From Kondoa subrosea (lineage: Eukaryota): DNA of 64,000 bases. Below are positions 1 to 64,000 of this stretch, piece by piece. Positions within the stretch are counted from its first letter, which is position 1; each line of letters opens with the position of its first letter. The stretch is taken from contig BCIN01000001.1 of the NCBI GenBank assembly GCA_039545335.1, positions 2,043,129 to 2,107,128 on the forward strand, given 5' to 3'. A model generated the notes under the pieces. That model had not been told where the DNA came from. It saw only the letters and a list, made by a program, of their open reading frames with translations, and made no database searches. A program made the translations under genes and the position numbers.

Positions 1-459
1 GATTATCAGTAAGGATATTGTGAATTGAGCTTGTTGTAAGCTGAAATCTCTTTTCTTCTTACAGAGAATATGGTCCTTCACTCGTACGACGTTTCGCCGT
101 GTAGGTCACACTCTTTCTTTGGCTTGCAGCGTACTAATGTAAAGCATAGATTCGGCCAAGCATAAGAGGCGGGAAGTGGCAATGGGGAAGGTGCTTCGGC
201 AGGCATCGAAACAAGGGAAAAGATCTGTATATACTGGACAATACCAAATGGGAACTGCTTCTGTCCAGACCCGTGCTGCGTCGGTGTTCGGCAGATGTTC
301 GATTAATTGCTTTGATAATCTCACGGGTTGATGACTGATCTTGATCCACGACGTGCATCGAAAGCTGCTGACTATACCTTGCGCTGCTGATTATACCTGA
401 GATCTCTATATCCTTCTCAGCTGCTGCTCGTGCAATAGGAAAGGCCAAAACAAAACAGC

Positions 460-2576
460 ATGACTGAGCAATCTGATCTTCAAGTTAACAAGCCAGAGGG
501 TGAACGCAATGCATATTCGATATCGTTGTGCTGAATGTATCCATAACGATGCAGACCTAAGATGGTATCGCAAGGCATCTCCTCTCTTCCTGATTCCTGG
601 GATGTTCTGTATCGCATTGGTTCTCGGTGCTGCTTTCGCCCCACGCCTGGAGGCAAGCTTCGGTTCAGTAGTATGCATACTGGATCTGATAACTTATACT
701 TGCAGATCTACACTCTTCTCGTCTGTCGAGCGCTGCCACGAACGAAAGAAATGATTCCTATGTCAAGTCAACCAAGCTCCTGGGCACCAACTTGGTTGAT
801 CTCTGATGGCTTTGATGCTGAAAGTTGTCGACATGATCCCAGAGTTCAGCAGAGGGTTGCGTTTCTTTCGACATCAATGACTTTGACGATGGGTGTCCTA
901 TCTGCTTTGACCAGTACGGCTTCACCTACAGGGTGCGATCCGACGCTGAAAGTGTGTATTAGCTGGTTACTATGGAGGTCTCTCAGATCGAAGAGGAAGA
1001 ACACCTATCATCGCTCTCGCTCTCTTTGGTATGGCCATCAGCGATACTGTCTTCTTGCTTACGACCAACTATGTCGATATCCTTACTTATCGCTTCTTAC
1101 TGGTTGGGCCGATTGTAGATGGTTGCTTCGGTGGTATCGCTACAGCTCAAGCCGCTATGAATGGATACATCAGTGATTCGTCGCCAGCTGGATCAAGAGC
1201 CCACACATTTAGCATCATTACTGGAGTATTGTTTGCCGGCATTGGTCTAGGTGAGTATGTTGAATGTGCATTGACATTGAGTAACGATTATTGTACAGGA
1301 CCTACGCTCGGTGGGCTCTTGATCAAGTATACCAACAACGTTCTCGCTCCTGTCTACGTCTCTTTGGCGGTCGGACTCAGCTTATGTCTAGGTGTCATCT
1401 TCTTCCTTCCAGAAAGTTTGAGCAAGGAGAGACAAGCAGAATCGCAAGAAAAATATATACTGGAACAAGAACAACTCAAAGAGCAAGCACAAGCAGTCAG
1501 AAGCGCCTCTCCTAAATCATATCTGATCAAATATCGGATCAAGAAGAGTTTTGCTTTCTTACGACCTTTGGCAATGTTCTTACCTCGTAAAGCGGAAGAT
1601 GCTCATCCTGAAGGCGTACATATCGTCAAGCATGAGGAAGGAAGTCAGAAGAGGGAGTGGAGTTTGACGCTCTTGGCTGGTTCTTATGCTATTTATTCCT
1701 CCATGATGGCCATCTATTCCACAAAGATGCTTTATTCGCAATATAAGTTCGGTTTTGGTCCGGTGGAGGTACGTCTCGCACCCTACAATCCCGTTCGATC
1801 TGATTGCTTTGGTGGGTCACGTACAGATGGGTTATGTATTGACATTGGCCGGAGGATCGCGCGTGGTCTTCATGGTCCTTATTCTTCCATTGGTCATTCG
1901 CCTTTGTCGTCGCAATCCGCCTCAAGTGGACAACAAGTCTTCGGATCAAGCAGCTGAAGAAGAAGCAGTTGGTGCTGGCATAGGAGATCAAGAGACATTG
2001 GCCCATGAGATCCACAAATCCAAAGTATTGCATGACTCCCGTAAGTTCTGCAATTTTGGCAGTCGAAAAGAAGTCTGATGAAGTGTTGATAGACTTCGAT
2101 CTCTTCTTGGCGAGGATCTCTATCGCTTGCGATTTCTTGGTCTACGCTGGTCTAGTTTTCAATCAGAACTCGACGCAGTTCTTGGTCCTTACTGCCTTGC
2201 AGGCTTTGGGAGGTGGAGCGTAAATTTGATATTATAATACGTTATGCATCCCGCTGACCTTGATCCTCACAGTGCTCCGGCTATTCAATCTCTTGGTCTA
2301 TCTCTGACCAGTCCGAAGGATAGCGGAAAGCTCTTTGCTGGTCTGAGTGTACTACAAACTTTGATGACTCAGATCATCGGCCCTGTCGGGTTTGGTCTAC
2401 TCTAGTAAGCAATCCCATTACCTACTGTATCTGTGCCTAAAATTCCGTGCAGCGCAACAACTGTGAATCGCTTCGCCGAATCGATCTTCGCTGTTGGATC
2501 AGGCTTATTTGGAATTTCTTTCCTACTGCTGATGTTCATTAGCCTGAGAAGTAGAAAATCTGTACAATTACTCTAG
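460..2576 (+). CDS. Major facilitator superfamily transporter (SLC46/TetA-like), multi-exon
   Basis: Spliced exons give many TM helices; motifs WYRKASPLFLIP, G.LSDRRGR, AAMNGYISDSSPAGSRA, FFLPESL; ATG at 460, stop at 2574-2576. Confidence 0.85.
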
Positions 2577-2664
2577 AGATTCATTGTGTTTGTACATAGG
2601 CATTTGTTGTACGATAATTTCGTGTACATATAGTAACTGCATTGCTTCGCATTAAGATACATGA

Positions 2665-4580
2665 CTAAACTACTGGTGACCCCGTTGCATGCGGAATCAT
2701 GCTTGCCACTATTGTATATTTCGCTGACGAGGTTGGTAATGTATCTGACTTGCTACTACTTGAGGTGTCTGAAGCTTCACTTGAGGTTGTATTGCTCGGT
2801 TTGGCAACTGGTTTCACAAGTCAGTTTCAAGCACATATCCTTCTGGCACTGAGAGTGACTTACTTCCTATTGTGTTTTGCATGAAGTCTAGAGCAAGATA
2901 CAAGTTCTTCAGACCGGCTGCACCAAAGAGATATTGCTTCGATGTCAAACCGAGAGACGTCGGTGCTGCTTGTATACTAGAATAACAGCAAGGAGGATCT
3001 TGACACAGATTGGCGATATTATCTGAAGCAGGAGCGAATCTGCCTGGACTATCAGATGATTGCTTTTTGATGTCAGAACTAATGGCTTACATCACATCGG
3101 CAGAATCAAGTTTGATGAGAGTATTGCCAAAGGTGAAGGTTATGTTGTAATCCGCTTGACAAGGCAGAAGCGATCCGTTTTGAGTATCGAAATAAGCGCC
3201 TTCAGTTGTACTGAATAAGTTGATGATATCCTCCGTGGGCGCCATGATCAAAGCTGTGCGAGTATCGAAGATCGCTGAGCGACTGCCTTCGCTGTCTTTT
3301 CTATTCACAGAGACTACTGAAATAGGAGCTTCCCAAAACCCGTCCTTGTTGATGTTCCGCTGCAGTTCGAGCTCGCCTTCGAAACGATCTGGGTTGACAC
3401 CGCCAAATGAAACTTCGCCTGTGTTACTATTGTCTGATGATCGACCGAGATGAACAGCTACTTGTGCGAAAGGTATAGCATTGGCTTCCGACATCCGTAT
3501 AACGGGAGATTTGATATTCTGTAGCGATATAGATGGGCGAGCATTAGAATTAGCCAAACCAAGAATACCAGAAAAAGGGCTGAGTAGATACGAAGCGTTT
3601 TGAGCAAAATTCGATGGCTATCGGTGGGTACTGACAGACGATCATCACCCAAGTCAATTGTAACAGCTTCTGCGATGCCAAATTGTAGATCCGGCAAACT
3701 CAAGCTTGAGGCGAAAGAGACAATATCGGAGCACAAGGATCCGCTGGCGCGACCAGTATTTGCTGACGCATCAAGTGCCGCCGAGTAATCGGTTGACCAT
3801 GATTTCGCATCTTGCTTGAAAGTTGAGCTTTTACTTGGTCCCAAGCGGGGATGATTGCCACAACCAGCGCATGTTTCGGACTATCGTGGAAATTCTCATT
3901 TTGATCTTAAAGACAGGTTTCTCAGCTTACCATCAACCACATGTCAGCGCTCGCTGTATCAATCTGCAGCGAGAATTCATGAGGCGGAGTACCAGCTTGG
4001 ATCGACATGAAATAGCCAAAATCCAGAGCTTCCGTTTCATCCACATCGGCCCATATCGATAGTCCAGCCACGTTTGAATCTGCTGTTCTCCCTGGTATGC
4101 TTGTGGCTGAAGCTAAGGCCAAAGCTTGATTGAAAGGAGCTTGACCTTGCGATAAAGGTTGATTAAGAGCGGCACTGGACGGAGACGGTGTTGCGTTGTC
4201 GGGACAAGGCTATCCAGGATTAGAGTCAGATCTGAATGTTCAGAAGTCATCGAACGTACTTTACTCGAGGTTGCCATCATGGCAGCAGATTCCGTGGCCT
4301 CAGACTTCCGCTCTATGCAATCCTGATTGTCCGGACATGACCGCTTGAGCTTTCTTTGCCCATGATAGAAATTGCGTTTACCCAGCCTTGCTTCAGCATG
4401 ACTTATATGATGCTTAATCTGCTGATTTCGACTAGAGGACACGTTTTCTCGCAGGACAACGGTTGATTTGGCTCTTCCGAAAAGAGGTAATGCTGGTTCT
4501 GCCGATTTGAAGGAGGATGGCAGAGCATGAGAGCGCTCAAAACTGCACAAAAAGAGCAAGAGTGGCTCATATAAAAGCAT
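2665..4580 (-). CDS. Secreted pepsin-like (A1) aspartic protease homologue with degenerate catalytic motifs
   Basis: Signal peptide MLLYEPLLLFLC; YFMSIQAGTPPHEFSLQIDTASAD; GEVSFGGVNPDRFEG; GFWE; AIFDTRTALI; KNLYLALD; Ser/Thr-rich tail. Confidence 0.85.
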
Positions 4581-4953
4581 AGCTTCGCTCGTTGATGGAT
4601 GAGCAGCAAGAATGGACAGTATAGAGTATACGTTTCCGAGGTTTTGCGAGGAGAAGAAGACGAGAACAAAGGGAGCATGACAGCTGTTTGCTTTCGCGAA
4701 CTTCAAAGAAGTTCAAACGCTCTTCGAGGATCGTGTGCAGCCTGAACAACTCAATAGCAGCGAGACAGAATCCATTTGACGAAGCCATTGGTAATAGTCT
4801 TGCGGTGAATGATCAAAGGCCCTGGTGAATAGAAATCACAGCAATGTATAGCAGAGATGCGCAGACTGGATCAGCATGATTGCGATGGATTGGGTCCGAG
4901 TCGTTGATTGATGCTAACTACCTCTTGCACCAGAACGGTCAGATGTAATACCC

Positions 4954-7900
4954 ATGTCGCGTTTGGTATCCTCGCTGCTACCGCCAGACAGTCTGTACGC
5001 ATCGTTGGATCGCAAAGATGAAGCGATGTCTTTGTCGCCGACATCTCGCGGAAGTGCTTTGTCGCAATCTCACAGATCTCCCTTTCTGGACGAGCCGAAT
5101 AAGACGGGGCATGCAGATGATGATGATGCTAATGAAGGTCTGGCATTCGCAAGACCTGTCGTACAAGAGCCTGCAGCAGAAACGGGTGACCGCACAGATG
5201 GGGAGCAAGACACGGATGCACCTCCAGCTAGTATCATGTTTGACCAAGCGGAACCTATGTCTCCTCCTGCATTGAGTAGAGGTCGGCCTGCTTCAAATCA
5301 ATTTCGAGCTCGCTTCGCACCAGAACCAATCAAACTACCTGAAGACCCTTTCCCTTCACCTGGCTCACCTACTTCTTCTCGCTCTACTTCTCCACCTCCA
5401 GACTATATCCGCTCTTCTCCTCTTTCGCCGCAGATGCATAATAGAATGTTAGCTTCTTCTCGCGTAACTGTAGCTAGTCGCATCGATAAAGGCAAAGCGC
5501 GCGCTTATGATTCACCATCTGCTGCTTCTCCTGCTCTCAAACCTCCATCTCGGACGTCTGTAGCCAGGGACGAAGCAGCTAATCAATATCAAGCCAATGA
5601 ACCTGGCTTGCGACTTGGTAGTGCTCGAGCTTGGAACAACAACACGCCGACGGCGAGAAGAAACGCGTCTGAAGCACCTGATCTGAGCAGAAGGGAAAGA
5701 GCCTTGTGGAAATGGGTCAATGTCGTTGATTTGGATAGCTTTCTTACTGAAGTTGGTCACTTTTGTTATGCTTCGCTGCTGATCTCACTGTGAGCCACAA
5801 TTAGGTATACATCTACTATGTTGGCAAGGGCATCTGGTGTATAGCACTTGAGCGGCTTCTTAATCTTCTGTTAGTGCATGCTCGCACAATACTGAGAATG
5901 CCTTTCACAATACTATAGCACAGTCGGATTCGTTATTTGCTTTTCTGTCTTCCTCATCGGCTGTATCGACTATCCGAATATTCGCTCAAAGCATACTTTG
6001 GCTGATGCTTTGGTCGATCGCTGTATATCTCGCTTCCATCCTACCACTCTTCTCTTCGTTCTTCTGTTTGGAGCAGCATATGCTTGGCGAGTGGTGCAAT
6101 TCGGCAAGCTTGTGGGCAGACTATGGGAAATGCACGAGTTCTTCGAAGAATTGCTTGATGTGCCAGAAGTACGAGACAGTTTCGACTTTTGAGCTTCAGC
6201 TCACCGTTTCAATCTGTCATCGTACAGGCTGACGTACAGACTATACCCTGGCATGAAATAGTCAACCGTGTTTCCAGCTTAAGAGAAGAACATCCTTCTG
6301 CCATGTCTATGCAGATGAACGAGCAGGCTAGTTTTAAGGCAGCTACCATCGTTAGTTAATACGTGCTATCCTTCTCATTCTCTAACGTTCTGTTCGCAGA
6401 AACCGCTCGATGCTCATGATGTAGCGAATCGAGTTATGCGGGAAACGAACTACATGATCGCCCTGTTCAATCGGGAGGTTCTCAATCTCGATGTACCATT
6501 GCCCGAATCTTTTGGCAATCTACTTCCATTTCTAAAAGGCGGCCAATTGACCAAGTCGCTGGAGTGGAACCTACGCTTCTGCCTGATGAAATTCCTCTTC
6601 GGTCCAGATGGAAAAGTGCGAACTATTTTTGTGTCTAGCCTAAAGCGTCGAGAATTAGTTGAAGGGTAAGTTCTCGTGCTCATCCTCTTACGTCGGGTTC
6701 TCACGTAAGTGCAGGCTAAAGCGAAGATTCTTGCTTATGGGCTTCATCAATGCTGCTTTTGCGCCTTTCATTGTCATATACCTACTCATGTATTCTTTCT
6801 TTCGGTACTTCGAGGTGCGTATGATTCGCTCGAAGAGGCATATCCTCCTAGTCTCATATCTTGGAATCCACAGGAATATCACAAGAACCCGTCATCAATA
6901 GGCAGTCGAGCTTTCACTGAACTTGCAAGGTGGAAGTTTCGCGAATACAACGAGCTCCCGCACGTATACAAGCAGCGTTTGGATCTGGCTCACTCCCTCT
7001 CGCAAACCTACCTCGATCAATTTCCCAAAGCTAAGACGGCGATGCTTTCTCGGTATGTCTTTTTCCTGTCCCGATAAGTGCGATCTGAGTAGTCGCAATC
7101 AGATTCGTCGCTTTCATTGCTGGATCTTTCGCTTCAGTCTTGATTCTCTTCTCGATACTTGATCCCGATGCATTCCTGCATTTCGAGGTCACAGCTGATC
7201 GATCTGTGCTCTTCTACATTGGGGTCTTTGGTACTGTTCTAGCCGTGGCAAGAGGAATGGTACCGGAAGAACATCGTGTCATGGATCCCACTCGGTTGAT
7301 GCAAGAGATTATCGAGCACACGCACTATTGTCCAGAAGATTGGAAAGGTCGCCTACACTCTACAGAAGTGTGTCACCGGTATATATCACTCTGTCTTGGC
7401 TGAATTCGGGGTTATAGGTTCATGCTGCTTTTGGCAAACTGTTTCAAACCAAAATTACCTCCTTCTTCGTCGAAGTCTTTTCCGTTATCACGACTCCTTT
7501 CGTATTATGGTACTCTCTGCCTGAATGTGCTCCTGCTATCATCGATTTCTTTCGCGAATCAACTGTACATGTTGATGGTTTGGGCCATGTGTGTTCCTTT
7601 GGCGTATTCGATTTCAAACGTCCTAGTGGTGGTAGTGTAAGTCTAGTCATTATTATTTAGTGCTTGGATCTTATTTATCCATCAGGTTGCGCCAAATTTA
7701 CAACTTCGCGTCACCAGTACTGACAATAAGATGGAGAAGAGCCTGCTCAACTTCAAGTCACATCATCCTGACTGGCAGGTAAGTAGCTGTCCTAGGTATT
7801 TCATCTTAATCTAAGTCCACCTGCAGCCACGGGACGAGACAACATCTCTCTATTTGTCGAATCTACAGTCGCAAATGCCAGCAGCTTTCGGTTCTTCCGC

Positions 7901-8234
7901 TGGCCGGCGTTCTACTCGATTGATGAATCCAGCTATGGCGTCGACAATGCTTATAGCGGAAGAAACGGAAGCTCAACTTCGAGCGCAAAGGGCACAACAG
8001 TATGAAAGAGCATTCAACAGAGCTGCAGGTCCAGCTTCTTCTGTTGGCGGAACAAGTCGATATTCAAGTACTAGTCGCGCTCCGCGACCAGACGATATTG
8101 TGGAAGAAGACTCTTATCTAGATGAAGGTATTTATGAAGGAGAATCGAACAATCAGCAGCCTTTCAGAAGCCCAGAAACGCTGGGCGGATTAATCAGTGA
8201 GGCGTACAAGACGACCTCGAACAAGGGCTGGTAG
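4954..8234 (+). CDS. ATG9: Autophagy protein Atg9 (lipid scramblase)
   Basis: [82 protein letters not shown] across exons. Confidence 0.95.
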
Positions 8235-8300
8235 CATATAATTCCCAATGTACATATCCTGTATAACTTAATCCCTGTTGTAGCACTTCATATACATGTA

Positions 8301-10484
8301 TCATTCAAATTTCTCCTGCGTAGCTGTCTTCATCGGGTCGAATGAGGTCTGTATCGAGATCAGACATGATCTGAATAGGTTCATGACACTTACACTCTGT
8401 GCTTGAGCTTGTTCTACGCTTCGCAGCGGTCCTTCAAACCAATTCTTCGCCCAAAAGAACCATGATCCAAAGACCGCCAACAACACAATGCCGACGCAAA
8501 CCGGTCTATGGAAGGTCCATTAACATCGATCAAGTAGTATCATATCCCTTCTGGACGTACGTATAGTTAAGGGTTTGTGAAGAGACCGGTGTCGCATTCG
8601 GTAAGCAAAATACGATCGTGATGAAGGCGACATATATTGTCGCAAGCGCAGATACTGGTCTTGAGAATCGACCTAAATTGAAAGGGCCCTTTTGTGATAT
8701 GAAGCGTTGATGGCTGAAAGTTATATCAGATCAGAAGCTGACACCTACTTTTTGGCTCACTAGACTCCTCCTAAAGTGATTGGACTGTACAAATCTTCAG
8801 CCATATGAAGAAAGGTAGTATAAGGTGTAGACCCACATAACATAGCTCATGTACAGTCCGATCGTGGCTATCGAAGTTGCAGCGGCATATGCAACTGAAC
8901 TCCCAAGTGACGGGAGAGCCAAAACAAAAGCTAGGAAAGCCATGAGCAGAAGCGTTCTGAAAGGCGTTCCATTCTTCGTTACGCCTTGGAAGAAACCAGG
9001 AAGGGCTCCATCACGAGCGAAAGCAAATGCCATTCGGGAATTGGAAGTCAGACTGAAGAGGCCACAGAAATCTGATTACGTTGATCAGCTGAAACTGGTT
9101 ATAGTCGCAGAGGAACGCACAAATGCAAGTCAACGCGATCGAGAATAATGCTACCGCTTTATCGGGACCGAATATGTCAACCATGATCTGTAGGATAGGC
9201 TGTCCATACTCCGAGGCCACTGTACGATCGAAATCTTGTATGCTGTACAACTGCGGCGACTAAATTTGGCGTGCGCAAATTATGACTATGAAAAAAGCTT
9301 ACCATGCATAGAAGATAGTAGAATCCAAAGATAGCACTGATGACGACAGAGGATATGACTCCGATAGGTGCGTTTCTTGCTGCGTTTGACGTTTCTTCCT
9401 GTTTAGAGAGCAAGTCTGACTAAGGGAAAACTTCGAAATGATTCTGCTACACGTACACTTAAGTGCGCTGATGCATCAAAACCTGTTATCGTGAACTGAG
9501 AGAGCAGAATTCCAACCACGCAAACGTAGGCCGGCGAGGCTCGCTTTCCAAGTCATCAGAAACAATATCTGGACAGAAATTCGAAATAGACCTACTTCTG
9601 CCCAGCCTGTACCGTCGTAGAAGAAGCCCCAGACTTCAGCATTCGTACGATGTGTAGGAGCAGCGGCCACAACAGCAGTGGCGACTGAGAATACGCCGCA
9701 GCTGTGCATAATGATCGAAATATTGTTTAGATACTTCAAGACCTTGATCCCCAAAGAGATGATGGCAATGTGGGAGACAAGAATAGCAGCATAGATGCCT
9801 AGAGTTTTGCCTGGAGTAGGTACAAAGCCAGGATTTTGAACAGTGATGATGGTGGAGATCAATCCAGCTGATCAGACCACATAAGTGTTTGCTTCCAAGT
9901 GCGCAAGCGAGATCTTGTTATACCTAAACCAAAGGTGATGCCTGTCGTGACTGCAAATTGGCCAACGAAATTGAACCTTGGTATGGTCATTAGACCCATT
10001 AGCTTAAATTATTAGTGAAATATCACTACCAGCCCGTAACCCATGCCCAAAGAGGACTTTGATGGCGTGGTGCTAAAAGTGCTGCCCCTAGACATCAGAC
10101 TATATTAGCATTCGTAGACTGACAAAAGCTTAACGCCCTACAGAAATAAGGACCGCCTGCGTTTGGATGAGCACTCGTAACTTCAGCCATTCCAAGTGCC
10201 ACCCCCAGTATCGTAAGGATCGAAACGATAATCCATCCGATCAGCATAGTTGCCGGTCCACCAGTGTTTAGACCATAGCTGAATAATGTCGACAGACCAC
10301 TGTACATGCGGTTTCGACAAGGCTCAGGCGATGAAATGGGAGGAACTCAAGTGATCACGGATATGATAGAGAAGCTGCTACCAAAGTTCTGCAACAAGCT
10401 CCATTCGCGGTTCAATTCTTGTTTATAACCATTTTGCTGCAAGTAGAGCTCGTCCTGTTGATCTTTCTCTGTTTGATCTTTCAT
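8301..10484 (-). CDS. APC-family amino acid/polyamine (GABA/choline-type) permease
   Basis: GYKQELNREWSLLQNFG, GLNTGGPA, MAEVTSAHPNAGGPY, GFDASAHL.EET, FAFARDGALP, FNLGRFS, WFEGP. Confidence 0.9.
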
Positions 10485-10924
10485 CTTGAAGCGATGCGGG
10501 GAAACACTCCAAAGCTTTATCAGACGCCGGACGACAGTTCAAGAGAGTGATCTGAGTCCTTCCAAGCAATAGGCGCACAGCGGCGGTATGTGGAAGAGCA
10601 GAGATAAGCAAAAGCGGGAAATTATATGCGCGCGGGTCTCGATCATTCTTTTGCCCAGAATGTCTCAAAAGGCAGCCTAGACGCGCAGACTAGAGCCAAC
10701 TGCACGGAGCAAAGAGATTTGAAGTGAAGAGGCTGAAGATGCGTGAGCACATAGTGTATCAGTGTGCATTATGCAATAAGAAAAGAGAGTTTTGGTAGGA
10801 AAGCAGGGAAGGCAGGTGTATAGCAGCATGTAGGTCGCGCGAGACTTGTTGTGTCGTGTATGGACGCGACTTGGCAGTAATCGTTCGCTAATGAAAAGCA
10901 CTCTTCCTAAAACCATGATATAGC

Positions 10925-13315
10925 ATGCAGACACCACAGGGTCAAGTCCCGCTGAGCACACCGCTCTCTGCGACGCCTGCTCGTATGGGAGCCCTCTCTC
11001 CAAGCACTCTGAGTACACCAGGTCGAAATACTGCTTTGGCACTTCGAGTTTCCAAGATTCTGTCGAGCAGCTACAAAGATGAAGAGACTTGCGCTGCGTT
11101 AGATCAATTGGCGCAATTTGACTTGACTGATCTGGCTGAAGCGAGAGTTGCTGGAACGAGTCTTGTAGGATCTACAGCTGGAGCCAATCTCAAGCGACAG
11201 GCCGAGCTGCGAATGGCCGACAGCGCTAGAGCTTTCTTGGTAGCTTTCACTCAAGTCAATTCGGTGAGCAAGTAATGCCAAGTCATAAGATGTAAGCTGA
11301 GGACATGTTACAGAAACTGGATGAATTGCAAGGACAGCTTCAATCAATGCATGTCTGCTGTGATGAGGTTCAAGGCAAGCTCCAGCTAGCAAATAGTAGT
11401 ACGAAGCATTTGTTGGAGCACGCAGAAGGTCTAAGACAGCAAAGGTGAAATGGCGAATGCTTACGAAAGCCCAAACAAGCTCATTATATGTACAGAGCTA
11501 CAACTCAAGTTAAACAGACTGTCATCTCCTCTTTCCTTTCTCGTTTCTCGCTCACTCAACCTGAACTCACTTCTCTTACTTCACCTTCTTCGCCTCTCGG
11601 TCCAGAAATGTTTGCAGCAATGGACAAAATTTACCGCATCAGAACAGATTGCCAAGTCCTCCTGTCCGATTCTTCATCTAAAACAGAAGCAGAAGGCCAA
11701 CGCGATAGAACGAAAGCAGGAATGCAAATCATGGAAGCTACTTCCAATCATCTTGAAGCGGGTTATCGAAAGATGCATAAATGGGCTATCTTCAATGTTC
11801 GAGGCTACACAAGATTGGAGGTTGAAGTTTCGCCTACAATGAAGCAAGTCATTCAGCGGTTGAAAGCGAGAGAAGATTTACTCAAAGAAGTCTTGGATCA
11901 ATTAGCTACAACTAGATCATCTTCTGTTCTTGCTCAGTTCTTGGAAGCGTTAACTAGAGGCGGTCCATCTGGTCTACCAAGGCCTATTGAATTACATGCG
12001 CATGACCCAATTCGCTATGTTGGAGATATGCTTGCTTGGGTTCATCAAACCATGGCTGGAGAAAGAGAGTTTCTGGAAAGCTTGTTCAGCATGAAAGATG
12101 ATGGTCGATTACCTGGATCTGTTCGACCTGTTTATAAACCTCCGGAAAAGAATGCGGTAGAGAAACAAGAAGATGAAGGTCGAGTACGAGCTTTGATGGA
12201 TAAGAACTTGGAAGGCGCTGGTCGACCTCTCAAATTACGTATACAGCAATGTATCAGATCACAAGAAGGAAGTTTGCTCGCCTATAAGATTAGCAATCTC
12301 GTCTCGTTTTATCGTCTCACGATTGAAAGGACAATAGGAAGAGATGCACTCATGTCCAGTGTCCTCACTGAAATAGCGAATGCATCAACAGAAGCTTTCT
12401 TCACTATTCTCGATACGAATGGTCGTTCACTACTAAGATTTATTCAACCACCTCCATCTGATCTTTCTGCTCCATTGATGCTCAGAGACGCACTTTCGAC
12501 ACTCAAAGATATAATGGAAGTATATCGTAATGCTGCACTGGACGAATCGGATAAAGTAGGCGGAGCAGAAACCTTTGAAGAAGTTCTGGACAGAGCTTTG
12601 GATCCTGCTTTGACTATGTGCGAACGGATGGCAGAACTCAGGCAGAATCAATGGGACCGAGATGTCTTTAATGCTAATTGCTTGGGTTTCGTCAAGGTAC
12701 GAACAGGCCGATTCTTTGTTGCAAGGTGTTTGCTGAACAGGGATCGTTCGAACAGGCTACACTTGAGTCGTACGAGACTTTCACTGCTGCAAGAATAGAA
12801 GAGGTACAAAAAGCTGAAGGCAAACATATTGAGAGCTTGATATCAGAACATGTGGGTGTGGAACCCTGCTGAGTTGTCTCATAACTGAATATATTACCAC
12901 GACCTACAGTATCAATCCATCTTGAAGGAGTCTGGCTTAAAGTCTATAGCAGATGCTGTCGATGAGCGCTCTAACGATGTGAGTCTCGCCTCAGGGTTCA
13001 GATATCACGGACTCATCTCGCTTGCAGACACCTTTGTCGCGAGTACCCGCAGCTTCGGCGACAGCATTATCTCAAGCTCTTCGGACTTTCGACAACTACC
13101 TCGCAACTTCGGTCTTGCATGCTGCACCTAGACTGGCGTTACTCAGTTCACCTCGAATGGCCAATCATATCCAGCAAGAAGCGCTTAAGCGACTCAGTGC
13201 AGCTTATGGACGGATTTACGATAGTGTGATGAGTCCGGCATCGGGTTACGAATTCTCGGTGACTCGAATGAGAAGGGTCAAGGAAGACGTAGCTACTCTA
13301 CTTGGCGTGCAATGA
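10925..13315 (+). CDS. COG6: Conserved oligomeric Golgi complex subunit 6
   Basis: FLEALTRGGPSGLPRPIELHAHDPIRYVGDMLAWVHQ signature; C-terminal VATLLG. Confidence 0.95.
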
Positions 13316-13381
13316 AACGAATGAGAAGTACAAAGACTAAGTGTATATAATTACATAGAATCGCATGCGTGGCTGGGTCTA

Positions 13382-14394
13382 TCATTTCTCTAGATCTTCG
13401 TCTGCGGCGCCAATGCTGAAAAGACTTTCCCCTTCTTCGCCTTCCTCCTCCTCTTCGTCGTCCCAAACATTACTCATATTCCTACCATGACCTTTCCTCC
13501 TCGCTGACGATTCCAATCTTTCTTCCATCTCTGGTTCTTCCCGAACAATTTCCAAAACGGCATCATCTTGTTCTGCGTCACTTAGCGGTTGATACAGTTT
13601 GGCCAGTTCTCTTTTATGTCGTAGTATTCGAGCTGCATGTCGAGCTATGAGTAAGCCTACTGTCGAGCCAGCCAAATTTGCAAGAACATCGCCATATTGA
13701 AATGTTTTGTACGGCAGCATGGATTGAATGACTTCGCTTAACAATCCTCCAACTGTTCAAAAGAACAAAGTTATTAGTATTTGAGCGGTGTAAGATCATC
13801 AAATGATCAGGAGAGCAAGTAATCAGAACGAACGGAAGAAACATATTATGAGTGTTAACCCTTCTGGTAGATTCCGCCAGAGGAAAACTCTTCTCGCTTG
13901 ATCGTCAACTTCCCATATCTGAGTTCAGACCAGTAGTTATTAGCCCAGTTCGAAAAGATATGACAGGACTGACTGAGTAAAAGAAAGCTGTCGCTGTCCC
14001 CAGTCCCAAGAAATGCTGTATTTTATCATTGACCTGTGGCCCGCTTAATTTCAGCAGACGTACATTTGTGTTGTTCTAGAGAGTAAGAAGGGACGTACAC
14101 CTAGCCTGCCTGAGAGATTCGGATGAAACCCCAGAATTGCCAGTGGTAAGAAAGTAAGGAGACAGAGCAACAAGAAGGAAGGTCTGAGTCGAATAGGAAG
14201 ATGAGTAAGGAAAGACTGAGGTGTAGGTGAAGGAATAGGAATAGTATATAAGACGAGTCTCGCTACCTAAGAATGTCGAGGCGCGCGAATGTCAACTCAA
14301 ATCAAACTCGAGAGAGGAGCGAAGAACGGACTAATCGTCTTGCTCTGTATGCCTGCGTTGGTCTGTGATCCCTCGGTAGTCTGACGCGAGCCAT
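13382..14394 (-). CDS. VanZ-like small membrane protein
   Basis: PIRLRPSF, LGFHP, NDKIQHFLG, SEVIQSMLPYKTFQYGDVLANLAGS motifs; acidic C-terminal tail. Confidence 0.8.
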
Positions 14395-14478
14395 TTAGAG
14401 TCGGAAGGTTGTTGGAGAGCAACAAGCACTACCGAATTCTCAAGACTAGCTAGATCAAGGGCTGAGGCACACTTCAAG

Positions 14479-15255
14479 ATGGCCACGCACAGAGAAGCAA
14501 AGGTAAGGCTCAAAGCAAGACAAAGCGCTGCCAAACAGGAATTGTGTCTAAGGACTCAACTTATGCGACTTGCATGTATAGTTTCCGGATACACCTTATA
14601 TCGATCCTGCTCCTCTACCTTCCTCTATCCCTGAAATTACAGAAGTGGGCGTTACTTCTGCTCCATTGAAATCAGCAGCTTTCTTCTTGGGTGCTTATTG
14701 CAAAGATTACAATGGTAAGCAGTCAATTCGCTCTAGTCATGTCAAGGCTGAGTGAGATTGTTGCAATTGACAGAGGACTTTATGCTGTGCAAAGCAGAAA
14801 ACAGAGATCCTGGGCATTGCTTGAAAGAGGGACGAAGGGTAACACGCTGTTCTCAAGATTTGTGAGTCGTCTCTGCAGTCATCCTGCATGATTGGGCACG
14901 CTGATGATCAATGTACAGATTCGAGAAATTGCGGTCGAATTGTGAAGCTACTTGGAATTCGCATTGGCAATGTCTGGAGCGACAGAATCAGGCAGGTCTT
15001 CCTCTTCAGATGCCTCTTTCGAATGTTGAGATCAGAAGATCCTGTAGAACTACTATGCCTGCCGAAAAGAAGAAAAGCAATTCAATGCTTGTGTACTGGA
15101 TAAGCTGGTCAGTATATGTTTTGGCAAGAAATACACCAGTACTCAGTCATTATTCATGTTGACAGGGACTAAAGAAGGAAATACCTGGGACACCGGAAGG
15201 AAGCGTGCCTGTACACGAGAAGAAATCACCATTGTTTGGGAGGATCCAAAAGTAG
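14479..15255 (+). CDS. NDUFA8: NADH:ubiquinone oxidoreductase subunit NDUFA8 (twin CX9C)
   Basis: EVGVTSAPLKSAAFFLGAYCKDYNEDFMLCK...CLKEGRRVTRC...HWQCLE...CRKEEKQFNACV after splicing. Confidence 0.93.
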
Positions 15256-16074
15256 CTATACAAAGAGCTCAATGCAGTCTTCTTTCATTTGTGCTTTACC
15301 TGGAGTCACCCGTCGCAAAGCTGCTGGCAGCACCCCAGAAAAGTGTGATCGATGGCCTTCGAAACCTTGATGTATCAACATCCTGCTTCCCGATGATTCT
15401 GGCGCTCGCTCTTGGACTTCCTTGATATCATTTGGTTGTTGGGATCATGTTTCTTCTGCTTGCTGTGTTGTCTTAATAGACACTCTGTTCTTACCAATAA
15501 ATATTGTGCTGCTTCTTTGCAGCTCGCGAGCTTCCGCGATGATTGTTGCGCTTTCCTCTCATTCTCGAGTCTTTGGTTACCCTACTAGTACGCGCAATTA
15601 CGTGCAGGATCGGCAGCAAACATCAACAAATATTTTTGCAACCGCGTTGCTTCAAATGCTCGTTCGCCCTTTGCACTCGCTGAGCAAAAGACACGCAATA
15701 CTGTCGCCAAAGTCAATCACTTACCTCTTATGCCTCTTCCGTATGAGATCTCAGCTGCTCTCACCGACAACTCAAAATGATAAAGTTTCACCTTCTTCCT
15801 CAAGAATTTCCCTCCTTATATCTACCGTATCTATATGGTGCAAAGCTCGCTGCGCCCGCTGGAACTTGGGACAGTGTGTAGTCGTAACACTTCTTAAACT
15901 CAGGATCTCGGCCTTTGTCGGACTTAAGACCGATCTGTGAGATCACTCCACAAGAACGAAAATCTTTATTTTGGTTGCTTATCAGCTGAAATCAGTAATA
16001 ATCCGACGCTTGCCCCTGGATCATCCCTCATCAAAGAGAAGACAAGTTCTCCCAGTGGGCATCATTTCTGTACC

Positions 16075-18267
16075 ATGTCTGTTCCCAACGCAGGTCTGCA
16101 AGTCACTGCAGCCTACCCAGAAGCAGAAGATCCATCCTTAGTGAATGTACCAATAGAGAAGACGGACGAGACAGATCAACCACTTCTTGCACCTGATCAA
16201 TTTGATCCTAAATTGGAAGCAACAAGAAAAGAAATCTGGTCCTATTATGCATACTATGCAGGCAACAATGGATTGACCTTATTCAATTATGGTCCAACAG
16301 CAGCTCAAAATGCTCTGTACGAAGCGGGAGGTGACTCAGGCGTGCTATATTTCTTCGGCGCAACAAGATCTATCTCTTCTATCATCTTACTCACTAATGG
16401 CATCTCCTTCGCAATTCAATGTGTTCTTTTCCTGATTCTTGGATCTCTTGCCGATTACGGAACATGGAGACCTTATATTTTGATTTTTTGGTCGATTGTC
16501 AGTTTTGCTATAGGTTTCGCTTGGATGGCTGTACATCAGCCTAGCAAGTGGGAAGCCGGAATAGCATTGTGAGAAGCTATGCCAATGATCTGTGAGATCT
16601 GGCTAAATAGAATGTCAGATACATGGTTGGATTAATCTGTACGTCTTCACGGCGCCTCAGAACCACTTAGCTAATCATTATGTCTAGCTTACCAAATGTG
16701 TATCACTTTTTGGACTGCCGCTTTCCCGTATGCTCTTGTTGGCTCTCGCACATGGGACAGAAATTGAGCATTTAATACAGCGGACTGGCTCGAAATACAC
16801 CAGAAATGCGAGAAGCAGCAGAACAATACGAAGCAGGCGAAATCAGCCGAGAGAAATACGACGAACACGATATGATGCAACGCAATCGAATTTCCAACGT
16901 CTCTTTCATTGTGCAATCGGCAGTCGAAATTATTATACTCGCTATATTGATCGGTATACTCTTCGCGCTGCATGTGGACGACACAACGGCGCAGAATGAT
17001 TATGGTCTAAGCGTTGCTATCGCAGTGAGTCTTTCGGCGTGATCTTCTTGTTCATTCGCCTGACTTGGGCTTGTTCCGCTTTTATAGTATTGCACTGGCT
17101 GTTGGATCATTCTTGCAATTCCTTGGTTCTTTTTCGAGAAACGTCGTCCAGGTCAAAAGTTACCGCCTGGTATGAACTTGATCAGTGTCACATTTGTAAC
17201 TCTATGGCGCGCAATGTCTCAAATCTGGAGACTGAAGCAGACCTTGATTTATCTAATTGGATACTTCCTTCTCGGTGACAGTCTAAATACCGTTCGTCTA
17301 AAGTCTCTCTTCTGTCAAGGATGCGCTCATATGCTGTGTATACTGAGTTCAGACTGTGACGGTCATTGGAACCTTACAAAGTGAAGCAATCGCATATAGC
17401 TCAAAGACACTCGCCTATCTGCTCATTATTGGTATCGCTGCACAACTCGTTGGTATTTGGGCTTTCTGGACTATTCAGAAGAGATGGCGCTTGTCGACGA
17501 AGACCATGTTCAGTGAGCTGATTCTGACACCAATAATAAAAGTACTGAATCAGATCATTGTTCAGACGCTGTCATGGTCGGCATTCTTGTGCTAGATGGA
17601 TGGGGTCTCATAGGCATATGGACCCAAAAGTTTGGCTACCACAACAAATGGTAACTTGCCGCACATAAAGCTCTCCGGATTTGCTCATTAATATGCCATG
17701 CTAGGGAATTCTACTTGTATCAAGTCGTTTACGGAATTTTGGTTTGCCCTTGGTACAGCTATTCCCAAGTAAGGCAAATTGTCCTATCGCAAAGATGCCT
17801 GTCTAAGCTTTGTCCTTGATTAGACCATGATCAGTGAAGTAGTTCCACGAGGTACGCTGGAGATTGGTTTCCTGGTTGCTCACAAATTAAATTCATTCTT
17901 TGTAGGCAAAGAATTCCTCTTCTTCAGTCTCTTGTAGGTGATATCTGGGTTGGCCCGCTGTCTCCGCTGATGAATGTCTATTTTTCTAGCTCCGTCATGG
18001 GCAAGACCTCTTCTTTCATTGGGCCGATCGTTTCGAGTGCGTCCTGTACTGTCTTATGATTTCTAATGCTCAGATTACCGCCCTCCAGGTGCCATCATTG
18101 ATGCATCACCAAGTCGAAACAACTCTCTACCGTTTTACTTCCTCTTTGGTTTGACAGCAATATCGTTTGCTATGCTCGCATACTTTGTTGACTTGAAGAA
18201 GAGCAGAGTAGAGCAAGAGCAGTTCTTGAACGAGGAAAAGAAGCGTCTAGACGGGAAACTTTCGTGA
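16075..18267 (+). CDS. ATG22: Atg22-like vacuolar effluxer (MFS, UMF1 family)
   Basis: KEIWSYYAYYAGNNG, GSLADYGTWR, FWTAAFPGLARN, YFLLGDSLNT, SEVVPRGKEFLFFSL, GKTSSFIGP. Confidence 0.85.
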
Positions 18268-18429
18268 AGTCTGACTGTACGCTAGAACAGAATGTAAGAA
18301 GTCGTGTATGCTGCTATGTCGTTTGTTCTGTTCTATTTGCAAGCCCTTTAAGCCAGACTACAGTAACTCCAGAAACATTGAGCGAAACGAGATGCCTCGA
18401 AACAACCGTCATACCACATCCCGTATACA

Positions 18430-19872
18430 ATGAGCTCTAGCAAAGAATATAAAGTTGTGGTCTTGCCAGGCGATGGTATAGGTCAGCGCAATCAAACTAG
18501 TGCAACTCGGTCATTTTCTGACAGAGGCAAATCCCGCTTTGGTGCATGCAGGCCCAGAGGTGACCAGAGAGGGTGTACGCGTCTTGGAAACTATCTCGAA
18601 ACTATTTCCTTCAAGTCAATTCAAGATCTCTTCGCATGATTTCGGCGGAATAGCTATTGACAATCACTCTGACCCATTACCCGAGTCAACACTTACTGCA
18701 TGCAAACAAGCAGATGCAATAATGTTGGGAGCTGTAGGAGGACCTAAATGGGGAACAAACAAGATCAGACCTGAGCAGGGCTTGCTGAAATTGAGGAAAG
18801 AATTGGATCTTTACGCAAACATTCGACCTGCTTTGTTTCCTTCTGAATCTCTACTCAAGAAATCTCCTTTGAAAGAAGAGTTGGCTAGAGGTACAGAAAT
18901 TATCGTAGTGAGGGAATTGGTTGGTGGAATTTATTTCGGTCAACGTCAAGAAGGTGATCCTAAAGCTACTGACGGCAATGAAGCTTTGGCTTGGGATCGA
19001 AGTGATTATTCAGTCAAAGAGATTCAAAGAATCGCAAGAGTTGCAGCTGCTTTGGCTTACGCTCATGATCCTCCTTATCCTGTTACTTCAGTCGATAAAG
19101 CAAATGTTTTGGCTACAAGTCGATTATGGAGAAGCGTTGTGACAGATGTCTTTGAAAAGGAGTTCCCAGATCTGAAGCTTTCGCATCAATTGGTCGATTC
19201 GGCTGCTATGATAATCTGCTCGAGGCCGCAAAAGCTCAATGGAATCTTACTAAGTAGGAGGATGTCTTGCTATATTAGTTTTCACTAATATGGGGTTCGA
19301 CCTTCTACAGCTGACAATCTATTTGGCGATATTCTCTCAGTGAGCTCATTTCGGAGATGTATCATTTACGATTGACTGACTAGAATTTATAGGACGAAAC
19401 ATCTGGTATGCTATACCAGGTTGCACAAATATTAAGCTGATGCCTCGCAGTCATTCCTGGCTCTCTCGGTCTGTTACCTTCAGCTTCCTTATCCGGCCTT
19501 CCAGATGGTAAATCGCATTGCAATGGTATCTACGAGCCTATTCATGGATCAGCACCCGTATGTGCATTCTTTCTTAGCATCGGGCTTCAGCTTAAAAGGG
19601 CTTTCCAGGACATTGCCGGCCAAGGCATAGCAAATCCAGTTGGAACCATTCTTTCGGTTGCTATGATGTTGCGCTACTCCTTCGGCCTGACAGAAGAAGC
19701 CGACCTGATCGAATTGGCTGTAAGGAAGGCTTTGGACGACAAAGAAACAGGTGGACATGGATGCTGGACAGCTGATCTTGGAGGCAATGCAACTACAAAA
19801 GATGTTGGCTCAAGAGTTGTTCAAGAGCTTGAAGCATTACACAGGATGAAACAGGGTGCTCCCAAAGCATAG
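18430..19872 (+). CDS. LEU2: 3-isopropylmalate dehydrogenase
   Basis: [79 protein letters not shown]. Confidence 0.97.
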
Positions 19873-20244
19873 CTTGTGTATTACCTTTCGAACGAAAAGC
19901 AATTGGACCTGTTTCGGCCAAAAGCGGCACGAGGTCTTATAGAAACAACTCTAAAAATCAGTTGGTCTACACTTTTGACAACAAACCGTTCACCACCTCT
20001 GCGTAGAGGCGTAGCCTCGCACGCTCTCCAACTTTCTTTGGAAGCCTCAGCATAGCAGTCTCGCTCGCAACACCTGGCGTCGAGTCTTCCCTAGAAACCC
20101 AATTCCGACACAGCATATCATTATGGGGACCTCAGCGATCTAAACACTCGCCCTGTGCAAAGCTCAGGCTGTACAGCATTCGCATTATCTTGCCCTTTCG
20201 CCAAAGTCCCTTCCTGCCCTACCAAACTTGCAAAATAACACACA

Positions 20245-21429
20245 ATGCAAGTTTCAGCTTTCGAGGAAGTCTCCTTCGATACTACCCCTTCAAGTCCATC
20301 AAGCTATTCCCTTTGGTCATGGTCTTCATCTAATGCAAGCGCATCAAGCTCAAGTCGGACTTCATCTGTTTCAACGTATAGCGCCGCTAGCACTAGATCT
20401 CCTAGCGAAAGTAGTTGCTATCGCCGAGAAGATGAAGTCGCATCATCTCAAACATTCTGCGCTCCTTCTACCTCTTCTTCATCGTCGCACGCACATTCAA
20501 GACCCAGTCCAAAACATTCTTCGACTCTAACGACCTTGACCTCTTCTTCCAGCAGCAACACATCACCTAAATCTGGTTCTTCTTCTTCTACTTCTATTCC
20601 TGATCTCAAACTCGTCCCTTCTATCTTACCCTTCACTTCTTTGGATTATCGTTCTCATACTCAAGAAAGCGATTCCTTTTCAAGCAGCAGAGCACCATCG
20701 ACTAGTTCAACTACTTCAGAATACGAAGAAGAAGATGATGAGCCTGCAAATTGGAGTGAAGTTGTACCTGGCTTGATTTATAGATCAAGTTTCCCTAGAA
20801 CAAATCATTTCCCTTATTTGAAAACCTTGGGATTGAAAAGTGTTTTGTAAGTCTTTTTGACAGTCAACAGCACATGAACTGTTTTGTTGACGGGTCTCTT
20901 TATCAGATCTTTTACTCAAGAAGAATATCCGCAAGAAAATAGGGATTTCTTTGAACAAGAAGGCATCAAGTTTTTACAAATCAGTATGCCAGGGAATAAG
21001 AATGACGGAGTAAAAGGTTCGTACTGTTTTCAACTTTGATATTTCAGGAATCTTAGTTGGAACGTGCTCTACGAACAGTACCGAGCCAATCTTTAAGGGA
21101 TGCATTAGCTTTTGTTTTGGATAGTGAGAATTGGCCAATCTTGATGCATTGCAATAAAGGAAAGGTGAGTTGTTTAGCTCCTGTTCCTCGTTGAGGTGTT
21201 GTAGCTGATTAATTGACAGCACCGGACGGGATGTGTAGTTGGCTGTTTGAGGAAACTACAGAACTGGACATTGGACGACGTAGTGGAAGAATACAAGAGG
21301 TTCAGTTTCCCGAAATCAAGAATCGTGGATCAACATTGCATTACTGCTTTCGACGTGAAACCGGTTTGGGAAGCTTTACAACTTACTGGAAGAAGGCCGG
21401 ATTGGTTAGAGGAGTATATTGGACCGTAA
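20245..21429 (+). CDS. SIW14: Siw14-like (PFA-DSP) phosphatase with long Ser-rich N-terminus
   Basis: PANWSEVVPGLIYRSSFP, MPGNK, catalytic loop HCNKGKHRTG (split by intron), LRKLQNW. Confidence 0.85.
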
Positions 21430-21633
21430 TAAGGAGCAAGCGATAGGTTGTTATATGGAGAACAGCTGTTCATTTGACACTTTGTGTAGTTCACATGCTT
21501 CTCCTTCTCACGTATGAAAAAAAGGTGCACGCAAAAGGATCGCAGGGATTGCAAGCAAGTAGTATTTATTATTGTGGCTCAGATTTAGTCTTACTGTTTA
21601 GATTTGCATTACTCATATTTCAAGCTCCCCATC

Positions 21634-22702
21634 TTAACTTTGACTTGACAAATGTTTCTGTAATTTGGCCATCGCTTTTGATCGATGAGAGATTGCATTC
21701 TTCTCTTCTTTGCTCATTTCCGCGAATCTAGTATCGCGAATCGATTGAGATCTGCAAATAGCTGCAAATAGGCCTTTGAGAAGAGCAACATACGTTTTCC
21801 CCGAAGCAGCTTCTTCAAAGATCGGATCCCACTGTGAATTGGCCCTGTGGTTTGAGCATACATTGTACAGTACAGAAGGCCTAGCAAACTCACACCAAAG
21901 TTGTTCGGCCCTCGAGGAGGAACTACTTTGCCTTCTGTCCTGCCTTCGAACAGTAGCGGTTCCGCATCAGGTGAAGAACAGTAAGCGAATGTGCAAACTG
22001 CCGTTGCTCTTGTTGTCGGGAAACCTTGTAGCAGAGTATTTAAACCTGCCGATCGAGTCAAGAAAGAGCAACTTTATTCATCAAGAAGATGAGTGTACCA
22101 TCATGTGCCAATTCTTTCATGAAGTATTTGATGTAAGGACCTGGTCTGCATTGCGTAAGTCCATTGAAGAGGAGAACAACATATAGACTCACAAGCCGCC
22201 TAGAGCTTCGAAACATAGTGCTGTATCCTGTAGGGTAAAGCTAAAGGCAATCACTAGTGAATACGGCAACAGACACATACCTCAGTCAGCGTTGGCCCAT
22301 TGATGACTTTTGCTGCTTGTTGAACCTTATGCCGCGCGACTTCTTCTATCGTTCCTTGGATCTCTGGCACTAGCCGATAGTAACGAGCATTAGTGAGCGC
22401 AGGCATGTGAGAGAAGAAGTGCATACAGTCAAGATCCTGGTTTGTGATCTGAAGGGAAGAGTTTCCACTAGCTAAGATAGCTTGAACCTGACAAGACAAG
22501 CTTCAGATAGCACGAACAAGTACAATTGGGGAGCGACTGACTTCTTTGAGCTTCTATGATCAGAGCAGCGAGTCAGACAAGAAATTCGCTTTGGCATAAT
22601 ATGAAATTTGGGAGAGGAGGAGATTGACATGGAACGGCGACCAGAAGAGGCAGAGTAGATCAACAGCCTTACATTAGCATTGCCTGTCACAAAGGTAAGC
22701 AT
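21634..22702 (-). CDS. HAM1: Inosine triphosphate pyrophosphatase (Ham1)
   Basis: [42 protein letters not shown] after splicing. Confidence 0.95.
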
Positions 22703-22830
22703 TCTGGGTTCGTCGAAGAATGAAAAGCGTGCAGTCGCTTATGTAATGAACGAAACCAGCGCTCTTTTGGAGTCTCGAGAAATACGGATAACTATAGATA
22801 CATGTTCATCCCCTATGCCATAAGCTCCAA

Positions 22831-23999
22831 TCAGAAGTCACCAAACTGTCGAGTCGCGGTAAGCAATGAAATTCAACTATCTGATCAAACTCACTACACT
22901 ACCGCGGACTGTACGCGTTGCAAAGGACGCTCAAGTCAGTACATCTGACAGGCTCGCGCAGCTATGCGCACCTTTGTATTTCCACGGCACCCCAACCCTC
23001 AATCGATCAGCTTGATCTTTTGGTCTTCGGAAAGTATTGTAAGACCCTCGATCAGCGGCTTCTTTGCTCAATTCCGCATACTTCTTTGCTTGCTTTTTCT
23101 CTTCTTCTCCGCCTGCTTTAGCTGAAGGTGGTGATAAGATCTGCTGTTGCTGTTGCTGCTGATCTTGCTGCGCATGAACGGGAAGAGGGTTACCATCCGG
23201 ATCTAGCCCTTGAGCTTTCATTACTAGAGCATCTTCTGCTGCTTCAATCTCCTCCTGATATGAGTATTAGCTAGAATGCAAAGATAACAGAGGGATGAAC
23301 GAACGTGATTTCGGAAGTGCTCGATGTCTTCGGGGTGATTGTAGGATTCGTCCGTCTGCGTTTCTGGAGTGTTGTGATATAGTTCTTCGTGACTGTAAAG
23401 CATACAAACTGCGTTAGACTGCAACCGGTCTAACGACGCCAATGCCTACTGTAAGAAGTATTCTCCTTCGGTATCGTAATGATGTCCCAATCCCTCTATG
23501 CCCTCAAAATTGGGCAAACCTCCTCTCTTGACGGATTCCAAGAATTCTCGTTTCGTGACTACTCCATCCCCATTCAAATCCAGAACCGCTAGTACTTGCT
23601 TCATGATATCTTCAGTCTTGACACTATGATCTTCATCGGATCCTGATTTAGCTCTTGAAGTCTCGTGATGTACTCCATAGATGGCCTCAAGTTCTTTGCG
23701 GTCGAGAATCCCGTTTCGATCAAGATCATGTAAATTGAAGAATGAGAGTGGGTCGAAAGCTGCCATATAAGTGAGCATAGGATAAAATCTGTATAAGAAG
23801 CTAGTCTCACAATCTATGTGATGTTCTGTTGCCATATGTCTTTCCATACTAGGTCAAAGCGTGAGCCTACATTCGATATTCAAGAGACTGCAACTGACTA
23901 GCTAGCTCCCTCTGGAGCAGTTCCATGACTTGCTCCGCCATGTCCTTTGACTGTCACCGCCAGCAGCGACAGAAAACCAATAGAAGTCTGAAAATGCAT
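22831..23999 (-). CDS. SSP120: Secretory-pathway EF-hand protein (Ssp120/nucleobindin-like)
   Basis: Signal peptide; HMATEHHI, FFNLHDLDRNGILD, DLNGDGVVT EF-hands, GHHYDTEGEY, HPEDIEHF; last exon approximate. Confidence 0.8.
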
Positions 24000-24374
24000 A
24001 AGTGTTCGAGCGCGATTCTGAGGTCGACAATGGGCGCCCTTGAGCTATAAGCTACGTGTATGGTATAAATTTCAAGCCAATGACAAACGCAAAGTGTCAA
24101 TAGCTAGTCGTAGTGAAGGTCCAAAAGGAAACTGAGATTTTAGGCACGTTCAAATGTCTGGAGTCAGATAGCAGAGACACATCACTTGCGAGACTCTCCC
24201 TTACTAGGCTACATAGATCGAGCTACACGAGGCTTATGTTGCCCATAGATCAAACGCAATCACTCTTCTTCCATGACTCCAACAAGTTTCGCTATCTTCA
24301 GTGCTTCACGAAGGACTTACTACTTCGAAACTGCTCAAATCATCACATTTCCCCCTCACAGCCTCTTGCCAACA

Positions 24375-25829
24375 TCAATGCGGGATGAAAACTGGAATCC
24401 CTTCTTTCGTGTGCCAATTGAATGCAGTTCCATGAGGCATGGGGTTTCTGATAATGGAATCATCGATGTCGGAAGAAAAGAACGACGATACATCATATGG
24501 GTACTCGTACTCTTGAGTAGCATGATTGTAGCTTCTTCTCTGTTCGACAGGGAAAATGATAGAAGCTGACGATGTTCTTGCAGCCAAAATGGATTTGATG
24601 TCGTCCATGATACGAGAGATGACAATTTGACTGCCTTGTGATCGAGACAGCCCATGAATGCCAAAGTTGTCTCTGATGGCTATCATTTCGGGCAGATAAA
24701 GAGCAATCGAGCTGTACAATGTATTCGGAAGCTTGCGCACAAGAGATAGGTATTGCAAAGGCGATTTATACTTGTCGTGCTCACTGCCAACTTGAAGGTC
24801 AAGCTTGCGCAGAGGGACGAGAGTGGCAGAATCGGCTAAACCATCAATTAATGCAGGCGAAGGGCAACCCGTGATCTGAAGAAATCGAAGATGGGAGAAG
24901 AGATCGAAAAAAGAAGATTTCCATTGTCCTGTAGTTGAACCGGCAACAACTCTGATTTTTAGAAGCTCCAACTGCTGTTGTGGATGGGAACCTAATAGAG
25001 CCAGATCAAAGTGGGTGGTTTCGTGGTCCCAGTCAATCAGTCGCAAATTGACCAGATTACTTGGAAGTACGTTGCTCAAATTGCCACGAGTCAAGATTTT
25101 TGGACCACCTGCCGATCGAATTGCTCTTAAATCAGGCCAAATATTGCCTGCAATTTGATGTAATGGTAAAATGTCTAAGAAGACTCCGCTTAAGCTGACT
25201 TCTTGCAACGCAGGCGTTAAGAAGACCAAGGGAAGCAAACTCCGATTGTTGATGAGTCGCGAGAATTTCTCATTGGAACTGTCGTCTCCTCCAAAAGTAT
25301 AGTCAAAGGCGATTTCCAGACTTCTTAAGTTGGTAAGAAAAGGCAATCCTAGGAAAGAAGAAGAGGGCGGCCAGCCAGTGCAATCTTCTGTTGATCCCCA
25401 ATAATCACCCGACTCGCCATTATCAATGATACCCAAATCATCCGATACGCAAATAACCAGACATTGAACCTTTGAAAGATAGGACGCAATGGACAGAGAA
25501 CGGAAGAGGATTTGACGACGCAATTGCTCGATGTGTTGCTTTGTCGTACTTTGCTCAATTGCTAAGCCGTAAACAACGAGAGTGAAAGTGCGGCAATTGT
25601 TTCCCAATGTAGGCTTGCTTTGTAGAGTCCTCAAAAGGCTGGAATTTCTGCGGTTGTCGAAGCCCAAGTCCTTGTACAAATACGGCAACGTTTGCTCCTT
25701 CACTCTACGATTGACCAAAGAGAGAGAACGATAGTCGCCGAGAGGTATGCCCCAATGGTCGGCTGGCGTGAGCTGGCGATGCAATGACAGTACATGACTG
25801 AAGATTTCTGACGGAAGTCTGTCGAGCAT
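24375..25829 (-). CDS. F-box-like / LRR-type lineage-specific protein (intronless ORF, 484 aa)
   Basis: N-terminal LDRLPSEIFSHVL...LSLVNRR...PYLY F-box-like pattern followed by LxxLxL repeats. Confidence 0.6.
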   Translation of the reverse strand: MLDRLPSEIFSHVLSLHRQLTPADHWGIPLGDYRSLSLVNRRVKEQTLPYLYKDLGFDNRRNSSLLRTLQSKPTLGNNCRTFTLVVYGLAIEQSTTKQHIEQLRRQILFRSLSIASYLSKVQCLVICVSDDLGIIDNGESGDYWGSTEDCTGWPPSSSFLGLPFLTNLRSLEIAFDYTFGGDDSSNEKFSRLINNRSLLPLVFLTPALQEVSLSGVFLDILPLHQIAGNIWPDLRAIRSAGGPKILTRGNLSNVLPSNLVNLRLIDWDHETTHFDLALLGSHPQQQLELLKIRVVAGSTTGQWKSSFFDLFSHLRFLQITGCPSPALIDGLADSATLVPLRKLDLQVGSEHDKYKSPLQYLSLVRKLPNTLYSSIALYLPEMIAIRDNFGIHGLSRSQGSQIVISRIMDDIKSILAARTSSASIIFPVEQRRSYNHATQEYEYPYDVSSFFSSDIDDSIIRNPMPHGTAFNWHTKEGIPVFIPH

Positions 25830-26164
25830 CAGGATACCGAAGGCCTAGGATGCTCCTTTAAGTGAGAACCATCCAGTCAAGTATCAGCCGAAGTCCTTCG
25901 AATTCAGCAGACAAAGCCACGCACAAGTGTCAAGCTATACTGATGATCTTCGGAAGCACGTAATGAGCTGCAATCGCAAAGGGCACGGAGCACATACTCG
26001 CTATCTGCAATCCTCTATTCCGTCCCAATGCATTAGTTCACTACAGTCTTGGTCGAAGTCTAATTGGTTTGGGGTAAAGGTTCGAGGAGACAGAGATCAC
26101 ACAGTGTAGCAGTCACTCTGTGGCAGTCGAAAGTCTCTATAGCAGGCATACTATTGCTATTCAC

Positions 26165-27153
26165 TCATACTATCGCAATGAACTCTTTCTGGGCAAGTTC
26201 ATCTGACCTTTTGTCCTTCTCGTCGACCGCAACACTCTTCTTCCGATTTCTCCGTATCAGGATAATGGAAAAGAACAGCCCCGCACTGACGAGAGAAGTT
26301 GAGATCAAGATGGATGGCAAGCTCGAGCTGCTCGAAATGCTTTGACCAGGTCTCTGTTGCAGCCCTTCGGTATTATTGCTGGCGGTAGAAGAGACGGCTG
26401 GAGCAACAGAAGAAGAGACTGCCCTTGGTGAGGGTGCATTGGGCTTGTCTTGCGGTGTAGAGCTCGACTGAGACAGTCCAGCCAGTGAGATTGTTTCAGC
26501 ACTCGAGCTTATTAATTGTGTCGTACTGCTTGCAGAGGAATAGAAAATGTTGCTGATGGTTAGCTTGGATTCAACTCTTCCTGACGCTTCAAGCCATTCA
26601 AAAGAGTAGGCAGAACCGTAAGCGACATACTCGCCATTCAGGAAGCTGCAGCCTGTATCAAGAATCAGCTACGTCCCGTCACGGAGTGAACGACTGACGA
26701 TTGTATTGCAGAGATCGTACTGCAGGTCCTTCTGTGAGATATTGAGGTGCCCAAGTCCCATCTACGCAAGTGTAGTTGTTCTCATTCTTGTCTGCTCGAC
26801 CATAAACAAAGAAGTTTGCCTACAAAGCAAGTTAGTAGACATTAAGAGACTTAGGAGGACGCTTACTACTGTAAATTGACCATTGTCCGGCTGTTCTGTA
26901 TCTTGCAACATCCAAGATCTCCATGCGATTTCAAGAGAAGGCACGTAACACTGCCCAGGTCCGACATCGGTCATATTATTTACGATACGATAGTAGAAGG
27001 ATTGCACGAGTCGTTAGCGCTTGATGTCGAACGAATAAGTAAGGCTCTGAAGCATTGGTCTTTCCAGACTTACGGCGAAGAATAGAAAATTAGATTGGCG
27101 GCTAGTATGTGCCGGACAGATGAGAGAAAAGATAACACGAGTACTAATAGCAT
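26165..27153 (-). CDS. Hypothetical type I membrane/cell-surface protein
   Basis: Signal peptide MLLVLVLSFLSSVRHILA, Cys-containing ectodomain, Ser-rich stalk, TM ILISTSLVSAGLFFSIILI followed by RRNRKK. Confidence 0.6.
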
Positions 27154-27361
27154 GATTATTTGGGAAGAAGGCCAAGGGGCAGCAAAACCCGTACTTGGAA
27201 GATCTCTTCGATTGTACACCTTCTTAGGGTGAGGACTATGGGCCTTCGGCCTTAGACATCACCAATAACGTGATAGTGTCAGAGATCAACTATTTTGAGG
27301 AGTGAATATAGAGGCTAAACAACAGCAACAAGGGCATGAAAGCCAGCCCAAAGAATGCTTC

Positions 27362-28509
27362 ATGAACAGCGACGAAGAAGAAGGCTTGAATATCTTTACA
27401 GTGAGTCTGATTTCGTCCTTGAGACCAAGACTGAGAGATGTATAAGGAACCAGAAGGCTTCCGGCAGCCAGAGAAACCACTTTTTACAAATCATGTCGAA
27501 CACGAAGGCATCAAGATCCGTTGCGTGTCTGATCATCCTCTTTGGGGTATGCCAGTCTAAAGCGATTCTTTGCCTTACTGAACTAGAGCCAGGTCATTTG
27601 ATATATCCGTCGTCCAAGTGCATGGCCAAATTTCTTGAGGCAAATGTTGAAAGTCTCGTAAGAGGCAAGAATGTATTAGAGCTAGGTGAGAATATGGTTC
27701 TTAATCCAGTCTGATACTCAAAACAGGACTGTAGGCGCCGGGGCTGGTTTGCCAGGATTGGCAGCAAACAGACTCGGAGCGAAGATGGTAGGTTTGTGAT
27801 CTGTTTCTGCTTTCTCTACTTCTCTTATGCCCTCGCAAGTAACAACGGATTATCCTGATGCTCCTCTGATCGATAATCTTCTTCATAACATCACTCTGAA
27901 CGGGATTCCCCGCGATCAGATGACAGCAAAGGTGAATCTTCCGCACATAGGACTATGTTACACCTCTTAAACAGATTTAGGGTTTCACCTGGGGTCATTC
28001 TCTAAGACCTTTGCTCGACTGCCTACCTTCAGGCGAATTCTTCGATCTGCTCCTGCTTTCTGATCTTGTGTAAGTATCCTCTATCAAGGAAGAAATTCCG
28101 CTCACTTCTTGCTTTAGCTTCAATCATAGTCAACACGACCAACTCCTCAAATCCTGCGAAGAAGCTCTCGTTCGCCCCAACTCAGCTGATTCGCCGTCTA
28201 TAAGAACACCATGTGCTTTGTCCTTCTATGCCCATCATCGACCCAAACCAGATTTAATAGCGAAGGATGTTGGATTCATCGAGCGTGCTAGAGAAAGAGG
28301 TTGGCGGTGCGAGGAGGTAGTCACGGATGTGAATGCTGGAGTGAGCTTTCTTGTTCTGTCAGCGCAATGTAGCTCACGTGATTGTGCAGCCTGCCTTTCC
28401 TGAAGATAAAGGAGATGTAAAAGTACGAGGAACGGTACATGGCTGGATCATGTATCCACCTAAGGAAGTTTTCGTCGAGCAAGAAACGGGGAACATTTTC
28501 GAAGGCTGA
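27362..28509 (+). CDS. EFM7: Protein N-terminal/lysine methyltransferase Efm7/Nnt1
   Basis: HPLWGH, VLELGAGAGLPG (SAM motif I), TDYPD, LLSDLVFNHSQH, HHRP. Confidence 0.88.
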
Positions 28510-28581
28510 GATATGTACAAGGTCGTATAATGCAATGCAACATGCCAATGAACAATAATATACACAAACGATTACTTGTTC

Positions 28582-29873
28582 CTATCCTAGCTTCTTGATG
28601 ACCCTCAACGCCTCATTAGCAAGCAACTTGTGCCCTGGTGTGGTTAGATGGAAGCTGTCGAAGAACAAGTAGGTATCCGGTTTGCTGCAGAGAGATCGGG
28701 GTCTGGCTTCATACGCGCTGACCAAACAAGGTGTTTGTATAGCTGTCGCATTGAAGCCATAGTCTTCAGGCCTATCAATAACGTAGTTTACCAATGTACT
28801 GTATGATGATTAATGCGATCCTTGATACGAAGCTAAGCACATACTATGCGTCCAGAAGAGCAAGGTTTGACTCATTATGAGTTGAAACATATGAGCGTAA
28901 TTCATAGCCCAAAGCAGCAGAATAGGCGGCAGCTTCGCTTATATTCTGAGCTGGCACATTTCCTGCTGATAGTGAGTAGTAGGGCGTTCTTGCCAAATCG
29001 TACTCGATAGCCATCACGACATGTTTTGCCTAAATTTGAATCAGCTTTGATGTTGAAGTTGTTCAAACACCTCACTCCAATAAGTGATAGCCTCTCTGCT
29101 TCGCTTGTGATACTTGCTGCGACCGGAACAGCGCTTATCGAAGGGTCGAAGTACTTGTCGTTCAGACCAATCATGCTGATATCGCGTTAGGCAAGCACAA
29201 CAGGTAGGGAAGTCGCGCTTACATAATGGCCAGACTATCTCTGAGATTCTTTTGACCTCCTTGAAGATAGGTATCTATCTGTTCGTTGACTGAAGGAACT
29301 CGAATTGTCCCATTTGCACCGCTGCAAAGGGTCAGAACAAAGGAATGAGTACATAGAGAATTGCAGACATACGTATATCCAGCTACTAATGAGCTATTCG
29401 CCGTAGCGCTTCCATACGCAAAGTCGTTGAGGTCGACGCCGAGCTGCTGGGCGACCATTTCTATCCATCTGGAATTTTTGATCAGTATGGGCTGGAGTCG
29501 AAGCACATAAGTCCTTACACTGGACCGCTGTGATGAGATTCTCGTCAGCTTGTTTTCCTTTACAGCGAGAATTCCGTACTTGCTAAAGCGGCCCTTCATA
29601 TAATTCATGAGTTCTGCCTCCGCATATGGGAAGTGACCAATCTTACTTTGTAATAAGCTGGATCTGCAGGCCACTAGAGGAAGGAAGATAGTCAGATATG
29701 TTGAAGAGAGCCAGGTCATAGCGTACAGAGCCATTAGTCAGCTTGTACACATTGCCATTATCTGAAATGCTGTCGCCGAACAGAACAATTGAAGAGAAAG
29801 AACTGCTGTCGAACACAGGAGCTGTGGAAGCTAGTACCAGAAGGCTGGAGAAAACCAATAGCGCCATCCACAT
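28582..29873 (-). CDS. Secreted GDSL/SGNH esterase (CE16-like)
   Basis: Signal peptide, FGDSISDNGN, GRFS, DFAYGSAT, IGLND, catalytic FFDSFHLT. Confidence 0.9.
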
Positions 29874-30055
29874 GATGGTCAGGGCAATACCAGTATTTTG
29901 GAAGTAATGGAAGGTTGCTCCTGCTCAAGCACCTCAAAACCATTTACCTCGTCTATACTACTGCCGCACCGAGATCTGTCTGTCTGTATGCTGGCGTCTA
30001 GGGAAGCAAGGATCCATTGTCCCTTCAACCTGTCTTAGCAAAAGACCTTTTATTC

Positions 30056-31634
30056 ATGCAATCTAATCTTCCAGAAGAGCTGCTACGAGCGCATTTTTCG
30101 CGAGGCTTCGAGTGGCAATCTGTTGCTCTACAACAGAGCAGATTGTTGGGATTATGATCTGGCTATAAGGTCTTTGTACAGGCTAGGCTTATGTAATCGT
30201 AAGGTTTCTCAGCTTCTGAGTCCTGCTGAAGCTGAATTTTCCTTCAGACATGTTTCGTACGTCACGCATAGTCCGACAATCGGATCGTACTAACGATGAA
30301 ACAAGATCGTATCGCAAATCCTCTTCTCTACGAGCGGATTGTCCTCGGGAGGAACTGGGACACATCTCTGCTCGACAGCCTCGCAAATAACTCGCTGAAT
30401 AGCTATGTCAAGCATGCCGATTGGTTTCTCTCCACCAACATCTCAGGTTCTTGCGATACTTTTGAAGGGGCAGATACCTTAGAAGATATGCAAATGCAGG
30501 CATTGGCTAGAGTCAGGGCAGAATTATCGCAGGAGCTGAATATCTTAAACCTACTGCCCAACGTAACTTCGCTGTGGATCACCTTGCACTATCAAGACCG
30601 GCAAGAAATCATGGTTGATGAGGAATTCATCGCAACGTATTTTGGAGCCTACTTTGTACCAATTGCGCGATTTGCCATTCTCAAGTACATTACAAGAGTG
30701 AAAGTTAGCAATGCCTAAAATGGAAGCAAGCGATGCCTGGGGACAAGGAGATACTCTTGTCGCTTGGGCTTCGGAGCTACCTGAGCTTCTCAGTCTCCAC
30801 ATCAACAAGATATTTCTCTATTCTCCTTCCACAAGTGAACAAGGCTTTCACTCGACCGATCTGAAATTGATGTGCCAAGAAGATCATTTGGCGGCCTCTC
30901 ACCTTTCATACGATGTTAGTGATTTATTGCCTATGCAGGCTCGCATCGTCTTGAATGAGTTGGACCACGTGATGGCAAGAGCAAAAGATGTCCGCAGCCT
31001 AGAGTTGACTTGGATGTGGGGAGAAGACAGAGTGGATCCTGATTTACTTGGCTTGGCTTCTTTCGCGTTCCCTCGAACTTTGCGATCTCTTACGCTTGAC
31101 AAGGTCGATTTGGATTTCAAGCACCTGAACTTTTTCTCGATTCTCTTTGCAAACATTTCATTTTGCAACAACCTCAAATTAGGGCTAGACGGAAACCATA
31201 TCTTAAACATTGAGCCAATACTCGAAGCTATTCTTGAAGCTTTACGAACCCCGTCGCCATTCAGTCTGCAGCTGAAGAAGTTCACTTTGCGGTTTCACAA
31301 GCCCTTCCGCCTAGCATATAAGCCTTTCAATCCACGTTGGCTCCTTCCTTTAGTTTCTGGTACTCTTTTACCTGCTATGCAAACTTTTCATTTCAGTCTG
31401 CCTGTCAAGACAGAGTCTGGAAGCCACGGATCAGATGTAATCAGCATGGATCAGCTCGTGCGGAGGACGGTCAACGATTGGAGTGAACTTTGGCAAGCCG
31501 GTGAACGATCAATTGACATTGAAGGCAATCTTCGAGCAGTGGAGAGATACATGGAAATCTTCAGGCTACAGTTCTGGACCGATAAGAAAAGACACATACA
31601 ATGGAAGAGACTAAAACCGGTCTACGATTTTTAG
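30056..31634 (+). CDS. F-box-like lineage-specific protein (frame junction near 30700 uncertain)
   Basis: NLPEELLRRIF N-terminus, IANPLLYERI, LxxL repeats; two ORFs (30296-30718, 30711-31634) need an intron or frameshift to join. Confidence 0.55.
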
Positions 31635-31930
31635 AATGCGTACGAGATGACTTATTATGGCAAACAGAGAAGATTGACTAGGCGCTAGTCTTGAATTTGA
31701 ACAATACACCCGATGCGATCTTCAAATCATACATGCCTTGTTGGGCTGCTTTCTTCGGCGATGTTTCGCATTGCGCGCACAAGACCAGATGGTCGAAAGA
31801 AGTCATATGATGGCCTTTGATTTATCAAATGATGAATTGAGCTCTGCTACTTCTTTGATTATCCGATGTCTTATTGTTGTGCATATCCCAAACTCTCTTG
31901 TCTTTTCCGCCTCTTGAAGTCCTGCTCCAA

Positions 31931-33423
31931 TCAAGCACAGACCTGAGCGACATTTTTGTATGACAGACCAAGAGTAGTATAACGCAAAACATTCATTCCT
32001 TGGATCGGGCTGCAGATGGCTGACTTCTTGTATTCGAAATCGGTTATCTTTGTACGAAATCAGCACTCCTCTCGCAATTAATTGAGATTGAATTACGGGT
32101 TTCTTGGCATCGATGAAGGGTTTGTAGACAGCGCTGCAGAAAGACAGATCAGCGCCGACGGAAGGTAGATGGAACAGGGAAACTTACCACTCGTTGTATT
32201 CCTGGCACTGTTCACCGCGTATGCATCACTATTTGCATACCAATGGGACAAGTGCCTTGAGACTCACCTGTTCGACGATGCTAAAATCGAAAGCCGCAAC
32301 AATTTCCTTCTTGTGCTTATCGACCATAGCACCTGCGTTCTTGAGTCCGATAGCCAAGCCGTTGTCGTGAGCTGTCTTGGACATGAACTTGAGATAGTTG
32401 AGCTCTGCGAGTCGCGAAAGCGAAAGCGAGTGAGTAAGGGATCCGTTAGATCATAGGAGCTTACCATCAGTCTCAGTTGTAGACCATGGGACATCGCTGA
32501 CCTGTAGACATGTGATCAAATCTTCCGAGAGTAATAGCGATCAACCTACATAGCTGTCCACATTGTCTGGGTCAACAGCATCGCACCCCATATCCTGAAC
32601 CCGGGTCAGTCTTTACGGATCATCGCAAAAAGCTTGAATACGTACAGCAGCCTTCTCGATTCGTCCTTTGGTCACCTTCTGGACGTTGTCGATGCAAGAG
32701 GCATCAAGATTCAACCACCATTCAGTCCATCCATCCACTTTTACATGATTAGCTCAATCACAGACACAAACAAGCGAACGCGTCTTACTCTTACAAGATG
32801 ATCCTTTGTTGCAGTAACACTTTGGATCGAAGTCTTTGCCATCGGGTCGGTTGTTCTCATAGGATCCAGCTGTTTCGTAAGAGTCAGAGTATGATGAGTT
32901 GGGCAGCGCAGCATAGTTCACCTGAGAAGTAGCAAACGACCTTCTTGCCTTCTTTGTGGTAACGAGCAATGTTAGCTTCACTTGTATCAAACAAGTCGAC
33001 GCTATGTTAAGGTCTGAGGAATGATCTATTCCAGATAGGGACAACTCACATGTAGATGTTTTGAGTCAGAGCGACTCCGCTGCTAGACTTTGGGTTAGTC
33101 GGGATGTTGGAATCATCGCTACTGGTTTGATCAGCCCCAATGCCGAGAAGTGGTGAACACGACTCGCATGGCATAGAGGAATTTGTCATCCAAGGTAGGC
33201 ACCCAGTAGTTTGAAGTTGCTGTAGCCTGAGCAGACGTTTGAGTAGATGATGCCTGCGAAGCATACAACGATCAAACATGTGGGAAGCAGTTGCAAACTA
33301 AGTGTCTCTAACCTTCTTCGTAGTAGATCTAGCTCGGGGTGCTTTGTTAATGTTTGTAGTACGAGCACAAGCAACTGTACTGGCCAGCAGCATAGAAGCG
33401 AGAAGCAGAGGCTTGTATATCAT
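31931..33423 (-). CDS. Secreted glycoside hydrolase family 114 (endo-alpha-1,4-galactosaminidase, Ega3-like)
   Basis: Signal peptide; AGSYENNRPD, EWWLNL, GCDAVDPDNVDSY, AHDNGLAIGLKN, FDFSIVEQCQEYNEC, PFIDAKKP. Confidence 0.85.
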
Positions 33424-33492
33424 GATGGTGTGGAAGATGGCAGGTAATTGAGAGAGAAAGAAGAAAAGGCAGCACACGATGGCTTCACTTAG

Positions 33493-33529
33493 TAACACCG
33501 AATGGCACTGACTAACACCGAATGGCACT
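33493..33529. repeat. Direct repeat 2 x TAACACCGAATGGCACT (20-nt period)
   Basis: Exact 17-nt duplication at 33493 and 33513, ~70 nt upstream of the GH114 ATG. Confidence 0.9.
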
Positions 33530-33852
33530 TCTGTGTCGCGAAAGCGCAGGTCATTCCATAGATTCTCAGAAGAAGCGCAACAAGCGAAAAACAGCCGGTT
33601 TCAGAGGGTCAGGCAGGAGGAGGCAGGATCTTGTGACGTAGATGTTTATCAGTTGCAACGACTAGAGTTTGTAGTACTGCTACCGCTCGTGTCCGCGCGT
33701 CGTCATATCATGAAAATCTTGATGGCAAGTTGTCCCTGCACCAAGCGCACCTGCATTGCTGCTCAGCGATCGGAGCAAATTGGCAGCCATGTCCTACTTC
33801 CAGCCCCATCTTAACAAGGGCCTGCGTGAAGCAGTGCAAGTGGTTAAGAAAG

Positions 33853-35069
33853 ATGGAAAAGCAAATCGCGTAAATGTGCTCGTTGGCGCGTGAGTCCAAG
33901 CTAGATGGCACTGCAGAACATATCTGATCACATTCAACAGTGGAGAGACCACTGAAACACTCACTTATCTGGTGTTGCATGCATCGACATCGTCAATCCC
34001 AGTCTACACCGCTCATCTACTTTCGCCTCGCACTTTGCCGAGTTTCGTAGCTGCTTCTGCTCTTTATCGAATGCTCGCAGGCATCTTTCTCGATTCAGAA
34101 ACAAGGCCCGAAGCTGTAATTTTGCGAACACCCAACGGAGAACTCGAAGATGATTTGCATGCCGTGACAGCATGGCTGCGTCTCACTCCTAATGATCAAG
34201 ATCCTCTTTTATCTTCCCCAATAACTTATAAGCATTTCATGCAACTTTGGTATCCTTACGCAAATGAAGTAATCGCTACAGCACAGTCGCCTTTCGTTCC
34301 AGCAGAAACAGAAGTAAATGGTATGACTATCTCACATCCACAACGACCAGTCAAAGCTCTGTCAGCTCGATCTAAAGTCTTCTACTCTCGCTTTCTACCT
34401 TCGCTTCGTAAACATTTGCAAATACAGTATCTTTCGCCAGATCTGATAGAAGAACTCAATTATCCTACTCTTCTATCAGCATCTTCTTCTCAGAGAGGTT
34501 TGTCAAGAAGCGAAATCAAGCGAAGGGAACCAAGATTGAAGGAATTGCATGGAAAAAGGCATGCGAGTCCGATAGCTGTGCAATTGGTTGATGAGAACAC
34601 AATTACGGTTGCTTTGGGCGAATTGAGGTGGGCTAAAGAGGATGAATTGTTCCAAGGAAACGGCGTAGGCAATTATGACATGAGTAAGTTCTTGCTCGTA
34701 GAAGAACCCACGAGCTGATGGTCAATCGTATAGTTGTCGATTTACTGGAGGTTGAAGATGATGGAGAAGCTATCAGATTGTAAGCAGACCGGGAACCATA
34801 TGTTTATCAACTCAACTGAATGCTGTTACACAGATCGCTTGGAGCGCTATGTCATCATGTCTTCGTCACCGAAACTAGAACAGATCGACTTGTCTTGGTC
34901 AATCAGTCTGAAAGCGCTTTGGTAGCATCGACAGCAAAGAGTCTTGGTCTGATGTGAGCTCACATTGAACACATTTGACACATGACTTACTCAAGCGGTT
35001 TGCAGAGAGGATATTGGCACTGGCTATACCATTCAACGTGAAGACTTCTGGATGGCATGTCCCATATAG
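33853..35069 (+). CDS. Divergent SidL/SidF/AlcB-like (siderophore N-acyltransferase) homologue
   Basis: HPQRP...YSRFLPSL, ELRWAKED...NYD, LCHHVFVTETRTDR, QREDFWMACP resemble the fungal SidL/SidF GNAT domain; start by inferred intron 33870-33916. Confidence 0.65.
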
Positions 35070-35128
35070 AATTACAACCCTCAACAGCTGCCTTTTTAAC
35101 TAATGTCTTACACAATTACAAATAGTAT

Positions 35129-36934
35129 TTAAAGTGTCCGTGTTAGTATTGCTTTTACTAGCACAGCAATGCTGAAGGGCCTGTGCGAAACAATCAGAAT
35201 TTACATACGAGGGCAAGAGGTGTCTCGAGACTGACAAAAGCCCTCCAAACACTACTAGATCCTGACTTATTCTTCTTCCGCTCAATCGTCTTTGAAGTTG
35301 TTGTTCTTTTCTCAGCAGAAGCTCGTCATTTCGAACTGAGAGTGATGATGGATTGGTGACAAAGATAGCTCGTGCTTTCCTTATATGAAAGAGAACAATA
35401 AAGAAGATTGCTATTATGATCTGTCATCAGCTTTGTTTTTTGGAGTAATTGGAAAAACTTACCTGGAACCAAGAGTCCTAATATGGTAGCAAAGATCGCT
35501 CCAACCTGAACCAGATCCTCCATTTTTGTTCTTCCCCAAATCCCAGAGCTCGCACCGCATACCATCACAGTAATCGCCATCGAGACTTTATCAAGGATCA
35601 CCCAATTCGAAACTCCTTGATTTCCACTATCTTCTTCAGGTTCTTCAATTCCAAATAGCCCAAGTACTAGCAACACCAATCTTCTCAAAGCAGAAGAAGT
35701 CGGTTTAATCGTACAAGGTAAACTTGATAACATGGCAACGAGAAGCAACAACCTTGCTATAGTTAACCATGCATCTCTTGTAGGTAAATCATTCATCGCG
35801 TTGATGCTATTTGAAGGAAACAGGTGGTGGAAAGTCAATCCCCATGCCAATAGGATTAGAGCTGAAATGAGTGAACCGGAAAAAGAAGCAGTTTCCCAGC
35901 CAAATCTCTTGAGGGTCTTAGGTTTGATAGAAATCGTCAAAGTGTTTTTTATGCTTCGGGATGTTTGTCGGAGTTGAGATAACAGTCGGAAAGTTGATTG
36001 TTGTGTACATAAGCACAGGATGAGGAGATTGATGCCTGACCAAAGAGAAGTTTCGGTCGGTATGGATGGAGTTGTCGGAGGTTCTAGATAGCGACTTCGA
36101 ACAGAGAGAATCAAAAGGGAAAGAAGATATAGGGGCCAACTGTAGGAACGCAACAGTGACCAGAAAGGACTTGCCAGAAATGCAAGAGGCGGTGGAAGAG
36201 TGAAAGCGAGAATCTATATCGTCACTCAGCAATGAGATAATAGTGGAAGAATTGTGCGTACATAAATGAGGGTGAGCAGTAGGCCAACCCATTGATAGGA
36301 ATACAGATAAGGCTTCGTTGGAAACATTGCTTCCAGGCATTGCGAAAGCTATATTCACATCAGCATAATCACAAATCATACGATGGACACTCACAAGCTG
36401 TGTACTCAGGCTGAGTAGCAATATACTGCGTATACTTGACGCGCCCAAGATCAACAAATCGATAGTGATCTGACCAATGTATCTTCCTCCATAACCTGAA
36501 GGAAACACCGCCTTTGCAATGTTGAATCCTCCAACATAACGACGTTCCACGTTGAGTATAACGTGCGCGACCCAAGATAGGAAAGCGACCAGAAACAAAA
36601 CAGGTAAACCAATTGCCAACCCAGTTGCTTGCAGAGCGAATGGCACCAGTAGCGGCGTCCCACTCATACACGTCAAAGCCACATCTTGCGAGACTTGAAA
36701 GACTGAACGATCATGTAAACCTGATTGACTACCATTTCTAGCTCCTTGTTTTCCGCCGTAGATTCTTCGGTCCGCTCGCAGCAGCTCATCATCGCCCTCC
36801 TCTTCTATATCCAACTCGGGCTCTTCATCCCAATCCGCAGGCTCGTCTGCATCTCCCCAAGCAACGCGAGATTCATTGTCTTTGATCATGGGCGAGCGCT
36901 CTGTTGTGTTCTCCTCGTCACTATCAGAGTGCAT
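35129..36934 (-). CDS. Amino acid transporter (Aa_trans/AVT-like), divergent
   Basis: Acidic N-terminus, PFALQATGLAIG, many TM segments, NDLPTRDAWLTIARLL, basic C-terminal LQRRLSGRR. Confidence 0.7.
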
Positions 36935-37059
36935 CTGCACTGGCTCTCTGCCTGTTTGGGTATATCAACTGCTCGAGAAAAAGAGCAGGCAATGGTTTCA
37001 AGACAACAATAACGTTTCAACAGCAAACAGCGAACCGCCGGAGTAGTCGTCCTGGTTTT

Positions 37060-40000
37060 ATGCTCTTGCGCCCTTTACATCGCCTTCAGACTATACTTCC
37101 TATCAAATCACAGCCTTTCATTTCTATTTCTCGCAATCTTGGAAAAATGTCAAGTGACTCGAAAGCACCCAATGGAGAGCAGCCAACTGTAGCTGTTGAT
37201 GGTCAGGAATCTCAGGGTACAACGAAATCAGCAGGTCAGCTTATTCGCAAGTCCCATGCATGATTAGTTGTGTAATGCTTTGAAATGATGCCCAGCCAAA
37301 AAAGCAGCGAAACAAGCAGCTTTGGCAGCAACGAAAGCAGCAAAGACTTCTGGAGCTAAACCTGTCCGTTTGGAAGCGATTTGTTGCAATGTGCTTTGCT
37401 AAATCCTCGAAATCGGACAGAAAGATGCATCAGAAGCTAAAGCAAAGCCGAAGAAAGAAAAGGCAGCTGTAGCTCCTCAAGAAGCCTATGTCAATACTAC
37501 ACCTCCAGGTCAAAAGAAAGGTTCGTTTGTTGTCGGACCTTTGGTTTGACAACTTCAGAACTTAGCAATGCATGCGGACAGATCTTTCTGGCGAAATGGC
37601 AGCGGCCTATGATCCAGTGGCAGTAGAATCAGCTTGGTACTCGTGGTGGGAACAGTCTGGGTTCTTCAAGCCTCAATATGCGGAAGACGGTGTATCACCT
37701 CGACCTGAAGGTACTTTTGTAATCCCTCAACCCCCGCCAAATGTTACTGGTGCGTTGCATATCGGTCACGGTATGACTATTGCTCTAGAAGATACAATGG
37801 TACGGTGGTACGTCTTTTCAAGTTTTGCCAGCTTTTATTGGTCAAACTAAAGAGGTGAATCACAGGAATCGGATGTTGGGCAAGACTGTACTTTACTGTC
37901 CCGGTTACGATCATGCTGGTATTGCTACCCAAGCTGTCGTGGAAAAGCGACTCTATAAAGCGACCGGTCAAACGAGACATGATATAGGAAGAGAAGGTTT
38001 ACTTTCGAAAATCATGGACTGGAAAGACGAGTGCGTGATAGCTAGTTGGATGTGATCTCGATCTGATTCCAGTGTATTTTTTCTATCGCATAGATATCAA
38101 CAGCGTATCACTGCTCAAACACAACGTCTCGGTACTTCTTGCGACTGGTCTCGCGTAGCTTTCACGATGTCACCTGTACGCCTCTCTGCCGTCATGATGA
38201 TTCCATCTAGACGTGTTGCACGGAATACAGGAACTGTCAAAAGCTGTCAACACCGCTTTCGTCCAACTGCATGAAGAGGGCATCATCTACCGAGCGAATC
38301 GTCTAGTAAACTTCTGTGTCCAGCTCAACACTACTCTTTCCAATATTGAAGTCGACTCTATGGAACTGACAGGAAGGAAATTGATCAACGTTCCAGGTTA
38401 TGGGAATGAAAGGATAGAATTTGGTGTTTTAACATCTTTCGCTTACCAGATCGAGAACTCTGGTATGCTCAGGCTCAGATGTCGGCGATAGGAGAGCTGA
38501 CATTACCGCTACAGAGGAGAAATTGATTGTGGCTACTACGAGACCTGAAACAATGCTTGGTGATACAGCCATCGCAATTCATCCTGAAGATCCCAGATAC
38601 AAGGTCAGTGAAGGAGTACGCTTTCAGCCTCGAGACTGATAGCAGGGTTTCCATCTTCTGACAGCACCTCCATGGCAAATTTGTTATACATCCTTTCTCG
38701 CAACGTCGCATTCCCATCGTATGCGACGACATCATTGTAGATATGGAATTCGGAACCGGTGCAGTAAAGATTACTCCAGCTCACGATCCAAACGATTACG
38801 AAGTTGCTGTCCGACATAACCTTGAATTCATTAACTTGCTCAATGATGATGGTACGCTCAACGAAAACGCTGGTGCTGAGTTCAAAGGCATGAAACGCTT
38901 CAGTGCGAGAAGAGCTGTTATTGATAAGCTGAAGGAGATGGGTCTCTATGTTGAGTCGAAGGACAATCCGATGAAGGTTCCTATTTGCAGGTGCGTTGAT
39001 CCTCTAGTGATCTATATTCTGATCTGACAACGAGTGAAACAACGCACAGTCGATCGGGAGATATCATCGAGCCTATCATCAAGCCTCAATGGTATGTCAG
39101 TTGTCGTGGATTAGCGGATGAAGTTATCAAGGTATGTCTCGTCGATGTGTCTTGGAGATGGATTCAGCTCGATTATAGCGTACAAAAGCTGGCGAACTCA
39201 TCATCCGACCGCAGCAATGCGAAGATGAGTGGTTCCGCTGGCTTGAGAACATCCAAGATTGGTGCATCAGTCGTCAGCTTTGGTGGGGTCACAGGTGTCC
39301 GATCTACTTTGTGCGGATAAAGGACGCGGACGCAGATAATGTTGGTTCCCTCATGGGGATCCTGTCAAATTTTGACTTACGATCTCGTTGGGTGCAACAG
39401 TCTATGGACACGAATTACTGGATCTCTGGCATGACCGAAGACGAAGTCAGGATTAAAGCAGAAAAGAAGTTCCCTGGCACAGAATTCACCTTGGAGCAAG
39501 ATGAAGATGTGCTTGACACTTGGTTCTCTTCCGGTCTTTGGCCATTCTCAATCATGGGTTGGCCAGATAAGGTATGTGTGGAGATAATGAGCAATTTGAG
39601 ATCGCTTACGATTGTCTGTATATACAGACAGCCGACCTGAAGAACTTCTATCCGTCAGCTGTTCTGGAAACCGGATGGGACATTATTCCTTTCTGGGTTT
39701 CGAAGATGGCCATGCTCGGTATCAAACTTACTGGTCAAATGCCTTTCAAAGAAGTCTTCTGCCATGCAATGGTTCGTGATGCTCATGGTCGAAAGATGTC
39801 CAAATCGCTCGGAAATGTCATTGATCCCGTCAGCGTGGTTGATGGTGTCAGCTTGGACATTCTGGGTCAGCAGCTGGAAGGAGGAAATCTAGATCCAAAA
39901 GAGTTGGCCAAAGCGAAAGATGGGCAGAAGAAAGATTACCCTAAAGGTATTCCTCAATGCGGAGCTGACGCTTTGCGCTTCACTCTTTGTGCCTACACGA

Positions 40001-41374
40001 ATACCGGTCAGTAGGTTGACAGCTATCAGGTGCCTATCTGATATTGTTACTTCTGACGACAGGTCGAGACATCAACATGGAAATTTCTAGGGTAGAAGGC
40101 TACCGTCATTTCTGCAACAAGCTCTGGAATGCAACTCGATTCGCTATGCTTAAATTAGGCGATGGATTTACTCCAGCTCAAGTAAGTGCGATCCCTCGAT
40201 GAAGATTAGAGCTGACTCGTTTCCTTCCAGCCTCGTCAGACGCCATCGACTCTTGTAGAACGATGGGCACTCGATCGCTTGAGTACAGCATCGAAGCTCA
40301 CCAATGATGCTCTTGCGGCCCGGAACTTCATGGCAGCAACATCAGCAGCCTATAACTTCTGGCTATATGAGCTGTGCGATGTCTACATTGTTCGTGCTGA
40401 GGTTGGCATGCTATAAAATAGCTGATGTGCTCCATGACTATCGAACAGGAAGCTATGAAGCCAATGACCGATGAAAGTGCTTCGGCAGAAATGCGCTCAT
40501 CAGCACAAAATACCCTCTACCACTGCTTAGATATGGGTCTTCGACTTCTTCATCCCTTCATGCCTTTCGTGACAGAAGAATTGTGGCAGCGACTGCCGCG
40601 ACTGCCGAATGATTCAACGCCTTCAATCAGTCTAGCATCTTTCCCAGTGCATGTAAGTCGTCAGCCAGATTGCTACAATCGACGCTCATGTTGAACACAG
40701 CAACCTCAAATGATCAGCGCAGAAGTTCAAGCTCAGTTCGCCTTGGTATTCAATGTAGTAAAGAATATGCGATCTCTAGCAGGCCAGTACAATATTCTCT
40801 CCGGCACAGAAAGTGAGCTTGCTTACCATCAGATACTGCTGAATGCTCATCTTCTGCCAGCATACGTCCAATGTAACTCTTCGGCTGACCGAGATCTCAT
40901 AGCTCGAGAAGTGCCCACAATTATGGCTCTGACAAAAGGCTCGCAGTCTGTTGAAGCTGTATCGAAGCGAGAAGATGTGCCTGTTGGCTGTATCTCGGAG
41001 TCTGTATCATCGGAAGTGATAGTCCATCTGGTTGTAAAGGTTCGTAGGATGCCTCTTTCAGCTGGTTGACAGGCTGAAGCTTTGCGTTGACAAACAGGGC
41101 AAGATTGATGTAGACGCTGAAGTGAATAAGATCAACAAGAAGAAAGTACTGGCGGAAACAACAGTGGAAAAGATGATTTTGCAATCTCAAGCACCGGAAT
41201 ACGAAACCAAAATTCCTCTAGCAGTGAGGGAAAAGAATGCAGAAAAGCTCAAAGAGTTGCAATCTGAGATTGTCAACTTGAGCGAATCATTAGTCAGTTG
41301 CGTTTCTACGTCAAGAAGGGAACCAAAATGCTGATGTGCCAACAATCCAGGAAAAGTTCAAGTTATTGGCATAG
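37060..41374 (+). CDS. VAS1: Valyl-tRNA synthetase (probable mitochondrial + cytosolic isoforms)
   Basis: [58 protein letters not shown]. Confidence 0.97.
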
Positions 41375-41444
41375 AATTTTCGTTGCAATGCTCTAATATA
41401 CGAGCTTCCATTCATCGTGACTTTCTAGTGATCCTTGATGCCCT

Positions 41445-42690
41445 CTATCTATCAATGTCACTGTTTGCAAACTCGTTAGAGCAATACCACAAAGCAAAGA
41501 ATGAAACGTACGAAACCAGTTCAAACTGCCCTTTGATGTTCTCTTTCCACAATGTGATGCGTCCATCACCACAGCTGACAGCCAAAACGGCACCAGAAAC
41601 AGACCAAGAAAGCCTATATACTGTATCTGGGAAAGTTGACCCGCTGCTCGAGCCAGTCGATTGTGGATCTAGAATGACTTTAGACCATGTTTGAGCTGCG
41701 TTTGGTGCTGAATCGTTGATATGAATGATGACAGTTTTGTCCTGTATTTCTCACCTTTTAGCAGGTTTTCTATATAGGAACCACTAGAGCAAGAACTCAC
41801 TTGAGAAGCCGAAGCGAGATAAGTTCTTGGCAATCCAACATTAGGTGCCCAAGCCACATCCCTGACCCAATCCGAATGCCCATCCAGAGATTCTTCCTCG
41901 ACCCATTCTTTTGATTCTTCTTTCCAACCCCAAACTTTTACAACCGAATCACATCCTCCAGTAGCGAATCTCTTGACGTGTTGAGGATGATTGTTGCCTT
42001 GTTGCTGTTGATTTTGAGATGGTCGAACGAGAGAAGAAGGGTGGACTGCTGGTGCCCATGAGATGGAGTTGACGCCAACTGGATGAGCTACGAAAAGTGA
42101 TGCATCCCAAGCTCCGTCATCTGCAATCATTTGCTTAGTCCTTATTACCGCCAATATGGAGCAAACTTACTATTGAAGGACAAAATAGAGACTTTGCCAT
42201 CTGAAGAGGCGCAAGCTAAGATAGCACCAAGTTCATGAGGTGCCCAAGCGAGCGAGTTGACTGATTAACATGCGAAAGACACGTCAATTGACCCAGTCTG
42301 AGCTTCCGAGAATGGGAGACACGTACCAGAAGCATTGTGTAAAGTATGTTCTTTGATCTTTTCCCATTTCCCTCCTGTTGCACCTTCGCGCCAAACAATA
42401 ACTTTACCATCGTAAGAGCAGGAAGCGATGATGTTACTGAATTTCGGGTGAGCCCAAGAAACTTGCCAAACAGGTCCATCATGACCATGTAAAGTATCAA
42501 TCAGCTTGTACTGTTGCTGTTGACCTCCTGCTACAGCTTGTGCCCCATTACTGTCGTTCCCAGTAGAGGTACAGTCGTAGATTTTGATTGTTCGGTCACT
42601 TGAACAGCATGCAAGCATACTACCGCTCCAATTCAATTGGGCATCATGTATGGAATCCGTAAAGTCTGTTGAGATCTGTGATGAAGCCAT
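41445..42690 (-). CDS. SEC13: COPII/nuclear pore WD40 protein Sec13
   Basis: [44 protein letters not shown]. Confidence 0.95.
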
Positions 42691-42769
42691 GGCTACAGGG
42701 CGGGCCTAGATTGTGCTGAATGGCTGAGTTGGGTCAACCTAGCACAACCAAGATCTCTCGAAAGCAGGA

Positions 42770-44427
42770 ATGGTAAGACTCTGCCTTGCAGCTTGTACCA
42801 TCTCTGACAAGGCTCTAACAGGAAGCTCTGTTTTTCAATGCCGATTCTGGGCTCTTAGAAGTCAGTTCTCGTCTCTCAGATCTTGCAATGTTGGAAATGC
42901 TCAATCTCAGGCTCACCACAGGGCATCGTCAGAGGCTACAAAGCTGGTCTGCTTACTACGAATCATTACTCGAATCTGACACAATGCGAGAACCTCGATG
43001 GTATGTTCGCGCTCCTGTTCTCGCGAATCCAAGGCCCTTGCTGAATTGCTTGCTTGTATTGACAGACATCAAGCTTCAGCTATCTGCTACTGACTATGGC
43101 AACTTCTTAGCTAGTGAACCTTCTCCTTTAGCTACTTCTACTATCGCAGAAAAAGCAACAGCGAAACTGGTTGACGAATTCAATTTCATTCGATCCAACG
43201 CAGAGGGCGATCTCTCGCGTTTCTTGGAGTACATGACGTGAGTCCAATGATAGCCTTCTGTTAGTCCTTCGCTTATTCCTCGTCTAGTTATGCCTATATG
43301 ATCGATAATGTATGGTCGCACCAATCGCTTGCCACTAATCGATCACTCATTATTGACGAAAGGTCATTCTTCTCATCACTGGAACACTGCATGAAAGGGA
43401 TACGCATGAGCTACTGGAGCGCTGTCATCCCCTAGGCGTTTTCGATACTATGCCCGCTCTTTGCGTTGCAACGAACGTCGAAGAACTTTACAACACAGTT
43501 TTAGTAGAAACACCTCTTGGTATGTGCCTGCTGGATGTACTGTATATTTCGTATACTTATTCTTCCGCCGGCCTTACAGCACCCTATTTCAGAGATTGCC
43601 TTTCGGCAGCAGATTTGGATGAACTCAATATCGAAATCATTCGCAACACGCTTTATAAATCCTATTTAGAAGATTTCCATTCTTACTGCATGTCACTCGG
43701 TTCACCAACATCAGAAGTAATGGATTCCATTCTTTCTTTTGAAGCTGATCGAAGAACCATCAACATTACAGTCAATTCACTAGGTACAGCTTTAAGTAAA
43801 GAACAAAGAGCTGGTTTATTTCCTGCTTTGGGTAAATTGTGGCCTGCTGGAAATAATGCTTTGGCGAGAGCGGATGAAGTGGATCAAGTGAAACAGGTTG
43901 TGGAAATGGTTCCTGAATACAGAGAGTTCTTCACTTCATCGTCAACGAATGCTAGGAGTGGTGCTGAGGAGGATGATGGATTATCAGGAGGTGTAGCTGA
44001 GAATTTGGAAGATCATTTCTTCAAGGTTGGTTTCCGTTTTATTCGCTATCGAATATGCAGGAGAGCTGATGATGTATCGCAGACGGAAGTTCATTTGAAT
44101 AAGTTGGCCTTCTTGCAGCAGTTCCAATGTTAGTCAATCTTTGCGATCTTGTTGTGGAAAGATTGTTAACACAGCATTTCATCATAGACGGCGTCTTCTA
44201 CAGCTATTTCAAGCTCAAGGAGCAAGAGGTATGTTGGTGGAGTATGGATTTGCTGTAGATATAGTTGATCTCACTTCTTTCGGCGTACAGATTCGTAACA
44301 TTGTTTGGGTCAGCGAATGCATTCAGCAAAACGCAAAGGAGCGCATCAATGAGTGAGTGGACAGCTCTGCTTTGCTACGTGTAGCTGAGACAGATGTGAC
44401 ACTCACAGCTACATCCCTACTTTCTGA
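42770..44427 (+). CDS. VMA6: V-type proton ATPase subunit d
   Basis: [63 protein letters not shown]. Confidence 0.96.
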
Positions 44428-44781
44428 TAAGATCTACAAGCGAGGAGTTGTAAGCCTTGATGGGGACACTGTGGGCCGCACACTTCTTAGTAGCTTGCAT
44501 ACTACATCTGTATATAGTCTCGTGTCCGCTGCTTACGTACACAAGATCTTGCAACCATCATCGGAATCTCATCCATCTTGTCTTGTACCACGGCTTTGAT
44601 CTTGAATCTTGGTCTCACACCGCGACAGTAGCCTTGTGCTCTGGTATCTATACGTCCATACATTTGAGGCTGCGATAGCTGCCTTCTCGCTGTTGCCAGG
44701 AATCCCTTGTTCTGACTGGATTCACATTGCGGCCGCTCGATCTAGCGGATCCGCTTGTCGAGCTGTTGCTGATCAGTCACG

Positions 44782-46087
44782 ATGAATGCAGTACGTTGCC
44801 ATCTAGACTACTTGAATCCATCGTTTAACCAGTGTCATCAATCTCAGAATCTGTCCTTGAAGGAATTAATGGCACAAGCTAAAACGCTACCTCCTAAAGC
44901 TATACCTAGTCAAAAGTCAAAAGTACAAGAGCAAGAAGCAGCTCAGCAAGCTGCTTTAGCGCGTAAGAAAGAACAAGAAGCTCGAGAACGCAAAGCTAGG
45001 GAAGAGAAGAAGCGTAAAGAGTTGGAAGAGGCAGAGAGAAAGGTTCAAGAACGATTGAAAGCTCAGGAAGAGAGTAGACGAATTGCTGCTCTAGCTAGGG
45101 AAAGGGCTGAAGCACCGACTTCGTCTGGAGGATCAACCAGTTCAAAGGTTTATTTGCTGAAGCACTGCAAGGCTCGATGAGGTCTGATTAGATTTTGATG
45201 CATTGTAGGCTCAACAAGAGGCTGTCAAATCGTCTCGCTTGGAGAAGCAAAAGAACTGGAAACGCAAGCTCTTTGAAGATGACGATGATGTACCTACAAC
45301 CTATGGCGCCCGACCGAAAGCTTCTGCTTCACCAAAGAAAGCTTTACCAGGTCGCGTAGGATCATCTTCATCTACCACTGCCGCAGTCAAAGCAGTCATT
45401 GACGCTCGAGGCAAATCCACGACCGATTTGAAAGGGAAGGCAGCTTTGATTGCCAATTTCAACACGGAAGTCACAGCTATCCCTCGCGTTCACAAAGATC
45501 GTCGAACTATAGAAGAAATGGACATAGCACGAAAGAATCGTAAACTTGGTTTGATTGCTCCATCAATGTCTAGAACCGGAAGCAACGGCAGCAACGCTTC
45601 TTCTTCTAGTACTACTATACCTCAAGCCTCTACTTCTACTTCCAATGTGGCAACAAAGAAGCCTGCCGATGCTGTAAAGAAATCAATCAATGGTTTGAAT
45701 TCACTTTCCTTTAAACCTAAAGAGAATACTACCAAACCTTCACCTCAAACTTCGGTTCGAAACCTTCCCTCTCCTGCCAAGAAACGTAAAGTCCAGGTAG
45801 ACGAATATGAACAAGATGCGGAAGATGATTTCGCAGATGGATATAGACCTGGAGCGATTTATGCTTCAATGAGAAGAGGAAGAGATCTCAAACGTGGTGG
45901 TGAGATCAGTGATAGCGAGGAATATAGTAGTGACGATATGGAAGCTGGTGCTCTTGATTTGGAAATGGAGGAAAGAAGAGCGGCAAGAATCTCGAGAATG
46001 GAAGATAAAGCTGAAGAACTGAAAGAGAAGAAAGCAGCTATTGAGAAGCAGAAAAGGTTGGCTGCAGCAGGTTTCAAGAAGAAGTGA
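44782..46087 (+). CDS. SPT2: Chromatin protein Spt2-like
   Basis: Coiled-coil N-terminus, DRRTIEE, C-terminal SDDMEAGALDLEMEERRAARISRMEDKAEE motif. Confidence 0.8.
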
Positions 46088-46276
46088 AGACCAGCGTCTT
46101 GGCATATCGAAGAGAGGAAGAGGAGAAACATATTCGCACGCACGCACATCGTTTTATCATTTGTTCAGTTACATTTCATAGATAGTCTTACTTGTGCATT
46201 GCATTCATTCATATTCAGTCTGACCTCAATGAGTATTCTATGATTTCGAAGTTAGTGTCTCTTTCGACAAGCGCCA

Positions 46277-47401
46277 ATGCCAAACCCTCGCTGTTTCCTG
46301 GACATCTCGATTGGCGAGCAGCAGCTCGGAAGGTAATCATCCAGCTCAGACTCGCTGTGTACTACTAATGCTCTTCATTAGAATCGTCTTCGAATTGTTT
46401 GCAGACAAGAATCCGAGGACAGCTGAAAAGTGAGGCCTTTGATCTGGCTGTGACTGTCACAGCTCAGAGCATATGTGCAGCTTCCGATGTCTTTGTACTG
46501 GCGAGAGAGGATCATCAGCGGCAACAGGCAAACCGCTATCTTACAAAGGAGCACCACTGCATCGGATCATACCAGGCTTCATGATTCAAGGAGGTGACAC
46601 GACGCTAGGGAACGGGAAAGGAGGTGAATCTATCTATGGAGCAACATTCGAAGATGAGAACCTCGATATACCGCTCGATTCTCAAGGATTGCTTTGCATG
46701 GCTAACAGAGGACCTGATACGAACTCTTCGCAATGGTTCATTACTCTTGCTGCATGTCCACACTTAGCAGGCAAGCACGTTGTTTTCGGACGAGTAGTCT
46801 CTGGTACCTCTCTCTCTAAAACTCGCGTTGAGCCTTCTTAACTTGCTACTAGGTATGCCACTGGTGGAATCAACGCTCGCCAATGTTTCAACAGATGCTA
46901 AAGATCGACCTCTTGAGCGAGTAATCATTTCGCATTGCGGCGAGTTAGAATTGAGAAAGAAAGCGCCTGTTCCAGCTCGCAGTGCGTTGCCTTTCTTTCT
47001 GCTCTGGATATGAGGCTGATCACTTGATAGGTCCATCTCGTTCTGTATCACCTGCAAGATCAGACGCTTCTTCTTCTGCTTCATCATCACATAAGAAACG
47101 GAAACATCGCTCAAAGGACAAAAAGTCAAAAAAGAAGAAACATCGTCGATCTGCTTCACCTGCACCAAGACCAACGGAAGAAGAATTAGCTGCTGCTAGA
47201 AGACAACAAGAAGCTGCTGAAGAAGAAGAAAGGAGAATGGAAGAAGAAAGAAGGAGAGCTGAAGCGCAAAGAAAGCGAGAATTAGAGAGGATCAGAGAAC
47301 GTTTGGGTGGACAAAAGGATACTGGTGTTATTCTGAAAGGTCGTGGTACTATGAAGTATGATGACAGAGCAGGTCGGAGTGGGATGCGAGGTTGGGACTA
47401 A
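46277..47401 (+). CDS. Cyclophilin-type PPIase with basic/charged C-terminal tail
   Basis: [67 protein letters not shown]. Confidence 0.93.
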
Positions 47402-47714
47402 AGAGTCGGATCGCGATGTCGTAGCTGCTTCTAATTTGCAACAACTGCCTGTCTGTCGAATGAGCACTCGGTGTTTCGCTGCAGCAATTGCAATGGTACC
47501 GTCCTGACCATTTGAACTTCTCAGCTCGCTCGGATTGCATCCCTTACTTGACGCGTCGTATTGGGCAGCTGCGCACTGCAGGGCTACTGTTTTCGCACCA
47601 TATACGCTGACATCGATCAATACGTCGACGATGTTGTTTTCGTACAAAGTTCGTCGACGCGTTTCCTTCTCTTCCCAAACTTCCAGCTCGTGCTTGACAG
47701 TCTCTCATATAAGT

Positions 47715-49000
47715 ATGTCTAGTAGCTCTGGCTCTTCTCGCGACTCGTCCCCTCCCTCTTGCAATGAAGATATCTCCTCAGACTTGAATGGACTTCTTTT
47801 GGTGCAATTTGGTTCCGAATCCATCCTTATTCACAAGAAGTCTACTCTTCGACACACCATCGGCCTAGCGCTGTGCGAATTTGATGCACCTCCGGATGCA
47901 GATGCACGCGACTATCACTTTATCTACCAGCTGTTCGGGTTGAATGCAAGAGTAACGGAATCTGCTTTCGAAGCTTTGGTGTATGGGAAGGCGTTGAAGG
48001 TGCAATTGGTGCGAACGGCCAGCAATCGATCCAAACCTGGTCGAAAGGTCTTTCTAGCTATTGGCAAAGATTGCTCCACATCGAAGGGCAAAGCGCATAC
48101 AGCAGATTTCCACAATACGATACTCAGAAAGATCCTTCACCTGATCGAGTGGCTGCAACTGAATGTGCTTCCAATGCTTGTAGATGAAGGCTACAGCTCT
48201 CAAGTCTGTCCAAAACAAGATTGTCTGCGGTCTCCGAAGAAGGATTGGCGAGATTTTATAGATGATGAAGTTGGTACAGATTGGATAAGATCTAAGTGAG
48301 ATGGATTGGACTGTTCGAGTAAAGATGTATCTGATACATGGTACAGGATGGACAAACCGGTTTGGATCGACTCGAAGGGTGTCTGTCAAAGGGTGTTGCA
48401 GTGTGAAAACTGCTGTTGCGCTTACAATCGCGATCTATCGGCGGCCAGTAACATCGCTTTCATAGCATGGCACTGGCTGCTATGGGGTTGTCATCCCTTC
48501 AAAGGACAAAAAGGTACGCGTGTCCTTTTCAAAGTTACACCGCAGATGCATTGATCGGCCGTATTGATGATCTCTCCTCCAGGAATTTCGGCACAGAATA
48601 CTGTGCCGCCGGCGGTAAACCCGCCATCATATTGAACGGATTTCATCACTTATTGGTTACTTTTGCTGAACAAGCATTCGCATATCGCCCTTCGCTTCTT
48701 ACCTCAAGATGAATACGAGCAATCTGCACCTCTTAAAGTTGAACCGAAACCTGAAGTAGTCACGAGAGTATTTATGCTTTTCAAAGGGTTGAAGCAATTT
48801 GAGGTAGAAAGCGGAGATTGGGCAGCGGTAAGAGGGAAAGGACTGGACATGGATTGGAGATCAATAGTAGGCTTGCAAGAGTCAGCCCTCGATGAAAGCC
48901 TGTTCCGGGTACTTGAATGTGAGTCCGTTCTAAAGATATTTGGCTGCGAAAATAATTTGGTAACTGACTATTAGGGGGAGGAGTGGAGTGCTATGTGTGA
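47715..49000 (+). CDS. Chimeric gene or pseudogene: host N-terminal domain + Fanzor/TnpB-like RuvC-II/Zn-finger/RuvC-III + C-terminus of a fungal ubiquitin-associated family
   Basis: Candidate exons 47715-48295, 48347-48513, 48583-48614, 48675-48918, 48975-49000 give an open 349-aa frame; an alternative form stops at TGA 48633-48635. Confidence 0.6.
48040..48513 (+). mobile_element. Fanzor/TnpB-derived C-terminal nuclease fragment
   Basis: VFLAIG strand, LVDEGYSSQVCPKQDC, RVLQCENC, YNRDLSAASNI, W..HPF in the TnpB/Fanzor order; no RuvC-I DPG/DLG motif upstream. Confidence 0.8.
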
Positions 49001-49754
49001 GGGGCAGTTCAATATATTGATCTCCTTCGCTGCAGATTCTAAAGACAGGAAGAGAGTATAATTTGCGCTTGATTTGTATTGTCCTTCAGCAGAGACGAGG
49101 AGGAGTGAATTACTTGGTTTGGAAGATGGATGAGAAGGAGGATGGAAAAGGAATCGAAACGTTTATCACACATAGCATGCAAAGAAACACTTAGGCCCCC
49201 TTCATAAAGCCCTTGTAGTACTAAAAAGTGTGCAGCTAAATGCAGCGCCGATGAAGTCCAAACCTGCTTCACTGATTGCATGAGTCATGACTCCGAGTCG
49301 GAGTCCATCTCCTTTGCTTTCTTCCTGGTCGTCGACAGCTCGATGCGTCTACCATTAGCCTACTAGAAGGGTTGCTATCAACAACCCGTGATGTCATTGG
49401 GAGACAGCTGTTTATGCTGCAATCTGTTGGAATCTTCGTTCTGATCATTGAGTTGAAAAACGATGTTTTGCTCGCATTCGTGCTTCTTTTTCTTTTCCTG
49501 CACTGCATCCGTGCTACCATATTCTTCATACTCGATTCCCTCTGTGCTACATCTCGAAATCTGCCCTTGCCAGTCCATAGACTCGATACCGACGGTCCAT
49601 TGTTTTTCATTCTTTCATCCTGGCTTCTTCCACTCCTGCACCTCCTACTCTCGAGCACCCGGAGTTGAAAGGTCTTTCACCAAGTAGAAGTCGGCCAACT
49701 TCAGGAATTCTTGACGGTCTGATAGACTTTTCGTCACCTGATCCATCCGGACAA

Positions 49755-52165
49755 ATGGCAGCAGCAGCAGTAGTCAACAGCGGTCACATTGAGCCTCGAG
49801 CGCGCCGAGTATCTGGCGAATATCCACATAATACTATAGGCAAGCACTGCATATCATTAGATTACGAAATACAGCTTACTCCGACTTATACAGGACATTC
49901 TCAAGGAGCTAATCTCCTCAGGTCAAACCCAAACTTGTCTCGATCGCAACCAGTCTCGTCAGTACCTATGGAACGTGAACGTCGCATGTCGATCAATGAA
50001 CCATTCAACAACTTCGCTCAACGATATCCGCAAGATCCTTATCAAGTAGAACAAGAGGATGATCCTTTCCGAGAAGAGCAGCATCGGGCCGACTCCATGG
50101 AATCCAACGATCTTTCTGCTCTTGGCGATGAAGTCAGAACATATCAAGAGGGCGGAGGTCAATCTTTTCCTATGCCGCCTCATTCAAGTCAACGTCGCAA
50201 GCAATCGATCGCAAATCACGGTTTATCGGAACAAGCAGACGGACCGGACGATATCATGGATGCTGAAGCGGAAGAACGGGCGAAAAGATATGCTCAAATG
50301 TCGCCTGCCGAACAATATGCTTTGCAGGTTCGTTCAAAAGTGCTATAGACCTATAAGAATGCTGATCTGAGAAGTTGGAGCAGTCGCGTAACTATAGCGA
50401 ACAACAACAGACTCGATCGCAATCTACTGATCTCCGGACCAAGGTAATGAATTCAGCAGCTAGCAATCGTATCGCTCCCCCTGTAACTTCAGAACAAACT
50501 CGAATTGTCATCGGCATGGTTGCGCCTGCAGCTTATTCTCGAGAAGTTCTATATGATAGCAATGATGATTCGCTAGGCTCACCCTTCAAGCAAAGCAACC
50601 AATCTTTGCCTCCATCTGTTTCATACCCATCTCAACAAAACAGGAAGGAGAATACTCGCTCTCCTGCCACCACCACGGGCAGATCTCAGCAGCAGCAACA
50701 GCCACAACAGCCAGAAGAAATTTCTCGACCACCTATTACTGCTTCTGTCAAAGCTTCTAGACCCAGGAAAGTGAGCGGATCCAGCAGTTTCAGCTTAGAT
50801 GGAAGTAGTACTGGATGGTCTAAGGATGATTTGCTTGAAAGGATGGCAGAAGCATTGAAGAGGGAAAGACAGAAGAATAAAGCATATATGAGAGAACTGG
50901 TTGAGGCTGAACATGAAGTGAGTTCGACAGCCAACCTGTCTTGATACGATGCTAAGTAGTAAAACAAAGATCGATGCACTCTCTCGAATGTTGGATAACA
51001 GCAAGCAAGAAGCATCAGAAACTAATTCGAAGCATCTGCAGATCATTTCCAGCTTGCGAAGAGAACTTGAAAGAACTCGCGTGAGCCTTGAAGCAGCTCA
51101 AGATGTTGGTGCAGACGACGCCGAACGATTCTTGGATTTGCTCGAGAACCAACTGGTACCGCAGAGCAATATCTCGGGCAGACCTTCTCTGGGTCGTGCA
51201 GGAAGTCGATTTCAGGAAGAACAGGAAGCCGATACTCTGAGCATCGGAGGGAGCGTCGAAGAGCTAGCAAGTAAGAATGAAGCAGCTCTTTCACTTGGAC
51301 AGGTCGAGACTGGAGGTGTGACTGGAACAGCTCTGAAACGAAGGATGGATAGACGCAGGCGTTTAGATCAAGCGTTGAGCACGATAGCTGTGAGCTGAAG
51401 TCACCATACAAAGAAAGCTGCTGACATCTTGGTAGTCTTCTAGTCTGGCTGGTCCTGCTACTCGAGGCGATATACCTTTCCCGCCCAACAATGCGTTTGA
51501 CTCGGATGATGAGGAGCAATCTCGTCTAGGTCCATCAGAGCATAGTCTTGGTCGAGGTCCTATCTCTTCCTCGGCAGCTACGACCATAACAGTCGAAACT
51601 CAGCAAGGCAATGGTCCTTTCTCTAGCTTCTTCCGTCGTCGCTCGAACTCAGCAAGCAAAGCTCAAAGACCTGCGAATAGGCTTAGAAGAACTTCTTCAG
51701 GTCGAAGAAACTCAACCGATAATGTCACTACTGCTGAAATGATATCTGCGCCCGCTGTCCAGCAGATTGCCTCACCTGAACGAGCAGGAGGAGTCATCAA
51801 CAAAGCTAGGGCTGGAACAACTACTTCTGTTCCAGGTGCAAGGCTGTTACCTCCTACACTGAAGCTAGCTCAAGGCGAAGGGACATATGGCAGGAGGTGA
51901 GCTTTCAGATCATTGTCTTTGAAACCTACCACTGCTGATGTGCGTTGCTTGCGATTCGCAGTGCAAGCAGCGACGTGCCAAGAGGTCCGGTCACCTCACC
52001 ACCGAAAGATAGAAAGAGGAAGTCGTCCATTACTAAAATTCTGGCAATGGGTAAGCTCACTTCGTTTATGCTTAAGACTGCCAATGACCCGTGTCAATAG
52101 CTTTTCCTCGACCGGAGAAACGAGCAGACTTTGACTGGGACTCTCACGAGGCTCAGTTCCGCTGA
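49755..52165 (+). CDS. Hypothetical low-complexity/coiled-coil protein
   Basis: Long ORFs joinable by canonical introns; coiled-coil LLERMAEALKRERQKNK...LRRELER; no recognised family; start uncertain. Confidence 0.6.
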
Positions 52166-52309
52166 ATGCTGGGCGCCATATGTGCAGGTCAGGCTTGTCT
52201 GCCGCTTGAAGTCTAGTCAGGCAGTATACATTTCTAAGCTATTACAATACCCTCAAAAATCTGTTCAGTGTATGAAGAAGACTTTAGGATATATACCAAA
52301 ATATCACTA

Positions 52310-53219
52310 CTAGTATTTGTACCGAGTTGAGTAATCTGTTTGCACATGGAATTCTTCTGAAATGATCCGCAACCTTTACGGAAAAAAGTACCTTTGGGAC
52401 TAACGACCAGACCACGACCTTTACTTGCTCCGCGATAGATAGTCTCGATGATATCGATGATCTGAATCGCAGCTTAGCAAGACTTCACTTTATCTAGGAC
52501 TATTTTGGAAAAGAAGGCTTACCTCTTGCTTGTCGTCCATTGCCCAGTTGATCTAGGCTTGTGATGAGGTTTGTCAAACGACAGAGACTCTGATAAACTC
52601 ACCTTATTGTTGTTACCCGTCCCAAGATCGATCATAATATGCTTGTTACCTAGAAGCAGCTCAGGACAATCATAGCGAGCCATAGCGTCTACACGAACGA
52701 TAGAAGAACATCTTCACATGAAGATTGATCAGTTGTCGGATGCACTCAAGGTCAAAGTTGCTTACCACAGTGACAGCATCGTACAATTCATACATCTTGT
52801 TGAAATCAGGTACCTAGAGCCAAATCTGAGCCCATGAAAGGAAAAGTAAGAAAGGCTGACATACTTCTGTCGTGTCTACTAGACTGTGAAAAACCAATTC
52901 AGTGAATATCGCGAGGAACAAGAAGGGTGTCTTACTAGATGACAGCGAAGTTTTTCACTTTCTCCGATACTCCATAGAGTGTTTCGTCCATAGTCATACA
53001 TTGAGGATCCTGAGCATATGATTAGCATGGAGCAGGACTTGTAAGACGAGAACTCACATGATCGTGTCCAAAGCGAATGATCACAACTCTGTCTTCTTCC
53101 GCTAGAATAGCTTGATCGACATGCCAGCCTGCCCATGCACCCCATTAGCATCCAGTTGCACTGCTGAATGTACAGGCAGGTCACGCACCTGAATGCAGAT
53201 GTGCAAGTAAATATGACAT
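52310..53219 (-). CDS. DIB1: U5 snRNP thioredoxin-like protein Dib1/Dim1 (TXNL4A)
   Basis: HLHSGWHVDQAILAEEDRVVIIRFG, VPDFNKMYELYD, NKHIMIDLGTGNNNK, GLVVSPKDYSTRYKY. Confidence 0.96.
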
Positions 53220-53406
53220 CTTGATGAACCGCCGTCTGTGGAAACGCTGAGGTGTTGACTCTCGCGAATGACACTAGGAAGATAGGCTGATAGACAGACA
53301 GTCTTCACACCAGTGAAATCAGAAGAGTGGCTGCTTTGGTGCAAGTCGCATAAATCAGTCCTTGCTTTGTGTAAGGAAACAACCGAGACCGAATGACAGG
53401 CAGATT

Positions 53407-56400
53407 ATGGGCAACGCACCAAGCTCTGTGGCTGCTCTTCCTCCCGCTATAGTCAATTCCAGCTTGCAAGGTCCAGCGTCGGCGAGCTATCTAGCTGAAC
53501 TTGGAGCAGGGTTGCAACATGAGCGGTCGTGTGTCTATTGGGCTTGTGAATGGCTGCAGAGCTGAGTAAAGTCCTTAGGATTGGTCCCTCCCGCTTTCTC
53601 AAAGCAATCAAAGCAAGGCATCAGCGCCTGTCTGACGGATACACAAGCCCTATAGTGGTGAAGGTCTTTGTCAAGCCCGATGGCGCTATCTCTCTCAAAG
53701 CCTTCACAAGGAAGCTCTTGGCTGAACGTGATGCGTTGCAAGATGTGCCAAATGTCTTGCCTTACCAGAAGATCTTCGAAACCGAACATGCTGGTTATCT
53801 GGTTCGACAGTGGTTGGCAAGTAGCTTGTACGATAGAATCAGTACAAGACCTTTCCTAAGTCTTCTTGAAAAGAAATGGATCGCCTATCAATTGCTGATC
53901 GCTTTGCGCGACATTCATGAGCGAAAAGTAGCTCACGGAGATATCAAGTCAGAGAATATTTTGGTCACTTCAGCTTTGTGGGTCTATCTGACAGACTTCG
54001 CGCCTTTCAAACCTGTCGAATTGCCTTTGGACGACCCTTCAGATTTCTCGTACTACTTCGATACCTCGGGACGAAGAACTTGCTATATAGCACCAGAAAG
54101 GTTCTTGACCGAGCCTGCTACTTCAGCTAGAGATGCACCTCGCTCACGCCCGACATCAAAGGCAGACAAAGCAGTCGTAACTGAAGCAATGGACCTCTTC
54201 AGTTTGGGGTGTGTTTTGGCTGAGCTCTTTTGCGATGGCGTACCACCTTTCAGTCTCAGTCAGCTTTTTCGATATCGAAGCGGTGATTATGTACAAGAAT
54301 TAAGCAACTACTTCAAACAGATTGAAGATCCATCCATGCAAAATATGATCCGTTCAATGTGTTCTCTGGATCCAGAAGCTCGTCTTACCTGTTCAGAGCA
54401 TTTAGCAACAGCTAACTTACCAGAATGGTTTCCTGAAATGCACAATTACCTTGCAAATCTGAACGACATTACTGCTCCTGCGTTGGCTCCTCCTTCAAAC
54501 ACAAACAAAGCAACTTCCTCTGTGGATATACCAATGGCTAGAAAGGATCCCGTCTTGAGAAGTGACGCGGACGAGAGATTAGAACGATTGTCAATGGATT
54601 GGGAAACTTTGGTTGAGATGTTGGTCGTGCCGGAAGATGGATTCAGAAGGGCTCCGAAAGTAGACTTGAATCACCTGGAAGTCAAGACGGACGAGACTTT
54701 CTTCCCCCTTCGCCTTGGATTACCTGGTTTTGAGATCTTGATGCCTACGCGGTTGGAGGGCAAGAGTGCAAAGGAGGATGGAAAGTACTAATTTCTGTTC
54801 CATAGGTTGTCCGCTAACGACAATTGATCTTGCAGACGGTGCCGCTCTTTTACTTCTTTCTATAATCAGCAGCTGCTCAAGAAGTGCTCTACGGCCATCG
54901 TCTGTTCTTCGGTCAATCGATATGCTCCTTTATATCTCACTCTATCTGACTGACGAAACCAACTTGGATCGATTACTTCCTTGCATAGTGTATCTACTAC
55001 AAGATGATGTTGCTGCAGTAAGAGCTGAAGCTGTTCGGGCGCTAGCGCAGATTGTACGTGTAGGATACTTCACAATGATACGCATCCACTAATAATCGAC
55101 ATCCGACACAGATGCTACTCATCGACTGCATCACTCCGTCAAACGCGACTATGTTCACGGACTACTTGATGGAGAATCTACGACCTCTCATCAACGACTC
55201 GGACGACCTTGTTCGTATGACTCATGTTCAATGTTTGGCGTCATTTGCGGATTGCGGAAATCGGTTTTTGGCCATGCTCAATCCTATGCAAGTGACGGCT
55301 TCGCTGGTCGTGAACAAGGATGAGCTTGAAGATGTTCCAGTAGAGGTATGAGCAAGCTTCATATGCTCATAAATTGGCCTGACCGATCAACGAAACAGAT
55401 GAATTATGATGCAAAGAAGGAAGAAATTCGCCTATTGATCCAAGAACAAGTGATAGAATGCCTACTGGCTGACTCTTCACCAAATGTCCGTCGTGCGCTA
55501 GTGCAGTCCATTGCTCCTTTGTGCACCTTCTTTGGCCGGACAAAATCAGCAGACGTCCTGCTTAGTCATATGATCACGTTTTTGAATGATGGCGATTGGA
55601 TGCTTCGAGCCAGCTTCTTTGAATGCTCAGTCTCTATTGCAAGCTGTGTGGGTGGACGATGTGTCGAAGAGTATGTCTTACCGCTCATGCTGCAAGCCCT
55701 TCATGGTGAGTTCGTGTCGAGACTGGGGAGACTCTGCGCTAAGCAAGATACCAGATCCCGAAGAAACAGTCACAACCCAAGTCCTCGCTTCGCTGAGCGC
55801 GATGGTCCGCCTCGACTTGTTAAAACATGCAAATTTATATGACATCTTTGATTCGATACTCGGTCTTCTCTGTCATCCAAACAACTGGATCCGCAAAAAT
55901 ACTGCCTTTGTGATATCTTCAATCGCTCAAGCACTACCGCATGCCGATGTTTGGTGCTGCCTATTACCTGCGATGAGGCGTCTGCTTCGAGCAGATTTGG
56001 TTGATTTCCAGCCGAAGGAAGTACTTGACACGGTGCACGCATCTGTCAGTTGTCCATAGTCCATTTAGGTTTCCGCTGAATCAAGTGCGCCCAGCTTTCT
56101 AGAATCACCTTCGAGGCTGCTGTTGCATGGGCTGCGAGAGCAGACAGCAAATCTACTTTCTGGAGATCAGCAAGCGAGCTCAACAGCACCAGAAGTACAG
56201 GACTTCTACCTGCCTCAATGCAGAAGAACGCCAACAAGGATGTAGCGCGATCAGATGAGTAGGTCAAACAGTCTCGACCGCTGTGTTTGCGCTGACACAC
56301 GGACTACTCTGTAGAGATGCAGCACAGCTCGATAAGCTCAGACAACTAGGTCTCACTGCTACGGACGAGCTGAAGCTTGAGTTCATGAGGGACCACATTT

Positions 56401-58764
56401 CAAGACTAGCAATCGCTCGTAAAAGGTCGGAATCACCAGGATCCCCAAAAAGCAGCCGCCTGAAAGATGTTGCCAGTAATGCTTCAAGAGCGAAAGATAG
56501 TTCTAGCTTGGCAATCGGGTTGGTAGCCTTGCAAAATCATGGTGAATGTTTGCGATTACCAACGTTCACACCCTCTGACGACATATACAGGGGTGACTCC
56601 GCAAACCATCTTCTATAGTGCTGGCGCCGTCAAAGACGATATGACTGCAACTATGAATCGTCTGGGTCTAAGATCTCAAGCTGCCCGCCCAAGTCTCGGC
56701 AATTTGTCACCTGTGGTATCATCGAGCTCATTGGACTTGCCGACCCATTCCGCCAACCGCATTGTCAGCGAAAGCAACACGGTTCTGGAAGATCTTCGTA
56801 AACGATTGATGCAAAATACTATTTCTAATGGTTCAGCTTCCATAGGTCATATGTTGTCCAATCCAGCGACACCAGACTCCGAGACACCTTCGTTCACTCA
56901 TAGACCTTCTTCAGTATCACCCTCATCAGAGAATACTTCTACTTTTCCTGGTCTGCCTTATCGTCCAGCTCCAAACCGAGTCAGCAGCAGACCGGCCAGT
57001 CGAGTCAGCAGTGCTGGTGTCGCAGTCGGGCGTGTAGAACCCGCAATTGGTCAAGATTTGACAACAGCTATCGGCCAGCTCAATATTGACGCCCATTATC
57101 GAGTTGAAGATGATCAAGCTTCAGCGTTTTCGACACCTGGCCCCTTCGCTAGTCCGCAAGTTAAGCCTTATCATGGCCAGCGTTTCATTACGACCTACGA
57201 AGGGCACGATCCAAGCATCCGTCAACTCCTAGAACGGACTTACCTCGACACGTATCGAGAGCTCCTCCCAGAATTTGGACCAAATGTGCCGGCTGGCAGA
57301 ATCAGACGTCGATCCTCTCGGGCAAGTCATACATCTCGCGAGACGTCAGGTCACCCAGAAGGTATATTGGTTGCTCATCTTCATGAACACACGGCCGAAA
57401 TTTCGTCCTTGGTCGTTTCTCCTGACCATGTCTTCTTCATTTCGGCTTCGAAAGATAAGTCTGTCAAAGTATGGGACGCTGCTAGATTAGAAAAGAACGT
57501 TGCTAGCAAGTCCCGACAAACCATACAATTCGGCGATCCAGTGTCAGCTCTATGCATTCTGGAGAATTCGCATTGCTTTGCAGCAGCTTGTACATCAGGA
57601 GAAGTCAAGATCTTTCGTGTTGATGTTGCTTCTTCTGGATCGTTGCCGAAGTATGGGAAGCAAGCGTTGATTCGACAATATGTCTTTGATGAACCAGGAG
57701 AGTATGCACAAGCATTGCTGCATCACTCTTCAGGTCAGTGTTCTATTGGGAATGAATATCAATGCTCATTGTGAAAGCATACAGAAACCGAATCCTCGCT
57801 GCTCTGCGGTACTTCAACCTCGAACATTATCACTCTTGATCTTCGTAGCATGCGAATAACGGCGACTTGGCGTGTGCCTCGACAATATGGCCCTGTAACC
57901 AACCTTTGCATAGATCGCAAGCGAGTTTGGCTGCTAGCTGGAACAGCAATTGGTTATTTATGCCTTTGGGATCTGCGCTTTGGCATCATTCTACGGGCAT
58001 GGCATGTCTCTGGTCTGGATCCATCACCATCCATTCGCATTCATTCTCTTGCTTTACATCCCGCAAAAGGCAAAGGAAAATGGGTCTTTGTCTGCACGGA
58101 TTCCGGATCAACACATAGTTCCCTCACCATTTGGGATGTCAGTCAAGCGAAGATAGTGGAAGACTTCAAGCTAGGTGATCAAACATCCGAGGCACCTCAA
58201 ATACCTGGAGTCCAATCTGAAAGTGACCTCTCCCCTTCCGATGCAATCAAGGCTTTTCTTGAGTCATCCGATCGTACCTCTGATGCACAAGCATCGCCTT
58301 CGAGCATACAAAGCTTTTATGTGGCAACCGAATATGACACCGCAACAAGTGGAAGTCATAGACTTGGTGCAATCAATAACTCGACAGCCGCGTTCTCATC
58401 CGGTGAACTTGTAAATGCAAATGGTTCCGCTTCTGGTTACGTCTTGACTGGAGGCAATGACCTCAAGCTCCGCTATTGGGATCTTGGTACAGTCGAGAAG
58501 AGCCTTATTTACTCCTCACCTGGAGAGTCCAAACCTCGTTATAGCATAAAGCAGAGCAGCAACGACGGCGAAGCAGTCTCAAGTCATACAGAAGAAGTCA
58601 CTGGACCTCCTAATGCTCGACATCGCTCTACAATGATTGCTCACTATCAGCAACAACTTCTCAAAGCTCATCAAGAATCTATCACTGCTATTTCGGCCTT
58701 ATCTGTACCATTCCCATGTGTTGTATCGGGCGATCGCTCAGGAGTGATCAAAGTATTTCAGTAA
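53407..58764 (+). CDS. VPS15: Vps15 / PI3K regulatory subunit 4 (kinase-HEAT-WD40)
   Basis: MGN myristoylation start, LYDRISTRPFL, HGDIKSEN, FDTSGRRTCYIAPERF, HEAT repeats, C-terminal WD40. Confidence 0.96.
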
Positions 58765-58886
58765 AATATCAGCTACATTGTATACCTCGGCATAAAGACT
58801 AAATTAGCATTATGTAATTTCTTTGGTTTTCCTGCAACAATGCTGAAACCCATATATCGCGACCCATATACCTCACTACACGTGAT

Positions 58887-60690
58887 ATGACTGATCCGGT
58901 CTCGATAGCTAGTCTTCTGCCATCATGGGCTGCTTTGGTTGCACAAATACAATCTATCTTGCTCAACAGCTCTCCGCCGCCTTGTGCTGCCATTCACGCT
59001 GCAGATACGTCTACTTTGGATTTGTTATTGCAGTCGCTGTTTGGCGAAATCAATGCCAGCAGTACTTTGCCGCGAGCAGCATTCGTCGACTGCTTGGTTT
59101 ACCAGACACCGAAGTCAATCTATGACCATATCCTCAACACTCTGGCAGATTGGGATGCAAAATTCTCAAGTGATCTTCAAGGTGCGCAGAATTGGGATGG
59201 AAGGCTTGAAGATCCTGGCACGAAGCATGAAGAAAGACCTACGAAACGAGCTCGGTTGGATTGGGATACAACTGAATTACCTGCTCATTCCTCTGCGAAA
59301 GGCGCATTAGCTGGTCATGTAGACGATTCCCTCGCTGCATTTTTGGAAGGGTTGCAAGCTGTCTTTAAGCTGGATGCGGATCTCAATAGCGAGGGAAACA
59401 ATTCTGATTTACCCCGGTATATTGTCTTCGAGAACGCGGAAAGGCTAGTTGCTATCAATCAAGCTCCAGCTGCAACAGGAGTGACCGCTTTGGAGGATAA
59501 TGTAAACGAAGGGACTTTTTTCGCTGCGCTTACTCGATTGTCTGAACTTGTGAGTGTCGATATCACTCAAGAGTCATCTACTGAGCGTATTCTTAGACCG
59601 GCCAACCTGTTGTACCTATTTTCGTATCCAATCTGGACTACTTCAAATATCGACCTCGAATGGGCCGAGCTGCAGAACCTGGTCCAGCGGCTATCTTTAG
59701 CGCTCCTCGTCTACAGAAGGAAGGTACGCGATGGCTGTATGATTTGATGTACATCGTACATAAGAAGTTGCTATACAGATATGGTCAATCTTCTATCACA
59801 TCACTATGAACCTGTCATCAGCGTATGCTCGCCGGCGACACAGCAAAATCTCTTCTACTCGTTCATTGGTCTACTCTACGACACTTTCTCTGCACATTTC
59901 GATTCTTCTTCTGCAGTTGAAGAACTAGCAACACTCGCTTCTGGCCCATTATGGTTTCAATACTTGTCCTGGGTCGAGCAAGAACAAGTTTCAGCAACAG
60001 ATTCAGCTCGATTAACTTCTCTACTCAGGCCTTACTTGGCTGAAAAGCTCAATACTATGGGAACCCTTTATCCTTTCAACCCTGATAAGAAATTAGACGA
60101 TTCTACTCTGAAATTGACGACTATCGGACAATATTTACTCATCGCGAGTTATTTGTGCTCTTACAATCCTCCGAGAGTGGATGTACGGCTTTTGGCTGTA
60201 AGAGAAGGGGAAGGTTTGGATTCACCCAAGAAGAAGGGCAAACGGAAAGCAAAAAGCTTTACTAGTGTAACTTTTCCTCTTTCGCCAACGAAATTTTTAT
60301 GGCGCTCACTGGTGGTTTTCTGTTGACAGCGGAAAGGTGATGCTAGTCGATTAACGGGACCCAAAGCTTTTCCGCTTGAAAGATTGTTGGCAGTCTTTGA
60401 CTGCATCCTTCCTGAAGAATTGACCCATCTGGTTGGAACGGTTGATGTGTTCCAAGAAGTGAATTAAAGCTTTCCTTTTTCAAAGATTGGATGTACTAAG
60501 ATGCGACCTTCAGATCAGTTCACTAGTCAATCTACGCTTGTTAAGTCGGACATCTGCTGGCGGAGGAATATCGATAGACAAGCTTGACGGAATCAAGCTC
60601 AAGTGTAATTTGGGGTGGGAAGCTGTAGATCGGATTGGGCAGTCTGTAAAAATGAATGTACAAGATAGATTATGGATCACAGAAGATTAG
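58887..60690 (+). CDS. ORC5: Origin recognition complex subunit 5
   Basis: YIVFENAERL, RLSEL, YLLIASYLCSYNPPRVD, GPKAFPLERLLAVF, ISSLVNLRLL. Confidence 0.85.
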
Positions 60691-60717
60691 ATGGCGAAGA
60701 TAAATGTACAATGAATG

Positions 60718-61758
60718 CTACGATGATTTCTTTGCAGGCTGATTTCCTTGCGATGTCGGCTTTCGCTTCTTCTTGAACAGCGAAGGTGCTGGTGCTATAT
60801 CCGGCTTGGTATCTTCCTCTTCTTGTTTTACATCTCCTGTTGCGGTCTCTTGCTTTGGCTCAACATTATACTCTTCAACCTCGTACTCTCCCTTTACGTA
60901 GACCCCAAACTCTGCCTTCTTGAAGCCTTTCTTTGGTCCTGTGTCTGATTCGTCCACTTTCACTTGAACCAAGTCTTCTTCCTGTTTTGCTTTGCCTTTT
61001 CCCTTAGGTTTCAATTTGATGTCCATCAAAGCAGGATCATACAAATCATCATCAACGTTGAGAATCTTTTCCCCTAAAGTTCTTCCAGCCGGTCTAACTC
61101 TTTCTTCATATACTTTAGGTTCACCAGTCGTTTGAAATGAAGAAGTAGAAGCTACAGGTCTGGTAGGGTTTGATACAGTTTGCCAAGAACCTAATCTGAC
61201 TTCTTGCTGACGAGCTTCTTGTTCTTTTATCAGTTGAGCAGCTTGTTCGTCCACGAAACCGAGTGACGCAGCGGAAGAATAATTGGCATAAGGATCAGAT
61301 GAGGCAGTAGATTTCTTTGATGTAGATGGTTTAGCTTTCGCATAGCCTGAGAAATCACCAGCAGCCTGTCACAACTCATTTTACGTCAGTTTAGAAGAAA
61401 GCTGAGAGTTATGAATGACTGACAGCGTTTACTCTCGCTATTTCTGCAGCTTCTTCATCTTTCTCCTTCTTGTTCACTTCACCTTTCTTGTAAACCTCTC
61501 TCACATAACGATCTACGTTGCCTTTATGTTTCAAACCGGTTTCATGTTGTGATCGAGAAGGTTTGTCGTCCGCTATATAGATCTTACACTGTAGCACATA
61601 CAAAGACAGCTTCAGTTAGTTACGGGCAGAAGTGCATACTGCAAGAGAACTTACATAAGTGCAGAAATATTTCTTATTGCTGTAAGCAGCATCAGCATCA
61701 GCATGCTATACACGACACACATACGAGAATCAACTCACGATTTCCAATAATCTGACAT
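60718..61758 (-). CDS. U1-type zinc-finger splicing factor (WBP4/FBP21-like)
   Basis: MSDYWKSNKKYFCTYCKIYIADDKPSRSQHETGLKH; DPYANYSSAASLG; GSWQTV; FKKKRK. Confidence 0.85.
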
Positions 61759-61795
61759 TTCGACTCTGTTCGTCCAACTGCTTCACAACACTTCA

Positions 61796-62536
61796 ATGCC
61801 GCCCAAGAAGAAGATAATAGTAGACGACGACTCAGATGATGAAGAGCAACAGAAATTGAAAGAGGTGCGCGTCGTTGCCTGCGAATGAGGTATTGATGTT
61901 GAAATTGGGTTGGACAGGGCTTGAAAGCTGCTGTGTTTTATACTGTGGCTACTATTTGTCAAGAAGAAGAGGTGAGTCAGAGTATCTGACGTTCTCCAGA
62001 AGAAGAGAGGACTGACAGAACGATGTAAAGATGGCCTTGAACGGATTGATCGTACAGCCTGCTTTTACTGCTGCTCTGGTGGAATTGGTAAGTCTTGGAG
62101 TCCGCTTTTGCATCACGTGCCGATCTCTCTGCTAGGTCTATTCGCAAGCTCGTAAGCTACGCGCAGAGGTAAGGCGAAGCTAGGACCTGACACCTCGAAG
62201 TGTTTCTCGCTAGCGAACTAGAGGCTTTCGCACAGTAAGGCCTGCTCTCAGCTTTCCCCTACACATTGTCTCAGAAAAAAGGAGTAGACACGCCAACCGC
62301 TCAAGTATTACAATAGACGACATTTACCTCGTTTGTCGAAACAACCCCAGCCTGAAAGCTCTTTTGTCAGAAGAAGCTGTACACTTCGGAGCTGAAGCTG
62401 CTCCTTCTGGTCCTACGTGGGTGCATTGTGCGATTAGCATGTTTGTTATGCTAAATTGCATTGGAACACCCACAGCAAGAAAGTTACAAAGCCTGGTAAA
62501 GCGAAAGCAATCACGAAGCGCTCGACAACGAAGTAG
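61796..62536 (+). CDS. MHF1: Centromere protein S / MHF1 histone-fold protein
   Basis: LKAAVFYTVATIC, PAFTAALVELV, ASELEAFA.HANRSSITIDDIYLVCRNNPSL. Confidence 0.85.
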
Positions 62537-62956
62537 ATCTCTGCTTGCGGCTTTTAGTGAGCTGTCTCGTCTCATCAAACACTTACTTCAACTGATAATG
62601 CTTGTCTTATCTTCAACCTTCACAGACTACTTCCACTGCGATGTGCCTCTCGTCTTCTGCTCTATTTTATCTACTATCCGGCTCTCAGCTGAGCAAGTTA
62701 CGTCGAAGAAGACACGGAGGCTATACCGTCAAATCACGCTGATGACTATCATTCCCCCATTATCGAATAGCCAAGCATGTCCATACCATATTGCATACTG
62801 TAATCCATCAGATGACTTCCTCGCGTTGCTCTTGATCTAGCTTCCTCGGCTCTTTCAACACTTGGCGAGTTGCTCTTCTCGTAGCAGCCCACTGACGAAG
62901 CCTTCAGCTCGTCCCATATCCAATCAGTCCAGACAGACGAGCCTAAAGCAGCTATC

Positions 62957-64000
62957 ATGGATGATACACGACAACTGCGTCAGATCCTGCCAGCGTGAGT
63001 TCTGAGTCAATGTTTATCATGCATTACCTATTCATGCCTGGCGCAGAGTTACTGCAATAGCTGCAGTCGTTCTAGCATGCTCAAGGTACGTCTTCGTCTG
63101 TCTTGCTTACATTAGTCAGCAGCTCTAATGCCATTCACTATTAGCTCTATGATGCTATATTCCAACTTCTCGAAATCCAACTCTTCCACTGGCGGCGGAG
63201 GAGCTCCGATTTATATATACAACACTCCGTTATCCAATAACGGAGGACCACCACCACCTCTTCCTCCGTTTGAAGATGGACAAGAAGGACAACCTTCCTC
63301 TGATCCTTCAGCAATTGAAGCGGATACTGAAAAACGCTACAAATCAATCACACAATACTGGTACGCTGAATTCTAATGTGGAATGAACTTTGGAAGGCTG
63401 ATGAGGACGAGTTGTAAAACAGGTCTGAATTGGAGATGCAGTGGAAAGATAGAGAAGAAGTGGTACTTACCCCTGAACAAGAAGCAGCTGCTAAGAAACT
63501 ACTCTTCGTACGTCTCACAAACTCTTGTCTTAAGTGAGATTACAATAAGTCTGATTATGAATTGGGTGTAAAGACGGTCAGATACCGTTCTTTGGGTCAT
63601 AATGATGATGCGAAAGAAGTCTTACTTGATTTCAGCTCTAAAGCAATCATTCAAGTCTTGAAAGAATATTTGAAAGAATGTGAAGAAGTTCATGAAGAGA
63701 AAGTGACTTTGAACGCTCAACATGTGTTTCGTCATTTGCAAGAAATTCAAGCAGCTTTGATCGAGAAGAAGAATGCGATTGCTGGGAAAGACAAGAAAGT
63801 TACAGAAGATAAAGCTGTTGGAACAGATGATACTACGGATAAAGCTGTTGGAACAGATGATACCACTGTAGCTATAATTGAGAAACCGGTGGAACAGAAG
63901 AAAGAGAAGAAGAAGAAGAGTCCCGCGTATACTCAGGTGGAATTGGAAGCTCAAGTAGATGAACTTGGACAGCTTCTAGCATGTTCGTTGATCTCAGTTC
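62957..64000 (+). CDS. Hypothetical protein, truncated by window end
   Basis: Several short ORFs with plausible splice sites, Pro-rich and charged coiled-coil segments; start and exon structure uncertain. Confidence 0.35.
63808..63864 (+). repeat. Tandem 30-nt duplication (GATAAAGCTGTTGGAACAGATGATAC x2; DKAVGTDDT x2)
   Basis: Exact 26-nt unit repeated at 30-nt spacing, frame-preserving. Confidence 0.85.

Follow-up and report, generated by a model that had tools for sequence, protein, structure and literature searches.

Transposons that can carry Fanzor genes, such as Helitrons, capture fragments of host genes. Transposon fragments in genes are common, so that chimeras of this kind are already known. 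Cosby et al. are reported to have described, in 2021, how the capture of transposases gave rise to transcription factors in vertebrates. In bacteria, the TldR proteins are nuclease-dead TnpB repressors (Wiegand et al. 2024, as summarized in the available portion of PMC13565253). The eukaryotic Fanzor proteins, transposon-borne RNA-guided nucleases of the TnpB family, carry a characteristic signature, in which an inert residue occupies the position of the canonical RuvC-II glutamate and the catalytic glutamate lies six residues ahead of the zinc finger (available portions of PMC10530073 and PMC13565253). In the accessible text of the literature, including PMC10530073 (Jiang 2023), PMC10711439 (Yoon 2023) and PMC13565253 (a 2026 OMEGA review), the TnpB-family exaptations named are just prokaryotic, namely Cas12 and TldR.

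The locus described here, positions 47715-49000 of the window (the whole 64-kb stretch of DNA that was analysed), reads as a gene of a basidiomycete ubiquitin-like-domain family whose middle has given way, in frame, to the final third of a Fanzor gene (Table 1). The features listed by the first-pass annotation were all recovered, none displaced by more than one base. The chimeric gene that it proposed is real at the level of the DNA, but a new gene is not proven; the chimera is recent, as we read it, and probably non-functional. A high-copy short repeat lies just downstream of the locus, at 49087-49200.

Table 1. Features of the locus at 47715-49000, in order, followed by the two further introns proposed by the first-pass annotation
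Feature	Position	Strand	Remarks
ATG and 24-residue serine-rich leader	47715..47786	+	No detectable homologue; frame open from 47508
N-terminal domain remnant, host family	47787..48014	+	Corresponds to P0036 residues 4-83
Fanzor piece, first part	48015..48295	+	Starts at T101 (TASN...); contains the 'AIG' strand, the VDEGYSS alternative glutamate and CPKQDC, the first zinc-finger pair
Intron 1, 51 nt, GTGAGA...ACAG	48296..48346	+	The Fanzor gene's own; in-frame TGA at 48297
Fanzor piece, second part	48347..48554	+	QCENCC, NRDLSAASNI, C-terminal tail, native stop
Native Fanzor stop TGA	48552-48554	+	End of the Fanzor piece
32 nt assigned to neither parent	48555..48586	+	Read from sequence, no homology detected; pyrimidine run and CAG at 48571-48582
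Host remnant FGTEYCAAGGKPAIIL	48587..48634	+	Frame differs from the other pieces; GGKPAII at 48611-48631
Deletion junction	48632..48636	.	P0036 residues 248-365 gone; +1 frameshift; in-frame TGA at 48633
C-terminal alpha/beta subdomain remnant, host family (TDFITYW...FRVLE)	48636..48918	+	tblastn, BLASTP
Intron 4, 56 nt, GTGAGT...CTGAC...TTAG	48919..48974	+	Inherited from the host gene, as its last intron
Last exon of the host gene, (W)GGVECYV, with stop TGA at 48998-49000	48975..49000	+	The family's end
Proposed intron 2, 69 nt, GTACGC...TCCAG	48514..48582	+	Without homology support
Proposed intron 3, 60 nt, GTAAAC...ACAAG	48615..48674	+	Without support; would excise conserved coding residues

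The read-through translation of 47715-48513 (P0001), with X placed at the single in-frame TGA, matched Pfam PF07282 (Cas12f1-like TNB) at 28.4 bits (E 1.8e-6), above the gathering cut-off of 26.3. A phmmer search against 1.84 billion representatives returned 32 matches at E<=0.001, nine of them at E<=1e-10 and the best at 2.7e-18, with query residues ~100-264 aligned at the very C-terminal ends of proteins 532-1336 aa long. Both searches bear out the Fanzor-like nature claimed for the segment. A word-based protein search with exon 1 found no match; the relatives were found by the full phmmer search. PF07282 was detected at E<=0.01 in 7 of the 16 relatives scanned, and above the cut-off in 3. 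The rearranged RuvC-II site is present as G117 ('LAIGKD') and E158 ('VDEGYSSQVC'), both invariant in alignment A1, all four cysteines of the TNB zinc finger are retained, and the RuvC-III aspartate is found in 'NRDLSAASNI', which aligns with the HRD/NRD..A..NI of the relatives. Every catalytic and zinc-binding residue that falls within the piece is intact, and conserved columns are kept in full (6/6 in the first part, against 17 homologues, and 12/12 in the second, against 21). The C-termini of P0010, P0018 and P0028 align through 48536-48548 of the tail. At intron 1, four homologous ORFs stop (P0003, P0006, P0030 and P0033), and P0018 and P0028 begin on its downstream side, at the aligned Met 48348.

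The remainder of the Fanzor gene is missing. In the relatives, the RuvC-I motif (VGVDTG / VGMDAG) lies ~125 residues upstream of the point where homology begins in the window, and the RuvC-I aspartate was not found: a profile of the upstream Fanzor region gave no match to residues 1-109 even at E<=100. The WED and REC domains are lacking as well, the sequence upstream of 48015 being host family and not Fanzor as judged by the profile search. Because RuvC-I, WED and REC are missing, the piece cannot be a nuclease. No further Fanzor piece was found by tblastn elsewhere in the 64-kb window. For the guide (omega) RNA gene, no Rfam match was obtained in 47000-50000, and the gap from the Fanzor stop to host sequence is just 32 nt. 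The fold was modelled on the relative P0014 (not on the fragment itself), with a mean pLDDT of 70.4; within the RuvC region (about 140-440), the majority of 10-residue blocks scored 75-96. Foldseek matched this model best to solved Fanzors, namely Fanzor2 9b0l (E 1.5e-5) and SpuFz 9ceu (E 2.8e-5), and 17 of 17 matches at E<=0.001 were Fanzor, TnpB or Cas12 chains. When P0004 and alignment A1 were searched against PDB sequences, no match fell below E 0.07, the solved Fanzors being distant by sequence from the clade of the piece.

Both flanks of the Fanzor piece come from a single basidiomycete family that usually carries ubiquitin-like domains, and the motifs given for it in the first-pass annotation proved correct by BLASTP, tblastn and phmmer. 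Members of this family, such as P0036, P0040 (Mycena metata) and P0046 (Ceratobasidium), are laid out as an N-terminal domain, a coiled region, a ubiquitin-like domain ending in GG and a C-terminal domain. The family is multi-copy, with several members sharing one contig in some genomes; it is widespread, large and tandemly expanded, but unstudied and unnamed. The ubiquitin-like domain (PF00240 / PF11976) was found in P0036 (residues 166-238) and in P0040, and no translated piece of the locus matched it. The C-terminal domain spans ~240 residues, from the nearly invariant GGKP to EWGGMEV, and comprises a beta-sandwich and an alpha/beta part; it has no Pfam model, and comparison of its predicted structure with the PDB gave no Foldseek match at E<=0.001, the best VIA-align Z of 4.3 being to generic beta-sandwiches. 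In the family, the GG end of the ubiquitin-like domain directly precedes this confidently predicted domain without a solved relative.

The N-terminal remnant (47787-48014) matched P0036 by BLASTP at E 2e-7, and tblastn of P0036 against the whole window recovered the N-terminal region at E 9e-6. When 73 family N-termini were searched by phmmer, P0036 (5.7e-7) and P0051 (2.4e-5) matched and the other 71 lay at E>=0.059; the domain present is that of the P0036/P0051 subgroup, 2 of the 73 matching at E<1e-3. The N-terminal part is therefore unrelated to Fanzor, as had been claimed, since the profile search was negative and P0036 and P0051 match. That it is instead decayed Fanzor was suggested by MAFFT and gapped tblastn and was ruled out by the profile test and the host matches. 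In gapped tblastn, four Fanzor relatives extended upstream of 48015 (P0008 to 47799, P0002 to 47916, P0029 to 47931 and P0006 to 47949); these extensions are read as artefacts because the profile test failed and host relatives match significantly. Three other candidate matches were discarded. The only database match of the leader, to the EF-hand repeat protein P0013, was repeat-inflated, with per-repeat tblastn E values of 0.027-0.5, and was taken to be spurious. The metagenome locus L001, from a scan with exon 1, shared 42 residues around RDYHFIYQ, has 57% G+C and bacterial-looking ORFs, matches neither the host family nor Fanzor, and was attributed to chance. An Atlas search with P0041 returned just unnamed bacterial clusters at 0.90-0.91 and was set aside.

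Downstream of the Fanzor piece, the small host remnant matched P0051 residues 265-281 by BLASTP with 11/18 identical residues (E 0.041) and P0036 240-247 at E 0.29; the family match would be weak alone, yet the remnant is collinear with the other host pieces. GGKPAII does occur in another frame, one base from the 48610-48630 first given for it. The C-terminal piece from 48636 was matched by 12 of 12 family proteins in tblastn (E 2.9e-19 to 5.8e-34) and by P0036 at 62% identity (E 4e-37), and the cited string TDFITYW...RVLEWGGVE is real, with 12 homologues at 46-64% identity, several of which carry ubiquitin/Rad60-SLD domains. It keeps 29 of 32 near-invariant family columns; at least three mismatches at such columns are also seen in 9 of 71 annotated family members. 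The C-terminal domain is incomplete at the locus, which holds just GGKPAII and then residues ~142-243 of 243. The cut at ~142 falls midway through helix 138-152, and the subdomain to which this helix belongs has also lost strand 116-119 and helix 120-133. Splicing of intron 4 recreates the family's end, EWGGxEV, and P0034 and P0035 read through at this point (...RVLEC...). No paralogues of the pieces, and none of the missing host or Fanzor parts, were found elsewhere in the 64-kb window.

Both breakpoints could be mapped, with an uncertainty of a codon or a few tens of bases. Between 48014 and 48015 the host N-terminal domain passes in frame into the Fanzor piece, confirming the claim of an in-frame junction with unrelated upstream sequence, and the Fanzor piece stands in place of ~155 family residues including the ubiquitin-like domain, so that the proposed replacement of the middle of the host gene also held. 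A second loss, of ~118 family residues (P0036 248-365: the beta-sandwich and the alpha/beta start), comes right after GGKPAII and brings a +1 frameshift between GGKPAII and TDFITYW. Frame 0 of 47715-49000 has four stops, of which two fall in inherited introns, one is native to the Fanzor gene and another sits at the deletion junction. No frameshift or stop was found within any retained piece, nor any small lesion in the ~1,080 nt of retained coding sequence. Codon usage scores of the pieces (0.075, 0.033, -0.135 and 0.119) are below that of host genes (0.199 ± 0.078), and the Fanzor exons are unlike host genes.

The four GT-AG introns proposed earlier do yield an open frame of 349 aa. Homology supports introns 1 and 4; introns 2 and 3 are ad hoc and lack such support. 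Homologues read straight through the 5' part of intron 2 as Fanzor tail; its acceptor, a pyrimidine run and CAG (48571-48582), would be credible, and intron 2 used alone gives a 266-aa product ending at 48633. Intron 3 would excise GGKPAII and DFITYWLLLLNK, the very motifs cited as evidence in the first reading, and so remove the family-conserved coding residues GKPAII and TDFITYWLLLLNK; in P0034, GGKP...FRVLE is a single uninterrupted ORF. A further 71 single GT-AG introns would likewise link the Fanzor exon with the C-terminal frame and leave no stop between them, and the open 349-aa frame is therefore not special. The splice-site consensus derived from uniquely solvable ORF pairs (13 rows, 12 distinct) was visibly noisy, so splice-site strength carries no argument. 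The exon-1 frame is open over 194 codons, and a putative host promoter may still drive a transcript. The sole homology-supported frame ends at the Fanzor stop, with a predicted product of 262 aa in which RuvC-II, the zinc finger and RuvC-III of Fanzor would follow the host N-domain; the C-terminal host piece would in that case stay untranslated.

The DNA is continuous across all junctions, which are crossed by independently built contigs with 0 differences. In run X1, one 51,072-nt contig spans 46800-49116 without a difference and at a flat depth of 144.5; in run X2, two contigs (46800-48349 and 48320-49116) bridge the junctions, the break between them being an adapter end. An assembly chimera, in which reads of a Fanzor copy were wrongly joined to reads of a family gene, is extremely improbable given this coverage and even depth; nothing was found in its favour, except that runs X1 and X2 probably come from the assembly's own sample, so that the check is not fully independent. 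Over 46800-49021 the depth stays level at single copy, with no repeated left end or second copy, no terminal inverted or direct repeats bounding the unit 47715-49000 were found, and repeat, tRNA and Rfam searches around the locus gave nothing relevant. These observations bear on the suggestion that a Fanzor-carrying transposon, Helitron-like for example, took host gene fragments, with 47715-49000 as its cargo, inserted between the cyclophilin gene (which ends at 47401) and the neighbouring gene (from ~49600). Fanzor1 genes are reported within transposons, including Helitrons (available portions of PMC10530073 and PMC13565253), and the multi-copy host family and the short repeat at 49087-49200 would also suit such a capture. 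We nevertheless regard it as very unlikely, because the host pieces keep their order and a single orientation all the way from the start codon, by way of the native last intron, to the native stop, as a resident gene would, and because the unit is single-copy without terminal repeats, the Fanzor gene is itself truncated and no other Fanzor or family piece lies in the 64-kb window.

Domestication by domain shuffling had been suggested as well; the evidence gives it no support. In this case a young functional fusion gene would have arisen by exaptation, the host promoter and N-terminal domain deploying a nuclease-dead Fanzor module. This module would consist of the RuvC-II strand, the RuvC-III helix and the TNB zinc finger, the last of which would bind nucleic acid. 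The product would be either 262 aa, to the Fanzor stop, or 349 aa, by way of two new introns that bring the C-terminal piece of the host back into the protein. Much about the locus agrees with such a gene: the in-frame N-terminal junction, the retained start codon, native last intron and stop, the open 194-codon frame of exon 1, the 18 of 18 Fanzor columns kept (including the four cysteines, the alternative glutamate and the RuvC-III aspartate), the 29 of 32 host columns, pieces free of frameshifts and stops, intact inherited introns 1 and 4, the pyrimidine-rich CAG acceptor at 48582, and a single copy, which places the locus outside any proliferating family. Each of these features is, however, equally expected of a very recent wreck. 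Both domains are truncated at places that disrupt their folds, intron 3 is unsupported and would strip conserved codons, there are 71 alternative introns, the Fanzor exons differ from host genes in codon usage, and none of the 32 phmmer matches among the 1.84 billion protein representatives extends over the host N-domain as well as the Fanzor part. We consider exaptation possible but rather unlikely, and similarly doubt that the locus is an expressed host-Fanzor fusion gene under a host promoter, possibly with two newly made introns.

On balance, it is reasonably likely that the locus is a young, single-copy, nuclease-dead relic of a family paralogue that was hit by a Fanzor-bearing element. 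The order of events that we infer would start from a resident paralogue of the multi-copy basidiomycete family, into which a Fanzor-bearing element would have inserted in the same orientation. One deletion would then have taken host residue ~84 through the middle of the Fanzor gene, and a second would have cost the host gene a further 118 residues, with a shift of frame at 48632-48636; or else the whole arrangement may stem from one complex break repair. Recency is suggested because 18 of 18 Fanzor columns and 29 of 32 host columns are intact and frame 0 has just four stops. A multi-copy family whose members share contigs is a setting in which dead paralogues are expected. That small lesions are absent although the locus went through two or more large rearrangements would be expected under selection no less than from youth.

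As an example of its kind the locus is unusually clean, with both parents identified, the breakpoints mapped and every retained piece intact, and it captures the stage where a fusion will either die or be recruited. If transcribed, it would show a route of Fanzor modules into host proteins, and an expressed fusion, if true, would mark the first report of a eukaryote exapting a fragment of the TnpB family. If not transcribed, it is a well-dated relic of intron-bearing Fanzor elements recently active in a compact basidiomycete genome. The clade of the Fanzor piece might already figure in the supplementary Fanzor catalogues of Jiang 2023 (PMC10530073). The locus also makes the host family worth noticing, a large and tandemly expanded one that has no name.

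Compared with Fanzors, as represented by SpuFz (8gkh/9ceu) and ApmFz2 (9b0l) and in so far as the available portions of their descriptions extend, the piece has the same RuvC-II glycine and the E158-x6-C165 arrangement. It further shares with Fanzors the CxxxxC...CxxC zinc finger, the RuvC-III 'RD..A..NI' and a spliceosomal intron. It differs in keeping the last ~165 residues only, with RuvC-I, WED and REC absent, and in lacking transposon ends, a partner transposase or room for a guide RNA gene (32 nt). As with members of the basidiomycete ubiquitin-like family, the locus has, in collinear order, the N-terminal domain, GGKP, the C-terminal piece, the last intron and the EWGGxEV end, whereas Fanzor stands in place of the coiled region and ubiquitin-like domain (~155 residues), the beta-sandwich and alpha/beta start (118 residues) are gone and the frame is shifted. 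Host-transposase fusions and TldR retain a complete folding domain and are both transcribed and conserved under selection; the module at this locus is a partial RuvC domain. In common with both, a transposon nucleic-acid-binding module has come to lie in frame with host coding sequence, its nuclease lost.

For the central piece of the locus, translation of positions 47715–48513 with the single TGA read as X scored 28.4 bits (E = 1.8e-6) against the Pfam Cas12f1-like TNB domain (PF07282; cut-off, 26.3 bits). A phmmer search of 1.84 billion representative proteins returned 32 matches at E ≤ 0.001, nine of them at E ≤ 1e-10, in which query residues ~100–264 aligned with the extreme ends of long proteins, including P0002 (532 aa, E = 2.7e-18), P0004 (806 aa), P0005 (1336 aa), and P0008 (921 aa). 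Of these 32 proteins, 31 matched the window by tblastn solely within 47799–48605, all in the same frame; the exception, P0013, is a bacterial-looking EF-hand repeat protein, which phmmer had aligned with the leader and beginning of the N-domain (47745–47900) at E = 2.4e-7. That match was inflated by four repeats (single repeats gave E = 0.027–0.5 by tblastn) and is probably chance plus repetition. Within the piece, glycine G117 of LAIGKD sits at the canonical RuvC-II position, glutamate E158 (VDEGYSSQVC) lies six residues ahead of the first zinc-finger cysteine, and two cysteine pairs and the RuvC-III motif NRDLSAASNI are present. The rearranged glutamate is a published Fanzor hallmark (PMC10530073, PMC13565253). 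All 18 columns conserved among relatives are kept: 6 from a set of 17 homologues and 12 from a set of 21. By sequence, the clade lies far from any protein of solved structure. An AlphaFold model of the relative P0014 (mean pLDDT 70.4; RuvC region mostly 75–96) gave Fanzor2 9b0l (E = 1.5e-5) and SpuFz 9ceu (E = 2.8e-5) as best structure matches, and all 17 matches at E ≤ 0.001 were Fanzor, TnpB, or Cas12 chains.

Four homologous ORFs end at window 48293–48296 (P0003, a Fanzor relative, ends ...WIRSK, as the window does) and two others begin at a Met corresponding to 48348; intron 1 of the four introns proposed by the first-pass annotation is thus inherited from Fanzor. Relatives terminate 6–14 residues past an HPF/HPW motif, and the window read-through GTRVLFKVT has aligned counterparts in the P0010, P0018, and P0028 tails, which identifies the TGA in this region as the native Fanzor stop. 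With an inherited intron and a native stop, the piece derives at DNA level from a eukaryotic Fanzor gene and extends to the natural end of that gene. Relatives carry a RuvC-I motif (VGVDTG or similar) ~125 residues upstream of the match start, and a profile of the upstream Fanzor region found no match in window residues 1–109; as everything upstream is missing, RuvC-I included, the piece cannot be a nuclease. Two of the relatives, P0002 and P0005, have long N-terminal regions absent from the others, containing VVLSSDTDFLV and VVISNDSDYAFV, which we take to be reminiscent of PIN/XPG-type nuclease motifs. The TNB domain is the sole Pfam match of both at E ≤ 0.01, and P0002 is unaligned at the RuvC-I motif.

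The ORF at 48636–48974 has 12 homologues (46–64% identity over 82–93% of its length), all Agaricomycetes hypothetical proteins, several with ubiquitin (PF00240) or Rad60-SLD (PF11976) domains. With P0036, an intact relative of 462 aa, as query, 333 Agaricomycetes and Microbotryomycetes proteins were retrieved at E ≤ 1e-5, often annotated as "ubiquitin-like domain-containing protein"; several genomes carry multiple family members on one contig. The motifs named in the first-pass annotation (GGKPVIYL, FITYWLP, HIALRFL, VVTRVFMLF, and RVLEWGG) all occur in this family. Window residues 25–87 match P0036 residues 4–64 (E = 2e-7), tblastn of P0036 against the whole window gave an N-terminal match at E = 9e-6, and a second family member, P0051, matched the N-terminal part at E = 2.4e-5; the remaining 71 of 73 family N-termini gave E = 0.059 or weaker. 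Together with the 12 C-terminal homologues, the P0036 and P0051 matches bear out the proposal that both flanks come from one host ubiquitin-like family.

Splicing of intron 4 (GTGAGT...CTGAC...TTAG) restores the family end EWGGxEV, and the host-family relatives P0034 and P0035 are uninterrupted at this position; this intron and the final stop are the host gene's own. Near-invariant host columns are kept at 29 of 32 positions, and the three mismatches (P→L, D→E, and M→V) lie towards the high end of the family range, 9 of 71 members having at least three. A model of the family C-terminal domain (pLDDT 95.2) comprises a beta-sandwich (residues 6–79) and an alpha/beta part (116–241), and the window retains this domain from ~residue 142 only, beginning mid-helix. 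The family itself (P0036–P0160 among relatives of 48636–49000) is large and unnamed. The terminal GG of its ubiquitin-like domain immediately precedes KP(V/I)IYL, an arrangement that would resemble a ubiquitin-fusion cleavage site; the 240-residue domain after the GG has neither a Pfam model nor a solved relative.

Positions of features in and around the chimeric locus
Feature	Position	Remarks
SPT2 chromatin protein gene and cyclophilin gene	45209–47401	
SPT2 chromatin protein gene	upstream of cyclophilin gene	PF08243, E = 4.4e-10
Cyclophilin gene, basic serine-rich tail	stop 47399–47401	upstream neighbour; PF00160, E = 8e-29
ATG	47715	
Left junction	48014|48015	
Intron 1 (proposed)	48296–48346	
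Intron 2 (proposed)	48514–48582	
Fanzor stop	48552–48554	TGA
Hairpin	48590–48607	perfect, 7 bp
Intron 3 (proposed)	48615–48674	
Intron 4 (proposed)	48919–48974	
Final stop, of host gene	48998–49000	
Repeated sequence	49087–49200	just downstream of locus
Next gene	from about 49600	downstream, same strand

Host similarity ends at ...KVQLVR (R100) and Fanzor similarity begins at TASN (T101), as in P0003 (GTASNLSQPDRQIVFAIG), which fixes the left junction. The Fanzor stop is followed by 32 bases matching neither parent and then, in another reading frame, by FGTEYCAAGGKPAIIL, which aligns with residues 265–281 of P0051 (11 of 18 identical, E = 0.041) and 240–247 of P0036 (E = 0.29); the match is weak alone yet collinear with the other host pieces, and FGTEYCAAGGKPAIIL is taken as a host remnant. 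TDFITYW (P0036 residue 366) starts one codon later, with the first frame resumed. P0036 residues 4–83, about 240–247, and 366–462 are kept in the window. In place of ~155 residues (the coiled region and ubiquitin-like domain) stand 540 nt of Fanzor sequence, and a further 118 residues are lost at a junction marked by a TGA and a +1 frameshift. The hairpin (GGCACAG-AATA-CTGTGCC) follows the Fanzor stop and precedes the GGKP codons, within a stretch resembling P0051.

Contigs were built separately from two public runs, probably of the same sample as the assembly and so not fully independent: in run one, a 51-kb contig spans 46800–49116 with zero differences and a flat depth of 144.5, and in run two, two contigs bridge all junctions at a depth of about 53. 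With all junctions covered in this way, an assembly artefact is extremely improbable. The flat depth indicates no near-identical Fanzor copy elsewhere in that genome. The locus occupies a 2.2-kb space between two genes in gene-dense fungal DNA (window G+C, 45.8%), and its upstream neighbours are ordinary housekeeping genes, which places it outside a transposon-rich region; the cyclophilin gene is interrupted by two or more short introns and encodes a tail rich in lysine, arginine, and serine. The short sequence just downstream is present at high copy number in the source genome: there, the summed depth of contigs climbs from ~144 to 512–3588 in run one and from ~52 to 178–665 in run two, and contigs branch and break. 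Neither a second copy across the 64-kb window nor a tRNA at this position was found, and the sequence could represent either a small dispersed element or the end of a transposon.

We lean towards reading the locus as a recent, non-functional relic. A Fanzor element would have disrupted a ubiquitin-like family paralogue resident at this site, and deletion or complex repair would have removed all of the Fanzor gene but its last third, now in frame after the N-terminal domain of the host protein. The absence of small lesions despite two or more large rearrangements suggests one complex event, or events close in time. That a transposon instead captured host fragments is very improbable, as the pieces run collinearly from the start codon through to the stop codon, and the unit is single copy and has no terminal repeats.

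An expressed fusion gene is better placed, but we still regard it as unlikely. One reading frame holds nearly all pieces, with only four stops between the ATG and 49000 (48297, 48552, 48633, and 48972), and the four GT–AG introns of the first-pass annotation do remove all of them, opening a 349-aa product. The in-frame left junction, the start codon, the intact last intron, the good-looking acceptor at 48582, the conserved residues intact in all pieces, and ~1,080 nt without small lesions speak for a live fusion, but a young age accounts equally well for how intact the pieces are. Homology supports introns 1 and 4 only: the 5' part of intron 2 is Fanzor tail in relatives, and intron 3 would excise the conserved coding residues GKPAII and TDFITYWLLLLNK, a region that in P0034 forms a single uninterrupted ORF with the remainder of the domain. 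An open frame after intron choice is expected by chance, as 71 different single GT–AG introns also leave the reading frame open from the Fanzor exon to the C-terminal ORF of the host. Both domains are cut where their folds require absent parts, and none of the 32 database matches joins host and Fanzor parts. Codon-usage values for the host pieces (0.075 and 0.119) and Fanzor exons (0.033 and -0.135) are all below those of the 19 long ORFs of the window used as reference (0.199 ± 0.078). The sole fusion product with homology support would terminate at the Fanzor stop and have 262 aa.

The literature searched contained no description of a eukaryotic gene that arose from a Fanzor fragment, and the TnpB-family exaptations named there, Cas12 and TldR, are prokaryotic. 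A fusion that was truly expressed and conserved would be new; the chimera as it stands is a new example of a kind already known.
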